This document shows, one piece after another, positions 1 to 59,916 of a DNA stretch of 59,916 nt. The notes under the pieces are model-generated. The model was given only the letters and a program-made list of their open reading frames with translations. It was not told where the DNA came from and did not search any database. Positions within the stretch are counted from its first letter, which is position 1; each line of letters begins with the position of its first letter. Position numbers and translations under genes: made by a program. The DNA lies in UHGV virus genome UHGV-0126570; one strand, given 5' to 3'. This DNA comes from a virus.

Positions 1-35
1 CATGGAACGGGCACACCAACGGGCAGTGCAGAGCC

Positions 36-61
36 TTCCCCCAAACCAACGTTTTAGTCTT
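36..61. other. Putative invertase crossover site (cix/gix/hix-like imperfect palindrome)
   Basis: TTCCCCCAAACC-AA-CGTTTTAGTCTT lies 55-80 bp upstream of the invertase start; AAACC..GTTT half-sites around a central AA dinucleotide resemble known Hin/Gin/Cin recombination sites. The invertible segment would lie left of the window. Confidence 0.4.
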
Positions 62-115
62 AATCCCTACCTATACCAACTATGTATTTTTAACTAAACA
101 AAGAGGATGTTTTTC

Positions 116-688
116 ATGCAAATTGGCTACATTCGTGTGTCAACAAATGACCAAAACACAGATTTACAAAGAAATGCACTGAACTGCGCAGGATGTGAAC
201 TAATTTTTGAAGATAAAATCAGCGGAACAAAGTCAGCCAGACCAGGATTGAAAAAGCTGCTCAGAACGTTATCAGAAGGAGATACGCTGGTTGTCTGGAA
301 GCTGGACAGGCTTGGCAGAAGTATGAAACACCTGATCACACTTATTGAGGAGCTGCGGGAAAAAGGTGTTAATTTTCGTAGTCTGACAGACAGCATTGAC
401 ACCTCAACACCCATGGGGCGTTTCTTTTTTCACGTCATGGGGGCTTTAGCAGAAATGGAACGTGAATTAATTGTTGAGAGAACCCTGGCTGGACTGGCAG
501 CTGCACGCGAACAGGGACGCATTGGCGGACGTCGCCCGAAGTTGACAAAAGAACAACATGAGCAAATAGCGAGGTTGATCGAAAATGGCTACAGCAGGAA
601 ACAGTTGGCAATTATTTACGATATCGGTGTATCGACGATTTATCGTTATCACCCTGTAGAGAAGCGCCAAACTCAAACTGAGTTGTAA
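116..688 (+). CDS. Serine recombinase, DNA invertase (Hin/Gin/Cin/Pin family)
   Basis: Translation IGYIRVSTNDQNTDLQRNAL...DTLVVWKLDRLGRS...MGRFFFHVMGALAEMERELIVERT...C-terminal HTH; catalytic Ser in the YIRVST motif. ORF track starts at 107; the ATG at 116 has better spacing to AGAGGA at 102-106. Confidence 0.9.
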   Translation: MQIGYIRVSTNDQNTDLQRNALNCAGCELIFEDKISGTKSARPGLKKLLRTLSEGDTLVVWKLDRLGRSMKHLITLIEELREKGVNFRSLTDSIDTSTPMGRFFFHVMGALAEMERELIVERTLAGLAAAREQGRIGGRRPKLTKEQHEQIARLIENGYSRKQLAIIYDIGVSTIYRYHPVEKRQTQTEL

Positions 689-940
689 TACAAATGCCGC
701 GTCGATGTAGTTTATCTCGAGGGAATAGATACACTTATCGCGCGGCGCATCAATTCGATGCATCTTGTGTCGGACCGACCACTAATGAAAACCATCCCTG
801 TAATGTTGATCTTAATTGCATCGTGAGCGCTGCATTGGTGTACAGATGTCGATAGAATTAGTGGGATTCAGAAGGTTTATTCATCTGGCACGCAGCGATT
901 ACAGCAGCACAACTAAATTGCCCTCAAGCCGCTCTAACTG

Positions 941-1100
941 CTATACGACCAAGGCTTCATCTCTGGAAAACATACGCAGAACCTTTTTTAACCCTTGGCG
1001 TTCAGCCTTTTTGCCACTCGCTTTGCCCTCAAAAATTAGCTCACATCCTGCGCTTTCAAGGGGGGCGTTGCAAAGCGGTGTTTTGGTCATTTGTTGAAAT
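941..1100 (-). pseudogene. Fossil of a second Cin-like invertase gene (5' portion only, frameshifted, inverted relative to the intact invertase)
   Basis: Minus-strand translation ...ESAGCELIFEGKASGKKAERQGLKKVLRMFSRDEALVV matches residues ~20-60 of invertases but is preceded by out-of-frame sequence and followed by a stop; a 24-bp stretch (1028-1051) is nearly identical to the inverted complement of 188-212 in the intact gene. Confidence 0.6.
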
Positions 1101-1224
1101 GCGAATGTATCCAATAAGCATATGTCTCCCTTGTATGCTAAGGATACGATTCTAGAAGATGTCCTGTAAGGAAATAACAAACTGACTAAGTTAGTGGCGC
1201 ATTAGATGTTATTTCTGGAGGGGT

Positions 1225-1551
1225 ATGTTTGCAGATTATGAAAATCTGGCTGTAGTAGTCATAACATCCCTACTAAGTGGAACCGGCGTATTCCTTCTCG
1301 GAGTTAGAGACGGGCGCATTTCTGCGTCCCTGCTCAATCTTGCGAGTGAATTGTTTACTGCGGTAACAGCCGGGCTTGCGGGGTATGGGGTGGCGGTTAG
1401 CCAAGAATGGCCTGAAGGTATCATTTTCTGCGTTGTTCTGATTGCCAGTAACAACGGTAGTGAAATTTTACAGGGCTTGAAGTCCAGAGCTAGTAACGTC
1501 TTGAATCTCTTAAGCGTAATAGCGAATGGGGGAAAAGGTGGAGAGAAATAA
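1225..1551 (+). CDS. Holin-like small membrane protein (three predicted TM segments)
   Basis: 108 aa with three hydrophobic stretches (LAVVVITSLLSGTGVFLLGV, LFTAVTAGLAGYGVAV, IIFCVVLIASN) and a polar C-terminus; class I holin-like topology. Function inferred from topology only. Confidence 0.4.
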   Translation: MFADYENLAVVVITSLLSGTGVFLLGVRDGRISASLLNLASELFTAVTAGLAGYGVAVSQEWPEGIIFCVVLIASNNGSEILQGLKSRASNVLNLLSVIANGGKGGEK

Positions 1552-1997
1552 TGGGTAACTTTGGAAATTATTTCATTTTTATCATGGCATTTGTTGCCAT
1601 CATTGACCGTTTCATTTTTCGTCGCAAGAGTGTTGAGATTTTGAGTATTGGTGATGCTGTAGTGAAAGAATCCGCTATAGCATTTCCTGTTTCGCTACGT
1701 GTTAAGCGAAGCTGGGTCAGCAATGCTCAAATCGAATATTGGTTGCAAGACCTGAAAAATCCATCTGTGGTTATTTCAGGGAAAACGCGACCAGTTGACG
1801 CCTCAAAACGCGGTGAGAGAGAAGAGTATTTGCTCATCGATACGAAATATCTTGAGCCAACGAAGTGGGATCTGAAAGTCACATTGACTAACGGTAACTG
1901 CCGACTGAATCCGCTTTATCGCATTTTCCCTATCAATGACTGCATAGAGCGCCAGTTTACGATCGAAAAGCGTGAAGGAGACTGGGATGTCAAATAA
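1551..1997 (+). CDS. Membrane-anchored protein (N-terminal TM), possible holin partner/antiholin
   Basis: 148 aa; N-terminal hydrophobic segment NYFIFIMAFVAIIDRFIF; stop/start overlap with the upstream holin-like gene. Role is a positional guess. Confidence 0.35.
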   Translation: MGNFGNYFIFIMAFVAIIDRFIFRRKSVEILSIGDAVVKESAIAFPVSLRVKRSWVSNAQIEYWLQDLKNPSVVISGKTRPVDASKRGEREEYLLIDTKYLEPTKWDLKVTLTNGNCRLNPLYRIFPINDCIERQFTIEKREGDWDVK

Positions 1998-2607
1998 GAA
2001 TAATTATGTTCTTCTTAATTATGATGAGTTAAACGAAAAGGGGCTGGCAAAACTCGTCAAAGAAATCAGCAAAGGTGGTTACAAGATAGCGAGGGTGATC
2101 CCTGCCAGTAATGGCAGGAAGAAAGATGGGATCATGACGCGCACGTTTACCCTTATTGGTATTGATGAACAGACAATGGAAGTTCAGGTTAACGATACCG
2201 GTGATATATCTGGGATCAAACTGAATGGTAAAACAGTACCGTTCAAGCCAGTAAAAACAATGTCGGCTTTGGGGCAATCTCTTGCGGCTTTATTTAATCG
2301 CGGAGCAACTTCTTTCCAGAAGTCATTAGCTCGAAAACTTGCTCGTGCAGCAAAAAATATTGATGACGGAAATAAGAAGCGGCAGGGAGTTAAATCTAAC
2401 GCTCAGAAATTAGCTGAAGCGAAAGAATCACGTGATGCACTCCGTGAAGATATCGCTAATGCTAACGACAAACTGTCTAAACTCCAGAGCAAGTCAGACA
2501 AAGTAATGCAAGATACGGGTAACGTTAAAGCTGCCTTGTCTCAGGAAGTAGCTAAGACACGTGCTCTTAAAGAAGAAATCGCGCGCCTGGAGGATGAGCA
2601 TGATTAA
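1987..2607 (+). CDS. Hypothetical coiled-coil protein
   Basis: ORF in track from 1972 (GTG); ATG at 1987 preceded by AAGGAG at 1975-1980. C-terminal half is charged and heptad-rich. Confidence 0.5.
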   Translation: MSNKNNYVLLNYDELNEKGLAKLVKEISKGGYKIARVIPASNGRKKDGIMTRTFTLIGIDEQTMEVQVNDTGDISGIKLNGKTVPFKPVKTMSALGQSLAALFNRGATSFQKSLARKLARAAKNIDDGNKKRQGVKSNAQKLAEAKESRDALREDIANANDKLSKLQSKSDKVMQDTGNVKAALSQEVAKTRALKEEIARLEDEHD

Positions 2608-4537
2608 CAATCCTTTACGAATTAATATTCAGTCTACTTTTGCTGATACGATCCCCGGCTATATGCCAAGTCGCTGGTCTTCAGAAGAATTAAACGAAGA
2701 TGACCTGATTTTTGAGGCGGCGACCTTAGAAGATATTGAGCTTGCCTATATGGGCAATGAAATTCTGGTTGTGTCTGACGAAGCTATGTTTGAGTCCATA
2801 ACTACAACCAGAATTCGGTTAGCTCAAACAATGCGAGCTTTCGTCCGTGCGCTGAATCGTGGCCTGAATGGTACGAATATTATGGCAGGGACTGATGAAG
2901 CTGGGACCGATGAAAATGGACGTAATTGTATTGGTGGTGCGATTATCGGTCGTGTACGTCGGATAGCTAATATCCCTGTTTTGACCGCGCAGATACCGCT
3001 TACTGACGGGCAGAGTACAAGCATAATTTTCCACTCTCCAACAGCTGACGGGGCAAAAATAAAGAGTAACGACGAGCTTGTTGCATTTCAGTTTTTACTT
3101 AATAAGCGTAACGTAACTCACGTTGTCGCCCCGATTGGTGGGAGAGATGTTTCTTTAAGCCAGGTATGCCAGGCGCTATCTAATTTGATTGAGCGTAACA
3201 GCGAAAAATTTAAGAAAGCAAAAGAGCGCCAGGACAAAATGAAGGCAGATATTGAGAGTTATCTCAATGAAGCAGATAAACTGGCAGAAGAACGGTCAAT
3301 AATGATTGATCAGGTGGACGTTGCGCAACGTGGGCTGACTGAAAAGCGTGCTGCTCTTACGGAGATGCAAAAAAAACTTGATGCCCAGAAAGCCATCAAC
3401 GAGGAATTACAAGCAAAACGCGATAAATTGTTGTCTGCTAAAGGTGAAAAAACGAAAGAGCGAGCGTTTAGTGACCAGCTGCGACATGTAAAACATAATC
3501 TTGCCATTGACGGAAAAACAGTGCTGGATAATGGCGCTGAAGTTAATTATGTCACGTCCGGCAGTGACAATTTCGTTACGATAGTAGCACCTGAAGGTAA
3601 ATTCAGTATTGATGCCAGTGCTGTCAAAGGAGGCAGTTTGGCAGATGCTGCAACCAAATTACTTAAAGCCTACCGAGAGCATAACGCAGATAAATATAAA
3701 GTTGATGTGTTACCAGGCCAGCAGGAAGACCCCGAACCACCACAGACAGACCCCGAGACGAACCCAGTATCACAACCAGAGAGCCAGGATGTAGGTAAAT
3801 ACCACTATGCACTTCAATCTCGCCCGGCTGGTGTTGGTGCTGTGCCGGATGGAAATAAAGCCGTGCTTGATCGTCCTGACCAGGCTGATCAGTATTACGA
3901 ATATGCTCGTCACGGTATCATTACGTATGACCGTAAACTGACAGATGAAGAAGTCAGCCAGTACGAGTTGCTCTATCTTCCTGATGAAGATGAGCTGAAA
4001 GATTTTGCAGGCCAATTGGTTGTGTCCAGCATGTCGAAACATATTGATGGCTATGTAGACCTGTTTGGCAGTGACCTGAAAACATTCAAGGCGCAAGTGA
4101 AAATTCTTTTCCGCAAAGCGTTTCCAAACGTGGCGTATCCACTTGGTGATGGGGAGAACCTTTTCATTATGGACGTATATAACGCCCTTCAAAATCATTC
4201 AAACGAAGTAACGCCAGAGCCTGAATTAGCACCTGTAATTGAGCCAGAATCACACCCACAAACAGCACCAGAGCAACAGCCAACGCCGGAAGACGCTGAA
4301 GAAGCGGCAACTGAAGCTGATCAGGAAGCAGATAAAGCGTTGGAGTACCTTAAATCCGTCCCGGTGCAGTTTACATCTCGCGATCTGACGGTAATCAGTG
4401 CCGAACTTGACCATGTGCAGGAAGCTGCAAACGCTCTTATCAGTGCTGGTCGATACGACGAGAACGAATCAACGGTTGGCGCAGCAGTTGACTACCTGAT
4501 CAACATTCTGGCTGAAATTCAGCAGGGAGGTGCTTAA
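2600..4537 (+). CDS. Large hypothetical protein (645 aa), candidate virion-internal protein
   Basis: ATG at 2600 with GGAGG 6 nt upstream, overlapping the upstream stop (ATGATTAA). Central coiled-coil, acidic Pro/Glu-rich C-terminal linker. Size and operon context are compatible with a DarA-type head protein of P1-like phages; this is not verifiable by eye. Confidence 0.45.
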   Translation: MINNPLRINIQSTFADTIPGYMPSRWSSEELNEDDLIFEAATLEDIELAYMGNEILVVSDEAMFESITTTRIRLAQTMRAFVRALNRGLNGTNIMAGTDEAGTDENGRNCIGGAIIGRVRRIANIPVLTAQIPLTDGQSTSIIFHSPTADGAKIKSNDELVAFQFLLNKRNVTHVVAPIGGRDVSLSQVCQALSNLIERNSEKFKKAKERQDKMKADIESYLNEADKLAEERSIMIDQVDVAQRGLTEKRAALTEMQKKLDAQKAINEELQAKRDKLLSAKGEKTKERAFSDQLRHVKHNLAIDGKTVLDNGAEVNYVTSGSDNFVTIVAPEGKFSIDASAVKGGSLADAATKLLKAYREHNADKYKVDVLPGQQEDPEPPQTDPETNPVSQPESQDVGKYHYALQSRPAGVGAVPDGNKAVLDRPDQADQYYEYARHGIITYDRKLTDEEVSQYELLYLPDEDELKDFAGQLVVSSMSKHIDGYVDLFGSDLKTFKAQVKILFRKAFPNVAYPLGDGENLFIMDVYNALQNHSNEVTPEPELAPVIEPESHPQTAPEQQPTPEDAEEAATEADQEADKALEYLKSVPVQFTSRDLTVISAELDHVQEAANALISAGRYDENESTVGAAVDYLINILAEIQQGGA

Positions 4538-4911
4538 TGACTATCTCTGTTTTAGACCGTCTGAAATTGGGTAAAGAGCTATCAGATTTAATGCAGGCGC
4601 AGAAAACCGCGCCAGTATTACAACGCGTCGCCATTGGTAAGCAGATTGTTGATCTGATGCTTAAACTGGGGTTGGGTACTGCCGCTCAACCGATGTCGGA
4701 ACCGCAACCACAACCACAGTCTGATCCTGTTGCAGATGAAGTTCCTAAGATAGTGACTGACTTCCTGGGCGGCGTGTTCACAAAGTCCACACAAATGGAA
4801 TTTATTGATGCGCTGCGTGGGATCTCAAACTATGTTGGCGAGTTCCTTACGTTGGAGCAGGCTAAAGAACAGACCATAAGCTGGGTGAAAGCCAACGGTT
4901 ATGCCGGGTAA
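4537..4911 (+). CDS. Hypothetical protein (124 aa)
   Basis: ORF translationally coupled to the upstream gene; followed by a hairpin at 4916-4945. Confidence 0.5.
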   Translation: MTISVLDRLKLGKELSDLMQAQKTAPVLQRVAIGKQIVDLMLKLGLGTAAQPMSEPQPQPQSDPVADEVPKIVTDFLGGVFTKSTQMEFIDALRGISNYVGEFLTLEQAKEQTISWVKANGYAG

Positions 4912-4915
4912 TCAA

Positions 4916-4945
4916 AAGGGGGCGAAATGCCCCTTTCACTTCTCT
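4916..4945 (+). terminator. Putative intrinsic terminator / operon-internal hairpin
   Basis: AAGGGG-gcgaaatg-CCCCTT stem-loop followed by a T-rich tract, directly after the 4909-4911 stop. Confidence 0.35.
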
Positions 4946-5005
4946 GTTCTCACATAAATCACACTCTTTTTACACTCACAGCTTTCTCTATAGTTGGAGT
5001 GTATT

Positions 5006-6391
5006 TTGAACAAATCAGTTACTTCTGCGCTTTCCGAGGCCGCAGATATTAACAGCGTCATTGCTCTGGTTTCTTCATTAGAGAGGAAAGAAACACGCCT
5101 GGGGCGAAGTAGCTACGTAGTCACCAGCAAAGGTGCAGAGGTAAAGACGGCTTTTAAGGTCGTTGATGCCAGCAGTCTGATCATTTCGAACAACCTTGAC
5201 GGTATGATTAACCCGGCCTTCCCGGAAGAACTCCAACCACGAGATCGTACCCGGCTATCCAGCAAACTCCAGGTTAACCGCATTGCCTCCAATTTACGCC
5301 CGGCACAATTAACGGATTCCGGTATGAGCAGCCACGGAGCGCCGATAGTTGGTCCGGACAACGTTGTTGAATCCGGCAACGGAAGGAGTATGGGTATCTG
5401 GCGTGCCTATGAGCAAGGACAGGCGGATGAGTATCGCCAGTACCTGATCGACCATGCGAAAGAGTTTGGTCTGAATCCTGACGAAATTTCGCAAATGTCT
5501 ATGCCCGTACTAGTGCGAGAAAGACTCACAGATGTAGACCGCGCTCAATTTGCCCGCGATTCAAACATTAGCGATCTGCAAGAGATGGCAGCAAGTGAAA
5601 AAGCGTATGCGGATGCGCAATTTCTCACTGAGAGCGTCATGGCGCTATTTAATCCTTCAGATGATGGAAATCTGCTGGCGCGGTCCAATGATGCGTTTAT
5701 TCGTGCGTTTTTGCGCGAAATTGGCGATACAGCGACGGCAGGCTTGCTTACTGCCGATGGGCGTCCCACGAAACAGCTTATCGATCGCATCCAGAATGCA
5801 ATTTTTGCCAAAGCGTACAAGGATGAAAGGCTTGTTCGGCTAGTGTCCGAAGAGCCAGATCCGGAAATGCGTAATATCCTGACCGCATTAAATACGGCAG
5901 CCAGCGATTTTGCGCAAATGCAGTCGCTGTCTGGCGACGCTCACCATGACGCAGTAACAGGCTTAGTGGACGGTATAGAGCAGGTTAATGGCCTGGATAC
6001 ACAGGCGATAGCAGCACTCCAGGAAGCAATTAATCTTGTACGTGAAGCCAAAGACAACGGTCAGGCCGTTGAAGAAGTGATCGCCCAAAGGGGGTTATTC
6101 GGCGACAGTACACCGGAAGCTGAGGCATTGGCGCTATTCATCGTAGCAAATAATCGCAGTGCGAAGCGTATGGGGGCCGCATTCAAAAAAATGGCGCAAA
6201 AAATAAACGACGAGCTGACTCATAAACAACAGGCATTGGGCGATATGTTCGGCGGTGGCGATGTTGATCTGCGTCGTATTTTGTCTGCTGTATCTGATGA
6301 AATTGAGGGTGAATTTGGCGAAGGGAAAGGTCTGAACTTTGCTATGTTTGAAAATTCTACAGTTCTAAATAATTGCAGTATGGAAAACTAA
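5006..6391 (+). CDS. Hypothetical protein (~461 aa)
   Basis: ORF track starts at TTG 4994; in-frame TTG at 5006 has GGAG at 4996-4999. No recognisable motif. Confidence 0.45.
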   Translation: MNKSVTSALSEAADINSVIALVSSLERKETRLGRSSYVVTSKGAEVKTAFKVVDASSLIISNNLDGMINPAFPEELQPRDRTRLSSKLQVNRIASNLRPAQLTDSGMSSHGAPIVGPDNVVESGNGRSMGIWRAYEQGQADEYRQYLIDHAKEFGLNPDEISQMSMPVLVRERLTDVDRAQFARDSNISDLQEMAASEKAYADAQFLTESVMALFNPSDDGNLLARSNDAFIRAFLREIGDTATAGLLTADGRPTKQLIDRIQNAIFAKAYKDERLVRLVSEEPDPEMRNILTALNTAASDFAQMQSLSGDAHHDAVTGLVDGIEQVNGLDTQAIAALQEAINLVREAKDNGQAVEEVIAQRGLFGDSTPEAEALALFIVANNRSAKRMGAAFKKMAQKINDELTHKQQALGDMFGGGDVDLRRILSAVSDEIEGEFGEGKGLNFAMFENSTVLNNCSMEN

Positions 6392-6455
6392 GCCAACCGC
6401 TGAAATCACATACTGATTATGCTGCCGCAAAACTGGAAACAATTTGCGGTGATTC

Positions 6456-8138
6456 ATGGCAACGAAAGACAAAAACAAAGGCTTTCTGTCAGCATTGAAG
6501 AAAGCCTTCAACGGTGGTGATGTTACGCCCGCCGATCCGGTCGTTTTTACGAGCGGGCATAGTGTCGTTGCTCGTTCCGGCCTGTCTGCTTTACGTCCAG
6601 GTATACTGGGGAGCAACAGCGATGGCATGACGAGTGCAGCAGATTCAATTTCTTTATCCGCTGAACTGCCCGGCGAGCGCCTGCAAAAGTACAACATCCT
6701 GGAAACGATGGCTAAAAGCCCGACTATCTCGACGGCTTTAAACATTCACATTGCACATGCGCTTGCGCCTTCAAAAAAAACCGGACAAGCATTCATCCTT
6801 TCGCCAAAGGATGGTTCCGATGCTGAGGCAGTAAGTAGATGTGAAGAGTTAACCGCTGATTTGGGGGCGATGATTAATGACGGACTTCCTTCATGGGCCA
6901 TGATTATGGCTATCTTTGGGGTGTCTTATGTCCGACCTTATGCTGAACAGGGCAGGGGGATAACAGGCATTGAGTCCAGTTATTACACTCTGCCACACTT
7001 CGTCCAGGAGTTTTATCGTGGTAGCCAGCTGGTAGGTTTCAGTGGTGATTACATTCTGGATACGCATAGTTTGCGCAGAGTAATAACCGAACCGTGGAAT
7101 CTGGTTTCCATGAAAAATCCCTATTGGACGCCACAGCATAAAGTTATTCCGGTTAGCTACGGCACAAAAGGGTACTCACTGTTAAGTGATCAGGCTGATA
7201 AGCCGTTAATGGAGACGCAGAATTACGGAACTTCATTCCTGGAATACAGCTATGAACCTTACCTTAATTTATGTGCTTCGCTCGCCGCGCTGAAATCAAC
7301 GCGAAATAATGCAGCCAAAATTGACCGCCTGATTGCTCTTACGACGAACACACTGGACCCGGTTAATGCGGCGAACTATACGCGTGGCGTCAGCCAGGCA
7401 TTGAAGCGTCATAGTGACCTGGTGGCGCAAAGGTCGATTAATGCCAACGCTATTCCGACTGTGCTTAACCATCTGATACCTGTTATGGGAGACGGGAAGA
7501 ACGGCATCACCATTGATACGCAATCCATACCCGCAGATATCAGTGGTATCGAAGACGTTATGTTTCACCTCCGGCAGCTTGCTGCAAGCCTCGGCATTGA
7601 CGCAACAATGCTTGGCTGGGCTGATCAGATGAGCGGAGGGCTTGGAGAAGGCGGCTGGCAGCAAACTGCTATCCAGGCTGCATTGCGTGCGAACTGGATC
7701 AGACAGGCCGCCCAGCGAACTATTTATCGGCTTCTGGACATTCACCTCGCTTATAAATACGGCAAGGTTTACACCGAAACAAACCGCCCTTATGACGTGC
7801 AATTCAACTCAATGAACACTGCTATCCAGGAAGAGGAAAACCGAGAACTGGATGCACGCGCCAACTTTGTTGCTGTCATCTCCCAAATTATGGACCAGAT
7901 CCAGAACAACCCGAAACTGGCTGGTAGCGACGCGTTTATGCGTTATCTGTTCACTGAGCAGTTGCACATCGACGATGACACTCTCAACACCATGATCAAA
8001 GAGTTTAAGGCGAATGAATCAGAGCAAAACAACGAGCATGGTATGTACGAATCCGCGCCGTTGTCGTCCGGTGACGATCCGGAAAACTGGACGCCAGAAC
8101 AGTTAATAAACTTTGCAAAATTTGTGATGAGCAATTAA
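6456..8138 (+). CDS. Hypothetical protein (560 aa), possibly virion structural
   Basis: Long ORF with ATG start; size and adjacency to a ~330-aa gene resemble the portal/protease pair of P1-like phages, but there is no motif evidence. Confidence 0.4.
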   Translation: MATKDKNKGFLSALKKAFNGGDVTPADPVVFTSGHSVVARSGLSALRPGILGSNSDGMTSAADSISLSAELPGERLQKYNILETMAKSPTISTALNIHIAHALAPSKKTGQAFILSPKDGSDAEAVSRCEELTADLGAMINDGLPSWAMIMAIFGVSYVRPYAEQGRGITGIESSYYTLPHFVQEFYRGSQLVGFSGDYILDTHSLRRVITEPWNLVSMKNPYWTPQHKVIPVSYGTKGYSLLSDQADKPLMETQNYGTSFLEYSYEPYLNLCASLAALKSTRNNAAKIDRLIALTTNTLDPVNAANYTRGVSQALKRHSDLVAQRSINANAIPTVLNHLIPVMGDGKNGITIDTQSIPADISGIEDVMFHLRQLAASLGIDATMLGWADQMSGGLGEGGWQQTAIQAALRANWIRQAAQRTIYRLLDIHLAYKYGKVYTETNRPYDVQFNSMNTAIQEEENRELDARANFVAVISQIMDQIQNNPKLAGSDAFMRYLFTEQLHIDDDTLNTMIKEFKANESEQNNEHGMYESAPLSSGDDPENWTPEQLINFAKFVMSN

Positions 8139-8151
8139 CCGGAGGGAAATA

Positions 8152-9150
8152 ATGCAATCACTGAATACTGTTACGGATCGCTTCTCCCTGGTAGAGAAAA
8201 TCCGCAAACACACACCGCAGAACAACCGAAATTACGTCATTCAGTCGGTACGAGACACATTCAACTCGCCAGAAACAAAAGAGCGTATCGCGCTGGGTGA
8301 GATGTATGGTTATTACGGTCATGGTCGCCGGGCGATGCACTATAACAAAACGAAAAGCCTGAACTTGCCGGAAGTCTCTGTTGTGATGGTAGATGGGAAG
8401 CCTGTTGTATTGGAGAACGTGCCATCCAACAGGACTATCGACATTTCGATTGACGACAACGGCATTGTTACCCATACGCAGGAAATACTGGATACAGACA
8501 CCGGGCGTATTGTTCAGGGGATGATAAATTCTGGCGCCGGTGGTTGGTCATGGGCTACATCTGGTCCAGACTCATCGGTATCCCTGGTAAAGTCTTTCCA
8601 CGGCTTTGATTACGTAACTGTGCCTAACTATATCAGCCTCGACAAGAAAAGCCTGATGCTTGAATCAGCAGAAGAGCGCGATGCGGCTATTCATGCAGCA
8701 CTTATCGAACAAGGTTTTACCGATAACGCTGCCACGGATCTGGTTCACCACTTTTCAGCGATGAAAAATCAGCAAGCCATGCTCGAGTCTGCACATCGTG
8801 AAGCCCTGGAATCAGAATTAATGCTCCTTGAAGCGGAAAATATGCAACTTCGCGACAAATTACGAAACCAGGCTGCAATGATGGAAAGCCAGGGCGAAGA
8901 TGCGAAGAAATGCCGCCGTATTTTGCGTGATGCTATCCAGGAAATGCCTGTTTTTATCAGTGCAGAACAACGCCGGGCGCTCTGCCGTATGCAGTCTGAA
9001 GATGATGCTCGCATAGTGGCTGCGATGCTTGAATCTCTGGGGGCAAATGCGACTTATGGCTTACCGATATCAGGCAAGAAAGAGGCGGAGTTATCACCGA
9101 AGGAGAACAAAAATACCACACCGTTACTCTTCGTTTCGCGACGGGCGTAA
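8152..9150 (+). CDS. Hypothetical protein (332 aa) with C-terminal coiled coil
   Basis: ORF immediately after the 560-aa gene; followed by an intrinsic terminator. Confidence 0.45.
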   Translation: MQSLNTVTDRFSLVEKIRKHTPQNNRNYVIQSVRDTFNSPETKERIALGEMYGYYGHGRRAMHYNKTKSLNLPEVSVVMVDGKPVVLENVPSNRTIDISIDDNGIVTHTQEILDTDTGRIVQGMINSGAGGWSWATSGPDSSVSLVKSFHGFDYVTVPNYISLDKKSLMLESAEERDAAIHAALIEQGFTDNAATDLVHHFSAMKNQQAMLESAHREALESELMLLEAENMQLRDKLRNQAAMMESQGEDAKKCRRILRDAIQEMPVFISAEQRRALCRMQSEDDARIVAAMLESLGANATYGLPISGKKEAELSPKENKNTTPLLFVSRRA

Positions 9151-9263
9151 CCGTTACATGAAGTTAAATTTCTAACATAGTGTATTTATATACACTGTTG
9201 ATCCTGTTCGATGTGATCGAGTAGGATCGCGGTCACTGCTCCGGTAGCGACTGCCAAAAAAGC

Positions 9264-9288
9264 AAAAGCCGCTGAGAAGCGGCTTTTG
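9264..9288 (+). terminator. Rho-independent terminator
   Basis: AAGCCGCT-gaga-AGCGGCTT stem followed by TTTT. Confidence 0.6.
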
Positions 9289-9350
9289 GGTGTATAAATC
9301 CTCGGACATAGATTTATACGGTAGATAGATTTTTTTCACGGAACTATCTG

Positions 9351-10313
9351 GTGAGTATTTTAAATTCAGTTTCAGTAACTTTCAACACTTCTGAGTATAA
9401 AAACAACACTGAATACCACAAAAAAATCAAAGGTCATCAGTTGAGTTTTTTTGCTCGCCACTGTGGTTTTCTTTCCCCTTCACATAGCGCCATTATTGCC
9501 GAGTTCGCCAACCTGGCAGGGGCTACCGATGAATACATGATCCGTCGTTCATATGCTGATATGTCCGAGATTACAGGACGCAGTATTTCTACTGTGCGCC
9601 GGGCATTTGCTGAAGCGACGAAGTGCGGAATGCTTGTTAAGCAACATCAGGTAGCGAATAACAATGCTCAGGTGTGTAACGTATACCGGTTTACAACACA
9701 ATTTCTCCACTTCATTCATGTAGCAATGGAGATAGGGGGTAAGCAGGGCATCAAATTTGCGAACGCCACAAAACTGGTTAAGCAGTTGATTTCAAAGGTT
9801 CGGTATTTTTTTGAAACTGGGAACCCCCTGTTCAAATTGAACAAGTCCCCCCATGTTCAAAATGAACAGCCAATAGAAAATAAGAGTCACTCTATAGCCA
9901 AAAGAAGAGAAAGATCATGCGCGGTTCAGCCAAAGGCTTCACCAGCAGATAGTTCCCAAGCGGATAATGGATTACTGGATAAAAAACCAGCAATCAGGGA
10001 AGAACATACCGACCACTGCCTGGCGGCGGCAAAAGCGAGAGCTGCAAAGCGTCGTTCAGACGAGGGGCACGCAAAACGGCAGGCTCTGTATCGTACCGCT
10101 GAAAAGCTGGCAAAAAAATTTGCATGGATACGTAGTGCCGCTACCGCAGTGAATAAGCCTAAACAATCCAGTGCCCTGGATTTCTCAATGGATTATTCTG
10201 GCTCCCAGGGGTGTGCAACCATTGGTGAAGCCTTTGACCTGATGAAACAGCGTGGCTATCGGTCTGAATTTGACCGGGAGGATTGGTCAATCCCTGCGGG
10301 ATTTAGGGGATGA
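9351..10313 (+). CDS. HTH DNA-binding protein, possible replication initiator or regulator
   Basis: GTG start; helix-turn-helix-like segment MSEITGRSISTVRRAFAEATKCGML; basic C-terminal half. Preceded by a terminator and inverted repeats (GTATAAATC..GATTTATAC). Confidence 0.3.
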   Translation: MSILNSVSVTFNTSEYKNNTEYHKKIKGHQLSFFARHCGFLSPSHSAIIAEFANLAGATDEYMIRRSYADMSEITGRSISTVRRAFAEATKCGMLVKQHQVANNNAQVCNVYRFTTQFLHFIHVAMEIGGKQGIKFANATKLVKQLISKVRYFFETGNPLFKLNKSPHVQNEQPIENKSHSIAKRRERSCAVQPKASPADSSQADNGLLDKKPAIREEHTDHCLAAAKARAAKRRSDEGHAKRQALYRTAEKLAKKFAWIRSAATAVNKPKQSSALDFSMDYSGSQGCATIGEAFDLMKQRGYRSEFDREDWSIPAGFRG

Positions 10314-10726
10314 CCTGTGTGTCTACAAAACATCCCAATGATCGGAAAATGTTCGCTCGATGATTTGTATTAGAAAATTAATTTGCTGTTTCTAAATCGG
10401 AATGTATGATCTGCATCATCGACTGAAGTCATCCATTGCTGAAATTTTTAGTTGATCTTCCATGTTTTCAGGCTTATATTCATGCCGTCGTAGCAAATTC
10501 TGCGACCAGGTTTGACAGCCTGAATGTTAGTGCGGACAACCGCAGATTTCCGATATTGCGGTATTTTTGTGTCCGTAAACCGCGTTACGCCCGAATTATG
10601 GTGGGGCGTGATGGGGAGGCTTCGGCCTGCTGGTTTCACTAACGCCAGTCTGTCAACCCTGTCACGTCCTGCCACCTGTTTGACAGCGGGTAGCAGGTTG
10701 TTAAACCTGTTAGTGAGGCCGTAACT

Positions 10727-10951
10727 ATGGTTAATGCCAATCCTTGCTCACGTCCAGAATTCATCTGGCGTTTTCACTCCCTGCAAAAACACTGCGATCA
10801 CTTCGCAATTGCCGCAACTGAAAAAGAAGCCCGTTCTCTGATCCCTGATCAGTATGGCGTTCTCACTGGTCGTTTCTCTACTTCCCCACAACCAAACACC
10901 AATCCCTGGTATCGCAATATTACCAATCCCGGCATTGCGGAGGCTCACTGA
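10727..10951 (+). CDS. Small protein, paralog of the 47875-48090 product
   Basis: 74 aa; shares EFIWRF(H/Y)S.QKH...AATE.EARS with the second copy, which supports a real gene. Confidence 0.5.
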   Translation: MVNANPCSRPEFIWRFHSLQKHCDHFAIAATEKEARSLIPDQYGVLTGRFSTSPQPNTNPWYRNITNPGIAEAH

Positions 10952-11658
10952 TGGATATCTGCATTCTCGAAAAGCCATCAATGACCAGCATTGAGATCGC
11001 GGAGCTGGTGGGAAAACGTCATGACAATGTGAAACGCACTATTGAGACATTAGCCAAAGGTGGCGTTATTGCTCGTCCTCAAATTGAGGTTTTCGAAAAA
11101 ATCAATAACTTAGGACTACGGCGTAGTGTTGAGGCTTACGTCTTCGAAGGCGAGCAAGGCAAGCGCGATAGCATTATCGTCGTCGCGCAGCTCTCTCCCG
11201 AATTCACTGCCCGGCTGGTGGACCGCTGGCGCGAACTGGAAGAACAAGTACGCCAGCCGTTGACCGAAATAGAGATGATCGCCGCAATGGCTGCAAATGC
11301 AGTTCAGCAGCAAAAGCGGCTTCATGCTGTTGAGTCAAAGGTTAGCCAGGTCGCTGAAACCGTCGAGCAAATCAAGAAAGGCAATATTCCGGAAGGCTAC
11401 ATTGGCTACCGCCAGCTGGCGGCGAAATGTGGCCTGACTGAAGCCAAATGTCGCAACCTGGTTAACGCTTACCGGATTCCCACCGATACACATGAGTTTT
11501 TAACTCCAGAGGGGGTATTGTCGCGTCGTTCCATCGTGGCCTTATCTCCCTTCATGAATGCTTTTAACCGGATGATGTCGGAGGCTGAACACCGAGGAAA
11601 ACGCTGGTATCACCCCAAAATGGGGCAATTCCAGGTGATCGGTTGGGGAGGTGAATGA
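10951..11658 (+). CDS. Rha-family phage regulatory protein (antirepressor-like), truncated relative to the paralog at 48090-49031
   Basis: N-terminal MTSIEIAELVGKRHDNVKRTIE is Rha-like; long stretches are near-identical at nucleotide level to the second copy (e.g. 11180-11240 vs 48320-48380). Confidence 0.55.
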   Translation: MDICILEKPSMTSIEIAELVGKRHDNVKRTIETLAKGGVIARPQIEVFEKINNLGLRRSVEAYVFEGEQGKRDSIIVVAQLSPEFTARLVDRWRELEEQVRQPLTEIEMIAAMAANAVQQQKRLHAVESKVSQVAETVEQIKKGNIPEGYIGYRQLAAKCGLTEAKCRNLVNAYRIPTDTHEFLTPEGVLSRRSIVALSPFMNAFNRMMSEAEHRGKRWYHPKMGQFQVIGWGGE

Positions 11659-11855
11659 TGGACATCATGCAAGCGGTAAAAAAAATCAGGGAAGAACAGG
11701 CTGAAGTGTGCCGCCGTAAAGCATGGAGTGTTGGTGTATGGGCCTGGCCTGATAATTACTCTACTACCGGATGGTTTTGTATTAATGGACTCCAGATCCG
11801 GGAAGTTTATTTATCGACGGCTGATATAGTCGGTAATGATTGGATCGTGACTTGA
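11655..11855 (+). CDS. Short ORF homologous to the C-terminus of the full-length Rha paralog (split gene fragment)
   Basis: EVCRRKAWSVGVWAWPDNY...DWIVT aligns with ...TVCRRSSWPEGIWVWPEGG...DWIVS at the end of the 48090-49031 product, so copy 1 appears interrupted. Confidence 0.45.
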   Translation: MMDIMQAVKKIREEQAEVCRRKAWSVGVWAWPDNYSTTGWFCINGLQIREVYLSTADIVGNDWIVT

Positions 11856-11887
11856 TGCGTGATGCCCCGGCCTGGCCGGGGCTTTTT

Positions 11888-12373
11888 TCATGCCTCATTA
11901 GTTGAGGTTGCTGCGTCTCCGACTGGTAACAGAGCGGTATTGCGTGGTTCGCCAGCAGGCCAGCGATAGCCAGACACTCTTGATGTTGGGAATGCGCGAA
12001 TATTAACCGCATCCCCCTGGTTCCCACCCAGGACAAGCAGATCGCCATTGGCGCGGCGTCCGACAACGAAGCCTACGTGCCCACCGCCTACGCGGGTAAA
12101 TACAACGATACATCCGTATGCCGGTGTATCTAATTTCTCGCCCCAATCCAGATAGGATTTTGCCGACTCAAATCTTGTTGAGCGGATGCCTACACGTTCC
12201 AGCATTGCACCGACAAATGCTGCGCACCACGGCGTTTCATCGTCTTTAATTCCGCCGCGCTTGATGTCGCGCCAGAACTGAACGATTTCAGGGTTGTGTT
12301 TAGCGCCTTTTATTTCAGTCAGGCCAATGTGCTTACGGGCTTCAATTAGCCAGCGAGGTTCAATGTTTGCCAT
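11888..12373 (-). CDS. NlpC/P60-type (CHAP-like) putative cell-wall hydrolase
   Basis: Cys in ETPWCAAFV and His in GGGHVGFVV with spacing typical of papain-like peptidoglycan peptidases (TIGR02594-like pattern). Confidence 0.5.
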   Translation of the reverse strand: MANIEPRWLIEARKHIGLTEIKGAKHNPEIVQFWRDIKRGGIKDDETPWCAAFVGAMLERVGIRSTRFESAKSYLDWGEKLDTPAYGCIVVFTRVGGGHVGFVVGRRANGDLLVLGGNQGDAVNIRAFPTSRVSGYRWPAGEPRNTALLPVGDAATSTNEA

Positions 12374-12448
12374 ATTTTTCTCTCGGTCATGGGTTAATAA
12401 GTAGGCAAACTATGGGGAGTATGTGATTTTGACGGTAGTATCGTCCCC

Positions 12449-15400
12449 GTGAAAATAACATTCTCCATACCCTCTCAACCGTACCGCATAGCGGATTTTT
12501 TACGGTTTAGAGGGGGTAATCCTTTGGATAAACTACTTCATTCAATCAGTGAAGCCTCCAGCTTAGGCGAACTGATTGAAATTGTTAGTCGGTTGCATAA
12601 ATTACGTGCTGTTGCGACCTTTGGCGTTAAGAAAGTCGATGGTGTCAGCATTCAAAAAACACGGCGGGCAGCAAACAACGCCGCAGTAGAGCTTCTTAAT
12701 TCCCTTCCGCCCGGCTTCGATGGGGCGAAATTAACTGACGAACAACGTCAGATTCTTTCCGGGTATACCGGTGAAGGCGGCCTGACAGATGGTGAGGGCA
12801 GCCAATACGAATACTACACACCACAGTTTATGGCTGAAGGTATATGGGATCTGTTTGCTGACTACGGTATTGATGGCGGGCACGTACTGGAACCATCAGC
12901 GGGCACAGGTATTTTCCAGGAGACAAAACGGCAGGGCATGATAATGACCAGCGCCGAACTATCTCCGATTTCCGGTCGAATAAACCAGCTTTTGCACCCG
13001 GAAGACGATGTGAATATCGGGGCGTTTGAGGCGCTGGCGGCGAAAGACGCAATGTATGACCACGCTGTTGGTAACGTACCGTTTGGTGAAGGGCGTTCCG
13101 GCGTTGCCGGGCTTGATCCGGCATATGCAAACGAGAAGAACGTTGGCAATTACTTTGTGCTGCGCACGATCGACAAGGTTAAGCCTGGTGGACTAATTGT
13201 ATTGGTGGTGCCGAATGGCATGACCGATGGTACGAAATACAAAAAATTGCGCGATAAAGTCAGCCGTAAAGCGGAATTTTTGGGCGCACATCGTATGCCT
13301 TCTGGTACGTTCAGCGAATCCGGTACAGATACAGTGGTGGACGTATGGGTATTGCGTAAACACCCGGAAACCTTCCTGGAGATGATCCCCGACACGGATG
13401 ATGCAACGCTCAAGTCGGCAAACGTCCTTTGGGATACCTTCCTCAAAGGGAAATGGTTTACAACCGAAGGGAAGCGATTTGTTTACGGCGATATGGAGCG
13501 TACCAGCTTCCGCAATACCCTGGTGGTGAAAAAGGACGGTCGTGTATCCAATGAGTCGATGAAAACCGCTCTATCGCGCCGCTTTGAAAGCCGCATTAAT
13601 TGGGATTTGCTTGGCGTAACTACTCAGGCATGGCAGGGCGCGAAAGTGGGCGATAAACGCCTTGTAGGCGGCATCTGGCATGAGTTTGATGGCCTGAAAT
13701 GGGTCAAGGACGCGACAACCAAATCCTCCGCGCTTGATGTAAATCGATATGGTGTTACGACGTTTGGTGATCTGCAGATCGCGTTTCAGTCAACAAATGG
13801 CATTCTGGCGTTGTCATGGGACCAGATATCAGCGATCGCGTCCGACTATCCGTCGGTTATCAGTGATGAAGTAGCGGCAATGATTCGCTTTGCTGGCAAG
13901 CAGAGAGAAAAAGATAGAGAACGCGTTATGCGCGGCGCACTGATAGGGCAGTTGATCAACAAGGCGCTTGATAAGCGTAATCTGGGGGAAAATGTTGATG
14001 ATGAACTTGCTGATGCCGCGCGCCTGGCGGAAGCCGAAATTGCGAAGTATGGTCCGCCGCACGCGATTAAGCTGAATGGGATTGCTGAAGCTGGCGCTAA
14101 AAACTGGATGACTTTCACTGGCAACGTGAAACAGGACGGCTCTGCTTCTGACCTCCTTGCTGGACGACTTGATGTAACGGATGGTGCTGCCGGTATTGAC
14201 TTTACACGCCCGGAACAAGTTGTAACCCACCTTTTCAGTGACGTGGCACTTAATCCAATCACACTGGACGATTTTCGTGAGGCGTTTGCTGGCGAACTGC
14301 CAGGAGACGACGATGCTGCTCTGGAATACCTGGCGAAATTTGATGATATCGCTATTGATGGGTATGGCTGCCTGCTGCCGATGGACCGCGCCACCAGCGG
14401 CGATATTGCAACCAAAACAGCATTGCTGGTGGGCTGGCGTGATGCGTCAACAGGTGAGCAGAAAGCGAACTTTGAGCGTCAGTTGGCGAAAATCGAAGAG
14501 AAACGCATTTTCACGCCACTAAATAAAGTCACCGTTAATCTGAACGCCCGCTGGCTGGATCGCCGCTTGATAAAAGAGTTCCTGGCAGAGCAGGGCTATG
14601 ACGAGTTTAAGTATACAGAACCCGACCTTAAGGTTGAGGACGGCATTCTGGTATCTCCGGACGATTACGAAGGTAAGGACGGGGTATTTACTGGCTATCA
14701 ACTACGAACCGTAAACGGCAAAAACGGGAATGAGTTCAAGAAGGCCAACAATAAAGACGGCTTCCTGAACCAGTTAGAAAACTACCTGAACGGCATTAAA
14801 CCGCGTGGGCAGAACGCTAACGAGTACCTGGATAAGATTGCTCAACTGGAAATTAGCTTCAACGACTGGTTACGCACTCACCCGCAGGCTGATCAGATAG
14901 CCCGCGACTATAACGACGCATTTAATGGCTTCATCCCGTTTACGCATTCTGACGCACCGCTTGGCCTGGAGGGGATTAGTGGGAAGCGCATTCCTCTGAC
15001 TTATCAGAATGAAGAAGTTCGTCGCTTATCAGAAGATGGGCGCGGCATCATGGGATTTGGCACCGGGCTGGGTAAAACCACGACCGCGCTTGCGCTTGAG
15101 GCGTATAACTTCGAAACAGGTCGCACTAAACGCACGTGTATTGTTGTTCCGAAGGCGGTTTATCAGAACTGGTATCACGAGGCACAGAGTTTCTACAGTG
15201 CTGATGCCTTCGCCAATATGATGTTTATCGGTTTGGATGAAGTTCGTGATGACAGCGGAAATATTCTGACCGCGCCGGTGCTTGATGAAAATGGCGAACC
15301 ACGCCTCGACAGTAACGGGCAGCCTCTTACCCGAAATGTTGTGAAAGAGTCCGCCAGCGCCGTTATCGTTCAGCGCATGAACATGATCCCGTCGTCAAAT

Positions 15401-18400
15401 TGGCGAACGGTCATCATGACAAAAGAGCAATTCGCGTCTATCCCGCTACGAGAAGAAACCATTGAGGAAAACTCACAGCAAGCGGTCTTTAATGCTGTGG
15501 AAATGGGGCGTCTTGACCTGGCATCTGGCAAACACCGTGACGCGCAGAAGAAGAATAAGATTAAGGACCAGGCCGCAAATACCGGTACAACGAAGAAGCA
15601 GAATATCCCGTACTTTGAGGATATGAACTTCGATAGCGTAATTGCCGACGAAGGGCATAACTACCGCAACTCCTTTAGCGCCGGGCGCGAAGCGGGGCAA
15701 CTGGCATATTTGCCTAACCCGGCAGTATCCAAAATGGCCCGCGACATGGCTGTAAAAGCTGCGTACATGATGAAACGCAACAACGGGCGTGGTGTGGTTA
15801 TGCTGACGGCAACACCGCTGGTGAACAGCCCGATTGATGCTTTCAACATGCTGTCTACTGTCATTCCGCAGGAAGAGTGGATGCGCATGGGTATTGTTAC
15901 GCCGGATGATTTCGTTCGCGTGTTCGGTAAAACAGCCACAGTTCAGGTTCAGAAAATTTCCGGTGAGGTGGAAGAGAAGCAGGGACTGGTGGGCTTCCAG
16001 AACCTGGATGGTCTGCGTGGTATTTTCCATCGCTGGACTACTCTGAAGACTGCTGCGGACGTCGGGGCGACGGTAAAAATCCCTGATATTGTCGAGAATA
16101 CCTTGCAGATCCCGATGACAGGAGAGCAAGAGGCCATTTACGAAGAACTTCGTAAGCGTGCACAGGAGTTAAGTAGTAAAGATGCGCTGACGGTCGATGA
16201 AAACGGGCATATCACAAACGAAAAACCGGATGATTTCATCTTCTCCATCATCCGCGACATGGATAAGGTTGCTATAGATCCTGATCTGTATGCCAGTGCG
16301 ATTACATTCCAGTTCCCCGTTGAGCTTGCAGACAAGGTAAAAGCTATTGCTGATGCCCTGCCAAAAGTAGCTGGCGGTAAAGTGGCAGATGATGCAGACG
16401 AGGCCGAAGAAGATGGCGCTGGTGGGCTGGCCAGTACGCGTACCAGCAAGGTAGTGAAGACCACCTTTAGCGAACATCCGTCGCATGTTGAAATACGTGC
16501 TGGCATTGAACTGGAAGCTGAAATACTGAAGGCCATTGCGGCTGCCGGTATTGATATGCAGCAGGTATCACACCCCATCCCGCCGAAGTATGCCGCGCTG
16601 ATCGAAAACCTTCGTGAAGGTCTGAAGAACGGTAAACAAATCGTCTTCATTGATGAAAAAGCCCAGCACCAGAAGCTGCGCCGTATTATTGCCAGTGCAC
16701 TGCAAATGCCGGAGCAGGAGATAGGCATTATCAATGCGACGACAGTTAGCCAGGCTGGCGGCGTCAAGCTGAAGAAGGTGAATAAGCCGACTGAACCTAC
16801 GCCAAATAAAAACGGTGAATACAAAGAAGGTGCATGGGAAACCTACTACAGTAAACTTGCCCAATATGAGGATTATCTCTCAGCTAAAAATGATGCTGGC
16901 CTTGAGGGCATGGAAGGTATTGCCGCCGACTATAACGAAGGTCGCACGCGCATCATAATCTGTAACAAGAAGGCTGAAGTAGGTATTAACTTGCACATCG
17001 GTACAACCGATATCCACCATCTGACACTACCCTGGACTCCTGCCAGTATCGACCAACGTAATGGGCGCGGCGCTCGGGTAGGCTCACCACAAGAAAAGGT
17101 CAATGTTCACTACTATTGTGGCAAAGGCACATTTGATGACTTCCGTCTGGATACGCTGAAACGTAAGAAGGACTGGATCAATATGGTGATGACCTCCGAC
17201 ATGTCAGAGATCGCCAATGGTGATGCGGATGACGCAGATGAACGCGCCATTATGCTGGCGGCAAATCCGGAAGAACGCCGTGCAATCATGAGTCGTCAGG
17301 CGCAAGAGCGTGAAGAACGTCTGAAACTGAAAGCCCTACGCGAAGCCAATAATGCTCTCGATAACTACCTGAAAGCGGCGAATGCTGCCGGGAAAGATAT
17401 CGGCATGATGGAGACAGAACTGAAAAGCGCGATGGAGCAGGTAGAGCATTACCAGCGCAATCTTGACGGCCTGATTAAAGCGGGGACGAACAGGAACGGG
17501 CAGAAATATGTTCTGGAACAGTTGCGAGACTACAGAAAACGTGTGCGGGAGCTACGCTTTGCGATCACCAGAGCTAAAGACGCTGACACCGTTATGAAAC
17601 GTTCTCGTGGTGATCTGGAACGTGCGATTAAAGCCGGGGTTCTGGAGCTTGATGCCGATGTATTGCAGAACCCACAGGAGTATGTACGCACTGAGAAAAA
17701 TATCTTGTTGCACAAGGGCAGCCATTATCGCGCGATCATCGATGAGAATCACAATACGACAGCAATTGTTCGTGTTACCGCCATTGATGCGGAAAGGGGC
17801 GGGTGTACGTGCCGCATATCCTGGCTGGATGTGGCTAGTCGTTACTCTCGTTCTCCGGGGACGGCATTATTTTTGCCCTTTAACCTGATAATTGAATCGG
17901 TAACCTTTGAAGAGGGAGTTGCAGAATCGCGTGAAACAGCTGCACGTGGTGTTCAATGCCACCAGCTATCAACAACACTTACGCGCGATCAGTTCTATGA
18001 TGCTATTCGCAATGGGGTAATGAATGTCACTGCCGGGAAGCCTGGTAGAGTATGGGGCGGTGGTTCAGCTATTAAATACTGGGCTTATCGCACCGATGAT
18101 GGTCAGATTGCACTGTCATCGGCTTATGATGGCGTAATAGGTCAAAAAATCGGGCGAGCATCGGATATAGCGCCTGAGCGGTGGATTTACCCTGATGGCA
18201 ACGATGAGGCGCTGAAGCGTGAAGTGGCAAAAATACAAGCCAGTGATAACCCGCTGAATGTCGTGGACGGCGAGGGATTCCTCCAGGCATTGTATGGATA
18301 TGATTACATCCAGGGAATGCAGGCATGGGGGGCACAGGCCACGATGGATGATGTTTCCCAGGAGTTTGAAAACTGGATGGCAGGGCGTGGTTTGTCCGGT

Positions 18401-19363
18401 CGCTCACTTAATAAAGTTACTTCTGAAGATATTCTTAGCCTGTTCCGTAAACCGTCCGGAGAAGGGCTGGAATCTTTCTGGAAGACCGTGGTGGCATACC
18501 GTTTATTCCAGGGCAGGATGAAAGCCTTTAGCAACACTGATGACATTGAACGGATGTTTAATCAGGTGAAGGCCGCGAAAATTACGGCGAAAATTGAGAA
18601 AACACGAGCTGCGCTGGTGGCCTGGCGCGATGCATTGTTTGAGCAATATAAATCACTCAGCGATGCCGATGGCTGGTCGGCATTGGAGCAGCTGGCTAAT
18701 AATGGTGTCGATGGAGCGAAATTAGCCATTGTTCAGGCCGATAATCCTCTGGATTCGCCAGCAGCGCAGTGGATTAAGGTGGGGGCTGTCATCAATGCAT
18801 TTGATGAAAAACACATTAGTAAGGACGATTTTGCTGATGCTGTTTCCATTAACCGCCTGGTAGAAATGGCTGTCCGCCGTGCTCGTGCTTTGAAAGACGG
18901 GGACTATGTGAATGAGTTACCAGATGCGCTCAAATCGGCAACGTGGCAAGACTATGTATCGCTGAAAAACGGCGGAGCCACCGAATCAGAGATCGCAGAA
19001 AGACTTGAGCAGGCTGAAAGCAAAAGAGAAGAGCAGGCGGCAGTGGCAGAAGCCAGAGCTGAAGAAGCTGCGAACGATGATTATATCATTGTGGTTAATG
19101 ATAAGCCGATTCGCGCTAAAGCCCGTGTTCGCGGGCGCTGGTGGAGTGTCAGTGAAGATGTGGGAGCCGTTTATCTCATTGCCGATCAGCCCGGTTCCTC
19201 GACAATACGGAACGCCAAGGACGCGATTAAGAAGATTGGCGGGCGTTTCTGGAATTTTGAAGCAAACCCGGTTGCTGATGTGAACTTTGACCGTCCGGCA
19301 TGGATGGTATCTACGCGTTACTCGGTAGATGAACTGCGTAAAATAATCGCCGATGCGGCCTAA
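12449..19363 (+). CDS. darB: DarB-like giant antirestriction protein (N6-adenine methyltransferase fused to SF2 helicase)
   Basis: 2304 aa. MTase motif I (VLEPSAGTGIF) and motif IV-like (GNVPFGEG); helicase Walker A (GFGTGLGKTTT), DExH box (VIADEGHNY) and motif VI (QRNGRGAR). Size and domain order match P1 DarB. GTG start. Confidence 0.85.
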   Translation: MKITFSIPSQPYRIADFLRFRGGNPLDKLLHSISEASSLGELIEIVSRLHKLRAVATFGVKKVDGVSIQKTRRAANNAAVELLNSLPPGFDGAKLTDEQRQILSGYTGEGGLTDGEGSQYEYYTPQFMAEGIWDLFADYGIDGGHVLEPSAGTGIFQETKRQGMIMTSAELSPISGRINQLLHPEDDVNIGAFEALAAKDAMYDHAVGNVPFGEGRSGVAGLDPAYANEKNVGNYFVLRTIDKVKPGGLIVLVVPNGMTDGTKYKKLRDKVSRKAEFLGAHRMPSGTFSESGTDTVVDVWVLRKHPETFLEMIPDTDDATLKSANVLWDTFLKGKWFTTEGKRFVYGDMERTSFRNTLVVKKDGRVSNESMKTALSRRFESRINWDLLGVTTQAWQGAKVGDKRLVGGIWHEFDGLKWVKDATTKSSALDVNRYGVTTFGDLQIAFQSTNGILALSWDQISAIASDYPSVISDEVAAMIRFAGKQREKDRERVMRGALIGQLINKALDKRNLGENVDDELADAARLAEAEIAKYGPPHAIKLNGIAEAGAKNWMTFTGNVKQDGSASDLLAGRLDVTDGAAGIDFTRPEQVVTHLFSDVALNPITLDDFREAFAGELPGDDDAALEYLAKFDDIAIDGYGCLLPMDRATSGDIATKTALLVGWRDASTGEQKANFERQLAKIEEKRIFTPLNKVTVNLNARWLDRRLIKEFLAEQGYDEFKYTEPDLKVEDGILVSPDDYEGKDGVFTGYQLRTVNGKNGNEFKKANNKDGFLNQLENYLNGIKPRGQNANEYLDKIAQLEISFNDWLRTHPQADQIARDYNDAFNGFIPFTHSDAPLGLEGISGKRIPLTYQNEEVRRLSEDGRGIMGFGTGLGKTTTALALEAYNFETGRTKRTCIVVPKAVYQNWYHEAQSFYSADAFANMMFIGLDEVRDDSGNILTAPVLDENGEPRLDSNGQPLTRNVVKESASAVIVQRMNMIPSSNWRTVIMTKEQFASIPLREETIEENSQQAVFNAVEMGRLDLASGKHRDAQKKNKIKDQAANTGTTKKQNIPYFEDMNFDSVIADEGHNYRNSFSAGREAGQLAYLPNPAVSKMARDMAVKAAYMMKRNNGRGVVMLTATPLVNSPIDAFNMLSTVIPQEEWMRMGIVTPDDFVRVFGKTATVQVQKISGEVEEKQGLVGFQNLDGLRGIFHRWTTLKTAADVGATVKIPDIVENTLQIPMTGEQEAIYEELRKRAQELSSKDALTVDENGHITNEKPDDFIFSIIRDMDKVAIDPDLYASAITFQFPVELADKVKAIADALPKVAGGKVADDADEAEEDGAGGLASTRTSKVVKTTFSEHPSHVEIRAGIELEAEILKAIAAAGIDMQQVSHPIPPKYAALIENLREGLKNGKQIVFIDEKAQHQKLRRIIASALQMPEQEIGIINATTVSQAGGVKLKKVNKPTEPTPNKNGEYKEGAWETYYSKLAQYEDYLSAKNDAGLEGMEGIAADYNEGRTRIIICNKKAEVGINLHIGTTDIHHLTLPWTPASIDQRNGRGARVGSPQEKVNVHYYCGKGTFDDFRLDTLKRKKDWINMVMTSDMSEIANGDADDADERAIMLAANPEERRAIMSRQAQEREERLKLKALREANNALDNYLKAANAAGKDIGMMETELKSAMEQVEHYQRNLDGLIKAGTNRNGQKYVLEQLRDYRKRVRELRFAITRAKDADTVMKRSRGDLERAIKAGVLELDADVLQNPQEYVRTEKNILLHKGSHYRAIIDENHNTTAIVRVTAIDAERGGCTCRISWLDVASRYSRSPGTALFLPFNLIIESVTFEEGVAESRETAARGVQCHQLSTTLTRDQFYDAIRNGVMNVTAGKPGRVWGGGSAIKYWAYRTDDGQIALSSAYDGVIGQKIGRASDIAPERWIYPDGNDEALKREVAKIQASDNPLNVVDGEGFLQALYGYDYIQGMQAWGAQATMDDVSQEFENWMAGRGLSGRSLNKVTSEDILSLFRKPSGEGLESFWKTVVAYRLFQGRMKAFSNTDDIERMFNQVKAAKITAKIEKTRAALVAWRDALFEQYKSLSDADGWSALEQLANNGVDGAKLAIVQADNPLDSPAAQWIKVGAVINAFDEKHISKDDFADAVSINRLVEMAVRRARALKDGDYVNELPDALKSATWQDYVSLKNGGATESEIAERLEQAESKREEQAAVAEARAEEAANDDYIIVVNDKPIRAKARVRGRWWSVSEDVGAVYLIADQPGSSTIRNAKDAIKKIGGRFWNFEANPVADVNFDRPAWMVSTRYSVDELRKIIADAA

Positions 19364-19399
19364 CAGATAAGGAGCGGCCCCAACCGGGGCCGAATTTGA

Positions 19400-19834
19400 A
19401 TGACGACACTAATTGACACTGTAAAACCGACGGAATCCTACCTTGAGGAAATCTTGCCGCAGGCACTCAATGGCAGGAGTGAAGAAGAATACCTGACAGT
19501 TTATCTTGATGGCATGGTAGAAAGGCTGAAGAAAAATCCACAGCTTTATCACCTTTATGGTCCGTGGTGGCCCGCGCTCAAAACGATATTGCTGGAGCGC
19601 GGCGACATATCATTTGGACAAGTTGTAGATAGTGATGTGGCAGAGATCTACAAAATGAGTCGCCCGGCGCTTACGGTTTTGGCTGGGCATCTGTATTCGA
19701 GCGATCGCCTGGAAAATGACGCGGTATACAATCCCGTTCATGCTCTGGAAGTCGCACCTTATGCTGATGATACAGAGCCATACGTGTACACAAGTTACGA
19801 CGAGTCAATAGAGAAATATCGAATCATGGGGTAG
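19400..19834 (+). CDS. Hypothetical protein (144 aa)
   Basis: ORF after darB, ATG start; no recognisable motif. Confidence 0.45.
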   Translation: MTTLIDTVKPTESYLEEILPQALNGRSEEEYLTVYLDGMVERLKKNPQLYHLYGPWWPALKTILLERGDISFGQVVDSDVAEIYKMSRPALTVLAGHLYSSDRLENDAVYNPVHALEVAPYADDTEPYVYTSYDESIEKYRIMG

Positions 19835-19836
19835 CC

Positions 19837-20097
19837 ATGCGAAAGAATCGTAGGTTTACGGTCGAAGACCTAAAGGAATATTCCATATCGAAGGGGTATG
19901 TCCTTGAGTTTCACCGTTACAAGAAGGTTTTTACGCTGCGAAAAGCAGAAAACCCAGCGAGCTGGAGCTGGGTATACTTCCCTCATACAGAAGACAAACT
20001 GGTAGAGCTTGTTGATGATTTAACCTATGAAGGGTGGTTGATCGCAATCGACAAGACAATCACAGAAATATCCGAACCGGATAAAATAAACCTTTAA
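19837..20097 (+). CDS. Hypothetical protein (86 aa)
   Basis: ORF starting 3 nt after the previous stop. Confidence 0.4.
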   Translation: MRKNRRFTVEDLKEYSISKGYVLEFHRYKKVFTLRKAENPASWSWVYFPHTEDKLVELVDDLTYEGWLIAIDKTITEISEPDKINL

Positions 20098-20271
20098 AAA
20101 TAACAAGTTGGGTAAATGCCATGCGATTTACCCTCCTTGTTGATTAAGGTCACTTTTTACTCTAAAAGCAAATCCTACCTGTTGCATATAGCCCAGCCTT
20201 GAGTAGTATCTCTCTTGTTTTACAAATCTAACGCAGTTGTTATTATTTCGCTTATTTACTATCAATGGGTG

Positions 20272-20281
20272 TGTTAGAAAA
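20272..20281 (+). promoter_or_regulatory. Operator-like half-site TGTTAGAAAA
   Basis: Exact copy of the recurrent 10-mer, ~140 bp upstream of the VRR-NUC start. Confidence 0.4.
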
Positions 20282-20418
20282 TAGCGAGGAAAAGAAGGCG
20301 TCGCAGTGAATATTCTGAAACGTCCCCACATGCCGTAGCTCTCAGAGAACTGGAGAAAAACCCAGATCTAATCAAAAGGAACCATGAGCATTACGAGCAG
20401 GTACGCGTCCTGGATTGG

Positions 20419-20727
20419 TTGTATCGCAATATGCGCTATGTGTATGAGCATACACACGCCACTCCAAACGGCGGTCTGCGAGGCATAAGGACGGCAATAA
20501 AAATGGTGGCAGAGGGCCAAAAGAAGGGATATCCCGATCTTTCTATAGACCTTGCTTGTGGGGGATACCACGGAATGCGCATTGAGATGAAACATGGGAG
20601 AAATCGCCTGACTCCCGAACAACTCGTCTGGATGACTCGCCTCACCGAAGCAGGTTACTACTGCTTTGAGGCGCGCAGTGCCGCTGAAGCCATAAAAGCT
20701 ATCACGGAATATGTTTGTCTTGATTAA
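20419..20727 (+). CDS. VRR-NUC domain nuclease (PD-(D/E)xK fold)
   Basis: GYPDLSIDLA...RIEMKHGRNRLTPEQLVWM matches the VRR-NUC pattern (GxPDL...E.K...S.EQ..W). Start is TTG; the first helix of the domain is encoded upstream of any canonical start, so the start is uncertain. Confidence 0.55.
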   Translation: MYRNMRYVYEHTHATPNGGLRGIRTAIKMVAEGQKKGYPDLSIDLACGGYHGMRIEMKHGRNRLTPEQLVWMTRLTEAGYYCFEARSAAEAIKAITEYVCLD

Positions 20728-20741
20728 ACGGAGAAATCGTT

Positions 20742-20942
20742 TTGCGTTTACTTAACGTGGCTGAACTTATCCCTGCTGGTGCTAACGTTGTTGCTCGCCG
20801 TCGTTCCTGGCAGCAACCATTGTGTGTTGAGTTGTTGAAACACAGCAATGGAACAATAGAGGCTCGGAATATTGTCACTGGTGATAAGGTTCACATTACC
20901 CCGGAAAGTACAGGCGCTGATGATTGGGAGTTTGTACATTGA
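20742..20942 (+). CDS. Hypothetical small protein (66 aa)
   Basis: TTG start with GGAG 8 nt upstream. Confidence 0.35.
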   Translation: MRLLNVAELIPAGANVVARRRSWQQPLCVELLKHSNGTIEARNIVTGDKVHITPESTGADDWEFVH

Positions 20943-21238
20943 GCAAAAAATATCATGTGAACCTGGCGTTTGCCGATGACGCCGGGAGGACGCGGAGCAT
21001 TACGCTCAACACTGCCCGCAAGGTGGTAACAGCGCCTTTAATCCGGGAAGCACTCAGGGAGCTGGAAATGGGGGAGAACTCGACCCTTTTGTCGGTTAGT
21101 TGGTTAGGGAAAATGTCAGAGAAGGAATACGTAGACGGAGTTACTCCCATGACAGCCATGAGGCTGCTTTCATTGCTGCAATGGGCTATCGTACCGGTAT
21201 GCATCGTGTATTTTATCTACCAGGCAATGACACAATAA
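20939..21238 (+). CDS. Small protein with C-terminal transmembrane anchor
   Basis: TTG at 20939 after GGGAG (ORF track 20924); C-terminal LLSLLQWAIVPVCIVYFIY hydrophobic segment; followed by a strong terminator. Confidence 0.4.
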   Translation: MSKKYHVNLAFADDAGRTRSITLNTARKVVTAPLIREALRELEMGENSTLLSVSWLGKMSEKEYVDGVTPMTAMRLLSLLQWAIVPVCIVYFIYQAMTQ

Positions 21239-21245
21239 CCGCTCA

Positions 21246-21272
21246 AAAACCCGCCGATTAGCGGGTTTTTTG
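21246..21272 (+). terminator. Rho-independent terminator
   Basis: AAAAACCCGCCGATTAGCGGGTTTTTTG. Confidence 0.75.
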
Positions 21273-21313
21273 TTTATCACATCTTTCGCTCTTGTTCTCA
21301 TACTAATAAAATA

Positions 21314-21323
21314 TGTTAGAAAA
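21314..21323 (+). promoter_or_regulatory. Operator-like half-site TGTTAGAAAA
   Basis: Located ~30 bp upstream of the 21354 start codon. Confidence 0.4.
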
Positions 21324-21353
21324 CTAATTTTGCAAAAAACAATGGGAACTGCA

Positions 21354-22562
21354 ATGAGTCAACAAACTGATACTTCTAATCTGGAAATCATCTCAGCCGC
21401 GATTGAAACGCTGCGGACACAGATCGCCCTTATTCAAAAGCGGAATCCGGGGGATGACCTGTCCAGACGGCTACATGAGAGCGTCATTGCCACTACTGAT
21501 AACCTGGTCGCGGAGATCAACCAGCTACTTGAGGAAGGGACGGTTGATTACAACAAGCTGGTGGATCAGTTTGAGGAATATCAACAAGCCGTTAATGATG
21601 GCTTGATCCGTTTTTCACAAGTCACAGGCGTATCAGCGACAGTTGAAAGTCTTGGCAATGCTGTTAATCAATTTGCCGCGAATATGCGTAGTGAGATCGG
21701 CAATCTGGAAGCGCGTCTTGAACAGGCAAACACACTGCGCAAATCCGCAGAAGCCGATTTGAGTCGTTACAAAAAAGACTATCCAGCCAGTCTGTCAAAA
21801 CGACTGGATGTTGCGGAGAAGGATAACCGTGCGCTGAAAAGAGAGCGTCGGGAACTAAAAGAGCGTTTAACAGAGCTGAATCAGCAATGCATTAAGTATC
21901 AAGGCGAAGGCGTCACACTGCGTAAAAAGTTAGCAGCAGCGCAGAACATTATTGAAACGCTGAAACGAGAGTGCTCACAGCTTGGTCATGATCTGAACCG
22001 CGCTTGTGGTATGGGACAAAGGCCAGAGACATTCCCGCTCATGTATGACGGGGTGGATGCTATTGCCTATATCCATGAGTACCCGCATGGTCTGGTTGCG
22101 GAGACTGGTCAGCGTGGTGAAGCTCTGTTGACGGCTAATTACCATCAACAAATTAGAACCAACCGCCTGCTGACGATGGATGTGATCCCATCAGTATGGG
22201 GAACGCCGCTTTACTATCGCCTGCCCGGCTTCGAAACGGACTGGAATACCGATATAGACGAATGCCTGGCAGATAAAATTATGGCGTACCTGGAGACTGA
22301 TTTCCCGCGCCTGCATCGCCGGATTATGGACTCTAAGGATGCGCCGATCGATGAATTGAAAATGCGCCCAGAGACGTTGGAAGCTATCAAACAGACTGCG
22401 TTTGATACCGTATTCAGCGTGGCCTGTATCCCAAGTAGTTTTCATGAAAGCATCCCCTTTATGCAGGGCGACCGTCGTCAAGAAATTATTGATGCCTGCC
22501 GGGTGTGGGCTAACGAATGGGACAAGAAGAATGGGGGCGTAGAAGATCTTTATGGGAAATAA
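21354..22562 (+). CDS. Hypothetical protein: N-terminal coiled coil plus C-terminal globular domain
   Basis: ORF track starts at 21270; the ATG at 21354 (MSQQTD...) lies downstream of the terminator and motif and has GGGA upstream. Confidence 0.5.
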   Translation: MSQQTDTSNLEIISAAIETLRTQIALIQKRNPGDDLSRRLHESVIATTDNLVAEINQLLEEGTVDYNKLVDQFEEYQQAVNDGLIRFSQVTGVSATVESLGNAVNQFAANMRSEIGNLEARLEQANTLRKSAEADLSRYKKDYPASLSKRLDVAEKDNRALKRERRELKERLTELNQQCIKYQGEGVTLRKKLAAAQNIIETLKRECSQLGHDLNRACGMGQRPETFPLMYDGVDAIAYIHEYPHGLVAETGQRGEALLTANYHQQIRTNRLLTMDVIPSVWGTPLYYRLPGFETDWNTDIDECLADKIMAYLETDFPRLHRRIMDSKDAPIDELKMRPETLEAIKQTAFDTVFSVACIPSSFHESIPFMQGDRRQEIIDACRVWANEWDKKNGGVEDLYGK

Positions 22563-23220
22563 TATGTTAGAAATCTAATTTCATCAAACGAACATATTGA
22601 TTGTGAGAGTAACTTAACTTAGAATTTTCCTTGCTGGTGGAGCGTTGCCACATTTCGCTTGCTGGGCTTGATAGTCACTTATTGGTTGTTGTTCGCCCAC
22701 CAGCAAATAACAAATTAAAGTGTTAGAAAATTACATGCATACAGGGACTCGCTTTGGCACCGAGCAAGCCAAAGTTCAGCAGGTTTAGTGCGTAAAGTGG
22801 TTTCAGAGAGAGCACTTTACGGAGTAAACAACAAGACATGTTGAGCCACGGAAGGTCTTTTTAAGATGTTCATTGATGATGGTCCGGCAGAGAGTAACGG
22901 GACTCGCCGCATCGAATCATCATCAATGCACATCCTCAACATTAAGGAGGCATAGGGATTTTTTTGTGGCGATTACCTTTTGCCCTAAGTCTCCTTAATG
23001 TTGCGGTAATGCACCTATGCGGATGCGGCCTTGCATTGTGTCTTGAAAGAATGGGGTAAGGCCGGGGATATCCCCAGGGGGAGGCACCCCCGCTGCAACG
23101 AACAGCCACAGACGGCAGTCGAGTGATGGAAACGTGCAAAGACTTTAAACCTCGTTACGGCTGGCGTGGCAAACGCGACAACCGAGACAGAGCGGTGACG
23201 GGCGGAGAGAGTGCCGCATC

Positions 23221-23341
23221 AAGAAAGAAGCCGACTTGTGATCCCTTTCTGCGGGCATTTGAAAGTGAATCCAGCTCAGGCAGTCGGCTTCTTTCTTGTG
23301 TGAGATGTAGCGTATTTGCCCATCTTCGGGTGGGCTTTTTT
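23221..23341 (+). ncRNA. Candidate small structured RNA (16-bp stem-loop plus intrinsic terminator)
   Basis: AAGAAAGAAGCCGACT (23221-23236) pairs with AGTCGGCTTCTTTCTT (23282-23297); then GCCCATCTTCGGGTGGGC followed by TTTTTT (23318-23341). The overlapping 85-codon ORF (23123-23380) runs through both hairpins and is probably not coding. Confidence 0.3.
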
Positions 23342-23801
23342 AGGGTTTTCGTCATGGTTAGCGACTTTGCGGCGGTTTAGAACCCGACCATTAAAGTAAA
23401 TGCAAACGATGATCTGATGATGGTAGCGGCCTAAGAAGCCTGACGCCACGGGGTATGAGTCGTCCCCCGTCAAAAAATCGACCGCAGAGTGTCCCCGTCT
23501 GTGTATTAGGGAACGGGGAGGCATAACAGGCAAGGGCGCTGGTGTGATTAACCAGATGAATGAGAAGGGTCAGGTCTTTCTGGTCAGCGCCCTTACCTGT
23601 TACGTCCCTCCCGCGTAACAGCCATTGATTAATGGCTTTCTGGGATAACATCCTACTACGGGTATATCCCGTCATGCTGAAGGCGCTAATCACGCTGGAA
23701 GCCAGGGTTGTGCATCCCCTGTTACCGAATTGCAGCCAGGGCGCGGTGCGCCGAAAAGCATACGGAGGTGGAAGCCCTCGCCGGAGACGTAACCGGCAAG
23801 T

Positions 23802-23878
23802 GATGGTGTAGCTCAGTAGGATAGAGCAGCAGCCTTCTAAGCTGTCGGTCGGTGGTTCGAATCCACCCACCATCGCCA
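23802..23878 (+). tRNA. tRNA-Arg (anticodon UCU; decodes rare AGA)
   Basis: Manual cloverleaf: acceptor GATGGTG/CACCATC, D-arm GCTC-AGTAGGATA-GAGC, anticodon stem GCAGC/GCTGT with loop CTTCTAA, T-arm GGTGG-TTCGAAT-CCACC, encoded CCA. Confidence 0.8.
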
Positions 23879-23880
23879 AT

Positions 23881-23956
23881 GCCGGTTTAGCTCAGTTGGT
23901 AGAGCGCCTGCCTTGTAAGCAGGATGTCAGCGGTTCGAGTCCGTTAACCGGCACCA
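23881..23956 (+). tRNA. tRNA-Thr (anticodon UGU)
   Basis: Acceptor GCCGGTT/AACCGGC, D-arm GCTC-AGTTGGTA-GAGC, anticodon stem CCTGC/GCAGG with loop CTTGTAA, T-loop TTCGAGT, encoded CCA. Confidence 0.8.
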
Positions 23957-23964
23957 ACACAACA

Positions 23965-24039
23965 GGTAAGGGTATTTTGCGACGTCGGAGATCGCCGTGC
24001 TTGGCAGAGGGTTCGAATCCCTACGAAGTACCCTTACCG
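23965..24039 (+). ncRNA. Non-canonical tRNA-like element (acceptor-like stem plus T-loop, no canonical D/anticodon arms)
   Basis: GGTAAGG(G)...GGGTTCGAATCCC...CCCTTACC: a 7-8 bp terminal helix and a perfect T-loop consensus, but the interior cannot be folded into a cloverleaf. Either a tRNA pseudogene or an RNase P-type processed regulatory RNA. Confidence 0.3.
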
Positions 24040-24421
24040 TTGTGATGAAGTGCAGCTCTTTGAAGCAACCAGAAGATAAGCATCTGGCTTCACAACATAA
24101 ACCGCAGGAACGACCAATAAACGGTAGTCCGTATGGAGAATACCCCGTTGAGGAAGAGGCCTGGCCGGAACCGTAACCGGCACTACAACGTTGAGAACAC
24201 TGACGTAACGGGGTCATATCCCAATCTACGAATAAATGTTGCGTTGCAGCGTGACAACCAGTGTTCTCAACGTTGTGGTGGATTCGCAGACTGATGCGAT
24301 AGCTTTCTTGGATGTTAGGGAAATGCGGCCGCAAACCTTCCCTTTCGCGAGCGGTGATCGTCCGTAGTCCTAATTGGCTGCACCGTATGCCGGAGATTCA
24401 GTACCGGCCACCACAACGGCC

Positions 24422-24508
24422 GGAGAGTAGGGAGCATGGTGCTCAAGCGGTCTTGAAAACCGTCCCATTGCGCAAGCGATGATGGTTCGATTCCATTACT
24501 CTCCGCCA
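24422..24508 (+). tRNA. Probable type II tRNA, tRNA-Ser (anticodon UGA)-like
   Basis: Acceptor GGAGAGT/ACTCTCC, anticodon arm GCGGT-CTTGAAA-ACCGT (close to E. coli serT), 17-nt variable region, T-arm GATGG-TTCGATT-CCATT, encoded CCA. D-arm and variable arm are atypical. Confidence 0.55.
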
Positions 24509-24775
24509 GCGCAACGTTAAGAGTATTTGGCTAATTAAGCGAATGCCGGAAGCAGAACCGGATCAACAAATGCGTACAGGCGTCATCGCCGCCCAGCCAG
24601 CCAAGTGCTCTTACCATTGCGGTGAATGCGGCTAAGCGCACGCGGAACAGTTAAAACAATCCTCCTTAGTGGTTAAGTCAAACATCCCGGCGTTAATTGT
24701 TAACTGGTTAACGTCACCTGGAGGCACCAGGCACCGCAACCTAATAAATACGTCATGTTTATTGAGGGATAACCA

Positions 24776-25210
24776 ATGTTCGGTAAATTTTTCGGTAAGA
24801 AAGTCGCTTCAGCAAAAGTAGAGCTGAAAAGGGTTGAGAATCGCGATCTGATGGAGGCCATTATCGGTGGCTGTTTGTTGGTGTCTGCCGCAGATGGTGA
24901 AATCGAAAAGGAAGAAACAGCGAAACTTGATCAGCTTGTCCGCTCTAATCCTCGCTTAAGTCATTTTGGCAACGAAATTACCGCAACAATCACCCGTTTT
25001 ACTGAGCAACTGGAAGCTGGTTTCCGTGTTGGTCGCATGAATATCCTTCGCGAAATTGAAGATATCAAAAATGATCCAAAAGAAGCGGAAGAAGTATTCG
25101 TTAACATGCTGACGATTGCAGAAGCGGACGGTGAAATCGAGCCAGCAGAACACAAAGTACTGGAAGAAGTAGGCCGTCGTTTGGGCCTTCGTGTGGAAGA
25201 TTATCTGTAA
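24776..25210 (+). CDS. TerB-like domain protein (tellurite-resistance TerB / TciA-like)
   Basis: 144 aa with the paired acidic helices typical of the TerB fold (...LLVSAADGEIEKEE...LTIAEADGEIEPAEHKVLEEV); GAGGG RBS. Adjacent to the tRNA-Ile2 gene, as tciA is adjacent to trnI in P1. Confidence 0.65.
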   Translation: MFGKFFGKKVASAKVELKRVENRDLMEAIIGGCLLVSAADGEIEKEETAKLDQLVRSNPRLSHFGNEITATITRFTEQLEAGFRVGRMNILREIEDIKNDPKEAEEVFVNMLTIAEADGEIEPAEHKVLEEVGRRLGLRVEDYL

Positions 25211-25374
25211 TGATTGGCAAGGCGCGTATTGCGTGCGCCATTGGTTTTCTCGTTTTGTCCGTGCTGGTGGATTTCACCAGCAAAGTGATGTCGGTGTTGG
25301 CTGATGGGGCACTGGTTTCAGTAGCTGTGGTATTGCTATTGCCGATTATTAAAGCTGCGTTCAGGAACTCATGA
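25210..25374 (+). CDS. Small membrane protein (54 aa), not in ORF track
   Basis: Start overlaps the upstream stop (TAATG); MIGKARIACAIGFLVLSVLVDF...VAVVLLLPII has two hydrophobic helices. Confidence 0.4.
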   Translation: MIGKARIACAIGFLVLSVLVDFTSKVMSVLADGALVSVAVVLLLPIIKAAFRNS

Positions 25375-25484
25375 TGGATTTTTGGACGTATATTGATAAG
25401 AACCCTGGATGGTCTTTGCTATTTCTTCTTGTGATCGTATACGGAGTAGAACAAGTAGCGAAGAATCTCAGGCGTCGAAAATAA
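25371..25484 (+). CDS. Small membrane protein (37 aa), not in ORF track
   Basis: ATGA overlap with the previous ORF; MMDFWTYIDKNPGWSLLFLLVIVYGV...RRRK has a single TM and basic tail. Confidence 0.35.
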   Translation: MMDFWTYIDKNPGWSLLFLLVIVYGVEQVAKNLRRRK

Positions 25485-25493
25485 AAACTAATT

Positions 25494-25569
25494 GGCCCCT
25501 TAGCTCAGTGGTTAGAGCTGGCGACTCATAATCGCACGGTCACCGGTTCAAGTCCGGTAGGGGCCACCA
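25494..25569 (+). tRNA. tRNA-Ile2 (anticodon CAU, lysidine-type; decodes rare AUA)
   Basis: GGCCCCTTAGCTCAGTGGTTAGAGC...CTCATAA...GGTTCAAGTCC...AGGGGCCACCA; acceptor and D-arm essentially identical to E. coli ileX. Cannot be formally distinguished from elongator Met by sequence alone. Confidence 0.75.
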
Positions 25570-26022
25570 TATTTGGTTGTAACACGGCGTATGGCACATG
25601 CGTCGTTAGCGGTCTGGTGACGTTATAGGGGTTACCTTTTCCCCTAGCTCAGGCAACAAACCAGGTAGCCGGAATGTGCAAGCCCCGTTCATATCGTCGG
25701 ACCGAGGACTCACCATCCTGGCGATTCGGTGTGACAGCCGGAAGAGTACGGCGCACAACAGGAAAAGGCGTTTAATTAACGTGAGCGCCGTTTCCGTTGT
25801 GGTAATTGCGGCTATGCGCTCGTGACGAAGCCATTTTCATTCACTACGTTCTGATAAGTGACGTCGCCAGGAGTGGCTAACCTGGCAGGTGGAGGCACCA
25901 CCGCCACAACTCCTTTCAATTCATCATATAGCCGCTCAGGCTGTAACCCTTAATTAATACGAAGTTTCGACATCTCTATCGGTTTAACCGAGGGATGGTC
26001 GCGCGTGTAAAAAGGAGACGTT

Positions 26023-26598
26023 ATGTTAACGGCGAACGATAACGCGTATGCAGAAGCAGATCTCATATTGAGTGACTTCATCGGTCAGCGGGAACGCTGG
26101 ACACAAAAGCGAGAGGAACTTTATGCCTCGTTAGTTCGCAAAGGTGTCAACATTGAAACCGCTCAAAGCGGCGATATGACGGTAGTCAGTGTTGGATTAC
26201 ATGGTGTGAGCGTGTCCGCAGCCAATCATGAGCCATACGTAGCGTTATCCGAGTCGATGGCAAGGCTAATTAAGTTTCTGAAGCAAACAGAAGCCAATAA
26301 TGTTTTCATCGCCAAAAAGAACATCAATTTTTCTGCCGCCATGTTCTGGATGATGAAGGGGCTGGATGCCCGCCGGGCATCATGGCCTAAAGGGAGCTAT
26401 TTATCGATGTTCCGTGGCAGCATTGGCAGCAAAGAAAAGCTCTTCGAATTCTTGCCGGAAGAGGCATTCGATATTGTGGAAGGGTGCGATGTGATGGTTA
26501 TGCCTCGCCTGGTAATGATGAATGGGGATTTACAGGCGCAGACAGACTGGTTCGCAACTGGCGTGGATATTATCGCAACTGACTGGGAGGCATTCTGA
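26023..26598 (+). CDS. Fusion protein with C-terminal DUF2829-like (Tad2-like) domain
   Basis: C-terminal AAMFWMMKGLDARRASWPKGSYLSMF ... MPRLVMMNGDLQAQTDWFATGVDIIATDWEAF follows the DUF2829 signature as recalled from memory; N-terminal ~100 aa unassigned. Confidence 0.4.
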   Translation: MLTANDNAYAEADLILSDFIGQRERWTQKREELYASLVRKGVNIETAQSGDMTVVSVGLHGVSVSAANHEPYVALSESMARLIKFLKQTEANNVFIAKKNINFSAAMFWMMKGLDARRASWPKGSYLSMFRGSIGSKEKLFEFLPEEAFDIVEGCDVMVMPRLVMMNGDLQAQTDWFATGVDIIATDWEAF

Positions 26599-26990
26599 TG
26601 TACGAGACAACAAAATTAAGCATTCACGAAGTCTCCAACGTGGAGTGGAATATCGTCACCTGTAAGATTGTATCGTGTAATGCTGCGCGTACTGATGCAG
26701 GCCATAAGAGCACGATAACAGGCTACATGGTAATGGCTTATAGGGGATTGAGAGTTCGCTTTATCTGGAAAGCTCGGCAATTGACACCATTCAGAGAGCC
26801 GTCAATGCCATTAGAGGTAGAACAGGATTATTTAAGCCTGCCGGAAATAGACGGTGCAACGCTGGTGGATTCTGATGGTCGTAAGGCTGATTTTGAAGTC
26901 AGCTTAAAGGTGGCGCAGGCCGTAATTAATAACTCACGTGGTAAGTGGATCGCTAAGGTAAAACACGTCGTTCGCTTATCTCGCTGGTAG
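26598..26990 (+). CDS. Hypothetical protein (130 aa)
   Basis: Translationally coupled (ATGA overlap) to the DUF2829-like gene. Confidence 0.4.
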   Translation: MYETTKLSIHEVSNVEWNIVTCKIVSCNAARTDAGHKSTITGYMVMAYRGLRVRFIWKARQLTPFREPSMPLEVEQDYLSLPEIDGATLVDSDGRKADFEVSLKVAQAVINNSRGKWIAKVKHVVRLSRW

Positions 26991-27020
26991 TGTTAGATGA
27001 ATGGAATTAATTTTCTAATA
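26991..27020. promoter_or_regulatory. Palindromic operator-like element TGTTAGA-N16-TCTAATA
   Basis: Inverted heptamers with 16-bp spacing, upstream of the 27099/pacA operon; same architecture as the sites at 42979, 46407 and 57293. Confidence 0.5.
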
Positions 27021-27098
27021 TAACCAACTTTTTGCCAGTCTATACAGAAATAACATTCTCATTATCATCCCCTCGGTCATTTCCTGCCCGGGGGATTA

Positions 27099-27491
27099 AT
27101 GGAGCATATCAGCAGCGCAGAAATTGCGGATATCATGATTAGGGCTGACTGCTATCTGACAGTCACCGAAATTACCACTCTAGCTAAAGAAAAATATCCT
27201 CACCTTCATGTTTCACGCGTAAGTGTAACCAACATCATTCGGCATTTTGTGCGGTCAAGCCGAGCTATTTGTGAGCTTGATGATCGTGTTTACCCACGGA
27301 AATACTGGTTGCATGGCCTGAACGGATATCAGTTCAAGGTGCGCGGGCGCACCCCTGAATACGGCAGTTTGCTGGTTAAAAACTGTAGCCGGAAGTCTGC
27401 AGAACTGGCGCGACAAGAGCAGCGCAAGCTGGTGGACATGGCTAATAAGCTGTGGAATGCCGCAGTTAAAAAGCGTGGTGTTGCTTTATGA
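27099..27491 (+). CDS. Hypothetical protein (130 aa)
   Basis: First gene after the operator-like palindrome; stop/start overlap with the pacA-like gene. Confidence 0.45.
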   Translation: MEHISSAEIADIMIRADCYLTVTEITTLAKEKYPHLHVSRVSVTNIIRHFVRSSRAICELDDRVYPRKYWLHGLNGYQFKVRGRTPEYGSLLVKNCSRKSAELARQEQRKLVDMANKLWNAAVKKRGVAL

Positions 27492-28852
27492 GCCTTGTTA
27501 ATTGGGAAGAGCACCGCGCCAAATTTATAGCGTTGCGTGAAGAAAAAGGGATCACCGTAAAGGAATACTGCGAGCAACACGACCTTAGCTTCAATACCGC
27601 CAGAAAGCATCTCAATATGAAAAAAAATGAGGTGCGGTCGCAGGTGAAGACTACAAAAAAAAGCACCAAATCACCTGAAAAAAAACGGGCAGGAAGAGCA
27701 AAAAAAAGGCCAGAAGAGGGTACAGAAACAACAAAATTTACAGAAACTGACAATTCACAGAGCGGAAGTTCTTTCCGGAGCATGCCGAGAAAGAAAACTT
27801 CGGATCATAAAAATAACGACAATAATAACAATGAGATAAAAGAATCTGTCAGGAGATCATTGCGCGAAAAAATGGCGAAAATGATCCCCACCGAAGATAA
27901 ATGCGCCTCAAAAATCGAGGGATCTTCAGCAATGATCCCTGGCGGTGCTGTGCAGCGTGCCACGTTGCCCACTACGAGTGTGGCTCGCGACATGATGAAG
28001 AACGGCGCAGAAGAGCACCTGCGGTTAGCAATTCAAATGGCGCAAGAACGCGCACTTCAGTACCAAAGCATTGTTGATCAGGAGGCCGAACGCCTACAGG
28101 CGGAGATAGACGCCCTGGGTGATGAACAGCCAGAAGGAATGCACCCTGGGCAGCGACTTCTCGGTCTAATCAGTGACGCGGCCTACTACATGAACGATTT
28201 TATCAGTAGGTTGGCAGCGATATATCAGTCCGAACAAAAGCTGCGACAGGGTGATGAAAAACTTCGTCAGGGTGCTCGCCAGCAAGCATTCAGAGAGGCC
28301 GAGGCCAGAGAAAAACTCGAATTAGCACGCCTACAGGCCGAACAGCGTGGCAAAGAGATTGAATATCGCATTGGCGCTGACGCACGCGCAGCCAGAGTTA
28401 TCGCCGCCGCTATACGTATGCGTGAGCGCGAGGAGCTGGACGATATCGGTGTTGCTGAATACATCGAGCGTCAGGGTGTCAGTGTCCCGGCTATCCTCGC
28501 GGCGCGCGCGGCGAAAGCTATCACTCTTCTCGAACCTCCAGTTTCTGACATCAATGATGTTGATGATGAACAGCTGGACAAAGAAGCGAAGGAGTTTGCA
28601 TCGCTTCAGGCTAACCATCCGCAATGGCTGGCAGAGCGCCGGGCGGATGTGGCAACCATTGTTGAAGATCTGGGGTGCGGAGATTACGACCACAATGGCG
28701 AGCGTAAGGCTGGGGAATTCGAGGCCAACGATGAAGAGTTGGACATTGACCCTTCGGCAACGGCTGAAATTTACGGTGATTATGATGCATCAGATGCAGG
28801 GTATGACGCCGGAGATGATGATATTGCGATAGAACCGCCGGAGGATGACTAA
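27488..28852 (+). CDS. pacA: PacA-like terminase small subunit (pac-recognition protein)
   Basis: Immediately upstream of and overlapping (TAATG) the large-terminase gene; Lys-rich N-terminal region; contains a cluster of GATC hexamers. Assignment is by synteny with P1. Confidence 0.5.
   Translation: MSLVNWEEHRAKFIALREEKGITVKEYCEQHDLSFNTARKHLNMKKNEVRSQVKTTKKSTKSPEKKRAGRAKKRPEEGTETTKFTETDNSQSGSSFRSMPRKKTSDHKNNDNNNNEIKESVRRSLREKMAKMIPTEDKCASKIEGSSAMIPGGAVQRATLPTTSVARDMMKNGAEEHLRLAIQMAQERALQYQSIVDQEAERLQAEIDALGDEQPEGMHPGQRLLGLISDAAYYMNDFISRLAAIYQSEQKLRQGDEKLRQGARQQAFREAEAREKLELARLQAEQRGKEIEYRIGADARAARVIAAAIRMREREELDDIGVAEYIERQGVSVPAILAARAAKAITLLEPPVSDINDVDDEQLDKEAKEFASLQANHPQWLAERRADVATIVEDLGCGDYDHNGERKAGEFEANDEELDIDPSATAEIYGDYDASDAGYDAGDDDIAIEPPEDD
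27802..27938. other. Candidate pac site (cluster of Dam-methylatable hexamers)
   Basis: Five GATC within 135 bp inside the pacA 5' region: GGATCA 27802, AGATCA 27854, TGATCC 27882, GGATCT 27920, TGATCC 27933. P1 pac consists of clustered TGATCA/G hexamers inside pacA. Confidence 0.3.
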
Positions 28853-30360
28853 TGGCTGGTGGGCGCAAGATTAAATGCGTCACCAGCGATCCACGCTGGC
28901 GCGATATGGTAATCAAATACCGCTACAACTTTACCCAGGCTGTTGTTGATATATTCGGGATGTTTCCCTCCCACCAGCAGCAGGAGATTATCCAGTCCGT
29001 ACAGCAAAAAGGGAGCAGAACCACTGTTACCTCTGGTCACGGTACAGGGAAATCGTCGCTAACGGCTATGTTGTTGCTGATTTATTTGATTCTGTTCCCC
29101 GATGCCCGTGTCATCATTGTTGCTAACAAAATAGGTCAGGTTAAGACAGGTGTATTCAAATACGTTAAACAGTATTGGGCGAATGCCGTTAAGCGTCATG
29201 GGTGGTTACAGACCTATTTTGTCCTGTCTGACACCATGTTTTATGAACGCTCTCGAAAGGGGATCTGGGAAGTTCTCTGCAAAGGCTATCGACTCGGTAA
29301 CGAAGAAGCTCTGGCGGGGGAGCACGCGGCACATTTGCTTCTAATTCTGGATGAAGCATCAGGTATATCTGATAAAGCGATCGGCGTAATGACTGGCGCT
29401 CTGACTGAAGAAGATAACCGAATGTTGATGCTATCCCAGCCAACAAGGCCAAGTGGTTATTTCTACGATTCGCACCATTCTCAAGCTAAAACCCCAGACA
29501 ACCCGAAAGGGATCTGGACAGCAATTGTTCTTAACTCAGAAGAATCACCGTTCGTCACACCACAATTCATCAGGCAGAAACTCCTGGAATATGGCGGGCG
29601 CGATTCTATTGAGTACATGGCCAAGGTTCTTGGTCAGTTTCCTCGGGAGATTAACGGCTATTTGCTTGGTCGTGATGAATGCGATCGCGCTGCGCGGCGC
29701 AAGGTGTTGTTGGAGAAAAACTGGGGATGGGTGGCTACTGCTGACGTTGGTAACGGGCGAGACAAGTCAGTTCTTAATATCTGTAAAGTGTCTGGTCACC
29801 GGGAAAAGCGGCGTGTTGTTAACTTTAAGGTAATGGAAATGCCAGGGACTATGGACCCGCTGGCTTTTGCTGACTTTATATACAACGAATGCACGCCGGA
29901 TAAATACCCGAATATTACAATCGCGGTTGACGCAGACGGTTTTGGTTCAGATACCTGTGCGCAGCTGGTGCGCCGTGGGGCTAATCCGGTACGGATTCGG
30001 TGGGGGAAACCCATGTTTTCGAACAAAGACAAGGAGCGTTTTGTTAACCAGCGTGCCTACGCAAATATTATGGCTCGTGATGCCATAAAGTCAGGTCGTA
30101 TGCGAATAGACAGCGACCCTAAAACGGCAGAGCAAGCGTCAAAAATCCCCTTTTTACTTAATGAAGAAGGGAAGATGGCGATGATGCGCAAGGAGCACAT
30201 GCGGCAAAAGCTGAACATCAAATCACCTGACCGATGGGATACCTACTGCTTTACAATGCTGGTGGACTATGTTCCTGCTAATGAAGATATCGGCGCTGAA
30301 ATGGCTACCTTCCGCGATCAGGTTCTTGCAGATGTAGAAATGCCAGATCTGGATATTTGA
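28852..30360 (+). CDS. pacB: PacB-like terminase large subunit
   Basis: 502 aa; Walker A TSGHGTGKS, Walker B LLLILDEAS, C-terminal acidic nuclease-type motifs (ATADVGNGRD, AVDADGFG). Confidence 0.85.
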   Translation: MAGGRKIKCVTSDPRWRDMVIKYRYNFTQAVVDIFGMFPSHQQQEIIQSVQQKGSRTTVTSGHGTGKSSLTAMLLLIYLILFPDARVIIVANKIGQVKTGVFKYVKQYWANAVKRHGWLQTYFVLSDTMFYERSRKGIWEVLCKGYRLGNEEALAGEHAAHLLLILDEASGISDKAIGVMTGALTEEDNRMLMLSQPTRPSGYFYDSHHSQAKTPDNPKGIWTAIVLNSEESPFVTPQFIRQKLLEYGGRDSIEYMAKVLGQFPREINGYLLGRDECDRAARRKVLLEKNWGWVATADVGNGRDKSVLNICKVSGHREKRRVVNFKVMEMPGTMDPLAFADFIYNECTPDKYPNITIAVDADGFGSDTCAQLVRRGANPVRIRWGKPMFSNKDKERFVNQRAYANIMARDAIKSGRMRIDSDPKTAEQASKIPFLLNEEGKMAMMRKEHMRQKLNIKSPDRWDTYCFTMLVDYVPANEDIGAEMATFRDQVLADVEMPDLDI

Positions 30361-30431
30361 CATCCTCCACGCCCTGAAGGACGGGGTTTTACGGCGCACC
30401 GGATAAAGCCCCGGCAATGCGGGGCTTGTGA

Positions 30432-31469
30432 TTACCAGAGTTTAGCGGCGTGCTGTGTTTGGGAGAAAGTGAACCCGTAACGTTCTTCTATGGTTTTACC
30501 GTATCTTTTCCGCGCGTCTGTCAGTTTTATGCCTGTCAGGTCATCTCCGGATGTCATCATTACGTCTAACAACTCCAGATCCATTTTATTCAGTCTCGCC
30601 ATCGCTTCGCGTGCTGTCTGTATTTTACGCTCAATGATATGGCGAATAGCCGGATCGGCTTCCTCAAGCATTTTGGCTGATTTGTTCTTTAAGCTCTCAT
30701 TGCGGATGTCGATGTTTCGCAAGATGTATGACTTCGCAACATAGCTTGGTTGGTGTTTCTCCAGATCGCGAACGCGATAGAGACTAAAGTCACCAAGCAG
30801 GCCGCAAGGTATCGACTCAACCCCAGAATAAATAGTAATGCTGCGACGTTCGCCGACATTATTAACAACGGGCACTGTGGTGTTCGGAAGTTTTGCGAAC
30901 ACTAAGGCTCCGTGTGCGCCTACCCTGAATCGTGACAGAGCATTGCTGCCTTCAATGTTTGTTGTAAGCACTACATCTGTGTATCCATCTTTGCGCGCCC
31001 GGTAAACTTCCCCTTCAGGTTCTGATGCGAAAAAACGGCGCTCTTCTTCAAGTGCACCAACAATCTGCGAAAATATCTTGTTTTTCAGGCTTTTCTTTAT
31101 AATTGCATCATATTTTTTGAGCAGATTTTCGCGCGTAAATGAGCGGGTGGTGGTCGCGCTTTGCACAACAATATGCGTGCTTTGATTTGTGTCCTCGATA
31201 ATGAATGGGATCGGAGAATATACAGACTCAACAATGTTAGACGCTTTGCCGTCAGCGTTACGGCACAAGTCAACAAAGGCTTTCCATTCTGTGAGGCACT
31301 TTTCAGCTTCTTCTAGCACATTCTGATCATGTGTTAGTGCAACATGGCGGAATTCCTCGCCGGAATAACTGGTATCATGGAAAACAGAGTTTGCGACCAC
31401 CAGCTCTTTCCACCGTTCAGCGGTTTGCAGGAACCGTTTGTACTCTTTCTCGATCGACTTCTTACTCAT
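30432..31469 (-). CDS. Hypothetical protein (345 aa); candidate immunity-region regulator
   Basis: Only gene between pacB and the lox-like site, divergent from cre; three operator-like motifs lie in its upstream region (31488-31497, 31572-31582, 31666-31674). Repressor role is positional inference only. Confidence 0.3.
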   Translation of the reverse strand: MSKKSIEKEYKRFLQTAERWKELVVANSVFHDTSYSGEEFRHVALTHDQNVLEEAEKCLTEWKAFVDLCRNADGKASNIVESVYSPIPFIIEDTNQSTHIVVQSATTTRSFTRENLLKKYDAIIKKSLKNKIFSQIVGALEEERRFFASEPEGEVYRARKDGYTDVVLTTNIEGSNALSRFRVGAHGALVFAKLPNTTVPVVNNVGERRSITIYSGVESIPCGLLGDFSLYRVRDLEKHQPSYVAKSYILRNIDIRNESLKNKSAKMLEEADPAIRHIIERKIQTAREAMARLNKMDLELLDVMMTSGDDLTGIKLTDARKRYGKTIEERYGFTFSQTQHAAKLW

Positions 31470-31487
31470 TATTCCTACTCGATTTAG

Positions 31488-31497
31488 TTTTCTAACA
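31488..31497 (-). promoter_or_regulatory. Operator-like half-site (TGTTAGAAAA on minus strand)
   Basis: About 20 bp upstream of the 31469 start codon of the minus-strand gene. Confidence 0.4.
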
Positions 31498-31669
31498 TAA
31501 AATTACTATGACAAATCTATGCCGAATAACAGGGTGAGTAAAGGATCAAGATGCATTTTTTTATCATCCAATTTAGAAAATTCTGCTTAAAAACTGCCAG
31601 GCATAACTTAAAGCCCACACCAGCAATGCATTGCCCATCTGCGCGGAAAGGAAAAAAATTCCTAAATTT

Positions 31670-31703
31670 CTAACTTTAGATAATTGGCATTATTTAAAGT
31701 TAG
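31670..31703. other. lox-like recombination site (13-bp inverted arms, 8-bp spacer)
   Basis: CTAACTTTAGATA-ATTGGCAT-TATTTAAAGTTAG; arms are 12/13 inverted matches and resemble loxP arms (ATAACTTCGTATA); 152 bp upstream of the Cre-like gene. Confidence 0.6.
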
Positions 31704-31854
31704 GCTATAATCATGGGTAGATGATCAGTATTGACATCACTGAAAATACGTGCCTCGAATCAAAGGCTTGAATCTTGAAAATTAACTTATAGCTACCCTG
31801 TCATTTTTATATTTTTCGCGTAGCGTCATCTGTATATAGAGGTTAAATAGTTTC

Positions 31855-32883
31855 ATGAGTGAATTAATTATCTCTGGCAGTTCCGGTGGTTTTCTGCGCA
31901 ACATTGGCAAAGAGTACCAGGAAGCCGCAGAAAACTTTATGCGGTTCATGAATGACCAGGGGGCTTATGCGCCGAATACTTTGCGCGATCTCCGGTTAGT
32001 GTTTCACTCCTGGGCGAGATGGTGTCACGCTCGCCAGCTCGCCTGGTTCCCGATCTCACCAGAGATGGCCCGCGAGTATTTTCTTCAGCTGCATGATGCC
32101 GATCTGGCTTCGACCACCATTGATAAGCACTACGCCATGCTGAACATGCTGCTTTCGCATTGTGGCCTTCCGCCACTTTCGGATGATAAAAGTGTTTCTC
32201 TGGCTATGCGGCGCATCCGGCGCGAAGCGGCAACTGAAAAAGGCGAACGAACAGGCCAGGCTATACCGCTGCGGTGGGACGATCTGAAACTGCTCGACGT
32301 CCTGTTGTCCAGGTCAGAACGGCTGGTGGACCTGCGCAACCGGGCTTTTCTCTTTGTTGCATACAATACGCTGATGCGTATGTCGGAAATCTCGCGTATT
32401 CGTGTAGGAGATCTGGACCAAACAGGTGACACTGTCACGCTACATATTTCACACACGAAGACAATAACGACCGCCGCCGGGCTTGATAAGGTGCTTTCCC
32501 GTCGCACTACCGCTGTGCTGAATGACTGGCTGGATGTTTCCGGGCTTCGCGAACATCCTGACGCAGTGCTGTTCCCGCCGATACACCGTAGCAATAAGGC
32601 CAGGATCACGACAACGCCCCTTACTGCACCTGCAATGGAGAAAATATTCAGCGACGCCTGGGTGTTGCTGAATAAAAGAGATGCTACGCCAAACAAAGGA
32701 AGATACCGGACGTGGACCGGGCATAGTGCACGCGTCGGGGCCGCTATTGATATGGCTGAAAAGCAGGTGTCTATGGTGGAGATCATGCAGGAAGGAACCT
32801 GGAAGAAACCGGAAACACTTATGCGGTATCTTCGCCGTGGCGGCGTGTCTGTGGGGGCTAATAGCCGCCTGATGGATTCGTAA
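31855..32883 (+). CDS. cre: Cre-like tyrosine site-specific recombinase
   Basis: Alignable along its length with P1 Cre: SVSLAMRRIRRE, LRNRAFLFVAYNTLMRMSEISRIRVGDL, GHSARVGAAIDMA, C-terminal Tyr region. Confidence 0.85.
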   Translation: MSELIISGSSGGFLRNIGKEYQEAAENFMRFMNDQGAYAPNTLRDLRLVFHSWARWCHARQLAWFPISPEMAREYFLQLHDADLASTTIDKHYAMLNMLLSHCGLPPLSDDKSVSLAMRRIRREAATEKGERTGQAIPLRWDDLKLLDVLLSRSERLVDLRNRAFLFVAYNTLMRMSEISRIRVGDLDQTGDTVTLHISHTKTITTAAGLDKVLSRRTTAVLNDWLDVSGLREHPDAVLFPPIHRSNKARITTTPLTAPAMEKIFSDAWVLLNKRDATPNKGRYRTWTGHSARVGAAIDMAEKQVSMVEIMQEGTWKKPETLMRYLRRGGVSVGANSRLMDS

Positions 32884-32956
32884 ATTAAAATTCTAACACA
32901 TCTTTTTAGATTAACGCCTTTGCTGTAAAGTACCCTCGCCTATTTAGGAGGGTGCT

Positions 32957-33301
32957 TTGCAGAGTCAAATCACGGAATCAAGACGCTTCAAGGTGGATGG
33001 TTACACCGTAACCTTCGCCGCTGGTGTTAAGAACAGTCATGCTGTCGTTGTGTTCGGCATCATGACCGGGCTTGAGGCCGTCCCTGTGTTTACCCTCGAA
33101 AAAAACTGGCGAAATCTGGAGGAAGCAGAAAGCTACGTCCGGAAAGTAACCATCATTGCCGCCGAAAAACTCCTGGCCCACTATCAGGAAAATTATCGCA
33201 CTATGGTCGAGAAGATTAATCTCGCTTTCACTCGCCCCACTACCGGCTTTATTGCACCGGATACTAATGCAGGTCGATATCCGGCAAGGGGGCGTCGGTG
33301 A
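32957..33301 (+). CDS. Hypothetical protein (114 aa), first gene of cre-proximal accessory operon
   Basis: TTG start with AGGAGGG RBS. Confidence 0.4.
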   Translation: MQSQITESRRFKVDGYTVTFAAGVKNSHAVVVFGIMTGLEAVPVFTLEKNWRNLEEAESYVRKVTIIAAEKLLAHYQENYRTMVEKINLAFTRPTTGFIAPDTNAGRYPARGRR

Positions 33302-33774
33302 AAACTTATTACCCATCTCTGAATTGTTACCCGTCTTCCTATCCAGAATTATCCGGGAAGCTGTTAGCTCTATTAGCTAAAGCACCTACGGAATGGTTTA
33401 AGCCAGTCGTTATCAATCCACACTTCCTGGATTACGGATCTGTTCGCACTCGTAACGAACTCAAAAACCTACTGGCGCATGGATTCATTCGACACCGTGC
33501 CGGGAAAGGCTATCAGTTAGCGATTGCGCCAGAAGAGGCCGTGCGGCTATTCGCATATCGTGACAGCCAGACAAAAGCTCGGGTAATAGCTCAAATACTT
33601 CATAACGGCAGCACCTATGCCCGCCAGTTTGGCGGCGACACGTCGCAGTTCTTGCGGGCGGTGCGATCGCTGGAGGAGCAAGGAGTTATTGAAAGTTCCT
33701 GTCTTCCTGTTCCTACCGTTCCACATATCAAACGTCGGGTTTACACCTTCACGCAGAGAGCTAAAAAACAATGA
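33298..33774 (+). CDS. Hypothetical protein with winged-helix-like segments
   Basis: GTG start overlapping the upstream stop; two helix-turn-wing-like stretches (NLLAHGFIRHRAGKGYQLA, LRAVRSLEEQGVIES). Confidence 0.4.
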   Translation: MKTYYPSLNCYPSSYPELSGKLLALLAKAPTEWFKPVVINPHFLDYGSVRTRNELKNLLAHGFIRHRAGKGYQLAIAPEEAVRLFAYRDSQTKARVIAQILHNGSTYARQFGGDTSQFLRAVRSLEEQGVIESSCLPVPTVPHIKRRVYTFTQRAKKQ

Positions 33775-34265
33775 TTTACGTAAAAGTGAAACGCCTACAT
33801 CCGGCAGCAAAACTTCCAGCTTATGCCACCTCCGGATCGGCGGCGATGGATTTTGAGGCTGTTGAAATAAAACCATGCGTCGATAGCAATGGTGCAATTT
33901 CCTCAAGCTGGTGGGTGTATACCGGACTGGCTATGGAGATCCCGCCCGGCTGGTGTCTGAAACTCTATCCGCGATCAGGATTGGGCTGCAAAAAACATAC
34001 TCGCCTGGCTAACTGCGTAGGAATTATCGACTCCGATTATCGCGGCGAAATCATGGCAAAACTGATTACTGATCCAGGCGGGGAAGGCGTTTGTCTCAAG
34101 CCTGGAATGGCTGTCATGCAAGGAATTTTTGAGCGTGTTGAACAAGTCTCACTAGTCGAGGTTGAGGAACTCAACGAAACGGAGCGTGGTGCTGGTGGCT
34201 TTGGTAGCACATCGGAAGGCCACTTTGAAATTAAGCGTTCACCGCTTCAGTACGAAAAGTTATAA
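33771..34265 (+). CDS. dut: dUTP diphosphatase (trimeric dUTPase)
   Basis: Motifs AAMDF, RSGLG, GIIDSDYRGEI, ERGAGGFGSTS in canonical order. Confidence 0.85.
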   Translation: MIYVKVKRLHPAAKLPAYATSGSAAMDFEAVEIKPCVDSNGAISSSWWVYTGLAMEIPPGWCLKLYPRSGLGCKKHTRLANCVGIIDSDYRGEIMAKLITDPGGEGVCLKPGMAVMQGIFERVEQVSLVEVEELNETERGAGGFGSTSEGHFEIKRSPLQYEKL

Positions 34266-34279
34266 GCAGAGAAAAGACT

Positions 34280-34957
34280 ATGAATAACAAGCCAACGAAA
34301 GAGCTTTTTAAGCTCCTTCCCAAATACAAAGCTCACAAAAACGTTAGTGCATCGAAAATCAAAAATGTTGTTATTTTCGGAGTAACTGATACCCCACTTT
34401 GGGGCAGCATCGAACTCGTTGAACCTAAAGGGGCAACAGTTTGTGTTGACGCAATGTTTTTACAAAAACACCGACCAAAAACTGGCGGGTATCTGATCGT
34501 TTATGAAAACGGTTATCTGTTCTATGCCCCGGAGAAACCATTTGAGGAACGCTATGGCCTGGTTAACGACGCCTCCAAAAATGGAACCACGGTCATCATT
34601 ACGGATGACAACGGCGAGATGATTAATCTTACCGGGAGCGTAACTATTTCTGCTGGTGGCATCACCACCCAGCAAGAAGAAATCGACCTTGAAGCAGCCG
34701 ACTTTTCTGACGCGCTGATGTGGCTGAAGGATGGCAAGAAAGTTGCTCGACGCGGGTGGAACGGCGAAAACCAATTTTGCTGGCTGGTTCCTGAAGGACA
34801 GTACCCGGCACGAATGGAAGCCATTAAGGGATATTTCCCCGGCGACCTCGTTCCGTATGGTGCTTATTTCGCCTTAAAAAATGCACAAGGTGTAGTTGTT
34901 CCGTGGGTGCCTTCAGTTGGCGACCTGCTGGCCTGTGACTGGTTTGTTGTGGAGTGA
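34280..34957 (+). CDS. Fusion protein: unknown N-terminal domain plus C-terminal DUF2829-like (Tad2-like) domain
   Basis: C-terminal DALMWLKDGKKVARRGWNGENQFCWLVPEG ... VVPWVPSVGDLLACDWFVVE follows the DUF2829 signature (A..W.K.GKKV.RRGWNG ... PW.pS..DLLA.DW.vvE) as recalled from memory. Confidence 0.45.
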   Translation: MNNKPTKELFKLLPKYKAHKNVSASKIKNVVIFGVTDTPLWGSIELVEPKGATVCVDAMFLQKHRPKTGGYLIVYENGYLFYAPEKPFEERYGLVNDASKNGTTVIITDDNGEMINLTGSVTISAGGITTQQEEIDLEAADFSDALMWLKDGKKVARRGWNGENQFCWLVPEGQYPARMEAIKGYFPGDLVPYGAYFALKNAQGVVVPWVPSVGDLLACDWFVVE

Positions 34958-34963
34958 TTTGAC

Positions 34964-35731
34964 ATGGAAAGCACTAAAACAATTCAATACCGCTTGCGTA
35001 ATGGCCTGCTGGTGGCTGTTAACGCCGACATGTCACTGCCGTTTGACACGATTGAACGCACTATCATGACGTATCTCGGCTTTAATGAAGAGCTGAATGA
35101 AGAGCATGGCGTAGCTATATGGAGTGATGCAGACAGCGGCGTTCGTCGTTACATCACCGCCAGGGGCAAAGACTACTCTCTGGATGAACTGTTTGCCCTT
35201 GCGCAGTCTTTCGAATGTGTAGCATTAGACCTGTTTAATGATCCTGCTATAGCGCAACGACTTATACGCGAGCTTGGGCTATCCGTTACACCAATTATAT
35301 TTAAAAATGGCAGCCTGACTGGCACATGGCGCGTAGAACGCATCTCAAACTACCTTCCATATAACCGACAGTTAAATGGAGTAATCTCCGGCGTTAATCA
35401 GCCCGTAGCGTGTGAAAATGTAAACCTAGTTGTCGCTGTTTTGGCAACCGCATGTCGTGTTATCGGTTTGGCTAAACAGGCATTTATTCATTTCCCAAAT
35501 GGTGCAGAAGGTAGCGCAGAGATTATCGCGTGTGATTTCGAATTTACCTGGATGCTACGCGAATATCTGGACCAAACAGTATTCCGTGCCGAAGAACTGG
35601 ATATGTATATCACGTCAACGATTCCAGACGATGTGCGAGCTGAAGCAATCGCTACAGCCAGGGCGAAATGCCGTGCGGCGATTGCAGAACAGGCCAAAGA
35701 AGAAGTTAAGGAAGTGGCAGATGGCGACTAA
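34964..35731 (+). CDS. Hypothetical protein (255 aa), partner of the terminase paralog
   Basis: Translationally coupled to the downstream TerL-like gene; no similarity to PacA. Confidence 0.45.
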   Translation: MESTKTIQYRLRNGLLVAVNADMSLPFDTIERTIMTYLGFNEELNEEHGVAIWSDADSGVRRYITARGKDYSLDELFALAQSFECVALDLFNDPAIAQRLIRELGLSVTPIIFKNGSLTGTWRVERISNYLPYNRQLNGVISGVNQPVACENVNLVVAVLATACRVIGLAKQAFIHFPNGAEGSAEIIACDFEFTWMLREYLDQTVFRAEELDMYITSTIPDDVRAEAIATARAKCRAAIAEQAKEEVKEVADGD

Positions 35732-36815
35732 GAGCAATATTTATAAAGATCCGCGCTGGCTGTCGCTGGTGGAGAAATATAAAGACAATTGGGTACTGGC
35801 AGCAAAAGAATTGTTTGATATTGATTTAAGCCACCAGCAACAACAAATTGTTGAAGCTATACAGCCCAATAATGCAAAAGCTACTGTCACCACTCCGTAT
35901 GGGATCGGACGACCGCAAGTGCTTGCTGTTATTAGTACCCTTTATACGATTATGTATCCTGATTCCCGGACAGTAATTGTTTATCCAAAATCAAATGTTT
36001 GCAAAAGAGGAATTGTTGCATATGTGTGGCAATGTTGGGAGGCATTGCTGAAAAAACAACCTTTTATCATTGAGTATTTTAAGGTCGGTGATAGCGGTCT
36101 GATGTTCAATGAATTTTGGGGAATGTGCTTTTGTAACTACCGCCTTAACTATGAAGATAGCATTGCAGGTCACTACGCCGACCATCTTTTATTCATTATT
36201 GTGGATTCCGCACATATCAGCGATCGGGCATACAGCATTGTGTGGGCAAGCATGACTAGTGGTGATTCACGCATATTGCTCACTTCAATTCCGTCACCAG
36301 AGGAAATAGGCTTTTTTTATGATTCACATCATGGACGTGCTTTAGCTGAAGATAATCCGAGTGGTGTATATAAAGCCATTAAGCTGAGCGCGGAGGATTC
36401 ACCATTTATTACCCAAGAATATCTTGATCATTTTGCCGAAAGGTATGGCGGGCGAAATAGTGATGACTATCGTCGTATGATTCTTGGTGAGTTCCCTGGT
36501 ATTAGGGAGGCTGTTCTTGAATCAGATATGCCGAAGACAATGCGCTTTTCGATGCCTGATGGTAGTGAATGGACAATGCCATTACGAGTGATAGCCCGGC
36601 ATCATGCGCAGCACCACGCCAAAAAACATGGCGTCACGACATTAGAATGGTTGAAATCGCACACTATTCCACTCTTCACTGCAGATCACAATGCTATCGT
36701 TGAGTGGGCAAAAACAATTCCGTGGGAGCATGTCGCTGAATATGCTCACATGCTAAAACCGCCGAAAGACAGGCGCGAAATTAGCTGGCTGACAGCCGAA
36801 AAAATCATTGAATGA
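35721..36815 (+). CDS. Terminase large-subunit (PacB) N-domain paralog with degenerate Walker A/B and no nuclease domain
   Basis: Aligns with PacB residues ~10-300 (DPRW..., SHQQQ, FYDSHH, SPF, YGGR, FP), but Walker A is TTPYGIGRP instead of TSGHGTGKS and Walker B LLFIIVDSAH instead of LLLILDEAS; protein ends after ~364 aa. Confidence 0.6.
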   Translation: MATKSNIYKDPRWLSLVEKYKDNWVLAAKELFDIDLSHQQQQIVEAIQPNNAKATVTTPYGIGRPQVLAVISTLYTIMYPDSRTVIVYPKSNVCKRGIVAYVWQCWEALLKKQPFIIEYFKVGDSGLMFNEFWGMCFCNYRLNYEDSIAGHYADHLLFIIVDSAHISDRAYSIVWASMTSGDSRILLTSIPSPEEIGFFYDSHHGRALAEDNPSGVYKAIKLSAEDSPFITQEYLDHFAERYGGRNSDDYRRMILGEFPGIREAVLESDMPKTMRFSMPDGSEWTMPLRVIARHHAQHHAKKHGVTTLEWLKSHTIPLFTADHNAIVEWAKTIPWEHVAEYAHMLKPPKDRREISWLTAEKIIE

Positions 36816-36860
36816 TATCAACAAAAAGCCCGCCTGGTCTGGCGGGCTTCTTTATGCGCC

Positions 36861-37250
36861 TTAAATCACAGGTCTATAATCAAACTCCCCACTTCGGGCA
36901 TCATTAATGACATGAGTGATCACACCAAAAACAGCATTACTGCCCGTGTATCCATCGTCATCCACTGGTAACGCCTCTTTCTTCCCGGTGCTTAAATCCT
37001 CCAGGTGCTGGCGCGGATACTTCCTGTATCTCTTTATGCGATATTCACCCTCCATAGCGCATATAAGCAGTGAACCATCAACCGGAGTAAGTGAGGAATC
37101 AACCACCAGCAAAGCACCTTGCAATATTCCCTCACGGTGATGGCTGTCTGCCGCCCGCATGAAGTAGGTCGCGGAAGGATGTCTGATTAGTTGCTGATCA
37201 AGAGAAATGCGGCTCTCTGCATAATCCGCCGCAGGAGAAGGGAAGCCCAT
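36861..37250 (-). CDS. humD: UmuD/HumD-like S24 peptidase
   Basis: S24 LexA/UmuD C-terminal domain pattern (GILQGALLVVD...GEYRIKRY) in a 129-aa protein. Confidence 0.75.
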   Translation of the reverse strand: MGFPSPAADYAESRISLDQQLIRHPSATYFMRAADSHHREGILQGALLVVDSSLTPVDGSLLICAMEGEYRIKRYRKYPRQHLEDLSTGKKEALPVDDDGYTGSNAVFGVITHVINDARSGEFDYRPVI

Positions 37251-37373
37251 AGCGTTTTACCTCAATGATACTGTTTATTCATACAGTATACATTGAAAAG
37301 GCATAGTTTGTGAAAGCGGGGTTTGTAGGCGCGCCACGCTGGGGGCTAATCACATTTCTCCCCCATCTTGCCG

Positions 37374-37625
37374 TTATTTTTTTGGTGCATCCTCGTTCTG
37401 ATACACCGGATCGCTCCCTTTTGGCAACTGGAGGCTTAACTGCCGGTAGTGCCGTAGCCGTTCCATGAAATAGGTGCGCAGGTTCTCCGGCTGCTCACGG
37501 GCTACCTGTTCCGCTATGACGGGTATGTTCAATCGCTCTTTGTACGCCACACCGCTGGCAGCCAGATCAACGTTAACCTTATCCCGTTCTTCCTGACTTT
37601 TAGCTGCAATATTCCAGTCGCTCAT
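37374..37625 (-). CDS. Hypothetical small protein (83 aa)
   Basis: ORF only. Confidence 0.35.
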
Positions 37626-37627
37626 AT

Positions 37628-37900
37628 TTAAGGCTCACATTTCCAGATGGTATTCTGAACACCCGAACCGGGCGCAAGATGAGGGTTAGCGTTCGCGCTA
37701 TGCTGATATACGGCTTTAGACTTTCCATATTGCTGACAGGCTTTATCTGCGGTTTTTTGCAGGCTATCCAGGCCATACCAACCATCTGACTGGATGCTAA
37801 CCTTTTCTCCGTCATTGTATTGCACCATAGCACACCCAGACATAGCCAACATCGCACCGACAATAACGCTTTTACCTAAAAATCTACGCAACATATACAA
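37628..37900 (-). CDS. Predicted lipoprotein
   Basis: Signal peptide ending in lipobox LAMSGC; mature part ~65 aa. Confidence 0.5.
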
Positions 37901-37939
37901 AAATCCCCTCTGTGAATTGAGGGGATTTTAGCATGGTGA

Positions 37940-38698
37940 TCAGATATCGGCCTTATTCGGAATTTTATCAGCCACCAGCGGCAATAAAGCCTTCGCCATT
38001 TCATGAACCAACATGGCATCAATGACGCCTAGCGTATGGCCCGGCTTAATCTTTAATGCGGCCTCAAGATAGCCTCTTTCCAGAGTGGTTTTTACGCTTT
38101 TCTTGGGCGATTGTTGGGAACTATCCGGAAAATCCGGATGGTTGCCAGCCTCGTAAGCTACCCGCAGCCAGTGCATGAATGTTTCAGTGGACACACAACC
38201 ACAGTCCACATCGATTTTCCCGCGTTGCTGTTCCAGCCATTGCCCAAAATCCAACCTGTAAGCCTTACTTTCAAGTTCATCACCATTGAACTCGACTTGA
38301 TGCGACGCTATGAGAGCGGCTTCGTATTGTTCGTGAGTGACAACTGACTGGTATTCATCGCTATCAAGGTCATGAATTGGAAGCTCAATCTCACAACAAA
38401 AATTGCGCCCAAAGAACGTGTCTTTTTTGTGGTCTGAGCCAAAAGCAAAAGTCGCGCATGGCGCCATTAAATTGGCACTGAGCAGGCGACAATCGATCAT
38501 ACCATCAGGCCACCCGCCGCACTTAGGCAGCTCCTTCACTAACAAGTCGATAAGCTTCATTTTTTTATCATCTTTGCAAGCCGCCAAAGCCATTTGGGCA
38601 AGTGCCAATACTTCATCTGCCGTATATCCAGCACCGTGACCATACATTTCGATACGGGAAATAATATCTGAAATACGCTCTTTAGTGATTCTTGTCAT
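37940..38698 (-). CDS. Hypothetical Cys-rich protein (~252 aa)
   Basis: ORF track start 38716; the ATG at 38698 gives an ATGA overlap with the upstream stop. Confidence 0.4.
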   Translation of the reverse strand: MTRITKERISDIISRIEMYGHGAGYTADEVLALAQMALAACKDDKKMKLIDLLVKELPKCGGWPDGMIDCRLLSANLMAPCATFAFGSDHKKDTFFGRNFCCEIELPIHDLDSDEYQSVVTHEQYEAALIASHQVEFNGDELESKAYRLDFGQWLEQQRGKIDVDCGCVSTETFMHWLRVAYEAGNHPDFPDSSQQSPKKSVKTTLERGYLEAALKIKPGHTLGVIDAMLVHEMAKALLPLVADKIPNKADI

Positions 38699-38904
38699 AG
38701 TTTTATTTCCTTGCATGGTTCGCCTTTACGGCAAACAGCTACACGGTCATTTCTTACATTAACCACAGTCACCGTTCCGTCATCGCATTGAATAACGATG
38801 AAAGGGTGTTCATTCTCTTTTGTGCAATGTTGCTGTTCTCCAGCCATTGCAGCCGGAGGATCAAATAGCGCCAGAACAAATGCCAACCTTAAAAAATGCT
38901 TCAT
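38695..38904 (-). CDS. Small secreted protein
   Basis: N-terminal signal peptide MKHFLRLAFVLALFDPPAAMA; four Cys in the mature part. Confidence 0.45.
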   Translation of the reverse strand: MKHFLRLAFVLALFDPPAAMAGEQQHCTKENEHPFIVIQCDDGTVTVVNVRNDRVAVCRKGEPCKEIKL

Positions 38905-39159
38905 TTGGCCTTATCCGTTATCAAAATTGGAATATCCGTTATCACGAGCGTGATATCCGTTATGAAGTGGGGAATAAGACCACTTACCAATACCCTCCGC
39001 CTGACTCAAAGTTGGCGATAAGCCAGGCTGCGAAAAGAGTAACCCCGCTCCAAAAACCACACTCCACCGTACCCCATTTAACACCACCAGCTAATAAAAT
39101 AAATAAACCGCAAAGGCATACAAACAAAAAAGTAATCCAAAATTTCTTTCTGTTTTTCA

Positions 39160-39453
39160 TTATGGTTGACTCCAGTTATCTTCAATAACAATACTTAACC
39201 TCTGAAGCCATTCTGCTAATTTCAGCATGGCTTCTCTTTCGCTTAAACCACGCGGAAAATCATCAAGCGAAATTGTTGGCTTGAAGTTCCCCGAATTATC
39301 CATTTCAACGGTCAGATTTTGCTCCAGCACGGTATTCCTTACGCGGCTATTGTGCCGAAGCAAATATACTGAGCGTGATTTATTGGTTTTGTGGTCGAGC
39401 TGATATTCGGTAAGTATCATCTGGCTTCCACCATGATTATTACCGCGCCACAT
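39160..39453 (-). CDS. Hypothetical protein (97 aa)
   Basis: ORF only. Confidence 0.35.
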   Translation of the reverse strand: MWRGNNHGGSQMILTEYQLDHKTNKSRSVYLLRHNSRVRNTVLEQNLTVEMDNSGNFKPTISLDDFPRGLSEREAMLKLAEWLQRLSIVIEDNWSQP

Positions 39454-39465
39454 AATTACTCCGTG

Positions 39466-39870
39466 TTAATAAGAGAAATAGACCGTTGCAACACTGTTAT
39501 ATTGGTCGAACGAAATAGCATTTACTTCATAGCTGGTGGGCAGCTTCTTACCAAGAATGTAGCCAGGCCATGAGTTCCACGGAATTTCTGTTCGGTCGTC
39601 GTCTTGCCACATTACGCAACCCAGAGAGCCAACCATTTCACCATATCGCTTGCCACAAGTAACAAATCCGATATTCGGCTTTTCTTGTGTTACTGATACC
39701 GTGGTGGTATTGGCAGATGCATTGATTGCAGTACGTTGCTCATGCTCGCTGGCGGCTGAGGCGCTAATTACAGCGGTTGCCGCAGCTCCCGCAGCAATAA
39801 CCGATGCATGAGATAAATGACAGGCAGATAACATTGCCAGAAAAATAATATTTCTTTGAAATTTAGCCAT
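39466..39870 (-). CDS. Secreted protein (134 aa)
   Basis: Signal peptide MAKFQRNIIFLAMLSACHLSHA; Ala/Thr-rich linker. Confidence 0.45.
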   Translation of the reverse strand: MAKFQRNIIFLAMLSACHLSHASVIAAGAAATAVISASAASEHEQRTAINASANTTTVSVTQEKPNIGFVTCGKRYGEMVGSLGCVMWQDDDRTEIPWNSWPGYILGKKLPTSYEVNAISFDQYNSVATVYFSY

Positions 39871-40144
39871 TGATATTAACCTTTATCGCAAATACCTTAA
39901 CCGGATTCTCTCCAAAGTGCGGATGTGTGATTGTCTTGATTTCATATCCGTCATACGGGACGTCTATTCTGCGGCTGGAATCGTCGCGCTTCGGGTATCC
40001 CTTTGTGATAATCAGGCGGTCATATTCCCGGAACATAATTCGCTTATTCCAGTAGTCATTGCACAGGCGATACTCTTCCGTTTTCTCCCCGCGAATCATG
40101 GCATCGAAGTATTCACCTTTGACGGCAAGTTGCAGGTTAGCCAT
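39863..40144 (-). CDS. Hypothetical protein, possible ASCH/PUA-like fold
   Basis: MANLQLAVKGEYFDAMIRGEKTEEYR...ITHPHFG pattern; start chosen at the ATG overlapping the upstream stop. Fold assignment is tentative. Confidence 0.3.
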   Translation of the reverse strand: MANLQLAVKGEYFDAMIRGEKTEEYRLCNDYWNKRIMFREYDRLIITKGYPKRDDSSRRIDVPYDGYEIKTITHPHFGENPVKVFAIKVNING

Positions 40145-40404
40145 TACCGCACCTCCAGTCTCCATACCGCCTGACCAATCCGGCTGGCATAGGTATCTTT
40201 GGATACTGCTCCGTCTTTAGCCAGCTCCATAAGAATTTTGCGCAAATCTGCCGAACGCCATTCTTCATCAGGAAATTCCTTCTCCATTGCCAACCGCAGA
40301 TTCCAGGTTGCTATCGTGAATGGATATTCCCCGCCGAGAGCTTTCTCTTGCAGGGCAGAACGGGAACGCATCACCTGCAAAACCTTCTCTTTTACATCCA
40401 TCAT
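40144..40404 (-). CDS. Hypothetical protein (86 aa)
   Basis: ORF with ATGA coupling to neighbours. Confidence 0.35.
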   Translation of the reverse strand: MMDVKEKVLQVMRSRSALQEKALGGEYPFTIATWNLRLAMEKEFPDEEWRSADLRKILMELAKDGAVSKDTYASRIGQAVWRLEVR

Positions 40405-41057
40405 TTTGCCTCCTGCGGCGGTTCTGGTAGTGGCATCCAGTGTGTGACATTGCTAATCAGACCATATTCATTAGTTTGAGGATGGTTGCCGTTATCGTCT
40501 CCGTATTTAAGACTCTCCATAAAACCATAATGCTTATTCCCATTAACGCTCACAAAGCCGTAATAAGCTGGTATAACGCCGATCTCACACGTAATCAGCA
40601 AAGGAAAACTAGTTCTCCAATTTAGCTCGCCGATTACAGGCATTCTCTCACTACAGCTTATCCAACTATCCTGAGTTACCGGAGAGTTGCCCGATAGCTG
40701 GTTCAACTTGTAAGTTTGGCTTACAGGTTCGGCTTTCAGTTCTGCTATGCGCTTTTTTGCTGCTTCCAGCTCAACGCGCAGCTTCCCTACCGTTAGCGCA
40801 ATATCCTCGTTCTCCTGGTCGCGGAGTTTGATGTATTGCTGGTTTTTTTCCCGTTCATCCAGTAGTGCCAAAGCAACCTTTGGATTAAAGGCAGCAATAA
40901 ATTCAGCGTTGTTTTTCAGAACGTGTTGCGCAATGGCCTGACTACTTAGTCGGACCTCATAACCACGTGCGCCACGGTGTGGTTTATATGAGTCCCAGTC
41001 TCCCCACGTTGCTTTCTCTGCCGCCTCACGCAGTGCCTGGTAATTAATTTCGCTCAC
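40401..41057 (-). CDS. Ea22-like protein with C-terminal DUF551-like motif
   Basis: N-terminal MSEINYQALREAAEKAT (Ea22-type), coiled coil, C-terminal THWMPLPEPP. Confidence 0.5.
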   Translation of the reverse strand: MSEINYQALREAAEKATWGDWDSYKPHRGARGYEVRLSSQAIAQHVLKNNAEFIAAFNPKVALALLDEREKNQQYIKLRDQENEDIALTVGKLRVELEAAKKRIAELKAEPVSQTYKLNQLSGNSPVTQDSWISCSERMPVIGELNWRTSFPLLITCEIGVIPAYYGFVSVNGNKHYGFMESLKYGDDNGNHPQTNEYGLISNVTHWMPLPEPPQEAK

Positions 41058-41641
41058 TGGTTGCCTCCTTTGCGAAGCTGTTCAGCAATACTTACGCATA
41101 TCTCTGCGCCTCTAATCAGCCCCGGAACGTTCTTGTTTGGCCCAACTTCACCATCAACAAAATCAATCATCGCGTTACGAGCCATATCCACCCCCTGCGC
41201 ACGTACTTCAGCCAGGAGAGCGTCGGTAGCTGGGGTTTCCGTGAAGTTGTCCTCCCAACCGTAGTACTCCTGACGACAGAAGTTATTAAATTCCTTCTCC
41301 GACTGTTTAAGCGCCGCATTCTCCACTGCCAGCGCCGCGCACTTGGCCTCAAGAGCGGCAACCACTTCCTGATGGTCTTTGTACTTAACGTATGAGCCGG
41401 AGATGTCATCACCTTCGGTGTTTAGCCATGCGTCATTGCAATTCACTGCGTAGGTTCTGATGCTGATGCTCTCCCGCCCCTGACAGACGCCAGGCCAGTC
41501 AATAAAGTATCCGCAATGCCTACCTTCAGACGTGCGCGCAGGATAAATGCCGTTATGACCCGGCAAAATATATGCTACCCATTCATCTTGCGTTGCCTGT
41601 TCCGCCGCCTCGCGCAGTTCTTGATAGTTAATTTTGCTCAC
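41054..41641 (-). CDS. Ea22-like protein (paralog)
   Basis: N-terminal MSKINYQELREAAEQAT; C-terminal ...LLAEVRAQG...AEQLRKGGNQ shared with the 44216-44926 product. Confidence 0.5.
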   Translation of the reverse strand: MSKINYQELREAAEQATQDEWVAYILPGHNGIYPARTSEGRHCGYFIDWPGVCQGRESISIRTYAVNCNDAWLNTEGDDISGSYVKYKDHQEVVAALEAKCAALAVENAALKQSEKEFNNFCRQEYYGWEDNFTETPATDALLAEVRAQGVDMARNAMIDFVDGEVGPNKNVPGLIRGAEICVSIAEQLRKGGNQ

Positions 41642-41927
41642 TGGTTGCCTCCGCTTCCCACGTTTTCAGACTTTCACCACAGAATGGGCAAAATGAAACT
41701 CGAATAGGCGATTTAGAAAATTCACCAGACCGCAGCATGATCAGGTCCTGTGAATGAATTAATTCATGGTTATAGACTTTGTATTTCAGCAGGCCTTTTC
41801 GCGTCGTGTATTCAGCATCCTGCTCCAGAGATTGTGCCAGCGCCGCGCACGGTTCTATTTTTCTGCCATTAATCAAACAAGTGGAGATTCTGCACTTTGC
41901 AGCTCCGTCACCGTTACCTTGACTCAT
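41628..41927 (-). CDS. Small zinc-ribbon protein
   Basis: Cys pairs (CRISTC ... CPFCG). Confidence 0.35.
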   Translation of the reverse strand: MSQGNGDGAAKCRISTCLINGRKIEPCAALAQSLEQDAEYTTRKGLLKYKVYNHELIHSQDLIMLRSGEFSKSPIRVSFCPFCGESLKTWEAEATSEQN

Positions 41928-41940
41928 TGCGTTGTTCCCA

Positions 41941-42936
41941 TCAGTTATTAAACGTGATCACTCCGCGCTCGATGGCGAAGTCGAAAAGCTGGTTAGCGAC
42001 TACATAAAGGCGTATGCCATGTGCTTTTTCCCATGCCCGGACATCGTGTTCTGCGCTTCTGGCGCAGTCATCGCAAAGAGGAACAGCCCAGCGGTTGTGT
42101 TCGTTTAACGAGCGGGCGCGGTACATGAACGGGTGGTTAACTTTGCCACCGCATCCGATGCACGGACGAGAAACCACAAAGCGGAGATAAGCCGGGCTTT
42201 TTCCGAGTAAGGTTTTTGGACGGCGCATATATAGGAGGCCAGAATCCTCATCTACAGACAGGTTGACGATCTGCTCTGCGGTTATGTCCACCAGCTCGCG
42301 CGTACTGCGCTCCCAGGTGATATCTGATTCTTTCAGCGTACCGGTAGGGATTTCAGTTTTTGGCTGACAAAATGCAATGCGCCCGGCTTCATCTGGCAGC
42401 TCATCTTTCAGATTCCGGCGAATGGCCCAAAAAGTGAGTTCAACCATGCTCAGATCGCGTTCTGGCGGTAGTTTTAACTCGCTCGCAGCCCAGTTCATAA
42501 CCCAGTTGGCGCGATTCAGGGATAACTGGTCGTCCAGCTTGCTGTACCCCTTCATCATGTATTCCGCATCATGCTTCCAGCACAGGCGAACGGCAGAACC
42601 GTTATAGAAGTGAGTGGTTAGCTGGTGGCTACAATCGCGCTTATCATGCGCCTGGCAATCGTGAATGTTGGTGCTAACCCAGTGAACGATAGAATCCTCG
42701 CCACCTAACGCATTAAATACGCGCTCACTTTGAAAAAAGGGTGTCAGTGACTGGTTGGCAACCAGGGAATAATTCAGATCCACGACGCCATCAGGGGTGT
42801 TTTCAGCCTGTTCGCGCGGCAATGGGGAGATAAGAAAACGGCGGCCTGCGCCGATGTAATTGCTGGTGGGCTTATCTACAGGAAAGACAGCCACACCAGT
42901 TTCATTTACGACATATGGGGTGATTATTGCACTCAT
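41941..42936 (-). CDS. HNH-motif protein (331 aa)
   Basis: C-terminal CIGCGG...HPF...NEHN...PLCDDC resembles a His-Me finger; a palindromic operator-like site lies directly upstream. Confidence 0.4.
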   Translation of the reverse strand: MSAIITPYVVNETGVAVFPVDKPTSNYIGAGRRFLISPLPREQAENTPDGVVDLNYSLVANQSLTPFFQSERVFNALGGEDSIVHWVSTNIHDCQAHDKRDCSHQLTTHFYNGSAVRLCWKHDAEYMMKGYSKLDDQLSLNRANWVMNWAASELKLPPERDLSMVELTFWAIRRNLKDELPDEAGRIAFCQPKTEIPTGTLKESDITWERSTRELVDITAEQIVNLSVDEDSGLLYMRRPKTLLGKSPAYLRFVVSRPCIGCGGKVNHPFMYRARSLNEHNRWAVPLCDDCARSAEHDVRAWEKAHGIRLYVVANQLFDFAIERGVITFNN

Positions 42937-42978
42937 AATGCATACCGACTCTGTTTTGTTCCGAGCGGTAAAATAATA

Positions 42979-43008
42979 TGTTAGAAAATTAAAATCAACA
43001 ATCTAACA
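42979..43008. promoter_or_regulatory. Palindromic operator-like element TGTTAGA-N16-TCTAACA
   Basis: Between the minus-strand HNH gene start (42936) and the phosphatase gene end. Confidence 0.5.
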
Positions 43009-43040
43009 CGATTTTGAGCGCGTAAACGATGTAACCCGGC

Positions 43041-43724
43041 TTACGGTTGCCCTCCCTTCACCTGCATTAGCGTCAGGTTTCCGCAAAATACAGCACCAGT
43101 ATCGATATAATGCTGGTTCCAGAATGCTTTTGGGCTTTTAGCCGGGGTGTGTCCGAAGATAAATCGATCTGCACCTGTAATTTCTTCACCGATGCCATCT
43201 ATCGAATCACTAACACGGTCGCGCGACCAGATGACATTGAAAAGCGGCACAGCCTTACCGAACTGATACTCTCTATCCGGATAGTCAGCATGAGCAATGA
43301 CAATAGTCTCCTGCCCGGTGTTCAGCTCAATGATATGAGGCAATTGCCTTACCAGCTCCACCAGCGCCCTGGCTAAAACTTCCTTATCACTATCCAGCAT
43401 AAAGAACCACTGGCCGCCATTCATTAGCCAGTTATTCACGTTTCCAGCTGGGCTTAACGCATCGATCATCAACCTCTCATGGTTACCCATGACAGCCCGG
43501 AACCAGGGCATCTGCAATAACTCCAGGCATTCGACATTTTCAGTACCGCGATCGATAAGGTCGCCGACTGATATCAGTAAATCCTGCGCCGGGTCAAAAT
43601 CCACACGATGGAGTTCATTCATAAGCAGGGTGTAGCAACCGTGCAAATCACCAACAACCCATATGTTTCTGTATCCTGAACCATCAATACGGCTATATAA
43701 CGCCTGGTCGTTAACGGTGATCAT
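43041..43724 (-). CDS. Ser/Thr protein phosphatase (lambda-PP / calcineurin-like metallophosphatase)
   Basis: GDLHGC, GDLIDRG, GNHE and downstream His motifs in canonical order. Confidence 0.85.
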
Positions 43725-43948
43725 TCTGCAACATCCTCCAAATCAGCAACCGCGTCCATCACATCAGAACCGCGAATAACTTCAAAAGCGCGGCAGGCCA
43801 TTTGAAATACCTGTTGTTCTTGCGGGTGCGGAGACTCCCAATATTTGAAGCCTGGGCGATGCGTGTACCCCATCATGGAATAAAAATCGCCAGCAAGTTC
43901 AATCGCGGCATCAACAAGTTCGCGATTAGTCATTCGCTTTGCTGCCAT
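43721..43948 (-). CDS. Hypothetical small protein (75 aa)
   Basis: ORF with ATGA coupling. Confidence 0.35.
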
Positions 43949-44219
43949 TTGCTTTCTCCTGTCGGAACATCACGATCATCAGGTCACCTTTTGTCGCTAT
44001 CCTGGCTGTTGTGCCAGGCTCAATGCGGCTAAGTTCAAATGCGTCATAGAACGCCTCTAACGCTTTCTGGCGTCTCTCCTGTTTGCGGCGCTTTCCCCAC
44101 TGCTTTAGAAAAACAGAGGCCGCCCACTTCCCCGCACTGAACATGATGTAAAACCAACCGAGCAGGGCCAAACCTGTGTTGAGGGCCGTATCGAGCGTTA
44201 TCGTGGTGTCGATATTCAC
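43926..44219 (-). CDS. Small membrane protein
   Basis: Hydrophobic helix LALLGWFYIMFSAGKWAASVFL followed by a basic tail. Confidence 0.4.
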   Translation of the reverse strand: MNIDTTITLDTALNTGLALLGWFYIMFSAGKWAASVFLKQWGKRRKQERRQKALEAFYDAFELSRIEPGTTARIATKGDLMIVMFRQEKANGSKAND

Positions 44220-44926
44220 TGATTGCCCCCTTCCCTAAGCTGTTCTGCACAATGCAGCAGCGCACCTGTCGCATCTTTAAGCGTCACTAGCTCGTCATCA
44301 TCCAGTCCTACTCCCCTCGCGTCCCTGACAAACGCCGCGCAAAGGTCGTTAAACGCCCCCGCCCGCACTTCAGCCAGGAAAGCGCCAGTAGCAGGGGTGT
44401 CAATGCAAACACTGTCACGAAGGATGAAGAACGCATTAAGCATTCCTCTTTCTGGTACATCGTCCTGGCATTCCTCATATGCAACCAATGCATCCATCAT
44501 TTTCTGACCGAATTGCTGAGGGTGTGCAGATTTCAGTGCTATATTCTCCGCCGCCAGCGTCGCGCGATTGCTCTCCAGTTCTGCAATGCGCTGTTTTGCG
44601 GCATCAAGTTCAATCGACAATTTTTCCAACTGCTCTTTATGCTTTTTGTATGCCTGATATGCGTGCCAAGACTGTCCTTTGCGCACACTTTCAGTAATAT
44701 CAGAAATCTGTTCTGGTGTTAGCGTGGTCAGTGGCTGCGCTGGGGAAATCAGCACTTTCCCGGAATCCCAATCAAAACCAGCGTGAATTGACTGAACCTC
44801 AACTGAGGGTGTTGAACCAATGCTGCCAGGCGAATGAACAACGATCGTTACATCCATATCGCGACGATGGCTGTGGTTGTTGGACAAAATACGATTCACC
44901 AACTCAGAAAATTTGGAAAATTTCAT
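44216..44926 (-). CDS. Ea22-like mosaic protein (paralog)
   Basis: Start moved to the ATG at 44926 (ATGA overlap with the upstream stop). Coiled coil [14 protein letters not shown] and C-terminal ...FLAEVRAG...[10 protein letters not shown] shared with 41054-41641. Confidence 0.45.
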
Positions 44927-45285
44927 GCTGATTCCCTTTGCTCTTCCTGGATAATGTTGTTGCAATCTTTCACGCACTCGTTGCAGATGAAAACGTTGTC
45001 CCCGGCAATTAACTTTTTAACGGTGTGCTGGGATTTGTTGCAGAAGCTGCAATAAAGCGTTGAACTTGCTGATACGGATGGTGCGCCAGATGTCAGCCGC
45101 GCGATGTCGTTCTTGCGACGCAATATCACACGGCTGCACTCGACCAGCATCTCCGGGGATATCTTCTCCTCCGTAGCGAGCGTTTCTAATCGTTCGAGTA
45201 TGTGGAAGGCTTTTTCCTGGGTAATCCTGGGTAATTCAGCGTTACGCTCTGCCAGTTGTGCGGGCGTTAAACCTTCAGACTTCAT
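44923..45285 (-). CDS. Small protein with ClpX-type C4 zinc finger
   Basis: C-terminal [36 protein letters not shown] closely resembles the ClpX N-terminal zinc-binding domain. Confidence 0.55.
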
Positions 45286-45592
45286 ACACTCTCCTTTCGA
45301 AATAAACGTACTGATTAATCATGCCCAGGGGCATTTCGAGTTTTTCCGCGATCTCACGGCGGGGAACACCACACTGATGAAGCTGCCGTGCCAGTTCTAT
45401 ATCGCTCTGCCGGTATTTGGCTGACGGATGAAAGTCTCCTTTCAGAATCATGCTGATCCCCAGCTCCCGCGCTTTGGTCCTGACGGCATCACCGGTACGA
45501 CCGATCAGCTTCCCAATACTCTCTACCGTCATAGTTCCGGCGCACTGGCGGAGTATCATGATTTCTGCCCTTCCCCATCCCCGCCAGCTCAC
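45275..45592 (-). CDS. HTH protein (105 aa)
   Basis: Two helix-turn-helix-like stretches ([22 protein letters not shown]; [18 protein letters not shown]). Confidence 0.35.
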
Positions 45593-46239
45593 GCCGACAT
45601 CCTCTGAGACATAAACTCCACAAAACGAACTGCATCTTCAGAAACAACGCCGCATGACTTCAGATAATTCATTGCGTCATTAGGTAGCGGATTAGTTGGT
45701 TCGGCATTTGCCAGGGATTGAGATAAACGCGTGATTAATTTGACCATTCTCCGCTGCCGGAGGTTGTATCCTTCAGCTAAAGACAGGTAACTGGAAAGGG
45801 TATTGCTTAAGCGGGCGCGAAGCTGATCCGTGCCGTGACATTCAATAGCAACATCACGTAACGCATCGACCAGTTCACGGTAAAGATGCGCTGCCATTCT
45901 GCAATCTGTGTCAGATGGTGCTTCATAAATTACCGTCAACCCCAGTTTTTCAGCCAGAGCGTGTTCTGCACGTGCTCCTGCGGACACATCCCATCCCTTA
46001 AGCAGATAGATCGCATCAGCAGAACGCACCATTGCCAGGCAAATATCCATGTATTCACTCTGACAAAGGCCACCAGGTAACACAGCTGGATTCAGAACGA
46101 TATGCCCTTCAGCCATCAGCTCGCTCGCTTTCGCATTAAACGCCGCACGGTTGTAATCTGGATAACCAGTCATCGGCCCCGCGATGTAAATTTTCAAAAC
46201 ACGTTTCACCATCAAAATTTCCCCAAAATCGTGACGCAA
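45589..46239 (-). CDS. DUF4406-like (nucleoside 2-deoxyribosyltransferase-like) protein with C-terminal extension
   Basis: N-terminal KIYIAGPMTGYPDYNRAAF...LNPA...IYLLKGWDVSAGARAEHALAEKLGL matches the DUF4406 pattern; ~100-aa C-terminal extension. Confidence 0.45.
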   Translation of the reverse strand: MRHDFGEILMVKRVLKIYIAGPMTGYPDYNRAAFNAKASELMAEGHIVLNPAVLPGGLCQSEYMDICLAMVRSADAIYLLKGWDVSAGARAEHALAEKLGLTVIYEAPSDTDCRMAAHLYRELVDALRDVAIECHGTDQLRARLSNTLSSYLSLAEGYNLRQRRMVKLITRLSQSLANAEPTNPLPNDAMNYLKSCGVVSEDAVRFVEFMSQRMSA

Positions 46240-46406
46240 AACATAAGCACTGCGAAAAGCTCAATACCAAGCTCAAGTAGCGCCAACGCCCCGAAAAACA
46301 ACACATAGAACAGGCCAATTTCATTCACAGATGGCTGGTGGATCGCACTTAAAGCTATAAGCATCATGTCCTCCAAACAGTTATCAGGAATGATATTAAT
46401 GTTTTG

Positions 46407-46436
46407 TGTTAGAAAATCAATTTTGAATATCTAACA
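46407..46436. promoter_or_regulatory. Palindromic operator-like element TGTTAGA-N16-TCTAACA in a divergent promoter region
   Basis: Between the minus-strand operon start (46239) and the plus-strand Ref-like gene (46485). Confidence 0.5.
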
Positions 46437-46484
46437 ATTTTGATCAATCATAGAAAAATCGTTGAAAAGTAAGAGACTGCCATC

Positions 46485-47063
46485 ATGCAGAAACAGAGTT
46501 ATTGGGAGAAACAGAGACAAAAAGCCATGCAAAAATTGGCTGACCCAGCCTGGCGAGAGGAACAAAGGGCAAAGCGCCTTCAACAAGCTCAACGCCAGCA
46601 GCAGCGAGCGAGAGAAAAAGCCGCATCGCCTGAATATCGGCAAAAGAAAATTGAAAAAGCAAAGCAATATGAACAGCGGAGAAAAGATAAAGCGGTATCC
46701 GCTCCGCCCAAAAAAACACGCACGTCACGCGGCCTGAAGGGCAGATCACTCACAGCCGATGAACGCCGGATACAGACCGCTATCGGTACTCTCCCCTGCA
46801 TTGCCTGCCATATTCACGGGCAACATAGCCCAGTGGTATCCCTGCACCATATCTTCGGGAGAACGGCAGAGAACGCGCATAAATATGTCCTCCCTTTGTG
46901 TAAATGGCACCACCAGTACGCAGCGCCAGCCGAGGTCCGAGAACAATATCCCTGGCTGGTCCCTGTTCATGCTGATGGAAAAATAGGCGGAAAAGCAGAT
47001 TTCATGCGGCACAATGCCGATGAAATGACGTTGTATCAGATGGCGATTGAATTGATAAATTAG
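46485..47063 (+). CDS. Ref-like HNH endonuclease (basic disordered N-terminus plus His-Me finger core)
   Basis: N-terminal ~90 aa highly basic (QKQRQKAMQK...RRKDK); C-terminal LPCIACH..HGQH..SLHHIFGR..H..LPLCKWHH. Architecture matches P1 Ref; the identity is an inference. Confidence 0.4.
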   Translation: MQKQSYWEKQRQKAMQKLADPAWREEQRAKRLQQAQRQQQRAREKAASPEYRQKKIEKAKQYEQRRKDKAVSAPPKKTRTSRGLKGRSLTADERRIQTAIGTLPCIACHIHGQHSPVVSLHHIFGRTAENAHKYVLPLCKWHHQYAAPAEVREQYPWLVPVHADGKIGGKADFMRHNADEMTLYQMAIELIN

Positions 47064-47394
47064 TTTTCTAACATTTTAAGTTGAATTGTAAATTTCTCCG
47101 ATGTACATTCACTACCGATTGGCACACCGGTCAACTTTTTGAGACAAACTGTTTAGTTTTTCGTATTATTGCCGCCGCTATACCTATGGCGGTGCAATAT
47201 AGGTGGCTGAAAAGCCCCCGTTGACTCACGGTGTTCCAGCCTTTATTGCGCCGCCACCAGACCGTGGAACAGTCGATGGCGGCTCCGAAAGCAAGGAGTC
47301 ACTACACTATGAACAGCTACTGTCTTTTCCCATCACTCGTTGTCCGCCACTCACGCGATAATCTGCATTCTTTACTCGCGCTGGGGGTGTCAAA

Positions 47395-47562
47395 ATGACC
47401 GTTCGCTACCTCAACTTTCAAATCCAGAACATCACTGGCGGTTGCTATGACTGGTTTGTCACTCTCGGAAAAGAAGTGATCACCGGGAAGCTGGATGAAG
47501 TGAAAGCTAAAGCAATGGCCTACGCCTGCAAGCAAGCCCGGAAGAAATCCGCCAAAGCATAA
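47395..47562 (+). CDS. Possible small ORF (55 aa)
   Basis: ATG preceded by GGGGG; competes with an antisense 72-codon ORF (47317-47535). Coding status uncertain. Confidence 0.2.
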   Translation: MTVRYLNFQIQNITGGCYDWFVTLGKEVITGKLDEVKAKAMAYACKQARKKSAKA

Positions 47563-47667
47563 AATACTGACTGTTGCGCCATGGCATTATCGTGGGGTAT
47601 ATTTCTACGGCACCTTAGAAAAACGGGTGCCGGGATTGGAACCCCGGATAATGTCAAAGGCGACACA

Positions 47668-47689
47668 GACGCCGAAAGCGTCTTTTTTT
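47668..47689 (+). terminator. Rho-independent terminator
   Basis: GACGC-cgaaa-GCGTC followed by TTTTTTT. Confidence 0.7.
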
Positions 47690-47874
47690 GTGTCATGCCA
47701 TCGCACAGCCATACGTAGCGTTTAGCTCAGAGATCAATGGTAGTGCTGGCTGGGCTGCCGAAAGGCAGGCCGGTTCCCTTTGACGCCGGTAGTTCCAACC
47801 CAGTCAGTGCTACCGCCATTGAGATTGGAACCTCACGCGGTAGCTCCTTAACTTAGTCAAAGGAGGCTGCCAAT

Positions 47875-48090
47875 ATGGCTACTATCCCTACCCCAACTCA
47901 TTCTGAATTTATCTGGCGTTTCTATTCCTGCCAAAAACACCTGTATATCTGCGTCATGGCTGCTACCGAAGCAGAAGCTCGTTCATACCTTCCTGAAGAA
48001 CCCTGCATTTTTGCCGCACGCTTCACTCTTGATGCGATGGAGATCCTAAATTACTGGAATCTGCCAATGAACTGCGTGGAGGTGCACTGA
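47875..48090 (+). CDS. Small protein, paralog of the 10727-10951 product
   Basis: 71 aa sharing the EFIWRFYSCQKH...AATEAEARS block. Confidence 0.5.
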   Translation: MATIPTPTHSEFIWRFYSCQKHLYICVMAATEAEARSYLPEEPCIFAARFTLDAMEILNYWNLPMNCVEVH

Positions 48091-49031
48091 TGAATCTGTC
48101 CATCTCTCAAAAAGCGACAATGACCAGTATTGAGATCGCGGAACTGGTAGGTAAGCGTCATGATAATGTGAAGCGTACCATTGAAGTATTAACTAAAGGT
48201 GGTGTCATTCAATTTCCTCAAATTGAGGAAATTGAAAATAAACAATCAGTTGGCCCTCGTCGATTTTCCAAGGCTTACATATTTGAAGGCGAACAAGGAA
48301 AACGAGACAGCATCATTGTCGTCGCGCAGCTCTCTCCGGAATTCACCGCCCGGCTGGTGGACCGCTGGCGCGAACTGGAGAATGCCCGGGTACAGTTAAA
48401 ATCAAAAGCCGAAATCCTGGCTGAAATGGCGCAAATGCATCTTGAGCATGAACGCCGGATCAACGCCGTAAATGCCCAGGTAGCCGAGGTATCAGCACAA
48501 GTATCGATGGTCGCTGAAACACTCGAGCAAATAAAGAAAGGCAATATTCCGGAAGGCTACATTGGCTACCGCCAGCTGGCGGCGAAATGTGGCCTGACTG
48601 AAGCCAAATGTCGCAACCTGGTTAACGCTTTCCGGATTCCCACCGATACGCATGAGTTTTTAACTCCAGATGGTTTGCTTGCGCGACGCTCCATTGTGGC
48701 CCTGGCCCCCTTCCGGAAAGCCTTTAAGCAGGTGATGTCGGAGGCAGAACCACGCAATAAACGCTGGTATCATCCAAAGATGGGGATGTTTCAGGCAATC
48801 CACCATCCTGTGCCTGAAAGCCCAAAGGATAATCTGTCACTACATACCGTCAGAGAGAAGATCAGGACTGGATACGCAACAGTGTGTCGTCGTTCTTCCT
48901 GGCCTGAAGGTATATGGGTGTGGCCCGAAGGTGGATCACGAAAGCACTGGCGCACCATCCGTGACGGGAAAATCCATGCTATTGATTTAGCTCCAGAGGA
49001 TGTTATTGCTATGGACTGGATTGTTAGTTAA
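48090..49031 (+). CDS. Rha-family phage regulatory protein (full-length copy)
   Basis: N-terminal MTSIEIAELVGKRHDNVKRTIE; 313 aa, including the C-terminal W-rich segment that is a separate ORF in copy 1. Confidence 0.55.
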   Translation: MNLSISQKATMTSIEIAELVGKRHDNVKRTIEVLTKGGVIQFPQIEEIENKQSVGPRRFSKAYIFEGEQGKRDSIIVVAQLSPEFTARLVDRWRELENARVQLKSKAEILAEMAQMHLEHERRINAVNAQVAEVSAQVSMVAETLEQIKKGNIPEGYIGYRQLAAKCGLTEAKCRNLVNAFRIPTDTHEFLTPDGLLARRSIVALAPFRKAFKQVMSEAEPRNKRWYHPKMGMFQAIHHPVPESPKDNLSLHTVREKIRTGYATVCRRSSWPEGIWVWPEGGSRKHWRTIRDGKIHAIDLAPEDVIAMDWIVS

Positions 49032-49090
49032 ATGCTGCATCCCCGGCGACGCCGGGGATTTAACTGCCAAATAATCGGATTATCCGCACG

Positions 49091-49402
49091 ATGAAAAAAA
49101 TAGATTTCACTTATTCTGCCGCCACACTTGAGCGGCGCTTCACCCTCATTAGAGAGTTGGAACTGTCAAAAGTCTGGTATCAAATCCTACTGGATGAAGA
49201 GTTTTCACTGATGGTTATAGCAGAAAAATTGGCTATGCCGAATGACCGGCACAAGGTCATAGCCAGCCTCGATCTGGTGACAAACAGATACTGGGAAACA
49301 GAGGAACTACATGAGGCGGGAGTAATTCGTGACCTGATGGAGAATTCCGTTCCCCGCCGCTATCGTGCAGGAAACGGCATCTCCGTGGTTAAAGGTGTTT
49401 AA
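49091..49402 (+). CDS. Hypothetical protein (103 aa)
   Basis: ORF only. Confidence 0.35.
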   Translation: MKKIDFTYSAATLERRFTLIRELELSKVWYQILLDEEFSLMVIAEKLAMPNDRHKVIASLDLVTNRYWETEELHEAGVIRDLMENSVPRRYRAGNGISVVKGV

Positions 49403-49791
49403 AGCTCACCTGCGCGCTGTTTTTCAAGCACAGATTTAACATTTGGCGCTTTCCCTTTAAAAGAATGGAAAGTGCCACATTTTTCTGTTTTAACCTCGCG
49501 CAGAGCTTCGCCATCGGCGTTCTGCCATTGATGGGATAATGTCATATCACCGCGAGAAGGAACATCCAGCGAGTACAGCGTGTAAGTTCCCCCCATCTCC
49601 GCATACTCCTGGAACACATAGCTCATTACGTCAGATTCAGTTTTTCGGTGTGCGTTATCAACCTTATTCCCATTCAGAAATATGGCATCTGGATAGATTT
49701 TTATATCAAACCGACCGCACTTAACTTGTAAATTTCCGGCGCTCGCGATCAAAGGGAAAGACGCCAGTAAAGCAATAGCCAATCTTTTCAA
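49399..49791 (-). CDS. Secreted protein (130 aa)
   Basis: Signal peptide MKRLAIALLASFPLIASA. Confidence 0.45.
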   Translation of the reverse strand: MKRLAIALLASFPLIASAGNLQVKCGRFDIKIYPDAIFLNGNKVDNAHRKTESDVMSYVFQEYAEMGGTYTLYSLDVPSRGDMTLSHQWQNADGEALREVKTEKCGTFHSFKGKAPNVKSVLEKQRAGEL

Positions 49792-49811
49792 TTCTGCCTC
49801 CGCTGCGTAAC

Positions 49812-50435
49812 TTATTGCCCGTATTTTTTACACCATTGCTCTGCCATTTGTTTGGCTAAAGGCCCGGCTACTGCACTGTATTCTGCTGTTTTACTTTGCA
49901 CACATGAAGCAGATGGTTTTTTATTTCGCTGCTCGGTTAGTTTGCGCTCATAAGCCATCATGCTATCGAACCCAGCAATATCACTTTGGCGAAGCATTCC
50001 CTTTTTAACCAAAAATTGCTGCCCCTCGGGCACCAACGCAAGCATAAAAAGTGGTTGTAATAACTCACCTAATCCTTGCTGGCGATACACTTCGAATTGC
50101 TGCCATCCCTGACTTAATCTGGAAAGAGTATCTTTGGTTGAATAACCTGTTTTTGTTATAGCTTTGTCCGTCAGATATGCTGTATATGCAAAAACGCAAA
50201 AGTCAGTTTTACCAATAAACTGAGTTCCAACAGGCCGTAATGGAATGCCCTCTCTCTTGCAAAAGTCCATAATTGCCGCTTGTGAATGATCCCCACCAGC
50301 GTTATTCATAACCTGCTGCCCTGCCCTGAATTGTGCAGGTAACGCAGTTGCATTGGCTGTATTAACAGATACGCATCCCAACATAGCCGCGAGCGCGGTC
50401 CCTAAAACCCTTAACTTCACTACACCGTCCTTCAT
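49812..50435 (-). CDS. Exported protein (207 aa), possible lipoprotein
   Basis: N-terminal signal sequence with LGC motif. Confidence 0.45.
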   Translation of the reverse strand: MKDGVVKLRVLGTALAAMLGCVSVNTANATALPAQFRAGQQVMNNAGGDHSQAAIMDFCKREGIPLRPVGTQFIGKTDFCVFAYTAYLTDKAITKTGYSTKDTLSRLSQGWQQFEVYRQQGLGELLQPLFMLALVPEGQQFLVKKGMLRQSDIAGFDSMMAYERKLTEQRNKKPSASCVQSKTAEYSAVAGPLAKQMAEQWCKKYGQ

Positions 50436-50651
50436 GTAAACAAAATGAAGTTTTATGTTACAAAAACAATCAACTACATCAACATGATTTAGGCCAAATT
50501 TCGGTCAAAAAATAAAATCCACAAAAAGTGGTTGACACTATTTTGGAAATCACAAACTGCACATAATCCATCGCGCTAACGGCTCCCGTTGAAGGTTCTT
50601 TTGACGATTAACTTTCAGCCGAAGCGCGGTAGGGAGTCATAACGCCAAAGC

Positions 50652-50677
50652 AGGCCGCCATGTGCGGCCTTTTTTTG
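50652..50677 (+). terminator. Intrinsic terminator-like hairpin immediately upstream of a gene (possible attenuator or sRNA end)
   Basis: AGGCCGC-catgt-GCGGCCT followed by TTTTTTT, 27 bp before the ATG at 50704. Confidence 0.5.
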
Positions 50678-50703
50678 TATCCGTCATCCGTGGAGGAAGG
50701 ACA

Positions 50704-51357
50704 ATGGAAAAGATCGCAATATTCAGCCTGACCACCAGCAAGCCTCAAATGCTCACTGCAATACTGAAAGACGGTGCTCTCATTATTAACGAAGTAAAAC
50801 CCCTTCCCGCGTCAGCATTGGAGCAAAAGCAAAAAATTCCTCCAGCTATAGCAGCCCTGCGGAAAAGCAAATTTAAGGTACTGGTAGACGAAATTACGCC
50901 AACGATCTCCGCTGGCACCGGAGCAAGCCAGGTGACTCTCAAGACCCGTCATGCCGATGGCAGAGCAGCAATCATCGTCGGGATGGAAAGATACAGAGAG
51001 TTAAAACTCCAGAAGCTATTATCCCTGCCGCAAAATAACAAAGGTGCTTTCGAAATCCCCGACTCTATCGTTGATACCGAATACAACGGTAACGGAGAAG
51101 AAGTCTACAGGGTGAACTGGCAGGATATCAGGCCGGAGCATATTCTGATGATCCTGTGTTGCTACGCGACCGTATACCACAACGTTGCCAGTGCAGATTA
51201 CGTAGAGCGGATGACCGGCACAGTCGAGAAAGAGCAAAAAACAGGCATACTCGCTTCGTTCCTGTCCATTATTGGGCATGAAAAAGTTGAAGCAGGCACC
51301 TCCCAGCCAAAGTCACTGGCTGGGAAAGAAGTTGATGAAGATACCGTGATACTTTGA
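50704..51357 (+). CDS. Hypothetical protein (218 aa)
   Basis: ORF track starts at 50662; the ATG at 50704 has GGAGG upstream and lies after the hairpin. Confidence 0.45.
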   Translation: MEKIAIFSLTTSKPQMLTAILKDGALIINEVKPLPASALEQKQKIPPAIAALRKSKFKVLVDEITPTISAGTGASQVTLKTRHADGRAAIIVGMERYRELKLQKLLSLPQNNKGAFEIPDSIVDTEYNGNGEEVYRVNWQDIRPEHILMILCCYATVYHNVASADYVERMTGTVEKEQKTGILASFLSIIGHEKVEAGTSQPKSLAGKEVDEDTVIL

Positions 51358-51685
51358 TCACATTAGTAGCTTTGTTAACTCCCTCAATACCAGGTAGAAG
51401 AGTAACAAAAATATTGACGCCAGTATTTGAGTGGACAATGAAGCGTTCATAAACAGATCAATTAGCATTAATAATTCGAAGATAACATCCATGTCATTCA
51501 CTCCGTTTAATTTTTAATCTAATGCCAGCAAATGAAGCTGGCCCCCGCATAAAGATTAATGAAAGTCACTTGTCACCAGTGAGGGGATTTATGAACCACA
51601 TCCCCCTGAACTGGTGGCCAGTCTGTTTCTCGCATTTCACACCCTGCATACAGTTTCCACCAGGTTATGACTGAGAGGCTTTGTT

Positions 51686-52015
51686 ATGGGCTATAGCAGA
51701 CTCGACGATAGGTACATTGAAGACGATATTTTTCGTGCGCTGTTTCACCAGGAAATGATTAAGCGGGTATCGGAGTATCACTCTGATAATTTCCAGTACA
51801 CGATAAAGATTGATGAAGTATATCGTTCAGACCTTGCAGCCTACAGGGCGTATGGCAATGCAGATTTGCGCTGGGTATTCCGGGTGCTGGTGGGCCATGA
51901 GTCAGAAATGGAAGAAATGCCCGCCGGGACCACGTTAACTCTTCCTGATGTCGCATGGCTGAGGAACAAGATCCGTGATTACGCGAGCGCGGAACCGGAG
52001 ATAGAAAATGCCTGA
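51686..52015 (+). CDS. Hypothetical protein (109 aa)
   Basis: ORF overlapping the start of the next gene. Confidence 0.4.
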   Translation: MGYSRLDDRYIEDDIFRALFHQEMIKRVSEYHSDNFQYTIKIDEVYRSDLAAYRAYGNADLRWVFRVLVGHESEMEEMPAGTTLTLPDVAWLRNKIRDYASAEPEIENA

Positions 52016-53204
52016 TTTCCTGAAAAACCAGGACGGGCGCTATATCACTGATGGCCTGTCCTCTAAGGACTTCACGCGTTTATTCGACCTTATCAGTAAA
52101 GAACAAACCCGTAAGCGCCGACAAGCTCACCGGACGCTGACGCCCGGCAGACTGAGGAACAAATCCGCCGAAGATATTCTCAAGTTGGGGAAGAAGAAAG
52201 GCGGCACGTTCTTTACGCGAGACGATCTGAAAGGCTTCGAAAAGCTACGGAGTAAAACGCGCGAAAAATATGACAGTAAGACGGCAGGCATCACATACGC
52301 CCAGCTGGTGGCATCCAGCCAGGCTATCGATATTAAGCGTGCAAATAACGCCGTGGATGACGGATCTGGTATCAAAAGAGCTACACCCGTATCTCTTCGC
52401 CACAATGTGATTAATATCCGCGTAGAAGCATCGGATATATCCGTCCACCAGCACCATATCGTCCGTATACGCTTTGAAGAATGGGATCAGATGGTCGATG
52501 ACATCGCAGAAGACGATAAATCAGCTCTGAAAATCACTAAATCACTGTGCGCCGGGCGGGTGTCTTTCGATTGTGACTGTGGTCGTCATCAATACTGGTA
52601 TCGTTACATCGCTACTGCGGGTAACTTTGCCTTGGCCCCGCCAAAAGAATACGCCTATCCAAAAGTTCGTAACCCTAAGCTACAAGGCGTCGCCTGTAAA
52701 CACGTGATCCACTCAATGACGCGGTTACAGTCCGCCAGTTGGCAAATGAGTATTGCTCGTGCGTTACAAAAGGCCGCAACGCAAATTGCATTTGGTGACG
52801 ATCGCCGCCGTACAACTAAACACTTCTCAAAAGAAGACGAGAAGGAGTTTAATCGCAATCGTAGCAGTAAAACGAACGTTGAAGCCGCCAAACGCGAATG
52901 GAGGCTCTATCAGAAACGCCAGGCCGCTTTAAGCACAAAACTGGCAAAGGACAACGGGAAGATTGACAAGCTACGTGACCAGCTGACCAGGGCCAGAAAG
53001 TTGTCCGATGCACAGAAAAAACGGGCAGCAGCAAAAGAAGCAGCCTTGCAACGTGAGAAACAGAAAAACAAGGAGCTTCAGCAACGCCTTGCCGATCAAT
53101 TCGCACTGAAGAAGCAAGCGTTCATTGATGCACTGGTCATGGCAGGAACGTCACCTGAGCAAGCTGAAAAAATGTTTATGGAGTACGTGAAGAAAGGTTC
53201 TTGA
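52008..53204 (+). CDS. SWIM-type zinc-finger protein with basic coiled-coil C-terminus
   Basis: FDCDCGRHQYWYRY...GVACKHVIH fits the CxCxnCxH SWIM pattern; C-terminal third is Lys/Arg-rich coiled coil. Confidence 0.45.
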   Translation: MPDFLKNQDGRYITDGLSSKDFTRLFDLISKEQTRKRRQAHRTLTPGRLRNKSAEDILKLGKKKGGTFFTRDDLKGFEKLRSKTREKYDSKTAGITYAQLVASSQAIDIKRANNAVDDGSGIKRATPVSLRHNVINIRVEASDISVHQHHIVRIRFEEWDQMVDDIAEDDKSALKITKSLCAGRVSFDCDCGRHQYWYRYIATAGNFALAPPKEYAYPKVRNPKLQGVACKHVIHSMTRLQSASWQMSIARALQKAATQIAFGDDRRRTTKHFSKEDEKEFNRNRSSKTNVEAAKREWRLYQKRQAALSTKLAKDNGKIDKLRDQLTRARKLSDAQKKRAAAKEAALQREKQKNKELQQRLADQFALKKQAFIDALVMAGTSPEQAEKMFMEYVKKGS

Positions 53205-53275
53205 TTGACAACAAAGGCGGTCATACAGACCGCCAAACTCATACACCAACCAGGCTTTCAAGAGGAATGCCAAAC

Positions 53276-53635
53276 TCATACACCAACCAGGCTTTCAAGA
53301 GGAATGCCAAACTGGGAATGTAAACGACGAATCATAGGTAACGTTAAATTTCGTGTCCCATTTAGCACTTCGTAAACACGATTTGACTTACCAATCGCCG
53401 GTTCCAGATCCTTCACGGTCAGCCCTTGCTGTTCCATACGGAATTTAATGGCTTCAATAGGTGATGGTGGCTCAATTGGGTAATGCTTTTTCTCGTACTC
53501 TTCAATGAGCAGGCACATTACTTCAAAGAAATCGCCTTCCGGTGTGTTCATTTCCGGTTCGTTATCGAACATCGGTTCGACCGCACGCAGTGCGGCCTCA
53601 TAATCTTGTTCTGTACGGATAGGTTTAATGTTCAT
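53276..53635 (-). CDS. higA: HigA-family antitoxin (HTH)
   Basis: C-terminal HTH ...LTVKDLEPAIGKSNRVYEVLNGTRNLTLPMIRRLHSQFGIPLESL typical of HigA; downstream of the toxin gene. Confidence 0.75.
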   Translation of the reverse strand: MNIKPIRTEQDYEAALRAVEPMFDNEPEMNTPEGDFFEVMCLLIEEYEKKHYPIEPPSPIEAIKFRMEQQGLTVKDLEPAIGKSNRVYEVLNGTRNLTLPMIRRLHSQFGIPLESLVGV

Positions 53636-53638
53636 GAT

Positions 53639-53941
53639 TTACTCCAGTTCTATTGTATCAGCTTCAATGGCATCGTATTCCTTATGTGTTCCAATAAACT
53701 TAACGAACATCCATCCTCGCTGATAAGCAATTGCGACAATTAACCTGTAATCATTTCCCTTAATATTGAACACCACGCGCCTGTTTTTAAGGATGCTGGC
53801 TGTCCGGTACTGTTCTTTGATCTCAGCCGGATTTTTCCAGTCAGCCTTTGTTGCTTCATCAACCCATGCCTTTAATGGCTGTTCTGCATCGGGATTCTTC
53901 GCCCAGAAATCCCTTAGTGTTTTTACCGAAATTATTTTCAT
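53639..53941 (-). CDS. higB: HigB-family toxin (RelE/ParE superfamily)
   Basis: MKIISVKTLRDFWAKNPDAEQ...VVFNIKGNDYRLIVAIAY...IGTHKEYD; ORF track start 53998 trimmed to the ATG for MKIIS. Confidence 0.75.
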   Translation of the reverse strand: MKIISVKTLRDFWAKNPDAEQPLKAWVDEATKADWKNPAEIKEQYRTASILKNRRVVFNIKGNDYRLIVAIAYQRGWMFVKFIGTHKEYDAIEADTIELE

Positions 53942-53971
53942 CACAGATTCCTTCTCGCTGAAAGTATAGTA

Positions 53972-54017
53972 GTCCCAATATGGGACAATGTAAAGCACTT
54001 TAGTCCCATGTTGGGAT
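53972..54017. promoter_or_regulatory. Tandem palindromes upstream of higBA (putative HigA operators)
   Basis: GTCCCAATATGGGAC (53972-53986) and GTCCCATGTTGGGAT (54003-54017) immediately upstream of higB. Confidence 0.5.
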
Positions 54018-54086
54018 ATGAATTGAAATCACAATCTCCAGACAATGCACCCTCGATACCTGATAAATCGACCTTTGAGGATGCTT

Positions 54087-54878
54087 ATGGGCCGTTTTGA
54101 CGAATGGTTTGCTGACGATGCAAACCTGGCAAGTAAGGAGTCAGAACATGACAGCACGCAGAGAGAAACGCCAGCGACGGTTGAAGCGGATGCAGGAAGC
54201 GCGCCGGAACATGGCAATGCCGGACCGGATTCATTCAGCATTCTGGAAGAGCAATCCACCGCCGAAGCTGATAGCCATGATAATTTTGCTGATAGCAACG
54301 GTGGCCTTACTCCGGACGCTGGCGAATCAGATATAGCCATACTTCCACCTTCCCTGGCTGGCAGAGAACCGACTCCACAGTTAAAAGCACGCTATAACGG
54401 GCATAAAGCCTTTAATGACCAAATCCGCGCAGACTGGATGCTGATTATTGAATCCAGCCCAGACGCGTTTCAGGCTCTCTTATATCGACCAGATGTTGGC
54501 ACATATGGGGTAGTCAGCGACGAAACAGGAGAAGAGTCATTCACTGAACTGGATAACAACCAACGCGAACTGACTTACCAGGAACCTGAAATCGTTTATG
54601 TGCTGGATAACCCTGACGGGCGTGACTCTTTCCATGCGATTGACGCAGACGGTGAGCAGGATGGCTTAACCGATGATGTTCTGATTCTGCGTATTGCAGC
54701 AAATAACGTCCCCGTCGGCTCAATTCTTGAATGGAATGAAGAGATGGTAAACGGCGTAGCCCGCCGCTGGTGGTACGTGCACCGTATTTTTAGCTACGGC
54801 ACACAGCATGTTGGTTCGCTTTACTACTGCATACCTGCCAGGAATTTTGATACGACTCAAAACGGAGTGATCGAATGA
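54087..54878 (+). CDS. Hypothetical acidic protein
   Basis: ORF track starts at 54045; ATG at 54087 follows GAGG and avoids overlap with the higBA operators. Start uncertain. Confidence 0.4.
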   Translation: MGRFDEWFADDANLASKESEHDSTQRETPATVEADAGSAPEHGNAGPDSFSILEEQSTAEADSHDNFADSNGGLTPDAGESDIAILPPSLAGREPTPQLKARYNGHKAFNDQIRADWMLIIESSPDAFQALLYRPDVGTYGVVSDETGEESFTELDNNQRELTYQEPEIVYVLDNPDGRDSFHAIDADGEQDGLTDDVLILRIAANNVPVGSILEWNEEMVNGVARRWWYVHRIFSYGTQHVGSLYYCIPARNFDTTQNGVIE

Positions 54879-55642
54879 CTTCAAATAAAACCCTCCTGGC
54901 GCGAACAGGTGAATGGCAAACCTCACGCACAGGAAAATTCCAGACCACGGGCTTTGAAAACGTGGATAACGCGTTTGCGACGCTAATCAGCAACATTTTT
55001 TCTGATATCTTACTTGTGGCCCCCGCGCCGGAAGAAAAACGCTTTGCGTCATTCCTGAATCGTCCACCAGCAGAGCGTGTCTATGTGGCCCGTTTCGACA
55101 ATGCGATCGAGTTTCTTAAAGCAGTTCGTCGCGCAAATGCCGGGCAAGGGAGAAAACCTGAAAACCAGAACATTAACCGGGATGCTCTCCCCCTGGTCAA
55201 TATCTCACGCACTATGGATATCAATTATATCAACGATGATCAGCAGATTGACCGCAAAAAAGTAGCCAGTTTTTGCGAACCGGATACCGGAATGCCTTTA
55301 GCAGAACTGGAATACACCCAGGCCATTCTGACGTATGACGTTACGTTAATGGCAACTGATAAAGCGACCATGAGTCTGATGTGTAATTCGCTGGGCGCAC
55401 GGCTTCGCCTGATGACAGGTACACAATTTGAAGCAACCACTCACCTTGTTCGTGTCCCGGTCCCGCTGATTTGCTCGATACAGGATGCCAAAGAAGTCGG
55501 CTTTACGGATGTTTCAGCACCAATTGGAGAAGAGCGTATTTATGCCACACAAGCGCCGATAAGTGTGATTGCAGACGTGATCACAGCATGGGAGTTGGAC
55601 GCAAAACGTATTATTACCGAAACCTCGATATCTATGGGGTGA
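54875..55642 (+). CDS. Hypothetical protein (255 aa), possibly tail/baseplate-associated
   Basis: ATGA-coupled member of the operon that contains a baseplate-spike-like gene. Confidence 0.35.
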   Translation: MTSNKTLLARTGEWQTSRTGKFQTTGFENVDNAFATLISNIFSDILLVAPAPEEKRFASFLNRPPAERVYVARFDNAIEFLKAVRRANAGQGRKPENQNINRDALPLVNISRTMDINYINDDQQIDRKKVASFCEPDTGMPLAELEYTQAILTYDVTLMATDKATMSLMCNSLGARLRLMTGTQFEATTHLVRVPVPLICSIQDAKEVGFTDVSAPIGEERIYATQAPISVIADVITAWELDAKRIITETSISMG

Positions 55643-55645
55643 TAA

Positions 55646-56626
55646 GTGGCCCAGGAGTTACAACAATATTTTCTACAGTCAGTGCTCATTAACGATAACA
55701 AAGTGCCACGAGACTGGATTTTTACCGCAGTATATGTAGAAAAAACCAGCCTCAAAGCCCCTTTGCTAAAACTGGAAATTCATGACGCTACCGGCACCGT
55801 AATTGATGACTGGAAAGCCAAATACGGTGCATCGCTGGTGGCTGAAATGGGCGATCCAAACGGTAATGCAGGCACTTTTAAAACAGATTTCTTTGTTACG
55901 TCTGCAATGCTGGCTGGTGATGTTGTTACCGTTATTGCTGTCAGTGAAGACGTGCGCAGGTTTAAGATCCCCTCCCCGCGCACAAATTTACATACCAACA
56001 AAACACCAGACGCTATATTCAAGGCATATTCCGGCAAGCTTAAAATTACCAGCAGCGTGCTAAAACGCGCAGTTACATATCATCTGAATGCCGGTGACAA
56101 ACCGTCAAAAATGCTCTCGCAGATAGCGCGAGACAAAGGTGCATTATGTTGGGTATGCCGTGGGGAATTTAACTTTTACACCCTGGCTGATCTGATGAAG
56201 CAAACGCCATCATTTACCTACGAGGGGAATAACCCTAAAGCAGAATACACTTTGTCCAAAATGCGCCTACTCCAACAGGAACATGCGACAACAGCAAAGA
56301 ATCAATATCGTTTTGTTGGGTATTCCATGACCGATGGCTACGTCGAATATGGCGATAGCTCACTCCCAGTGCGTTATATATCCGACTCTGATATGGAAAC
56401 TCTTCGCAATATGCAGCTGTCTCTCGTCCCCAAAATGGATATAGAAGTCGCAGGCAATCCGGATATAAAACCGGGAATGGTAATAGAGATTATCGTATAC
56501 CGCTATGACCAGGAAAACCGCATTGATGAATCAATGCCCCGCAAGCTGATAGTAAAAAATGTTGCGCACTTTGAAGACCGCGTAGGCTACACAACACGAA
56601 TGATATTAGGAGTGCCGAACAAATGA
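55646..56626 (+). CDS. Hypothetical protein (326 aa), possibly baseplate-associated
   Basis: Same operon; ATGA overlap with the downstream spike-like gene. Confidence 0.35.
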   Translation: MAQELQQYFLQSVLINDNKVPRDWIFTAVYVEKTSLKAPLLKLEIHDATGTVIDDWKAKYGASLVAEMGDPNGNAGTFKTDFFVTSAMLAGDVVTVIAVSEDVRRFKIPSPRTNLHTNKTPDAIFKAYSGKLKITSSVLKRAVTYHLNAGDKPSKMLSQIARDKGALCWVCRGEFNFYTLADLMKQTPSFTYEGNNPKAEYTLSKMRLLQQEHATTAKNQYRFVGYSMTDGYVEYGDSSLPVRYISDSDMETLRNMQLSLVPKMDIEVAGNPDIKPGMVIEIIVYRYDQENRIDESMPRKLIVKNVAHFEDRVGYTTRMILGVPNK

Positions 56627-57276
56627 AGCGTAGAGCGCAAATTGTTGGAACTGTGCACCCGGCAGGGCTTATGCGTGCTCAGGTCCGTGTTTTACCAGAC
56701 TGGAATGGCGTTCCTGATGACGATCTACCCTGGGCAGAATACCTGTTACCCATAGGTAACGCGTTTGTACCTACAGTAAAAGGCGACCTGGTATGGGTAG
56801 AGTTTCCTTATCTGGATGTTAATGGTCGAATTGATACCAGACGCCCAATGATAGTTGGCGCAGCTCAGGATGCGCCTGGCGGAGTACCAAACGTCGCGCC
56901 GGAGGCGTCAGGCAATGGTAGCGGCTGGACGCCACCAGAAGTAGACGGAGCGCCTCCCCGCCCGCAATTTTCGGCGACAAAAGATTTCGTGATTCACCGC
57001 AACAATGTGCTCGAAGTGCGAACGGCTGGCGGTGGATATGAAATAGCGAATACGGCAGCAGGCTCAAGGATTGGAATGAATGAATCAGGGCAGATATACA
57101 TCATTGGTCCGGCTGATGTAGTAGTGAATGCGGGAGGGAGTGTTAACGTCAAATCAGCCGATAACATCAGCGTTAATGGCAAAAACATTACTGTGACAGC
57201 CGACGAAAATATTGATTTCAAGGCTGGAGGCACCTTCCAGGCTATCGCAAGCAACTTTGATTTCAAGAAGGGATAG
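56623..57276 (+). CDS. Baseplate spike / gpV-like protein
   Basis: N-terminal OB-fold-like segment (IVGTVHPAGLMRAQVRVLPDWNGVP...GDLVWVEFPYLDVNGRIDTRRPMIVG) followed by a Gly/Asn-rich beta-helix-like repeat. Confidence 0.45.
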   Translation: MKRRAQIVGTVHPAGLMRAQVRVLPDWNGVPDDDLPWAEYLLPIGNAFVPTVKGDLVWVEFPYLDVNGRIDTRRPMIVGAAQDAPGGVPNVAPEASGNGSGWTPPEVDGAPPRPQFSATKDFVIHRNNVLEVRTAGGGYEIANTAAGSRIGMNESGQIYIIGPADVVVNAGGSVNVKSADNISVNGKNITVTADENIDFKAGGTFQAIASNFDFKKG

Positions 57277-57285
57277 AAAACACAT

Positions 57286-57329
57286 CCAATTGTGTTAGAT
57301 AATTGAATAGAATTTTCTAACACAATTGG
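57286..57329. promoter_or_regulatory. Extended palindromic operator-like element CCAATTGTGTTAGA-N16-TCTAACACAATTGG
   Basis: Near-perfect 14-bp inverted arms, 7 bp upstream of the rdgC start codon. Confidence 0.55.
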
Positions 57330-57335
57330 TGAAAC

Positions 57336-58241
57336 ATGAGATCAGTCGCTTTCAAAAACATCTTCATCTATCGTCTTTCACGTGAAGTTAACTGGAGTGC
57401 CGCAGAAGTATCCGATGCTCTTAGCAAATTCGTGTTTACTCCTTGCGGTTCTCAGGACACAGCTAAAGTCGGTTGGACACCTGTTCTTGGTGACAACCTC
57501 ACCCATGAATACCAGGGTTTTCTGCTAATACAGCATAAGCGAGAAGAAAAAATTCTCCCCTCGCAGGTGCTCAAGGAAGAGTTGCAGAAAAAAGTCCTGA
57601 AACTCGAAGAAGAGCAAGCCCGCAAGCTGAAGAAAACGGAAAGAGACAGTCTTAAAGATGAAGTCCTGCATTCACTTTTGCCTCGCGCGTTCACGAGAAA
57701 ATCACTCGCCAAAATCCTGATCGACCGCAGCAACCATCTGGTATTCGTTGAGGCAAGCAGCGCCAAAAAGGCAGAGGACCAGCTGGCTTTATTGCGAAAG
57801 TCGCTCGGCAGCCTGCCTGTCATTCCATTCACACCACGCGAACCGCTGGAAATTACAATGACCGAGTGGTTTAAAAGCGGCTTCCCTGCCGGATTTACAG
57901 CAGGTGAAGACGCCACATTAAAGGGTCTGCTCGATAATGGTGGTGCCGTTCGCTGCAACAAAGTTGATCTACAGTCCGACGAGATTATGTCTCACATTGA
58001 GGCGGGGAAAGTAGCTACGACCGTTGCAATTAACTGGATGGACCGTGCGTCGTTCAGAGTCAACGATGATATGAGTATCAAAGCCCTGACATTCTGTGAT
58101 GATCTCTATGACCAGAACGACGATATCGACCGGGAGGATGTAGCACAACGATTTGATGCTGATTTCGTGCTCTTTACGGGCGAATTATCTGCACTGTTTA
58201 ACGCGCTGGTGGAGGCCATTGGCGGTGAAGCAGAACGATAA
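57336..58241 (+). CDS. rdgC: Recombination-associated protein RdgC
   Basis: Alignable along its length with E. coli RdgC ([54 protein letters not shown]). Confidence 0.85.
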
Positions 58242-58257
58242 TAACCGACCGCTTGTT

Positions 58258-58905
58258 GTGAGTCTTTGTGATTTTACGGGGGCAATGGTTGCCCCCTGGC
58301 TGGAATACGGTGTCGATGCCGCTATCGTCGATCCACAGCACTTATCGACCAGTGACGAGCGGATGCAATCAGGTGCCGTTCTGACGCGTATTAGTGCGAT
58401 CATCGATAGCGATGAAGTATACGCTTTTCTCCGTAAGAATTTGCAGCGCATCGTGTTTCTGGCCGGGTTCCCACCGTGTACTGACCTGGCTGTTTCCGGC
58501 GCGCGCTGGTTTTCGGACAAGGCTAATAAAGATCCGGTTTTCCAGTTCAAAGCAATGCAGGTTGTCTGGCAGTGTTATGACATTGCAAAGATGATCGGTT
58601 GTCCGTACATGATTGAAAATCCGGTCAGCAAAATATCGACATTCTGGCGTAAGCCAGATCACATCTTTCACCCTTACTTCTTCACTGCATATTGTCAGGA
58701 AGATAACTACACCAAAAAAACATGCCTCTGGAGCGGCCAGGGCTTTGTCATGCCTGATGCCCTAATGGACGAATCATTAGGCAAGCCAGATAACAGAATC
58801 CATGCCGCGCCACCAGGGCCTGACAGGGCTAATTTCCGAAGTGCTACTCCACATGGATTCGCAAAGGCAGTTTTCGAAGCGAATAAGGGGGTGCTCTATG
58901 AGTAA
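58258..58905 (+). CDS. Minimal C5-cytosine methyltransferase-like protein (motifs I, IV, VI only)
   Basis: LCDFTGAM (motif I-like), GFPPCTDLAVSG (PC motif IV), IENP (motif VI-like) with canonical spacing; no recognisable target-recognition domain. Start uncertain (GTG 58258, ATG 58285, or ATG 58153 inside rdgC). Confidence 0.4.
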   Translation: MSLCDFTGAMVAPWLEYGVDAAIVDPQHLSTSDERMQSGAVLTRISAIIDSDEVYAFLRKNLQRIVFLAGFPPCTDLAVSGARWFSDKANKDPVFQFKAMQVVWQCYDIAKMIGCPYMIENPVSKISTFWRKPDHIFHPYFFTAYCQEDNYTKKTCLWSGQGFVMPDALMDESLGKPDNRIHAAPPGPDRANFRSATPHGFAKAVFEANKGVLYE

Positions 58906-59803
58906 ATCTATAGCAAGCATAGCCATAGAAAAACAGGATACGATGGCTGAAATTAGCTATATGCGCACCATTCGGACTCCGGATGAATATGAGCGTCCGA
59001 TATTCAAATGGGTAGGTGGTAAATTCTCAGAATTGCCTACAGTGCTTGAGCATCTACCACACGGTAAGCGGTTAATAGAACCATTCGTTGGTGGCGGTTC
59101 CGTATTTACGAATGCAGGATTTCGCCACAACCTGCTTAATGATATTAACGGTGACCTGATTAACTTCTATCAGACATTGCAGCGAGAAGGACATTCGCTC
59201 GTCACGCTGTCATATAGTTTTTTCAAAAATTACAACAACGCTGACGCTTACCTCGAAGTGCGTGAGGCATTTAACAGAGGAAAATATGACCAGCTACATC
59301 ATGCTGCCGCATTTTTGTACCTTAATCGTCACTGTTTTAATGGCGTAACGCGGTACAACCAAAATGGCGAGTTCAACGTGGGGTATGGCAAATACAAAGC
59401 GCCCTACTTCCCACATGCAGAGATGGAGGCATTTTTGGCTGATGACGTACTCAAAAACACTTCCTTTGTATCAGGAGACTTTGCTAGCGTCATCGAGGCG
59501 GCTGGTGAAGACGATGTGATTTTTTGTGATCCGCCGTATGAACCGCTTCCGGATACAGAGGGATTTACCAGCTATTCAGGAAATAGCTTCCGTTTCGATG
59601 AACAAAAACGGCTTGTATCACTGTTGGTGGATGCCCACCAGCGCGGCGCTAAGGTAGTGATAACAAATAGTGGTGCTCCAAACATCCGTGAGCTATATGA
59701 AGGAAACGGGTTTAAAGTACATCATATGGCAGCCAGACGGTCGGTTTCCTGCAAGGCGTCAACACGTGTAGTTGCTAACGATATAATTGCAATAATGAAG
59801 TAA
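58898..59803 (+). CDS. dam: Dam-family N6-adenine DNA methyltransferase
   Basis: FKWVGGK, EPFVGGGSVF, FLYLNR, CDPPYEPL in the order found in E. coli Dam; start overlaps the upstream stop; GGGGG RBS. Confidence 0.85.
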   Translation: MSKSIASIAIEKQDTMAEISYMRTIRTPDEYERPIFKWVGGKFSELPTVLEHLPHGKRLIEPFVGGGSVFTNAGFRHNLLNDINGDLINFYQTLQREGHSLVTLSYSFFKNYNNADAYLEVREAFNRGKYDQLHHAAAFLYLNRHCFNGVTRYNQNGEFNVGYGKYKAPYFPHAEMEAFLADDVLKNTSFVSGDFASVIEAAGEDDVIFCDPPYEPLPDTEGFTSYSGNSFRFDEQKRLVSLLVDAHQRGAKVVITNSGAPNIRELYEGNGFKVHHMAARRSVSCKASTRVVANDIIAIMK

Positions 59804-59805
59804 AA

Positions 59806-59833
59806 AACGCCGCAGTAGCGGCGTTTACTTTTT
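59806..59833 (+). terminator. Rho-independent terminator
   Basis: AACGCCGC-agta-GCGGCGTT followed by a T-rich tract directly after the dam stop. Confidence 0.65.
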
Positions 59834-59916
59834 CATGTGGCGAAATACCTATTAACCTAACTTCGCCCAGGTATCACGCAGCCCAACGGTGCGGTTAAAT
59901 ACCGGTTTTTCCGCCG

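What the first reader, a model, noticed from the sequence alone, without database searches (positions are those of the whole stretch)
26023..26990. Second DUF2829-like fusion protein between the tRNA cluster and the terminase genes
The 191-aa product ends with ...AAMFWMMKGLDARRASWPKGSYLSMF...MPRLVMMNGDLQAQTDWFATGVDIIATDWEAF, a more divergent copy of the DUF2829 signature, again after an N-terminal extension. It is translationally coupled to an uncharacterised 130-aa gene. Two distinct DUF2829-like fusions in one phage would suggest sponges with different ligand specificities.
Basis: partly seen in the sequence, partly recalled or inferred. Interest (0 to 1): 0.6.

Follow-up and report, generated by a model that had tools for sequence, protein, structure and literature searches.

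The report
Divergent second Tad2-like phage-plasmid protein
This D6-like E. coli phage-plasmid really does encode a second, divergent copy of the Tad2 "immune-signal sponge" domain, fused to an uncharacterised N-terminal domain and paired with a small partner gene; its usual ligand-binding loop is altered, so what it binds, if anything, is unknown.

Summary

The window is a D6-like P1-family phage-plasmid, and the gene is D6 orf6.

The 191-aa protein keeps both ligand-stacking Trp residues and two Asp residues. It has lost the diphosphate-binding Asn-Gly of the GWNG loop (now SWP-K) and changed S-x-T-D to T-x-V-D.

The gene always sits just upstream of lpa in P1-family elements, in an accessory slot.

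My best reading is a specialised or re-targeted sponge. No ligand was tested, so this is inferred. Tad2 versatility and Tad2 carriage by D6/P1 plasmids are already published. I rate it a new variant of a known kind, of moderate interest.

The parts
26023..26598 (+). orf6-type gene, 191 aa (equivalent to phage D6 gp006/orf6): a two-domain protein, acidic (pI 5.0), 21.4 kDa
   Evidence: ORF list. 92% aa identity to D6 gp006, annotated 'hypothetical protein'. phrog_7362 E=1e-125. dN/dS 0.095 against D6. AF2 model mean pLDDT 88.4.
26023..26310 (+). N-terminal domain (residues 1-96): helix, helix, three strands, long helix. It has no sequence relatives outside this family, and its fold resembles dsRBD and 1r7l.
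26311..26595 (+). Tad2-like (DUF2829, PF11195) domain, residues 97-191, with an altered ligand loop: SWP-K instead of GWNGK, and T-G-V-D instead of S-x-T-D
26598..26990 (+). orf5-type partner gene, 130 aa, basic (pI 9.4), translationally coupled to orf6; RsaM-like fold; a very small family
34280..34957 (+). The 'first' fusion: a 225-aa protein with a canonical Tad2 domain (residues 141-224) of the ModTad2 type, directly downstream of a dUTPase gene
   Evidence: PF11195 E=1.8e-22. phmmer E=5.5e-20 to ModTad2 9eib/8v3e and 6e-9 to SPO1 Tad2 8sme. GWNG and W-V-P-S-V-G-D are retained.

Best explanation
Orf6 (26023-26598) is a cytoplasmic two-domain accessory protein of a D6-like P1-family phage-plasmid. 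Its C-terminal half is a true Tad2-fold domain. I think it most likely acts as a counter-defence 'sponge'. In this reading the Tad2 domains oligomerise as in solved Tad2 tetramers, build inter-subunit pockets lined by the two retained Trp residues (W121, W176) and Asp residues (D169, D182), and sequester a nucleotide-derived host immune signal. Because the diphosphate-clamping Asn-Gly of the canonical GWNG loop is gone, the ligand is probably not bound in the way SPO1, Hgm or Mod Tad2 bind gcADPR or His-ADPR. Orf6 would then complement the canonical ModTad2-like copy at 34280-34957 rather than duplicate it. The acidic N-terminal domain is most likely an extra oligomerisation or partner-docking module. 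The co-translated basic Orf5 (RsaM-like fold) is an accessory subunit confined to the closer relatives. Shown here: gene reality, domain identity and fold, the pocket substitutions, the conserved architecture, synteny and coupling. Inferred: oligomerisation, ligand binding, anti-defence role, time of expression, and any Orf6-Orf5 contact.
Against: No ligand, oligomer or phenotype was tested. The residues most directly tied to ADPR-diphosphate binding are missing. Across the subfamily the N26 position is unconstrained (P, R, D, M, H, N, G) and the D79 position is D, S or C, which also fits loss of the pocket. The retained Trp residues and the C-terminal DW are family-wide and could be purely structural. 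The position immediately upstream of lpa is conserved from Escherichia to Pantoea, so a role linked to the phage programme cannot be excluded. No promoter or P1-type C1 operator was found near the gene. PADLOC and NCBIfam give nothing.
Confidence: 0.45

Rival explanations
1. The Tad2 fold has been repurposed. Orf6 no longer binds a small molecule and acts as a protein-binding or regulatory adaptor, possibly in complex with basic Orf5. Its role would be tied to the phage-plasmid programme (the lpa and packaging neighbourhood) or to direct inhibition of a host protein.
For: The canonical Asn-Gly is lost and the polar pocket positions are unconstrained across the subfamily. A conserved extra N-terminal domain is present. 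Synteny with lpa is strict across genera. Orf6 has pI 5.0 and Orf5 has pI 9.4, and they are translationally coupled. The partner's best structural match is the regulator-associated RsaM fold.
Against: Both ligand-stacking Trp residues are invariant over a family with only 20-30% identity. P1 lacks the gene, so it is not core to the P1-type cycle. lpa has its own promoter in P1 and a promoter-like site in the window at 27041-27068. Orf5 is missing from several homologous loci, so an obligate complex is unlikely.
Confidence: 0.27
2. Orf6 is a redundant sponge. It binds the same Thoeris signals (gcADPR and/or His-ADPR) as the canonical 225-aa copy and simply adds dosage or different timing.
For: It has the same fold, with W25, W73, D67 and D79 equivalents retained. 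Some Tad2 proteins are broad Thoeris inhibitors (PMC12393519).
Against: The N26 and Gly positions are lost. In HgmTad2, N22 and G23 of both protomers bind the diphosphate, and the W21A/N22A mutant loses binding. Li et al. report that only about 1% of Tad2 proteins have a non-canonical gcADPR site. The two domains are only about 26% identical.
Confidence: 0.1
3. orf6-orf5 is an addiction (toxin-antitoxin-like) cassette occupying the slot where P1 carries phd-doc. This would be in line with the RefSeq label 'MW1434 family type I TA system toxin'.
For: It is a coupled two-gene cassette in the phd-doc slot of a low-copy plasmid prophage. PGAP gives the 'MW1434 family type I TA system toxin' name to orthologues.
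Against: The name traces to a purely bioinformatic listing of an 81-aa phiSa2 prophage ORF (PMC6266405). Orf6 is a soluble, acidic, well-folded two-domain protein with no hydrophobic helix, unlike type I toxins. orf6 occurs without orf5 in the Enterobacter plasmid and in locus L002. Neither protein hits a TA family in Pfam, NCBIfam or PADLOC.
Confidence: 0.05
4. Orf6 is an AcrIIA7-type anti-CRISPR.
Against: Li et al. could not reproduce Cas9 inhibition by AcrIIA7/HgmTad2 or its homologues. From general knowledge, the hosts here (Escherichia, Salmonella, Shigella) do not normally carry type II-A CRISPR.
Confidence: 0.02

Closest known systems
ModTad2/MoTad2 (PDB 8V3E, 9EIB): sponge for type II Thoeris His-ADPR and for Pycsar cUMP/cCMP
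   Different: The 191-aa protein has SWP-K instead of GWNGK and T-G-V-D instead of S-V-S-D. It carries a 96-residue N-terminal domain and has a coupled partner gene. The window's other copy (225 aa) is the true ModTad2-like one (E=5.5e-20).
SPO1 Tad2 (gp34.65; PDB 8SME/8SMF/8WJE): type I Thoeris gcADPR sponge
   Same: Best Foldseek hit (E=4.9e-5, TM 0.73 normalised by the target). Equivalents of W25, D67, W73 and D79 are retained.
   Different: N26 becomes P with deletion of the next Gly; S76 becomes T; T78 becomes V; the H71 equivalent is T. The protein is 191 aa and two-domain, against 89 aa and single-domain.
HgmTad2 / AcrIIA7 (PDB 8KBI) and SptTad2 (8WJD): dual gcADPR and cyclic-dinucleotide sponges
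   Different: The insertion is the short type. The CDN-pocket residues (R31, S47, F70, N85 in HgmTad2) are not conserved. The gcADPR residues N22 and G23 are lost.
Phage D6 gp006/gp005 (orf6/orf5) and their orthologues in D6-like plasmids
   Same: Orthologues: 92% and 77% aa identity, in the same order and position. Homologues are found in 125 PLSDB plasmids.
   Different: None functionally. These are annotated only as 'hypothetical protein' or 'MW1434 family type I TA system toxin'.
RsaM/TofM-type quorum-sensing regulators (BCAM1869, PDB 4O2H): relevant to the partner Orf5 only
   Different: 11% identity and no Pfam or NCBIfam hit. The genomic setting differs (a phage-plasmid, with no luxI/luxR neighbours). 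This is a fold resemblance only.

Membership tests
Pfam PF11195 Tad2-like / DUF2829 domain | Score at or above the curated gathering cut-off over most of the profile | tested here: met
   38.7 bits against 25; profile positions 2-72 of 73; E=1.5e-9. All 18 family members match.
Pfam PF11195 Tad2-like / DUF2829 domain | Tad2 fold: N-terminal helix, antiparallel sheet, C-terminal helix and strand ending in DW | tested here: met
Tad2 immune-signal sponges (functional family) | Ligand-stacking Trp pair (SPO1 W25 and W73) and pocket Asp residues (D67, D79) | tested here: met
   W121, W176, D169 and D182 align to these positions. W121 and W176 are invariant in the subfamily.
Tad2 immune-signal sponges (functional family) | GWNG loop: Asn (SPO1 N26 / Hgm N22) and Gly (Hgm G23) that bind the ADPR diphosphate; and the S-x-T-D motif | tested here: not met
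   The loop reads SWP-K, with N replaced by P and the Gly deleted. S-x-T-D reads T-G-V-D.
Tad2 immune-signal sponges (functional family) | Homotetramer with inter-protomer pockets | not testable with these tools
   Only monomer prediction was available and no coordinates were accessible.
Tad2 immune-signal sponges (functional family) | Binds and sequesters an immune signal, and rescues phage from Thoeris, CBASS or Pycsar | not testable with these tools
   Requires biochemistry and plaque assays.
dsRBD (double-stranded RNA-binding domain): N-terminal domain | Helix, three strands, helix fold | tested here: inconclusive
dsRBD (double-stranded RNA-binding domain): N-terminal domain | RNA-contact motifs (KKxAK at the start of helix 2, and the GPxH loop; from general knowledge), a basic surface, and a Pfam dsrm hit | tested here: not met
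   Helix 2 begins EPYVALSES. The domain pI is 5.3, and 10 of 13 homologous domains are acidic. No dsrm hit at E<=1 in 18 members.
RsaM/TofM family: partner Orf5 | Sequence membership, and a genomic setting between luxI and luxR | tested here: not met
Type I toxin-antitoxin toxin ('MW1434 family', the PGAP label) | A small hydrophobic membrane peptide controlled by an antisense RNA | tested here: not met
   Orf6 is a 191-aa, acidic (pI 5.0), confidently folded alpha/beta two-domain protein with no hydrophobic helix. The label derives from a bioinformatic list (PMC6266405). No NCBIfam model matched in release 20.

The most novel reading that the evidence does not exclude
Orf6, alone or with the RsaM-fold partner Orf5, is a sponge for an immune or signalling molecule not yet assigned to any phage sponge. 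It would use a Tad2 pocket rebuilt without the ADPR-diphosphate clamp, or the second pocket at the insertion interface. D6-like phage-plasmids would then carry two Tad2 paralogues covering different host pathways. An even more unusual variant is that the Tad2 domain acts as a sensor of host immune signals and feeds into the neighbouring lpa-controlled lytic programme.
Probability: 0.15. Interest if true: 0.7.

Novelty: new variant of a known kind. Interest (0 to 1): 0.4.

Why it matters
Tad2 is the most widespread known family of phage proteins that soak up bacterial immune second messengers. Its members have repeatedly led to the discovery of new signals; His-ADPR was identified using ModTad2 as bait. 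A conserved paralogue that keeps the aromatic walls of the pocket but has lost the phosphate clamp, and that is carried alongside a canonical copy in about 125 sequenced D6-like plasmids of E. coli, Salmonella and Shigella, is a reasonable bait for finding another signal. Alternatively it could be a clean example of a sponge fold recruited to a different job. It would also correct a misleading RefSeq product name ('type I TA system toxin'). The general ideas are already published: that Tad2 proteins have diverse specificities, and that D6/P1 phage-plasmids carry Tad2. The gain is therefore incremental unless a new ligand or mechanism emerges.

Tried and rejected
- phmmer of the 191-aa protein against all 506 window ORFs found only itself. 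The second copy was found by a motif scan plus Pfam.
- NCBIfam and PADLOC gave no hits for either protein.
- An exhaustive representative search found only 18 relatives at E<=1e-3. The word-index searches found 10 proteins for Orf6, 8 for Orf5, and only truncated Orf6 forms for the N-domain profile. No other domain partner for the N-domain was found.
- A PDB profile search with the N-domain gave only spurious ankyrin-repeat hits.
- I tested whether neighbours of distant homologues (139-aa, 126-aa, 94-aa and 164-aa ORFs) are related to Orf5. They are not.
- The P1 C1 operator consensus ATTGCTCTAATAAATTT has no match in the window at up to 3 mismatches, so C1 control could not be shown. No sigma-70-like promoter was found directly upstream of orf6.
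With the single protein it returned only 79-100% identical D6-like contigs.
- The Ant C-terminus and two 66-aa ORFs look Tad2-like by eye. They are not significant with Pfam, with my Tad2 HMM (E about 0.8-2), or with hhalign (7.9%), so I do not count them as Tad2 domains.
- Rfam found nothing for the conserved hairpins.
- No supplementary tables were held for PMC12393519, so I could not check whether an orthologue was among the 18 Tad2 proteins tested there.

Full report
**What the window is.**
The region around the finding is 100% identical to E. coli plasmid CP099081.1 and 88% identical to phage D6. D6 is a P1-family phage-plasmid. In D6 the two ORFs are orf6 (gp006) and orf5 (gp005), both annotated 'hypothetical protein'. 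They lie between tciA/tciB plus tRNAs and lpa-pacA-pacB-c1.

In the window the order is as follows:
- tRNA-Arg, tRNA-Thr and tRNA-Ser
- tciA (TerB, 24776-25210) and tciB
- tRNA-Met(CAT) at 25494-25569
- a 450-bp spacer
- the 191-aa ORF (26023-26598) and the 130-aa ORF (26598-26990)
- lpa (27099-27491), pacA and pacB

**Check of the observation.**
- It has an AGGAG ribosome-binding site.
- It overlaps the next gene by one base (TGATG), and a GGGAGG site lies inside its 3' end.
- Both genes are under purifying selection against D6 and a 55%-identical homologue. dN/dS is 0.095-0.18 for orf6 and 0.11-0.32 for orf5, and both orf6 domains are constrained.

**Is it a DUF2829/Tad2 domain?**
Yes.
- Pfam PF11195 (now named 'Tad2-like') matches residues 102-190 at 38.7 bits, above the curated cut-off of 25 (E=1.5e-9).
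- An AlphaFold2 model built on an 18-sequence family alignment has mean pLDDT 88.4.
- The top five Foldseek hits against the PDB are all Tad2 structures: SPO1 Tad2, ModTad2, SptTad2 and HgmTad2/AcrIIA7.

**Is there a second copy, and are the two related?**
A motif scan plus Pfam located the 'first' fusion at 34280-34957 (225 aa; PF11195 E=1.8e-22).
- Its C-terminal domain is canonical. phmmer gives E=5.5e-20 to ModTad2 and 6e-9 to SPO1 Tad2.
- The two window proteins align over their Tad2 domains: BLASTP E=8e-4 at 26% identity, and profile against sequence 96.8%, E=2.6e-10.
- Their N-terminal extensions are unrelated.

D6 itself carries both genes, as do several plasmids that appear in both tblastn lists. 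A 2025 preprint that screened phage-plasmids already reports Tad2 in 93% of D6-like and 56% of P1-like elements (10.1101/2025.09.12.675607).

**How the divergent copy differs.**
I aligned the solved Tad2 proteins, the 225-aa copy and the 191-aa family. I then mapped the ligand residues reported for SPO1 Tad2 (W25, N26, I63, T65, D67, H71, W73, S76, T78, D79) and HgmTad2 (W21, N22, G23, S90, T92, D93).
- The 225-aa copy keeps GWNG and W-V-P-S-V-G-D.
- The 191-aa protein keeps W121, D169, W176 and D182.
- Its loop reads S-W-P-K: Asn is replaced by Pro and the following Gly is deleted. S-x-T-D has become T-G-V-D.

In HgmTad2, N22 and G23 of both protomers hold the diphosphate, and the W21A/N22A mutant loses binding. 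Li et al. estimate that only about 1% of Tad2 proteins have a non-canonical gcADPR site.

Within the 191-aa subfamily the Asn position is unconstrained (P, R, D, M, H, N, G) and the D79 position is D, S or C. Subfamily-specific motifs appear in the insertion: G132, (G/F)(V/L)P145 and MP161(R). The insertion is of the short type, and the HgmTad2 cyclic-dinucleotide pocket residues are not conserved.

**The rest of the protein and its family.**
Residues 1-96 form a confidently predicted helix, helix, three-strand, long-helix domain.
- It has no Pfam hit in any of 18 family members and no PDB sequence homologue.
- It lacks the dsRBD RNA-contact motifs, and it is acidic in 10 of 13 homologues.

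I therefore do not call it an RNA-binding domain.

An exhaustive search of 1.8 billion representatives found only 18 relatives at E<=1e-3. Most are 190-270 aa with the same two-domain architecture. A few (108-151 aa) carry the same 'SWP-type' Tad2 domain alone.

**The partner.**
Orf5 has no family hit and only 8 clusters of relatives.
- It is basic (pI 9.4, against 5.0 for Orf6).
- Its model (pLDDT 86.7) is a three-strand long beta-meander plus two C-terminal helices.
- Invariant residues include W17, C22, C27, W57, D77, W117, K120 and H123.

It accompanies orf6 homologues at 55%, 39% and 33% identity. It is absent next to 42-44%-identical ones and next to distant ones. It is therefore linked to orf6 but not obligatory.

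**Genomic logic.**
In every informative locus the gene lies just upstream of lpa. This holds for Escherichia, Salmonella and Shigella plasmids, an Enterobacter plasmid, a Pantoea plasmid and several metagenomic P1-like contigs.

P1 has no homologue. At that slot it carries humD, phd-doc, pdcA and pdcB, and its lpa has its own C1-controlled promoter. The window has a promoter-like site at 27041-27068 in front of lpa.

Upstream, window 23315-24296 and 25241-25755 are homologous to the P1 ban operon, running from the dicF-like region and tRNAs to the trnI-ban spacer. So orf6 stands where ban stands in P1. This suggests early, repressor-controlled expression but does not prove it. No P1-type operator exists in the window.

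**Interpretation.**
The domain assignment is secure. For function, I favour a sponge with a changed or narrowed specificity that complements the canonical ModTad2-like copy (0.45). The reasons are as follows:
- the fold and the two aromatic pocket walls are invariant under strong divergence
- the gene is accessory and co-carried with a canonical copy
- Tad2 proteins are experimentally known to bind at least five signal classes in two pockets (PMC12393519; 10.1101/2023.11.15.567273; 10.1101/2024.01.03.573942)

The main rival (0.27) is that the fold has been repurposed as a protein-binding or regulatory module together with Orf5. This rival is supported by the lost phosphate clamp, the unconstrained polar pocket positions, the extra domain and the rigid synteny with lpa.

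The remaining readings are unlikely, for the reasons given under each rival:
- a redundant gcADPR/His-ADPR sponge (0.10)
- an addiction cassette (0.05)
- an anti-CRISPR (0.02)

The RefSeq name 'MW1434 family type I TA system toxin' rests on a bioinformatic listing of a phiSa2 prophage ORF (PMC6266405). It should not be read as functional evidence.

**Novelty and score.**
Known already:
- DUF2829 is the Tad2 domain
- Tad2 proteins are functionally diverse
- D6/P1 phage-plasmids carry Tad2
- public databases already tag this protein with PF11195

New here:
- a distinct two-domain 'SWP-type' subfamily lacking the Asn-Gly clamp
- its coupled RsaM-fold partner
- its fixed position before lpa
- its co-occurrence with a canonical copy

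I rate this a new variant of a known kind, with interest 0.4. It would rise to about 0.7 if a new ligand or a sensing role were shown.

Noticed in passing
window 23077-23093 and 25888-25904 (flanks 23032-23106 and 25843-25917); also L001, L002, L003, L005, L006, L009, L012, L013: A conserved two-hairpin motif that is not in Rfam. It consists of a variable hairpin, then a single A (C or G in some related loci), then a 5-bp stem with an invariant AGGCA pentaloop, followed in the window by GC..CAAC. There are 2 window matches against 0.04 expected. Across related P1/D6-like loci the stems are GGGGG/CCCCC, GGTGG/CCACC, GCTGG/CCAGC and CCGGG/CCCGG, which gives compensatory changes at 3 of 5 pairs. 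The two window copies bracket the tRNA-tciAB cluster, and the second lies 134 nt upstream of the orf6 ATG. It could be a boxB-like antitermination site or an RNA-processing site.
   Followed up: partly
window 11655-11855 (+), 20742-20942 (+), 48846-49031 (+): Two 66-aa ORFs (phrog_7385 and phrog_7206) and the C-terminal 60 residues of the 313-aa Ant/Rha-like protein share a pattern that looks like a miniature DUF2829 domain: 'helix, then RR-x-SW, then ...D-x-x-x-DW-(I/E)-x-V'. The resemblance is not statistically supported: there is no PF11195 (Tad2-like) hit at E<=10, my Tad2 HMM gives E about 0.8-2, and hhalign gives 7.9%.
   Followed up: partly
window 10951-11658 plus 11655-11855, compared with 48090-49031: There are two Ant/Rha-like paralogues. 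At one locus the 66-aa 'mini' module is a separate overlapping ORF after a 235-aa Ant-like gene. At the other it is fused as the C-terminus of a 313-aa protein. This is a split-versus-fused pair within one element.
   Followed up: no
window 34280-34957, with D6 NC_050154 88129-88506 and phage RCS47: The N-terminal extension of the canonical Tad2-like gene is modular. D6 matches only residues 100-225 (99% identity). In the P1-like phage RCS47 the homologue is annotated as split by an insertion (isaA, an IS1-associated ORF). The gene sits directly after a dUTPase gene (33771-34265). Bacillus phages JL and Shanette also show a Tad2-like match overlapping or adjacent to a dUTPase gene.
   Followed up: no
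window 25494-25569 and 24422-24508: ARAGORN calls the first a tRNA-Met(CAT), but the homologous P1 gene is annotated tRNA-Ile2 (trnI, ileX-like). The tRNA-Ser(UGA) scores 46.6 bits on the Rfam tRNA-Sec model, just under its cut-off of 47, which is probably only the effect of its long variable arm.
   Followed up: no
window 24618-24738 (+): A sub-threshold Rfam match to the sRNA STnc100 (39.4 bits against a gathering score of 47, E=2.6e-6) lies just upstream of tciA. It overlaps a boxA-like TGCTCTTA at about 24606-24613 and a 39-nt stretch that is repeated at 74% identity at 25784-25822, upstream of orf6.
   Followed up: no
L009 5881-6675 (also L010, L011): In a more distant P1-like element the orf6 homologue is followed by a 94-aa and a 164-aa gene pair before lpa. 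This could be a toxin-antitoxin pair in the slot where P1 has phd-doc. That would support the view that the region upstream of lpa is a swap site for accessory cassettes.
   Followed up: no

What the first reader, a model, noticed from the sequence alone, without database searches (positions are those of the whole stretch)
27802..27938. GATC hexamer cluster inside pacA as a candidate methylation-controlled pac site
Five GATC-containing hexamers (TGATCC-type in both orientations) fall within 135 bp of the pacA 5' region, and the window encodes a Dam homolog (58898-59803). In P1, pac cleavage is controlled by Dam methylation of clustered hexamers inside pacA. Just upstream (27619-27707) are four A7-8 runs that encode a Lys-rich segment.
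Basis: partly seen in the sequence, partly recalled or inferred. Interest (0 to 1): 0.4.

Follow-up and report, generated by a model that had tools for sequence, protein, structure and literature searches.

The report
Candidate packaging site of D6-like phage-plasmid
Five Dam-methylation (GATC) motifs inside the small-terminase gene of this D6-like plasmid-prophage are kept by selection acting on the DNA itself, and they are most likely the phage's DNA-packaging start site, the counterpart of the well-studied phage P1 pac site; this is an expected relative, not a new kind of element.

Summary
GATC occurs at 27803, 27855, 27883, 27921 and 27934, in pacA (27488-28852) of a phage D6-like plasmid prophage. 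The window also encodes a Dam-family methylase and has four A8 runs just upstream. Counted alone, the cluster is not significant: P=0.22 window-wide, and 0.002 if only the first 600 nt of pacA are considered. Comparison is what makes the case. All five GATCs sit at identical gene offsets in every D6-like pacA, down to 70% nucleotide identity, inside the most variable part of the gene. Wobble bases inside GATC never change, whereas 85% of comparable codons vary. Two sites keep GATC through Arg/Gly replacements. The repeated element is a 9-11-mer, AATGATCCC, arranged in inverted pairs. Across 16 PacA lineages, including P1, GATC is about 3.8-fold enriched in pacA nt 140-540, while its flanks differ by lineage. 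Gene order (lpa-pacA-pacB-c1-rox-dre) and the pac-to-rox distance (~3.8 kb) mirror P1. The best reading is a P1-type, probably Dam-gated, pac site with a different repeat and layout. Cleavage position, methylation dependence and IHF involvement are untested. It is a new member of a known kind, of modest interest.

The parts
27488..28852 (+). pacA (small terminase / pacase A subunit, 454 aa). It contains the candidate pac site.
   Evidence: ORF. 93% aa identity to D6 PacA. 20% identity, E=6e-9, colinear with P1 PacA. Annotated 'DNA pacase A subunit' in identical plasmids.
27801..27939 (.). Candidate pac site: five GATC-containing elements spanning 139 bp.
   Evidence: Offsets 316/368/396/434/447 are identical in all D6-like pacA. 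DNA-level conservation.
27801..27809 (-). Element 1, CGGATCATA (rc TATGATCCG; 2 mismatches to AATGATCCC).
   Evidence: GAT (Asp106) wobble is invariant while the flanking His wobble varies.
27826..27838 (+). TAACAATGAGATA, a conserved AT-rich core in the largest inter-element gap. It matches the annotated P1 IHF site at 10 of 13 positions. Weak lead only.
   Evidence: Partly invariant columns. It does not meet the IHF consensus at 1 mismatch or fewer.
27853..27861 (-). Element 2, GAGATCATT (rc AATGATCTC; 1 mismatch). It forms an inverted pair with element 3.
   Evidence: (I2). Arg/Gly123 changes but xGA is kept, and Ser124 TCA is invariant.
27880..27888 (+). Element 3, AATGATCCC (exact).
   Evidence: (D3). 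A 10-nt block is invariant in all 8 aligned sequences, including the E. hormaechei type. Ile133 is always ATC.
27919..27927 (-). Element 4, GGGATCTTC (2 mismatches). It is a perfect AGGGATCATT in E. marmotae.
   Evidence: Gly/Arg145 changes but the GA of GATC is kept.
27931..27939 (+). Element 5, AATGATCCC (exact).
   Evidence: Ile150 is always ATC.
27620..27707 (+). Four A8 runs encoding the Lys-rich PacA linker. They occupy the position where related lineages carry their left-hand GATC arm. Belonging to pac is uncertain.
28852..30360 (+). pacB (large terminase / pacase B subunit, 502 aa).
   Evidence: 56% aa identity to P1 PacB over 488 aa. Pfam Terminase_6N.
31671..31702 (-). rox-like recombination site, ~3.8 kb downstream of the cluster. 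It is the counterpart of P1 lox, which lies ~4.0 kb from pac.
   Evidence: 1 mismatch to the D6 rox sequence, with 0 expected by chance. P1 coordinates.
58898..59803 (+). Dam-family N6-adenine DNA methyltransferase (phage-encoded; presumed GATC-specific).

Best explanation
The cluster is the packaging initiation (pac) site of a D6-like phage-plasmid, orthologous to the P1 pac site. The proposed mechanism is as follows. Late in infection PacA, through its N-terminal helix-turn-helix domain, binds the five GATC-centred elements (consensus AATGATCCC, arranged as inverted pairs) embedded in its own gene. With PacB it cuts the concatemer within or next to the ~140-bp site. Headful packaging then proceeds towards pacB, c1 and rox, so that rox falls in the terminal redundancy and Dre can circularise the injected DNA. 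Because every element keeps an intact GATC, cleavage is probably gated by adenine methylation (host Dam plus the phage Dam homolog), as in P1. Shown here: the elements exist, are under DNA-level selection, and lie where P1's mapped pac lies; the GATC core is retained across the terminase family. Inferred: binding by PacA, the cut position, the direction of packaging, methylation dependence, and any IHF/HU role.
For: (1) Identity of the element. The pacA region is 100% identical to E. coli plasmids and 92% to phage D6. The order lpa-pacA-pacB-c1-rox matches P1.
(2) Position. In P1 the hexamers lie at pacA nt 195-229 and 325-348 and the cuts at nt 276-285. Here the GATCs lie at nt 316-450.
(3) Conservation. 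The same five offsets occur in all 25 distinct D6-like pacA sequences, apart from two single T>C losses. In a diverse subset all 20 GATC nucleotides are invariant, against 45% of the other nucleotides in nt 250-520. P is about 1e-4 that five random 4-mers would all be invariant.
(4) Selection on DNA rather than protein. 156 of 183 conserved degenerate codons vary synonymously, but none of the 3 whose wobble base lies in GATC does. Ser124 TCA is invariant. Two sites keep GATC through Arg/Gly replacements that use the rare codons AGA and GGA.
(5) Repeat structure. AATGATCCC occurs as direct and inverted repeats, and E. marmotae has four perfect 10-11-mers.
(6) Family trait. Across 16 lineages GATC reaches 17.1 per kb in pacA nt 140-540 against 4.5 per kb in the rest of each locus. 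It ranks in the top 4 of 136 tetramers in 12 of 16 lineages, with lineage-specific flanks.
(7) Co-variation. TGATCC-type elements co-occur with an NTARKHL recognition helix, and TGATCA-type elements with NTARR[Y/E]L.
(8) A Dam homolog is present.
(9) P1 pac biology is as summarised in PMC10028697.
Against: There is no direct evidence of cleavage or of virion DNA ends. On its own the cluster is not statistically unusual in the window (P=0.22). The layout differs from P1: five elements with gaps of at most 48 bp, rather than 4+3 hexamers around a ~90-bp core. No hexamer matches TGATC[A/G] on the P1 pattern. No IHF consensus with 1 mismatch or fewer lies in 27600-28050. Two natural variants lack one GATC each, so single sites are dispensable. 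The P1 cut-site octamer TTGTCAGT occurs only outside the cluster, inverted, at 27746-27753, and is not conserved in the family. The D6 GenBank records annotate no pac. The D6 genome paper could not be read, so it may already discuss or contradict this.
Confidence: 0.8

Rival explanations
1. The GATCs are conserved because PacA needs the short peptide motifs they encode (S-D-H, G-S, M-I-P twice). On this view the DNA motif is a by-product.
For: The motifs are in the same reading frame in all relatives. MIP occurs twice and DH once. A single-sequence AlphaFold model places residues 110-132 in a helix of moderate confidence.
Against: Wobble positions inside GATC are invariant (GAT, ATC, ATC, TCA), while 85% of other conserved degenerate codons vary. 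Adjacent Pro and His wobble bases vary. Residues 123 and 145 switch between Arg and Gly yet keep GATC. Other lineages encode different peptides but still cluster GATC in the same region.
Confidence: 0.07
2. The GATC cluster is a Dam/SeqA-dependent regulatory element, for example timing or attenuating pacA-pacB expression or sequestering newly replicated DNA. On this view it is not the cleavage and recognition site, and the true pac lies elsewhere.
For: Clustered GATCs are classical SeqA/Dam targets (own knowledge). A weak minus-strand promoter-like site has its -10 element overlapping element 1. A conserved island at 27731-27754, upstream of the cluster, could be the real core.
Against: Promoter- and terminator-like hits are no more frequent than in shuffled sequence, and no Rfam family matches. 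In P1 the homologous GATC repeats are the pacase recognition elements themselves. The element flanks co-vary with the PacA HTH.
Confidence: 0.1
3. The cluster is a chance concentration of GATC with no function.
For: A uniform-placement null gives P=0.22 for such a cluster somewhere in the window.
Against: The five offsets are identical in sequences only 70-76% identical, inside the least conserved part of the gene. The same enrichment appears independently in 16 lineages.
Confidence: 0.02

Closest known systems
Bacteriophage P1 pac site. It is a 161-162 bp site inside pacA with seven TGATCA/G hexamers (HEX4 and HEX3), an IHF site, a central staggered cleavage and Dam-regulated cleavage (NC_005856 annotation; PMC10028697; Sternberg & Coulby 1987-1990 and Skorupski 1992/1994 from own knowledge).
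   Same: It lies in the 5' third of the homologous pacA gene, upstream of a 56%-identical pacB. It has multiple GATC-centred repeats and a total span of about 140-160 bp. A site-specific recombination site lies ~4 kb downstream in the same orientation. The phage encodes a Dam-type methylase.
   Different: The repeat is an asymmetric 9-11-mer, AATGATCCC, in both orientations, rather than the (near-)palindromic TGATCA/G. There are five copies instead of seven. There are not two arms around a ~90-bp spacer; the largest gap is 48 bp. There is no convincing IHF consensus. PacA is only 20% identical. No experimental data exist.
pac regions of other P1-group phage-plasmids surveyed here: E. hormaechei-type, Pantoea-type, Xenorhabdus-type and IMG/VR lineages.
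   Same: All of them concentrate GATC in pacA nt ~140-540. The E. hormaechei type uses the same AATGATCCC/GGGATCATT element.
   Different: Most are clearly bipartite. Examples are Pantoea, with 6-7 TGATCA at 12-bp spacing plus 2 more about 130 bp away, and E. hormaechei, with 3 plus 5 separated by ~200 bp. In D6-like elements the position of the left arm is taken by A8 runs.
pac sites embedded in small-terminase genes of other headful phages (P22 gene 3, Sf6, SPP1 pacL/pacC/pacR; own knowledge).
   Same: The recognition site lies inside the gene of the protein that recognises it, and packaging is by the headful mechanism.
   Different: Those sites are not built from Dam sites and are not known to be methylation-gated. 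Their terminases are unrelated in sequence.

Membership tests
P1-type pac site | Located inside the 5' part of pacA, immediately upstream of pacB, in a P1-group genome. | tested here: met
   The GATCs lie at pacA nt 316-450. P1's hexamers lie at nt 195-348. PacB is 56% identical. Synteny is lpa-pacA-pacB-c1-rox.
P1-type pac site | Multiple repeated elements, each containing a Dam site (GATC). | tested here: met
   Five elements are present. All are conserved, with DNA-level constraint.
P1-type pac site | Hexamer consensus TGATC(A/G). | tested here: not met
   The hexamers are TGATCC (three), TGATCT and AGATCC. The clade consensus is AATGATCCC.
P1-type pac site | Two arms (4+3 hexamers) flanking a ~90-bp core that holds the cleavage site. 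| tested here: not met
   The GATC start-to-start spacings are 52, 28, 38 and 13 bp, and the largest GATC-free gap is 48 bp. No GATC-less degenerate copies occur upstream. Sister lineages are bipartite.
P1-type pac site | An IHF binding site next to the cut. | tested here: inconclusive
   No WATCAANNNNTTR match with 1 mismatch or fewer occurs in 27600-28050. TAACAATGAGATA (27826-38) matches the P1 IHF site at 10 of 13 positions.
P1-type pac site | Cleaved by PacA+PacB; virion DNA ends map to the site. | not testable with these tools
   Both genes are present. One IMG/VR contig starts right after element 1, but that is anecdotal. The metagenome scan was uninformative.
P1-type pac site | Cleavage depends on adenine methylation of the GATCs. 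| not testable with these tools
   Support is indirect only. The GATC core is invariant while flanks diverge across lineages. A Dam homolog is encoded.
Dam-family GATC methyltransferase (58898-59803) | D12-class N6-adenine MTase with full-length similarity to GATC-specific enzymes. | tested here: met
   PF02086 at 5.5e-57. TIGR00571 scores 251 bits against a cut-off of 115. E. coli Dam 2g1p at 1e-58 and DpnM at 9e-45. It scores below the cut-off of the E. coli Dam equivalog model NF008152 (241 against 441 bits). Specificity itself was not tested.

The most novel reading that the evidence does not exclude
In the whole PacA/PacB terminase family of enterobacterial phage-plasmids, the conserved feature of pac is the Dam site itself rather than a particular hexamer. 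The flanks have diverged together with the PacA recognition helix (RKH with TGATCC; RR[Y/E] with TGATCA). In the D6 clade the site has been rebuilt into a one-sided array of inverted 9-11-mer pairs, with the ancestral left arm replaced by A8 tracts. If so, methylation sensing would be an ancestral, obligatory checkpoint of packaging in this family. D6-like elements would then offer a minimal, differently wired version for dissecting it.
Probability: 0.3. Interest if true: 0.5.

Novelty: new member of a known kind. Interest (0 to 1): 0.3.

Why it matters
D6-like phage-plasmids are common in E. coli, Salmonella and Shigella. This region occurs in 81 of 5,426 complete E. coli genomes, always on plasmids, and such elements can carry resistance genes. 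Knowing their pac site would allow D6-based phagemids and transduction tools that are orthogonal to P1. It would help predict which host or plasmid DNA they mis-package. It would also give a second, differently built example for studying how Dam methylation gates terminase cleavage. The family-wide retention of GATC with changing flanks is a testable comparative handle on terminase specificity.

Tried and rejected
1. Significance within the window alone was not convincing: P=0.22.
2. An IHF consensus scan found nothing with 1 mismatch or fewer in the region.
3. The P1 cut-site octamer TTGTCAGT occurs inverted at 27746-27753, in a conserved island. It is absent from P7-like and most other lineages, so I treat it as probable coincidence.
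4. That conserved island (27731-27754) is in the same reading frame in all relatives, with peptide xFTxTDx. Protein constraint therefore cannot be excluded for it.
5. Promoter, terminator and Rfam scans found nothing above chance.
6. Searching for contigs that end at pac gave little. One IMG/VR contig begins right after element 1. The viral and metagenome exact-pattern scans gave too few hits, and loci that are stored chunks rather than contig ends.
7. The genome-contig scan with a single PacB sequence returned only 2 loci. The alignment-based viral scan was the productive one.
8. Several papers are not held, so I cannot say whether a D6 pac site has already been described in print: the D6 genome paper (Gilcrease & Casjens 2018), Sauer & McDermott 2004 and Lobocka 2004. 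The papers I could read on D6-like plasmids do not mention one.
9. The single-sequence AlphaFold model of PacA is of low confidence (pLDDT 62) and gives only rough domain limits.

Full report
**What the window is.** The region around the finding encodes four genes. They are a late-promoter activator Lpa (27099-27491; Pfam BPP1_LPA, 6e-55), a 454-aa ORF (27488-28852), a 502-aa terminase large subunit (28852-30360) and a C1-like repressor on the opposite strand. The stretch 27000-30400 is 92% identical to phage D6, where these genes are annotated lpa, pacA, pacB and c1. pacA is 100% identical to several ~90-kb E. coli plasmids. PacB is 56% identical to P1 PacB. PacA is only 20% identical to P1 PacA, but colinear with it over its whole length (E=6e-9). 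A rox-like site with one mismatch to the D6 rox sequence lies at 31671-31702. The window is therefore part of a D6-like, P1-group phage-plasmid. This pac region is present in 81 of 5,426 complete E. coli genomes, always on a plasmid.

**Checking the observation.** GATC occurs at 27803, 27855, 27883, 27921 and 27934. The hexamers are GGATCA, AGATCA, TGATCC, GGATCT and TGATCC, so three are exactly TGATCC on one strand or the other. This is the densest GATC cluster in the window. GATC as a whole is not enriched (213 observed, 233 expected). With uniform placement, a cluster of at least 5 in 135 bp somewhere in the window has P=0.22. If the first 600 nt of pacA are named in advance, P=0.002. The four A runs are each exactly A8 and make up 4 of only 7 A8/T8 runs in the window. 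The ORF at 58898-59803 is a Dam-family methylase. It matches TIGR00571 at 251 bits and E. coli Dam (2g1p) at 1e-58 over its full length, and is ~69% nt identical to part of P1 dmt. Its specificity for GATC is inferred, not tested.

**Comparison with the mapped P1 site.** In the annotated P1 record, pacA starts at 90529, the IHF site is at pacA nt 256-268 and the primary cuts are at nt 276-285. TGATCA/G hexamers lie at nt 195-229 (four) and nt 325-348 (three). PMC10028697 summarises the biology. The 161-bp pac lies within pacA and has seven TGATCA/G repeats carrying Dam sites. PacA and PacB bind, IHF and HU bend the DNA, and methylation promotes cleavage. Synonymous mutation of the hexamers lowers P1 titre about 9-fold. 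The window's cluster lies at pacA nt 316-450, in the same region of the gene. The distance from the cluster to rox (~3.8 kb) resembles the P1 pac-to-lox distance (~4.0 kb), and the orientation is the same.

**Conservation within the D6 clade.** I collected D6-like pacA genes from plasmids and from IMG/VR contigs anchored on PacB. These gave 25 distinct sequences, down to 70% nucleotide identity.
- All carry GATC at the same five offsets (316, 368, 396, 434, 447). The exceptions are two variants that each lost one site by a T>C change.
- GATCs further downstream in pacA differ between sequences.
- The cluster sits in the least conserved part of the gene: per-bin invariant fractions over nt 181-495 are 0.24-0.47, against 0.44-0.84 over nt 496-1080.
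- In a diverse nine-sequence subset all 20 GATC nucleotides are invariant, against 45% of the other nucleotides in nt 250-520. Only 16% of 4-mers in that region are fully invariant, so five being invariant by chance has P of about 1e-4.

**DNA constraint or protein constraint.** In an 11-sequence codon alignment, 156 of 183 conserved degenerate codons show synonymous variation. The three conserved codons whose wobble base lies inside a GATC (Asp106 GAT, Ile133 ATC, Ile150 ATC) show none. Ser124 is always TCA. Residues 123 and 145 alternate between Arg and Gly using AGA and GGA, which keeps GATC intact. The immediately flanking Pro and His wobble bases vary. This pattern points to selection on the DNA sequence rather than on the peptide.

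**Anatomy.** The repeated unit is longer than a hexamer, with consensus AATGATCCC(T). The window has two exact plus-strand copies (27880-88, 27931-39). It has three minus-strand copies with 1-2 mismatches (27801-09, 27853-61, 27919-27). A remote copy lies at 27548-56, in the HTH-coding part of the gene. Elements 2 and 3 form a 10-nt inverted repeat with an 18-nt spacer. Elements 4 and 5 are an inverted pair separated by 3 nt. In E. marmotae, elements 2 to 5 are perfect 10-11-mers. No GATC-less degenerate copies lie nearby. The largest gap, between elements 1 and 2, contains a partly conserved AT-rich core. Its 13-mer TAACAATGAGATA matches the P1 IHF site at 10 of 13 positions, but it misses the IHF consensus at two positions. 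I regard this only as a lead.

**Family survey.** I compared sixteen PacA lineages, with PacB 57-100% identical. They include P1, a P7-like type, and Pantoea, Xenorhabdus and E. hormaechei types.
- GATC is concentrated in pacA nt 140-540: 17.1 per kb against 4.5 per kb in the rest of each ~6.5-kb locus.
- By enrichment, GATC ranks in the top 4 of 136 tetramers in 12 of the 16 lineages.
- Most lineages are visibly bipartite. For example, the Pantoea type has six or seven TGATCA at 12-bp spacing plus two more about 130 bp downstream. The E. hormaechei type has three plus five separated by ~200 bp.
- The flanks are lineage-specific: TGATCA, CGATCA, AATGATCCC, or a GATCCGATC doublet.
- TGATCC-type elements co-occur with an NTARKHL (or NTLRKHF) helix in the PacA N-terminal domain. 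TGATCA types co-occur with NTARR[Y/E]L. This fits recognition by the PacA HTH, but it rests on only about two independent lineages.
- In D6-like genes, the place where relatives have their left arm is occupied by the A8 runs. Only the first A8 run is conserved beyond close D6 relatives.

**Rivals.** Chance is excluded by the conservation. Conservation of peptide motifs is contradicted by the codon analysis. A purely regulatory Dam/SeqA element cannot be excluded, but nothing supports it specifically. Promoter- and terminator-like sites are at the level of shuffled sequence, and no RNA family matches.

**Limits.**
- The cut site, the packaging direction, methylation dependence and IHF involvement are all inferred by analogy with P1.
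- The layout fails two defining P1 features: the TGATC[A/G] consensus and the 4+3 arms around a ~90-bp core.
- A single-sequence AlphaFold model (mean pLDDT 62) shows an N-terminal helical domain (residues 6-58). It shows low-confidence segments at 59-109 and 133-162, and a helix at 110-132. The site therefore encodes partly structured and partly unstructured linker.
- The D6 GenBank records annotate no pac feature.
- The D6 genome paper and the pac-c1 comparison paper were not available. Prior description in print cannot be ruled out.

**Verdict.** This is very probably the pac site of D6-like phage-plasmids: a new member of the P1-type, Dam-site-based pac family, with a distinct repeat and arrangement. 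A specialist would expect this result. Interest is modest, and comes mainly from the comparative picture and the practical use for D6-based vectors.

Noticed in passing
window 27620-27707: There are four exact A8 runs within 88 bp, which is 4 of the window's 7 A8/T8 runs. They lie in the Lys-rich PacA linker, with start-to-start spacing of 35, 23 and 22 bp. They occupy the position where related pacA genes carry their left GATC arm. Only the first run is conserved outside close D6 relatives. They could be slippage-prone or could bend DNA.
   Followed up: partly
window 27731-27754: A conserved island, CAAAATTTACAGAAACTGACAA, lies inside the hypervariable PacA linker. It is retained even in the E. 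hormaechei type, in the same frame (peptide xFTxTDx). It contains an inverted copy of the P1 cut-site octamer TTGTCAGT, which is not shared by other lineages.
   Followed up: partly
window 31671-31702: A rox-like 32-bp site has one mismatch to the phage D6 rox sequence (recalled from memory). A changed base in a recombinase target could matter for Dre specificity.
   Followed up: no
window 9200-9228: Three GATCs within 29 bp lie in the intergenic region upstream of the gene that D6 annotates as lytic replication protein (9351-10313). This may be a Dam-sensitive control or origin-proximal element.
   Followed up: partly
window 58153-58905: An ORF overlaps the start of the dam homolog. D6 annotates it as a putative DNA-cytosine methylase, and it has FPPC and ENP motifs. 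It has no Pfam or NCBIfam hit. P1 Dmt is reported as a single protein with both activities (own knowledge, not checked here).
   Followed up: partly
window 30355-30400: A 46-bp stretch between pacB and c1 is 98% identical to a segment of many Stx-converting phages (107 of the 110 phage records matched). It is GC-rich and looks capable of forming hairpins (not tested); it may be a shared terminator or a mobile mini-element.
   Followed up: no
L055 (IMGVR_UViG_2537562191_000021) position 1; corresponds to window 27808: A 23.6-kb contig of a D6-like element begins exactly after the GGATC of element 1 and runs towards pacB. This is the expected side of a pac cut, but it is a single case and may be an assembly accident.
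   Followed up: partly
L064 (IMGVR_UViG_3300011830_000001), pacA nt 157-170 and 362-375: A distant PacA lineage has two double-GATC 9-mers, GATCCGATC and GATCGGATC, in inverted orientation about 200 bp apart. This would be a minimal, symmetric version of the family's pac layout.
   Followed up: no
L003 (NZ_MK356557.1, Salmonella pSa1423-90k) pacA: This pacA has 18 in-frame stops caused by many 1-2-nt indels, mostly in homopolymers. This looks like sequencing error rather than a real pseudogene. The five GATCs are still recognisable.
   Followed up: no

What the first reader, a model, noticed from the sequence alone, without database searches (positions are those of the whole stretch)
32957..36815. 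Uncharacterised six-gene operon at the cre-proximal cargo position
Directly downstream of the Cre-like gene is a tightly coupled plus-strand operon (overlapping stops and starts throughout): a 114-aa protein, a 158-aa winged-helix-like protein, dUTPase, a fusion protein with a C-terminal DUF2829/Tad2-like domain, a 255-aa protein, and a PacB paralog with degenerate ATPase motifs. In P1 the equivalent position after cre carries ref, mat and the EcoP1I res/mod system, so this looks like a swapped cargo slot. The mix of a nucleotide-metabolism enzyme, a putative signal-sponge domain and a disabled packaging ATPase does not match any system I can name.
Basis: partly seen in the sequence, partly recalled or inferred. 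Interest (0 to 1): 0.8.

Follow-up and report, generated by a model that had tools for sequence, protein, structure and literature searches.

The report
Early accessory operon of D6-type phage-plasmid
The six genes are real, but they are a string of separate accessory modules of a known P1-related plasmid-phage (D6 type), including an immune-signal sponge, a dUTPase and a previously undescribed dead copy of the DNA-packaging ATPase, rather than one new six-part system.

Summary
The six plus-strand ORFs exist at the stated coordinates. The dUTPase, the C-terminal Tad2/DUF2829 domain and the PacB paralog with ruined Walker motifs are all confirmed.

The window is a D6-type phage-plasmid (99.7% identical to pTB423). 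The "Cre-like" gene is the Dre orthologue, next to a rox site.

Genes 1-5 are orf117-orf113 of published phage D6. They are fixed backbone in every D6-like element examined, not swappable cargo. Only gene 6 and what follows it (phd/doc, type I R-M) vary.

Genes 4-6 (Tad2-fusion, IsaA, PacB') form a P1-family module that sits after ssb in P1-like phages. All combinations of the three occur, so the six genes are not one system.

An operator-like motif shared with the c1, lpa and ref promoter regions lies between dre and gene 1. This suggests early expression controlled by the C1 repressor.

Best reading: a counter-defence and host-takeover operon.

The new element is PacB'. It is a PacB-derived pseudo-ATPase under purifying selection, with no nuclease domain, fused to a widespread unmodelled ~95-aa phage domain. 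It always overlaps isaA, and it carries old, recombining alleles of its N-terminal domain. Its function is unknown.

The parts
31671..31702 (-). rox recombination site (target of the Dre recombinase)
   Evidence: One mismatch to the canonical 32-bp rox sequence, which I recalled from memory; zero matches in shuffles. The D6 record annotates half a rox site at the equivalent position.
31684..31711 (+). sigma-70 promoter-like site upstream of the recombinase gene (TTGGCA-16-TATAAT, 11/12)
   Evidence: This is a consensus match only. It is the only strong promoter-like site upstream of the block.
31855..32883 (+). Dre-type (Cre-like) tyrosine recombinase, 342 aa
   Evidence: PF00589 at 5e-17. 41% identical to P1 Cre. 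Annotated 'similar to P1 gene cre' in D6.
32881..32901 (+). operator-like motif TAAATTAAAATTCTAACACAT (probable D6-type C1 operator) between the recombinase gene and g1
   Evidence: One of at least 13 sites of the motif AAATTAATTTTCTAACA in the window. Others lie upstream of c1, upstream of lpa and on both sides of ref. Two sites were recovered by a PWM that had not been trained on them. The site is conserved in D6 and five other D6-like loci while the rest of the spacer diverges.
32920..32968 (+). leader hairpin that buries the g1 Shine-Dalgarno sequence (32946-32952) and the TTG start codon (32957-32959)
   Evidence: RNA fold -26.2 kcal/mol, z-score -4.2 against shuffles. The stem is conserved, with one U.G to U-A change in the L014 lineage.
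32957..33301 (+). g1, 114 aa, D6 orf117, function unknown
   Evidence: phrog_1968 at 4e-48, unknown function. Among 50,697 phage records it is found only in D6. dN/dS 0.19 against the L014 lineage.
33298..33774 (+). g2, 158 aa, D6 orf116, function unknown; possibly two winged-helix-like halves (unproven)
   Evidence: phrog_6669 at 3e-98. No Pfam hit. Homologues occur only in D6-like elements. dN/dS 0.05. The PDB profile search gave only EutK HTH at E 0.57.
33771..34265 (+). g3, homotrimer-type dUTPase (Dut), 164 aa, D6 orf115
   Evidence: PF00692 and NF001862 both above their cut-offs. Best PDB match 8y1q at 2e-25, aligned through motif V.
34280..34957 (+). g4, 225 aa: a variable N-terminal domain (aa 1-136) fused to a Tad2-family signal-sponge domain (aa 137-225)
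   Evidence: PF11195 at 1.8e-22. ModTad2 9EIB at 5.5e-20. 73% identical to SJ46 gp048. The Tad2 part has dN = 0 against three lineages, while the N-terminal part is 67-75% identical at DNA level with omega 0.4-0.5.
34964..35731 (+). g5, IsaA homologue, 255 aa, D6 orf113
35721..36497 (+). g6 N-terminal domain (aa 1-259): PacB-derived terminase-type ATPase fold with the catalytic motifs lost
   Evidence: BLAST against PacB 37%, E 3e-62. The AF2 N-terminal domain has pLDDT about 90. Top Foldseek hits are TerL ATPase domains: 7ks4, 2o0h, 4idh, 6z6d. Walker A and B are degenerate in every paralogue. omega is 0.18-0.30.
36498..36815 (+). g6 C-terminal 'domain X' (aa about 270-364), which replaces the terminase nuclease domain
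   Evidence: 184 representative proteins at E <= 1e-3, mostly stand-alone proteins of about 95 aa. No Pfam model matches. omega is 0.07-0.09. 97% identical between alleles whose N-terminal domains are 51% identical.
36832..36847 (+). weak terminator-like hairpin after g6, facing the convergent humD-like gene (36861-37250, minus strand)
   Evidence: (consensus scan only).

Best explanation
The block is the recombinase-proximal early accessory operon of a D6-type phage-plasmid. It is a chain of independently inherited modules, not one machine. The modules are:
(i) g1-g2-dut, specific to the D6 lineage;
(ii) a Tad2-family sponge carrying a variable N-terminal domain;
(iii) the P1-family pair isaA-pacB'.

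Proposed working (inferred): when C1 repression is lifted, on infection or induction, the operon is transcribed from the dre-g1 spacer or by read-through from the dre promoter.
- Dut hydrolyses dUTP, which keeps uracil out of replicating phage DNA.
- The Tad2 domain soaks up nucleotide immune signals. Its nearest characterised relative, ModTad2, binds His-ADPR of type II Thoeris and cUMP/cCMP of Pycsar.
- PacB' cannot hydrolyse ATP or cut DNA. It most likely acts as a binding protein that uses a terminase-shaped surface to engage a partner of the real PacB ATPase domain or a host factor that recognises that domain. In doing so it brings or regulates its C-terminal domain X, probably together with IsaA.

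What is shown: gene content, homologies, loss of catalytic motifs, purifying selection, modular distribution, and the operator-like motif.

What is inferred: timing of expression, the ligand of the sponge, and every step of the PacB'/IsaA mechanism.
For: Identity of the element:
- 99.7% identical to pTB423 and 98% to phage D6 over genes 1-5.
- A rox site and a Dre-type recombinase are present.

Modularity:
- g1-g5 are present in 6/6 sampled D6-like contexts, g6 in 1/6. D6 lacks g6.
- SJ46 has g4+g5 after ssb. MH422554, 813R1 and pCREC-532_2 have g5+g6 after ssb without g4.
- PLSDB counts: IsaA in 474 records, full-length PacB' in 163, the Tad2 domain at >=95% identity in 197.
- The full six-gene block is in 45 of 5,426 complete E. 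coli genomes.

Counter-defence flavour:
- The Tad2 domain scores above the Pfam cut-off and is 45% identical to ModTad2.
- It has dN = 0 across lineages.
- ModTad2 ligands are taken from bioRxiv 10.1101/2024.01.03.573942 and PMC12393519.
- Tad2 was already reported in 93% of D6-like and 56% of P1-like phage-plasmids (bioRxiv 10.1101/2025.09.12.675607).

Early control:
- The operator-like motif at 32881-32901 is shared with the c1, lpa and ref regions and is conserved across lineages.
- In P1 the homologous isaA lies in the ssb operon behind the C1 operator Ossb.

PacB' is functional but not an enzyme:
- It has the TerL ATPase fold.
- Walker A and B are lost, in a different way in each allele.
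- omega is 0.18-0.30 for the N-terminal domain and 0.07-0.09 for the C-terminal domain.
- The same two domains occur fused in the opposite order in another P1-like element.

Accessory status: P1 isaA and isaB are non-essential in a CRISPRi screen (PMC10695390).
Against: - There is no experimental datum for any of the six products in this element.
- No convincing sigma-70 promoter was found in the dre-g1 spacer (only TTTAGA-15-TAAAGT). The operator identity rests on motif recurrence and positional analogy with P1, not on binding data. The block could instead be read through from the dre promoter and be expressed in lysogens.
- The g1 leader hairpin hides the ribosome-binding site, so g1 may be poorly translated.
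- g1, g2 and IsaA have no recognisable function, so 'counter-defence' rests on one domain out of six genes.
- Tad2 proteins are normally about 90-aa homotetramers. Whether a 225-aa fusion still assembles and binds a signal is unknown.
- The ligand-contacting residues could not be checked.
- Nothing links PacB' to any particular partner.
Confidence: 0.55

Rival explanations
1. Inter-phage competition or exclusion. The isaA-pacB' cassette, possibly with neighbours, is carried for the benefit of the resident element. PacB' would be a dominant-negative terminase subunit. It would bind PacA, the portal or PacB of superinfecting P1/D6-type phages or satellites and jam their packaging motor, while the resident pacase, only 37% identical, escapes.
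For: - PacB' keeps the N-terminal 50 residues and many surface motifs of PacB (W13, QQ, FYDSHH, GEFP are invariant) while losing catalysis.
- It shows presence/absence polymorphism next to other competitive cargo: phd/doc and type I R-M.
- Its N-terminal domain exists as old alleles about 50% identical that recombine into otherwise 97-100% identical backbones. That pattern is expected for a specificity determinant in an arms race.
- PacB itself is 92% conserved between the same lineages.
Against: - No model of a known defence system matches.
- If the operator inference is right, the gene is silent in the lysogen, which is when exclusion would be needed.
- In P1-like phages it sits in an early lytic operon with ssb.
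- omega of 0.18-0.30 is ordinary purifying selection, not positive selection.
- Nothing shows that it binds PacA or the portal.
Confidence: 0.15
2. Housekeeping DNA metabolism and packaging accessory. The block supports the phage's own replication and packaging. Dut sanitises the nucleotide pool, g2 is a DNA-binding regulator, and IsaA/PacB' modulate the timing or fidelity of pac cleavage by the real PacAB enzyme.
For: - The dUTPase is canonical.
- In P1-like phages the g4-g6 module follows ssb in a replication-type early operon.
- PacB' derives from PacB.
- g1-g5 are fixed in the D6 lineage, as backbone genes are.
Against: - A Tad2-family sponge has no known housekeeping role.
- isaA is dispensable for P1 plaque formation (PMC10695390).
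- PacB' is absent from D6 itself and from about two thirds of IsaA-carrying plasmids. The pacase therefore does not need it.
- IsaA shows no similarity to PacA.
Confidence: 0.15
3. A single novel six-component system, in which all six products cooperate in one defence or anti-defence mechanism.
For: The genes are tightly packed on one strand with three overlapping junctions. The whole block is conserved in two diverged D6-like lineages.
Against: - Every sub-combination exists in nature: g1-g5 (D6), g4-g5 (SJ46), g5-g6 (MH422554, pCREC-532_2), g5 alone (P1).
- g4-g6 lie in a different operon in P1-like phages.
- The block is a recombinational mosaic with independent allele replacement in g4 and g6.
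Confidence: 0.05
4. PacB' is a decaying duplicate (pseudogene in the making) with no function of its own.
For: Catalytic motifs are lost, and differently in each allele. The nuclease domain is missing.
Against: - The 364-366-aa ORF is intact in 163 plasmid records across three allele classes.
- dN/dS is 0.07-0.30 at saturated dS.
- The start always overlaps the isaA stop.
- Non-catalytic motifs are invariant.
- The same two-domain combination occurs in permuted order.
Confidence: 0.05

Closest known systems
Phage D6 orf117-orf113 region (NC_050154 / MF356679; first three genes also in AY753669)
   Same: Same five genes in the same order directly after the Dre/Cre-like recombinase, about 98% DNA identity.
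   Different: D6 lacks pacB'. After isaA it carries pdcA-doc-phd-orf109 on the other strand. Its DUF2829 protein is 146 aa because of an in-frame loss of aa 28-99 of the N-terminal domain.
P1-family early operon ssb-(DUF2829 fusion)-isaA-(pacB') upstream of hxr (SJ46, 'Punavirus P1' MH422554, vB_EcoM-813R1, pCREC-532_2)
   Same: Same gene order for g4-g5-g6. The isaA/pacB' start-stop overlap is the same. Protein identities are 73% (g4), 48% (g5) and 52% (g6).
   Different: The genomic place differs (after ssb, not after the recombinase). g4 or g6 are often absent. In P1 proper, IS1 follows isaA and the unrelated isaB follows IS1.
ModTad2 / Tad2 sponge family (PF11195; PDB 9EIB, 8V3E, 8SME)
   Same: The C-terminal 89 residues align end to end with ModTad2 at 45% identity, E 5.5e-20.
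   Different: Here the domain is the C-terminal part of a 225-aa protein with a variable N-terminal domain. Oligomeric state and ligand are untested.
PacB / terminase large subunit (TerL)
   Same: The N-terminal 259 residues are 37% identical to the resident PacB and have the TerL ATPase fold.
   Different: The Walker A lysine and Walker B acidic pair are lost. The RNase H-like nuclease domain is replaced by an unrelated domain of about 95 aa. It is not a terminase.
P1 cre-c8-ref-mat-res-mod region
   Same: Same position relative to the recombinase and lox/rox site. P1 also has C1 operators (Oref, Omat) just downstream of cre.
   Different: No gene is shared. Ref and Mat homologues of this element lie about 14-18 kb away, and there is no type III R-M system.

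Membership tests
Tad2 / DUF2829 signal sponge (PF11195) | Sequence match to the family model above the curated cut-off | tested here: met
   80 bits against a cut-off of 25, aa 141-224 covering model positions 2-73 of 73.
Tad2 / DUF2829 signal sponge (PF11195) | Close similarity to a member with a solved structure and proven sponge activity | tested here: met
   ModTad2 9EIB E 5.5e-20, 40/89 identical over its full length. SPO1 Tad2 8SME E 6e-9.
Tad2 / DUF2829 signal sponge (PF11195) | Small single-domain protein (about 90 aa) that forms a homotetramer | tested here: not met
   The protein is 225 aa with a 136-aa N-terminal extension. The oligomeric state cannot be tested here. D6 shows that most of the extension is dispensable.
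Tad2 / DUF2829 signal sponge (PF11195) | Binds and sequesters a TIR- or cyclase-derived nucleotide signal; ligand-contacting residues conserved | not testable with these tools
   Residue lists were not available in the texts held. This needs binding assays.
Homotrimeric dUTPase | Family models above cut-off and the five conserved motifs, including the C-terminal motif V | tested here: met
   PF00692 54.2 against 22. NF001862 121.5 against 103. The alignment to 8y1q runs through GIIDSDYRGE and RGAGGFGST.
Terminase large subunit (PacB/TerL) | ASCE ATPase-domain fold of the TerL type | tested here: met
   Foldseek top 30 hits are TerL ATPase domains, E down to 3e-7. 37% identity to PacB.
Terminase large subunit (PacB/TerL) | Intact Walker A lysine and Walker B acidic residues | tested here: not met
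   GIGRPQ in place of GTGKSS, and IIVDSA in place of ILDEAS. All paralogues are degenerate, each differently.
Terminase large subunit (PacB/TerL) | C-terminal RNase H-like nuclease domain | tested here: not met
   Residues 260-364 do not align with PacB 265-502. They belong to a separate family of small proteins.
IsaA (P1 gp017) | Full-length sequence similarity to P1 IsaA (the family has no functional definition) | tested here: met
   48% identity over 258 aa, E 2e-88. phrog_2326 at 3e-133.
Winged-helix DNA-binding proteins (g2) | Significant match to a winged-helix family or structure | tested here: inconclusive
   No Pfam or NCBIfam hit. The profile against PDB gives only EutK HTH at E 0.57. 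The sequence pattern is compatible with two wHTH-like halves.
Known anti-phage defence systems (PADLOC-DB) | Any component matching a defence-system model | tested here: not met
   The best E-values are 0.03-0.05, all short partial matches.
C1-controlled early operon of P1-type phages | A copy of the element's repressor operator at the operon's 5' end | tested here: inconclusive
   An operator-like motif at 32881-32901 is shared with the c1, lpa and ref regions and is conserved in relatives. C1 binding and the promoter are not shown. No P1-type operator is present.

The most novel reading that the evidence does not exclude
isaA-pacB' is a new kind of terminase-mimic module. PacB' is a catalytically dead copy of the packaging ATPase whose fast-diverging, recombining N-terminal domain serves as bait for whatever recognises terminase: a host terminase-sensing immune receptor of the Avs type, or the PacA/portal of rival P1/D6-type phages and satellites. 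The constant C-terminal domain X, a widespread and uncharacterised small phage domain that is usually very acidic, would deliver the effect.
Probability: 0.15. Interest if true: 0.8.

Novelty: new variant of a known kind. Interest (0 to 1): 0.42.

Why it matters
D6- and P1-type phage-plasmids are common in clinical and livestock E. coli and Salmonella. Their accessory genes affect which hosts they can enter and persist in.

The analysis turns an apparently exotic six-gene 'system' into separately testable pieces:
- a near-invariant Tad2-family sponge that can be assayed directly against Thoeris, Pycsar and CBASS;
- a probable C1 operator set for the D6 immunity type;
- a pseudo-terminase fused to an unmodelled phage domain found in at least 184 sequence clusters.

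If PacB' turns out to be a terminase mimic, it would be a new tactic in phage-host or phage-phage conflict. It would also give a first functional handle on IsaA, a P1 gene that has gone unexplained since the genome was sequenced.

Tried and rejected
- IsaA as a PacA (small terminase) paralogue, which would make g5-g6 a duplicated pacase: no similarity.
- P1 IsaB as a remnant of PacB': no similarity.
- Defence-system models: nothing.
- A P1-type late promoter (AAGTGAYT -22 box) or P1-type C1 operator in the dre-g1 spacer: not found.
- Domain X against PDB by profile: only 3ic3 at E 0.07. Against Pfam: only stray DUF5076 hits at E 0.007-0.09. Too weak to use.
- g6 C-terminal domain by AF2: pLDDT about 55, so not used for fold search.
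- g2 as winged helix: not significant.
- g1: no homologue outside D6-like elements, and no PDB or Pfam hit.
- Covariation of the PacB' allele with the resident PacB: PacB is 92% identical between lineages whose PacB' N-terminal domains are 51% identical, so there is no simple match.
- Rfam: no hit in 30000-39000.
- Literature on inactive terminase paralogues: nothing relevant found.
- The paper describing Dre/rox and the D6 genome paper are not in the library.

Full report
**1. The observation**

- g1: 32957-33301, 114 aa
- g2: 33298-33774, 158 aa
- g3: 33771-34265, 164 aa
- g4: 34280-34957, 225 aa
- g5: 34964-35731, 255 aa
- g6: 35721-36815, 364 aa from the ATG used by RefSeq

They start 73 nt after a 342-aa tyrosine recombinase gene (31855-32883). 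The junctions are -4, -4, +14, +6 and -11 nt.

Family searches confirm the following:
- g3 is a dUTPase. PF00692 and NF001862 are both above their cut-offs, and the alignment to PDB 8y1q runs through motif V.
- g4 aa 141-224 is a Tad2-like/DUF2829 domain at 80 bits against a cut-off of 25.
- g6 aa 7-259 is a paralogue of the window's own PacB, 37% identical, E 3e-62. Walker A GHGTGKS has become PYGIGRP and Walker B LILDEAS has become IIVDSAH.

The 'winged-helix' label for g2 is unproven. There is no Pfam or NCBIfam hit. A profile of nine homologues finds only the EutK helix-turn-helix domain at E 0.57.

**2. What the element is**

The region is 99.7% identical to E. coli plasmid pTB423 and 98% identical to phage D6 over its first 2,748 nt.
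- The minus-strand 345-aa gene at 30432-31469 is the C1 repressor (PF27008).
- A 32-bp site at 31671-31702 matches the rox sequence with one mismatch (the rox sequence is from my memory). The D6 record annotates a rox half-site at that position.
- The 'Cre-like' gene is therefore the Dre orthologue, 41% identical to P1 Cre. That D6's Cre homologue is called Dre is from my own knowledge; the paper was not available.

**3. Backbone, not cargo**

In D6, g1-g5 are orf117, orf116, orf115 (dUTPase), orf114 (DUF2829) and orf113 ('similar to P1 isaA').

The same five genes follow the recombinase in all six D6-like contigs returned for a 73%-identical g2 homologue, and also in pCUVET20-PYO4.3.

What varies is g6 (present in one of those six, in pCUVET20 and here) and what follows it:
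- pdcA-doc-phd in D6
- phd/doc in most others
- a type I R-M insertion in two

Among 5,426 complete E. coli genomes, 216 have some match and 45 have the whole block. g1 and g2 occur in no phage record other than D6.

**4. Genes 4-6 are a P1-family module found elsewhere**

- g5 is 48% identical to P1 IsaA.
- g4 is 73% identical to SJ46 gp048.
- g6 is 52% identical to a 364-aa protein of 'Punavirus P1' MH422554.

In P1-like phages these genes sit after ssb and before hxr:
- SJ46 has ssb-g4-isaA.
- MH422554, vB_EcoM-813R1 and pCREC-532_2 have ssb-isaA-pacB', with the same start/stop overlap.
- P1 itself has ssb-isaA-IS1-isaB, and IsaB is unrelated to g6.

In P1, ssb is preceded by the C1 operator Ossb. 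P1 isaA and isaB are non-essential (PMC10695390).

In PLSDB, IsaA is found in 474 records, full-length PacB' in 163, and the Tad2 domain at >=95% identity in 197.

Because g1-g5, g4-g5, g5-g6 and g5 alone all exist in nature, the six genes are not an obligate unit.

**5. The Tad2-like protein**

Residues 137-225 align end to end with ModTad2 (9EIB) at 45% identity, E 5.5e-20, and more weakly with SPO1 Tad2 and HgmTad2.
- ModTad2 sequesters His-ADPR of type II Thoeris (bioRxiv 10.1101/2024.01.03.573942).
- In a second pocket it binds cUMP/cCMP of Pycsar (PMC12393519).
- A survey has already reported Tad2 in 93% of D6-like and 56% of P1-like phage-plasmids (bioRxiv 10.1101/2025.09.12.675607).

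The domain shows no amino-acid change against pCUVET20, the L014 lineage or P1-like SJ46, at dS 0.07-0.16. The N-terminal 136 residues are a replaceable allele: 67-75% DNA identity and omega 0.4-0.5. In D6 they are largely deleted in frame.

**6. IsaA**

**7. PacB'**

The model's N-terminal domain (pLDDT about 90) matches TerL ATPase domains of P74-26, T4, Sf6 and HK97.

Every paralogue has lost the P-loop lysine and the Walker B acidic pair, each in its own way:
- Walker A: GIGRPQ, GIGQKT, GIGHKS, GIGETS
- Walker B: IIVDSA, IVTEAA, IVMDAA, IVINSA

W13, the QQ motif, FYDSHH and GEFP stay invariant. The nuclease domain is absent.

Residues of about 270-364 belong to a family I call domain X:
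- 184 cluster representatives at E <= 1e-3, mostly stand-alone phage proteins of about 95 aa
- median net charge of -9
- no Pfam model
- only a borderline link to DUF5076/3ic3

Fusion partners of domain X include Zn-ribbon/Lar-like segments and DUF1351-type coiled-coil proteins. In another P1-like element (L018), domain X is fused to a PacB-like pseudo-ATPase in the opposite order, again with no P-loop lysine. That gene is cut by a Tn3-type transposase.

Selection analysis shows a working gene. omega is 0.18-0.30 for the N-terminal domain and 0.07-0.09 for domain X.

**8. Mosaic structure**

Against pCUVET20 the window is 97-100% identical at DNA level, except for two segments:
- 34250-34700, the g4 N-terminal domain
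- 35600-36450, the isaA 3' end plus the PacB' N-terminal domain, at 53-75% identity

In PacB' the N-terminal domain is 51% identical and domain X 97% identical at protein level. dS is 1.39 for the N-terminal domain against 0.2 for domain X. Old alleles have therefore been recombined into a recent backbone. The real PacB is 92% identical between the same lineages.

**9. Expression signals**

- The only strong sigma-70-like site is at 31684-31711, upstream of dre. None reaches threshold in the dre-g1 spacer. A weak hairpin follows g6.
- A motif with consensus AAATTAATTTTCTAACA occurs at least 13 times in the window. One site is 20 nt upstream of c1. One is upstream of lpa. Two lie on either side of the Ref homologue, the same relative places as P1 Oref and Omat. 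One is at 32881-32901, overlapping the dre stop codon.
- Two of the sites were found by a PWM that had not been trained on them.
- The dre-g1 copy is conserved in D6 and five other loci while the middle of the spacer diverges.
- I take this motif to be the D6-type C1 operator. That is an inference; no binding data exist.
- The g1 leader folds into a 15-bp stem that buries the Shine-Dalgarno sequence and the TTG start (-26.2 kcal/mol, z -4.2).

**10. Conclusion**

The block is best read as an early accessory operon made of separable modules. One module has a clear counter-defence function by homology (the Tad2 sponge). One is a routine enzyme (Dut). Three products are unknown (g1, g2, IsaA). 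One is an undescribed pseudo-terminase fusion (PacB').

Compared with what is known:
- Five of the six genes are already annotated in phage D6.
- The Tad2 hit has been reported at survey level.
- I found no description of PacB' or domain X in the searchable literature.

Rivals that remain open for the isaA-pacB' pair are inter-phage exclusion by a dominant-negative terminase subunit and modulation of the element's own pacase. A single six-part system and a decaying pseudogene are both disfavoured by the distribution and selection data.

Noticed in passing
window 9160, 10365, 21311, 22562, 22718, 27003, 31480, 31658, 32881, 42976, 46404/46419, 47056, 57290/57305: A recurrent asymmetric motif of about 17-21 bp, AAATTAATTTTCTAACA. 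It lies in intergenic or promoter positions: upstream of c1, upstream of lpa, on both sides of the Ref homologue, and between dre and g1. It is probably the operator set of the D6-type C1 repressor. It is not annotated in the D6 record.
   Followed up: partly
window 31671-31702 and 31855-32883: A rox site (one mismatch to the canonical sequence) next to the recombinase gene. The 'Cre-like' gene is therefore the Dre orthologue of phage D6, a recombinase widely used as a genetic tool.
   Followed up: yes
window 32920-32968: A stable, conserved hairpin in the g1 leader that sequesters the g1 ribosome-binding site and TTG start codon (-26.2 kcal/mol, z -4.2). It could be a translational control element or a processing site.
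   Followed up: partly
window 34250-34700 and 35600-36450, compared with L007: Two sharply diverged allele cassettes (53-75% identity) embedded in an otherwise 97-100% identical backbone. They cover the N-terminal domain of the Tad2 fusion, and the isaA 3' end plus the PacB' pseudo-ATPase domain.
   Followed up: yes
window 36498-36815; proteins P0033-P0180: The C-terminal domain of PacB' defines a widespread phage domain of about 95 aa with no Pfam model. Its consensus is MPDGS.W.VP..IA..RA..YA...GD...SL.EDTLPLF..D..EI.DWA.NNMNW.DV. It is usually stand-alone and very acidic (median charge -9), and is sometimes fused to Zn-ribbon/Lar-like or DUF1351 proteins.
   Followed up: partly
L018 4001-4741 (NCBI GCA_024867085.4 contig ABHTOV040000060.1): A permuted version of PacB': domain X first, then a PacB-like pseudo-ATPase with P-loop GSGTGTT. 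It is truncated by a Tn3-family transposase gene and lies near a Ref-like (RecA_dep_nuc) gene.
   Followed up: partly
window 46623-47060 and 50665-51327: Homologues of P1 Ref (56% identical) and Mat (32% identical). In P1 these follow cre; here they lie 14-18 kb away, so the gene order differs between the D6 and P1 types.
   Followed up: no
L001 2594-3034 (phage D6 orf114): D6's DUF2829 protein has an in-frame loss of residues 28-99 relative to the window's g4. Most of the N-terminal domain is therefore dispensable in a viable phage.
   Followed up: partly
L009 and L010 8313-10489: Some D6-like plasmids carry a type I restriction-modification insertion (hsdM, hsdS) just beyond phd/doc. This marks the true variable-cargo point of the region.
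   Followed up: no
window 36861-37250 and 37374-37625 (minus strand): HumD-like (UmuD'/S24 peptidase) and Hot-like (DNA polymerase III theta) genes converge on the end of the block, as in D6 and P1.
   Followed up: no

What the first reader, a model, noticed from the sequence alone, without database searches (positions are those of the whole stretch)
34280..34957. DUF2829/Tad2-like domain fused to an unknown N-terminal domain, next to dUTPase
The last ~90 residues (DALMWLKDGKKVARRGWNGENQFCWLVPEG...VVPWVPSVGDLLACDWFVVE) match the signature of DUF2829, the family that includes the Thoeris anti-defence protein Tad2, which sequesters immune signalling nucleotides. Free-standing DUF2829 proteins are ~80-90 aa; here the domain follows a ~135-aa unknown domain. 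This could be a nucleotide-signal sponge with extra targeting or enzymatic function.
Basis: partly seen in the sequence, partly recalled or inferred. Interest (0 to 1): 0.7.

Follow-up and report, generated by a model that had tools for sequence, protein, structure and literature searches.

The report
Two-domain Tad2 anti-defence sponge protein
A gene on a D6-like E. coli phage-plasmid joins a known phage "sponge" domain (Tad2), which soaks up bacterial immune alarm molecules, to a small beta-barrel domain of unknown role that is a habitual partner of at least five different phage sponge families.

Summary

The new part is the N-terminus. Residues ~11-95 form a confidently predicted OB-like beta-barrel with no Pfam family. 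It belongs to a very large family of mostly stand-alone ~90-aa phage proteins (about 5,900 clusters). It is remotely related to the OB domain of the phage L decoration protein Dec. It is also homologous (hhalign 97%) to the uncharacterised N-terminal domain of the recently described RyR-Tad sponge.

This domain is fused or adjacent to five sponge families (Tad2, Acb4, Sequestin, Acb2/Tad1-hairpin, RyR), far more often next to them than further away.

Nothing suggests an enzymatic function. The dUTPase adjacency is specific to the D6 lineage.

Best reading: a Tad2 sponge plus a second, accessory anti-defence or self-association module. This is a new variant of a known kind.

The parts
34280..34957 (+). 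Complete ORF, 225 aa plus stop: a two-domain Tad2 fusion protein
   Evidence: ORF list and sequence. It is 99.4% identical to the RefSeq CDS WP_121841009.1, 'DUF2829 domain-containing protein', on plasmid NZ_CP034790. phrog_872 matches the full length at E=2.9e-57.
34310..34564 (+). N-terminal OB-like beta-barrel domain (residues ~11-95). Its motifs are LPKYKAHK.V.A.KI and KHRP..GGYLIVYENGYLFYAPEKPFEERYG.
34565..34684 (+). Variable beta-rich linker (residues ~96-135; NDASKNGTTVIITDDNGEMINLTGSVTISAGGITTQQEE)
   Evidence: pLDDT is 48-63. The segment is absent or replaced in many homologues, and there are two allelic types in P1/D6-like plasmids. Part of it aligns with the spike region of Dec.
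34685..34954 (+). Tad2 (DUF2829) sponge domain (residues 136-225) with pocket residues W160, N161, G162, W209, S212 and D215
33771..34265 (+). dUTPase gene immediately upstream (14-bp gap)
   Evidence: PF00692 at E=1.7e-14 and phrog_135 at E=5e-62. It is the neighbour only in D6-like elements.
34964..35731 (+). IsaA homologue immediately downstream (6-bp gap). It is the conserved partner of the Tad2-fusion gene in both D6-like and P1-like elements.
   Evidence: phrog_2326 at E=2.7e-133. D6 and SJ46 annotate it as 'similar to P1 isaA'. P1 IsaA aligns with it directly. It follows the Tad2-fusion gene in all 8 plasmids fetched.
31684..31711 (+). Sigma-70 promoter-like site (TTGGCA-16-TATAAT, 11/12) upstream of the cre-like recombinase gene. 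It is a candidate promoter for the co-directional gene string 31855-36815.
   Evidence: Consensus scan only. The genes are tightly spaced or overlapping on the same strand.
36832..36847 (+). Terminator-like hairpin plus T-run after the last gene of the string
   Evidence: Consensus scan only.

Best explanation
The gene encodes a modular anti-defence protein of a D6-like (P1-family) phage-plasmid.

The C-terminal 90 residues are a Tad2-family sponge. By analogy with solved Tad2 proteins it should form a homotetramer through helix alpha1 and the beta2/alpha2 interface. It should trap TIR-made ADP-ribose-type alarm molecules in pockets lined by W160/N161 and W209/S212/D215, so that the Thoeris effector is never switched on.

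Its nearest characterised relative is ModTad2. ModTad2 binds His-ADPR (type II Thoeris) and, in a second pocket formed by the beta2-beta3 insertion, cUMP/cCMP (Pycsar). The window's insertion has nearly the same length and a similar sequence. His-ADPR and/or 3'cADPR, possibly with cyclic mononucleotides, are therefore the most likely ligands.

The N-terminal ~85 residues are an OB-like beta-barrel joined by a flexible linker. It belongs to a very large family of mostly stand-alone ~90-aa phage proteins that are recurrently fused or adjacent to five sponge families. I take it to be a second, separable anti-defence module that self-associates, as its homologue does in RyR-Tad, and has its own still unknown ligand or partner. 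The product would then be a 'two-in-one' inhibitor.

Shown here: the domain identities, predicted folds, conserved residues, family size, fusion statistics, allele shuffling and purifying selection. Inferred: oligomeric state, ligands, any activity of the N-domain, and co-transcription with cre-dut-isaA.
For: Tad2 domain:
- Pfam 80 bits; PDB phmmer hit to ModTad2 at E=6e-21.
- Pocket residues are conserved and invariant across 28 homologues.
- ModTad2 function comes from the literature.
- dN/dS is 0.26, and about 0 among alleles of the window's type.
- The domain is kept when the N-domain is deleted (D6 orf114) or replaced (the dUTPase-Tad2 fusion P0056).

N-domain:
- Confident fold.
- Large family that is mostly stand-alone.
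- Conserved His/Lys/Tyr-rich motifs.
- Fusion partners Tad2, Acb4 (PF13876), Sequestin (PF21825), Acb2/Tad1 hairpin (PF24729) and RyR. These are all validated sponge families.
- In 58 distinct viral loci, 9 carry a sponge domain within 1 kb, 7 of them in the same ORF. The density is 11.7 per 100 kb within 1 kb against 0.5 per 100 kb at 1-5 kb (binomial p=2e-7).
- Homology to the RyR-Tad N-domain.
- Stand-alone members sit in arrays of small early or accessory genes, not in head modules.
- dN/dS is 0.44, below 1.
- Full-length two-domain alleles predominate.
Against: - No binding or infection experiment exists for this protein, so the Tad2 ligand specificity cannot be read from sequence. I could not obtain the His-ADPR contact residues of ModTad2 from the papers' text.
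- The only tested relative of the N-domain, RyR-Tad gp68_N, had no apparent activity against type I Thoeris and looks like a dimerisation element.
- Phage D6 itself and at least 3 plasmids carry an in-frame deletion of the OB core, so the N-domain is dispensable.
- The window's allele departs from the family consensus at four near-invariant positions (N77, F81, A83, R91).
- The N-domain is also fused to non-sponge domains (DUF4406, DUF5662, DUF551, AlpA) and to many unknown extensions.
- The top hits used for the fusion census are biased towards relatives of a Tad2 fusion.
Confidence: 0.55

Rival explanations
1. The N-domain has no target of its own. It is a self-association or scaffolding module, as in the domain-swapped dimer of RyR-Tad, that raises the valency, stability or solubility of whichever sponge it is attached to. 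All anti-defence activity resides in the Tad2 domain.
For: In RyR-Tad, gp68_N alone was inactive while gp68_C alone was active, and the N-domain contributes to dimerisation by beta1 strand exchange. The window's N-domain is homologous to it. The natural in-frame deletion of the OB core in D6 retains Tad2. Constraint on the N-domain is weaker than on Tad2 (dN/dS 0.44 against 0.26).
Against: Most of the ~5,900 family clusters are stand-alone ~90-aa proteins, which a pure helper domain would not be. Tandem N-domain proteins also exist (P0130, P0134). Tad2, Acb4 and Sequestin already oligomerise by themselves. The family keeps a polar/aromatic motif (H19, K20, H64, Y71, Y75, Y79, E89, Y92), which is more typical of a binding site than of a packing surface. 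gp68_N was tested only against type I Thoeris.
Confidence: 0.3
2. The N-domain is a Dec-like capsid-binding module. It tethers the Tad2 sponge to the virion or procapsid, either as a decoration protein or as cargo delivered with the DNA.
For: The phage L decoration protein Dec is the closest solved structure and the only PDB sequence hit. The linker aligns with part of the Dec spike region. Homologues in Pseudomonas phages Jeremy and Dolphis are annotated 'capsid decoration protein'. The Ralstonia phage GP4 homologue gp05 lies between the portal and major head genes.
Confidence: 0.07
3. The N-domain is a classical OB-fold that binds nucleic acid (ssDNA or RNA). It would localise the sponge to replicating phage DNA or carry out an unrelated DNA-metabolism function.
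Against: These are generic fold-level matches with 5-15% identity. The conserved motif is not a known ssDNA-binding signature. The specific association is with sponge domains, not with replication proteins.
Confidence: 0.06
4. The DUF2829 domain acts as an anti-CRISPR (AcrIIA7-like) rather than as a signal sponge.
For: AcrIIA7 is a DUF2829 protein and matches at E=1e-9 to 1e-11.
Against: The literature re-interprets DUF2829 proteins as signal sponges, and binding to Cas9 was never shown. HgmTad2 (= AcrIIA7) itself binds gcADPR and cyclic dinucleotides. From general knowledge, not tested here, E. coli lacks type II-A CRISPR-Cas. The window's domain is much closer to ModTad2.
Confidence: 0.02

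Closest known systems
ModTad2 / MoTad2 (Myroides odoratus prophage Tad2; PDB 9EIB, 8V3E)
   Different: ModTad2 is a free-standing 89-aa protein, whereas here the domain is the C-terminal 40% of a 225-aa protein. Ligand binding (His-ADPR, cUMP/cCMP) is shown for ModTad2 only.
RyR-Tad (Pectobacterium phage vB_PatP_CB1 gp68; Fedorova et al. 2026 preprint)
   Same: The same architecture: an N-terminal beta domain of the YK[CS]HK...GY.VVY...SP..F..G family followed by a sponge domain. The N-domains are homologous (hhalign 97.1%, E=7.4e-11).
   Different: The sponge domain there is RyR-like (all-alpha, dimeric), not Tad2. The gp68 N-domain is a short variant (~70 aa) that lacks the beta2-beta3 hairpin. 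gp68 has been tested experimentally; the window's protein has not.
Sponge-sponge fusion proteins (Acb4-Tad2 of Pasteurella phage Pm86, Tad2-Sequestin, Acb4-Sequestin; Tal et al. 2025, Fedorova et al. 2026)
   Same: A Tad2 domain joined by a linker to another small module, in a phage accessory gene. Close relatives of the window's protein carry a further C-terminal Sequestin (PF21825) domain (P0061, P0071, P0078, P0097).
   Different: In those proteins both modules are validated sponges. Here the partner module has no demonstrated ligand, and the window's protein has no Sequestin or Acb4 domain.
Phage L decoration protein Dec (PDB 6E3C)
   Same: It has the closest solved fold to the N-domain and is the only PDB sequence match, sharing the P..GGYL.....G.L.Y.S...FE..Y motif.
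   Different: The homology is remote. Dec lacks the YKCHK motif and H64. Dec is a capsid-binding trimer with a C-terminal spike. The genomic context here is non-structural.
SPO1 Tad2 and HgmTad2/AcrIIA7 (PDB 8SME-G, 8KBI-M)
   Same: The same fold and the same gcADPR-pocket residues.
   Different: Identity is only 32-40%, and the insertion between beta2 and beta3 differs in length. That insertion determines the second pocket.

Membership tests
Tad2 / DUF2829 (PF11195) signal-sponge family | Match to the family profile above the curated threshold | tested here: met
   80 bits against a cut-off of 25, E=1.8e-22, residues 141-224 covering profile positions 2-73 of 73.
Tad2 / DUF2829 (PF11195) signal-sponge family | [quoted passage not shown] | tested here: met
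Tad2 / DUF2829 (PF11195) signal-sponge family | Conserved ligand-pocket residues: W-N(-G) in the beta1-beta2 loop and W..S..D before the last helix | tested here: met
   W160/N161/G162 and W209/S212/D215 align with SPO1 W25/N26, W73/S76/D79 and with HgmTad2 W21/N22/G23, W87/S90/D93. W160, W209, S212 and D215 are invariant in 28 homologues.
Tad2 / DUF2829 (PF11195) signal-sponge family | Homotetramer with inter-protomer pockets | not testable with these tools
   Only monomer AF2 prediction was available. Published Acb4-Tad2 and Tad2-PF21825 fusions are modelled as tetramers.
Tad2 / DUF2829 (PF11195) signal-sponge family | Binds and sequesters (without degrading) a TIR- or cyclase-derived signal, and rescues phage from Thoeris | not testable with these tools
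   This needs biochemistry and plaque assays.
ModTad2 clade (type II Thoeris / His-ADPR binders) | Closer to ModTad2 than to type I-specific Tad2 proteins | tested here: met
   45-46% identity and E=6e-21 to ModTad2, against 32-40% identity and E=1e-9 to 1e-12 to SPO1, HgmTad2 and SptTad2.
ModTad2 clade (type II Thoeris / His-ADPR binders) | Residues that contact the histidine moiety of His-ADPR | not tested
   The residue list appears only in figures and is not in the accessible text.
N-domain family (unnamed; includes the RyR-Tad gp68 N-terminal domain) | Profile-level homology across both motif blocks (LP.YK[CS]HK.V.A.KI and KH.P..GGY.V.Y.DGY.S.SP..FE.GY) | tested here: met
   phmmer finds 1,867 representatives. 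My family HMM scores the window's domain at E=1e-30. hhalign of the family profile against gp68(1-75) gives 97.1%. The window's allele has substitutions A18, N77, F81, A83 and R91.
N-domain family (unnamed; includes the RyR-Tad gp68 N-terminal domain) | Domain-swapped dimer of five-stranded beta sheets | not testable with these tools
   This is reported for the gp68 crystal structure only. That structure is not in the PDB copy searched.
Phage L Dec-type capsid decoration proteins | OB-fold domain homologous to Dec | tested here: met
Phage L Dec-type capsid decoration proteins | C-terminal trimeric beta-helix spike | tested here: inconclusive
   Residues 96-126 align with the start of the Dec spike, but the model has pLDDT 48-63 there and the segment is followed by Tad2.
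Phage L Dec-type capsid decoration proteins | Structural gene context or virion component | tested here: not met
   The gene lies between dut (or ssb) and isaA in an accessory string. Stand-alone relatives lie among small early genes. Capsid binding itself is not testable here.
Double-sponge fusion proteins (sensu Tal et al. 2025) | Two domains, each from an experimentally validated sponge family | tested here: not met
   Only Tad2 is a validated family. No Acb4, Sequestin, Acb2-hairpin or RyR domain is present in this ORF. The N-domain is unvalidated.

The most novel reading that the evidence does not exclude
The N-terminal OB-like domain defines a new, very large family of phage anti-defence proteins (about 5,900 clusters at 90% identity, mostly ~90-aa stand-alone proteins). 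It would most plausibly be a new immune-signal sponge, or an inhibitor acting on a signal or protein not yet assayed. It escaped the published Pfam-based 'guilt-by-fusion' screen because it has no Pfam model. The window's protein would then be a true double inhibitor, and its independently reassorting N-domain and Tad2 alleles would be a combinatorial counter-defence repertoire in E. coli phage-plasmids.
Probability: 0.3. Interest if true: 0.8.

Novelty: new variant of a known kind. Interest (0 to 1): 0.55.

Why it matters
Tad2 sponges are one of the main ways phages silence Thoeris and related signalling immunity. This gene shows that P1/D6-type phage-plasmids carry such a sponge. These elements are common in E. 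coli, Salmonella and Shigella and often carry resistance genes. About 4% of complete E. coli genomes have the gene.

More importantly, the partner domain is a large, unannotated protein family that sits at the centre of the sponge fusion network, with partners Tad2, Acb4, Sequestin, Acb2/Tad1-hairpin and RyR. The same logic, fusion to known sponges, recently uncovered Sequestin. The family is therefore a concrete, testable candidate for a new anti-defence activity, or else a general oligomerisation device for sponges.

Natural deletion and shuffled alleles of the window's gene already provide the constructs needed to test this.

Tried and rejected
1. I suspected that IS1 in phage P1 had disrupted this gene. 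That is wrong. P1 simply lacks the gene: its isaA joins the upstream leader directly to the homologue of the window's downstream ORF. Only RCS47 has a copy cut by IS26.

2. N-domain = Lockin or TadIV-1. Rejected. Lockin is a curved beta hexamer absent from sequenced model phages, TadIV-1 is helical, and no such PDB hit appeared.

3. Enzymatic N-domain. There is no Pfam, NCBIfam, PDB or BFVD match to any enzyme.

4. A functional link to dUTPase. The adjacency holds only in D6-like elements; ssb takes that place in P1-like ones. I did note a recurrence of the adjacency in Bacillus phage Shanette.

5. A search for a P1 C1 operator in the window found no match.

6. A single-sequence word-indexed search with the N-domain found only close relatives. 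The exhaustive phmmer search and the profile search were needed.

7. The afdb50 fold library was unavailable.

8. I could not extract the His-ADPR contact residues of ModTad2 from the papers' text or supplements.

9. P0177 (N-domain plus Acb2/Tad1 hairpin) has no PDB sequence match.

10. The exact N-domain motifs are absent from the tested-candidate tables of Tal et al. They occur only as N-terminal extensions in the list of Sequestin homologues.

Full report
**Observation**

The window has an intact ORF at 34280-34957 (+) of 225 aa with exactly the residues quoted. Pfam PF11195 (Tad2-like, formerly DUF2829) matches residues 141-224 at 80 bits, against a cut-off of 25, with E=1.8e-22. Nothing in Pfam or NCBIfam covers residues 1-135. 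The upstream ORF 33771-34265 is a dUTPase.

**What the element is**

The region is 98% identical to Escherichia phage D6 and 99.6% identical to the E. coli plasmid pTB423. It matches 238 plasmid records, almost all of them non-mobilisable ~90-100 kb P1/D6-type phage-plasmids of Escherichia, Salmonella and Shigella. RefSeq already labels the gene 'DUF2829 domain-containing protein'. It is present in 213 of 5,426 complete E. coli genomes, nearly always on plasmids.

The gene belongs to a co-directional, tightly packed string: a cre-like recombinase, two unknown ORFs, dut, this gene, an isaA homologue, and a 364-aa ORF. A strong sigma-70-like site (31684-31711) precedes the string and a terminator-like hairpin (36832-36847) follows it. 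Co-transcription is inferred only.

In P1-like IncY plasmids and in phage SJ46 the same gene lies between ssb and isaA. The conserved unit is therefore [this gene + isaA], not [dut + this gene]. P1 itself lacks the gene, and in RCS47 it is cut by IS26.

**C-terminal domain**

The residues that hold gcADPR are all present: W160, N161, G162, W209, S212 and D215. In SPO1 Tad2 these are W25, N26, W73, S76 and D79; in HgmTad2 they are W21, N22, G23, W87, S90 and D93. W160, W209, S212 and D215 are invariant in the family alignment.

ModTad2 sequesters His-ADPR, the type II Thoeris signal. In a second pocket formed by the beta2-beta3 insertion it also binds cUMP/cCMP, the Pycsar signals. The window's insertion aligns with that of ModTad2 with a single one-residue gap. 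Membership in the Tad2 family is therefore met on profile, fold and pocket residues. Oligomeric state and ligand are untested.

**N-terminal region**

The model splits the region into two parts. Residues ~11-95 form a confident beta-barrel: pLDDT 82-95, with mean pLDDT 87.7 and pTM 0.80 when modelled alone. Residues 96-137 form a low-confidence beta-rich linker.

An exhaustive phmmer search of 1.84 billion representatives finds 1,867 relatives. A family profile finds 5,901 clusters at 90% identity. Most are stand-alone proteins of 85-105 aa with no annotation. The family has two sharply conserved blocks: LP.YK[CS]HK.V.A.KI and KH.P..GGY.V.Y.DGY.S.SP..FE.GY.

Stand-alone members lie in arrays of small ORFs beside replication genes, not in head modules. 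One member, Ralstonia GP4 gp05, does lie between the portal and major head genes. Two Pseudomonas phage homologues are annotated 'capsid decoration protein'.

**The fusion network**

Among the best 146 representatives, the identifiable partner domains were:
- Tad2
- PF13876
- PF21825
- PF24729 (Acb2/Tad1 hairpin)
- RyR
- single cases of DUF4406, DUF5662, DUF551 and AlpA

The literature identifies PF13876 as the Acb4 sponge and PF21825 as Sequestin. Sequestin was itself discovered because it is fused to Tad2 and Acb4. RyR-like phage proteins were shown in 2026 to be gcADPR sponges.

For an independent sample I used 58 distinct non-P1 viral contigs that carry the N-domain. Nine have one of these sponge domains within 1 kb, seven of them in the same ORF. 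The density is 11.7 hits per 100 kb within 1 kb, against 0.5 per 100 kb at 1-5 kb (binomial p=2e-7). This was found even with small home-made HMMs.

Close relatives of the window's protein add further modules: a PGDYG-like barrel and a C-terminal Sequestin domain.

**An experimentally touched relative**

[quoted passage not shown] The N fragment alone had no apparent anti-type I Thoeris activity. In the crystal it forms a beta1-swapped five-stranded sheet that contributes to dimerisation.

I fetched gp68 and found that its first 70 residues are a short variant of the window's N-domain family. hhalign gives 97.1% and E=7.4e-11, and both motif blocks are present. The supplementary list of Sequestin homologues in Tal et al. 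also contains N-domain-Sequestin fusions, but the text does not discuss the domain.

**Population genetics of the gene**

Ten alleles from plasmids and phages show a mosaic. Three N-domain types, two linker types and three Tad2 types are reassorted. The Tad2 types differ mainly in the beta2-beta3 insertion, and one has RREWKGEK in place of RRGWNGEN. The conserved QEEIDLEAADFSDALMWLK junction lies between the reassorting parts.

Median pairwise dN/dS is 0.44 for the N-domain, 0.50 for the linker and 0.26 for Tad2. It is about 0 among Tad2 alleles of the window's type. Both domains are therefore under purifying selection, Tad2 more strongly.

The N-domain is dispensable. Phage D6 itself and at least three plasmids carry an in-frame deletion of residues ~21-99. 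Another variant fuses the dUTPase directly to the Tad2 domain. The window's N-domain keeps H19, K20, H64, Y71, Y75, Y79, E89 and Y92, but it deviates from consensus at N77, F81, A83 and R91.

**Mechanism and rivals**

The best-supported account has two parts. The Tad2 domain is a sponge for TIR-derived ADPR-type signals, with my confidence in family-level function about 0.85 and specific ligands uncertain. The N-domain is a separable accessory module of the sponge network.

I favour an autonomous second activity combined with self-association. The reasons are that the family is overwhelmingly stand-alone and keeps a polar/aromatic motif.

The main rival is that the N-domain is only an oligomerisation or scaffold device. 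The RyR-Tad data and the natural deletions support that rival. A Dec-like capsid-tethering role, nucleic-acid binding and an anti-CRISPR role are each unlikely, for the reasons given under rival explanations.

**Novelty**

A Tad2 domain in a phage-plasmid is a new member of a known family, and it is already annotated as such. Multi-module sponges are known. I found no description in the searchable literature of the recognition that this particular partner domain is a huge unannotated family, is homologous to the RyR-Tad N-domain and remotely to Dec, and is linked to five sponge families. I therefore rate the finding a new variant of a known kind, with moderate interest and a clear experimental path.

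Noticed in passing
window 26023-26598 (+): The same element encodes a second, divergent Tad2-domain protein. It is 191 aa, with PF11195 at 38.7 bits (cut-off 25), E=1.5e-9, over residues 102-190, behind an unrelated ~100-aa N-terminal region. The pocket motifs are altered (SWPKG instead of GWNG; W..T..D). It lies just upstream of the late promoter activator gene (27099-27491, PF25716). Among sequenced phages it is found only in D6.
   Followed up: partly
window 34280-34957 compared with L011-L018 and L002: The gene is a recombinational mosaic. Three N-domain allele types, two linker types and three Tad2 allele types are reassorted among P1/D6-like plasmids. The Tad2 alleles differ in the beta2-beta3 insertion, which in other Tad2 proteins forms the second ligand pocket. 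One allele replaces the pocket Asn (RGWNG becomes REWKG).
   Followed up: partly
L001:2594-3034 (phage D6 orf114); P0056: There are natural domain-deletion variants. D6 and at least 3 plasmids have an in-frame deletion of residues ~21-99 (the OB core) and keep the linker plus Tad2. Another cluster (P0056; 15 member sequences) fuses the dUTPase directly to the linker and Tad2.
   Followed up: yes
L019 (phage P1, 21569-22531) and L006 (RCS47, 15495-15960): Phage P1 lacks this gene. Its isaA ORF consists of the ssb-distal leader joined directly to the homologue of the window's downstream ORF. In RCS47 the gene is truncated at about residue 152 by IS26. The SJ46 annotation (281 aa) probably starts 56 codons too early.
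   Followed up: yes
L100:918-1788 (Bacillus phage Shanette gp137-gp138): A free-standing 90-aa Tad2 gene lies immediately downstream of a dUTPase gene in an unrelated SPO1-like phage. This echoes the dut-Tad2 adjacency of D6-like elements. A Vibrio phage relative is annotated as a MazG pyrophosphatase and carries an N-domain-like barrel.
   Followed up: no
P0059, P0070, P0071, P0097 (relatives of the window's protein): Some homologues insert another small beta-barrel module (W.RKP....GDWI..G..GE.YPC.P.IF..TYE, PGDYG-like) between the N-domain and Tad2, and add a C-terminal Sequestin (PF21825) domain. This gives three- or four-module proteins.
   Followed up: partly
window ~40137-40964 and ~46769-47392 (- strand; from the annotation of L003): DUF551 and DUF4406 proteins are encoded as separate genes in the accessory-gene array of this window. 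Elsewhere these two domains occur fused to the N-domain family (P0175, P0224).
   Followed up: no
window 34964-35731 and 35721-36815 (+): The isaA homologue (phrog_2326, no known function) is the constant downstream partner of the Tad2-fusion gene in both the D6-like and the P1-like lineage. The following 364-aa ORF also has no family. Either could be a further accessory or anti-defence gene.
   Followed up: no
L004:2992-3267 (Ralstonia phage GP4 gp05); L005:3995-4489 (Pseudomonas phage Jeremy): A stand-alone N-domain homologue sits between the portal and major head genes of GP4, next to a CsrA-like regulator. A 164-aa homologue in phage Jeremy is annotated 'capsid decoration protein' although it lies among non-structural genes. 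The annotation was probably transferred from Dec.
   Followed up: partly
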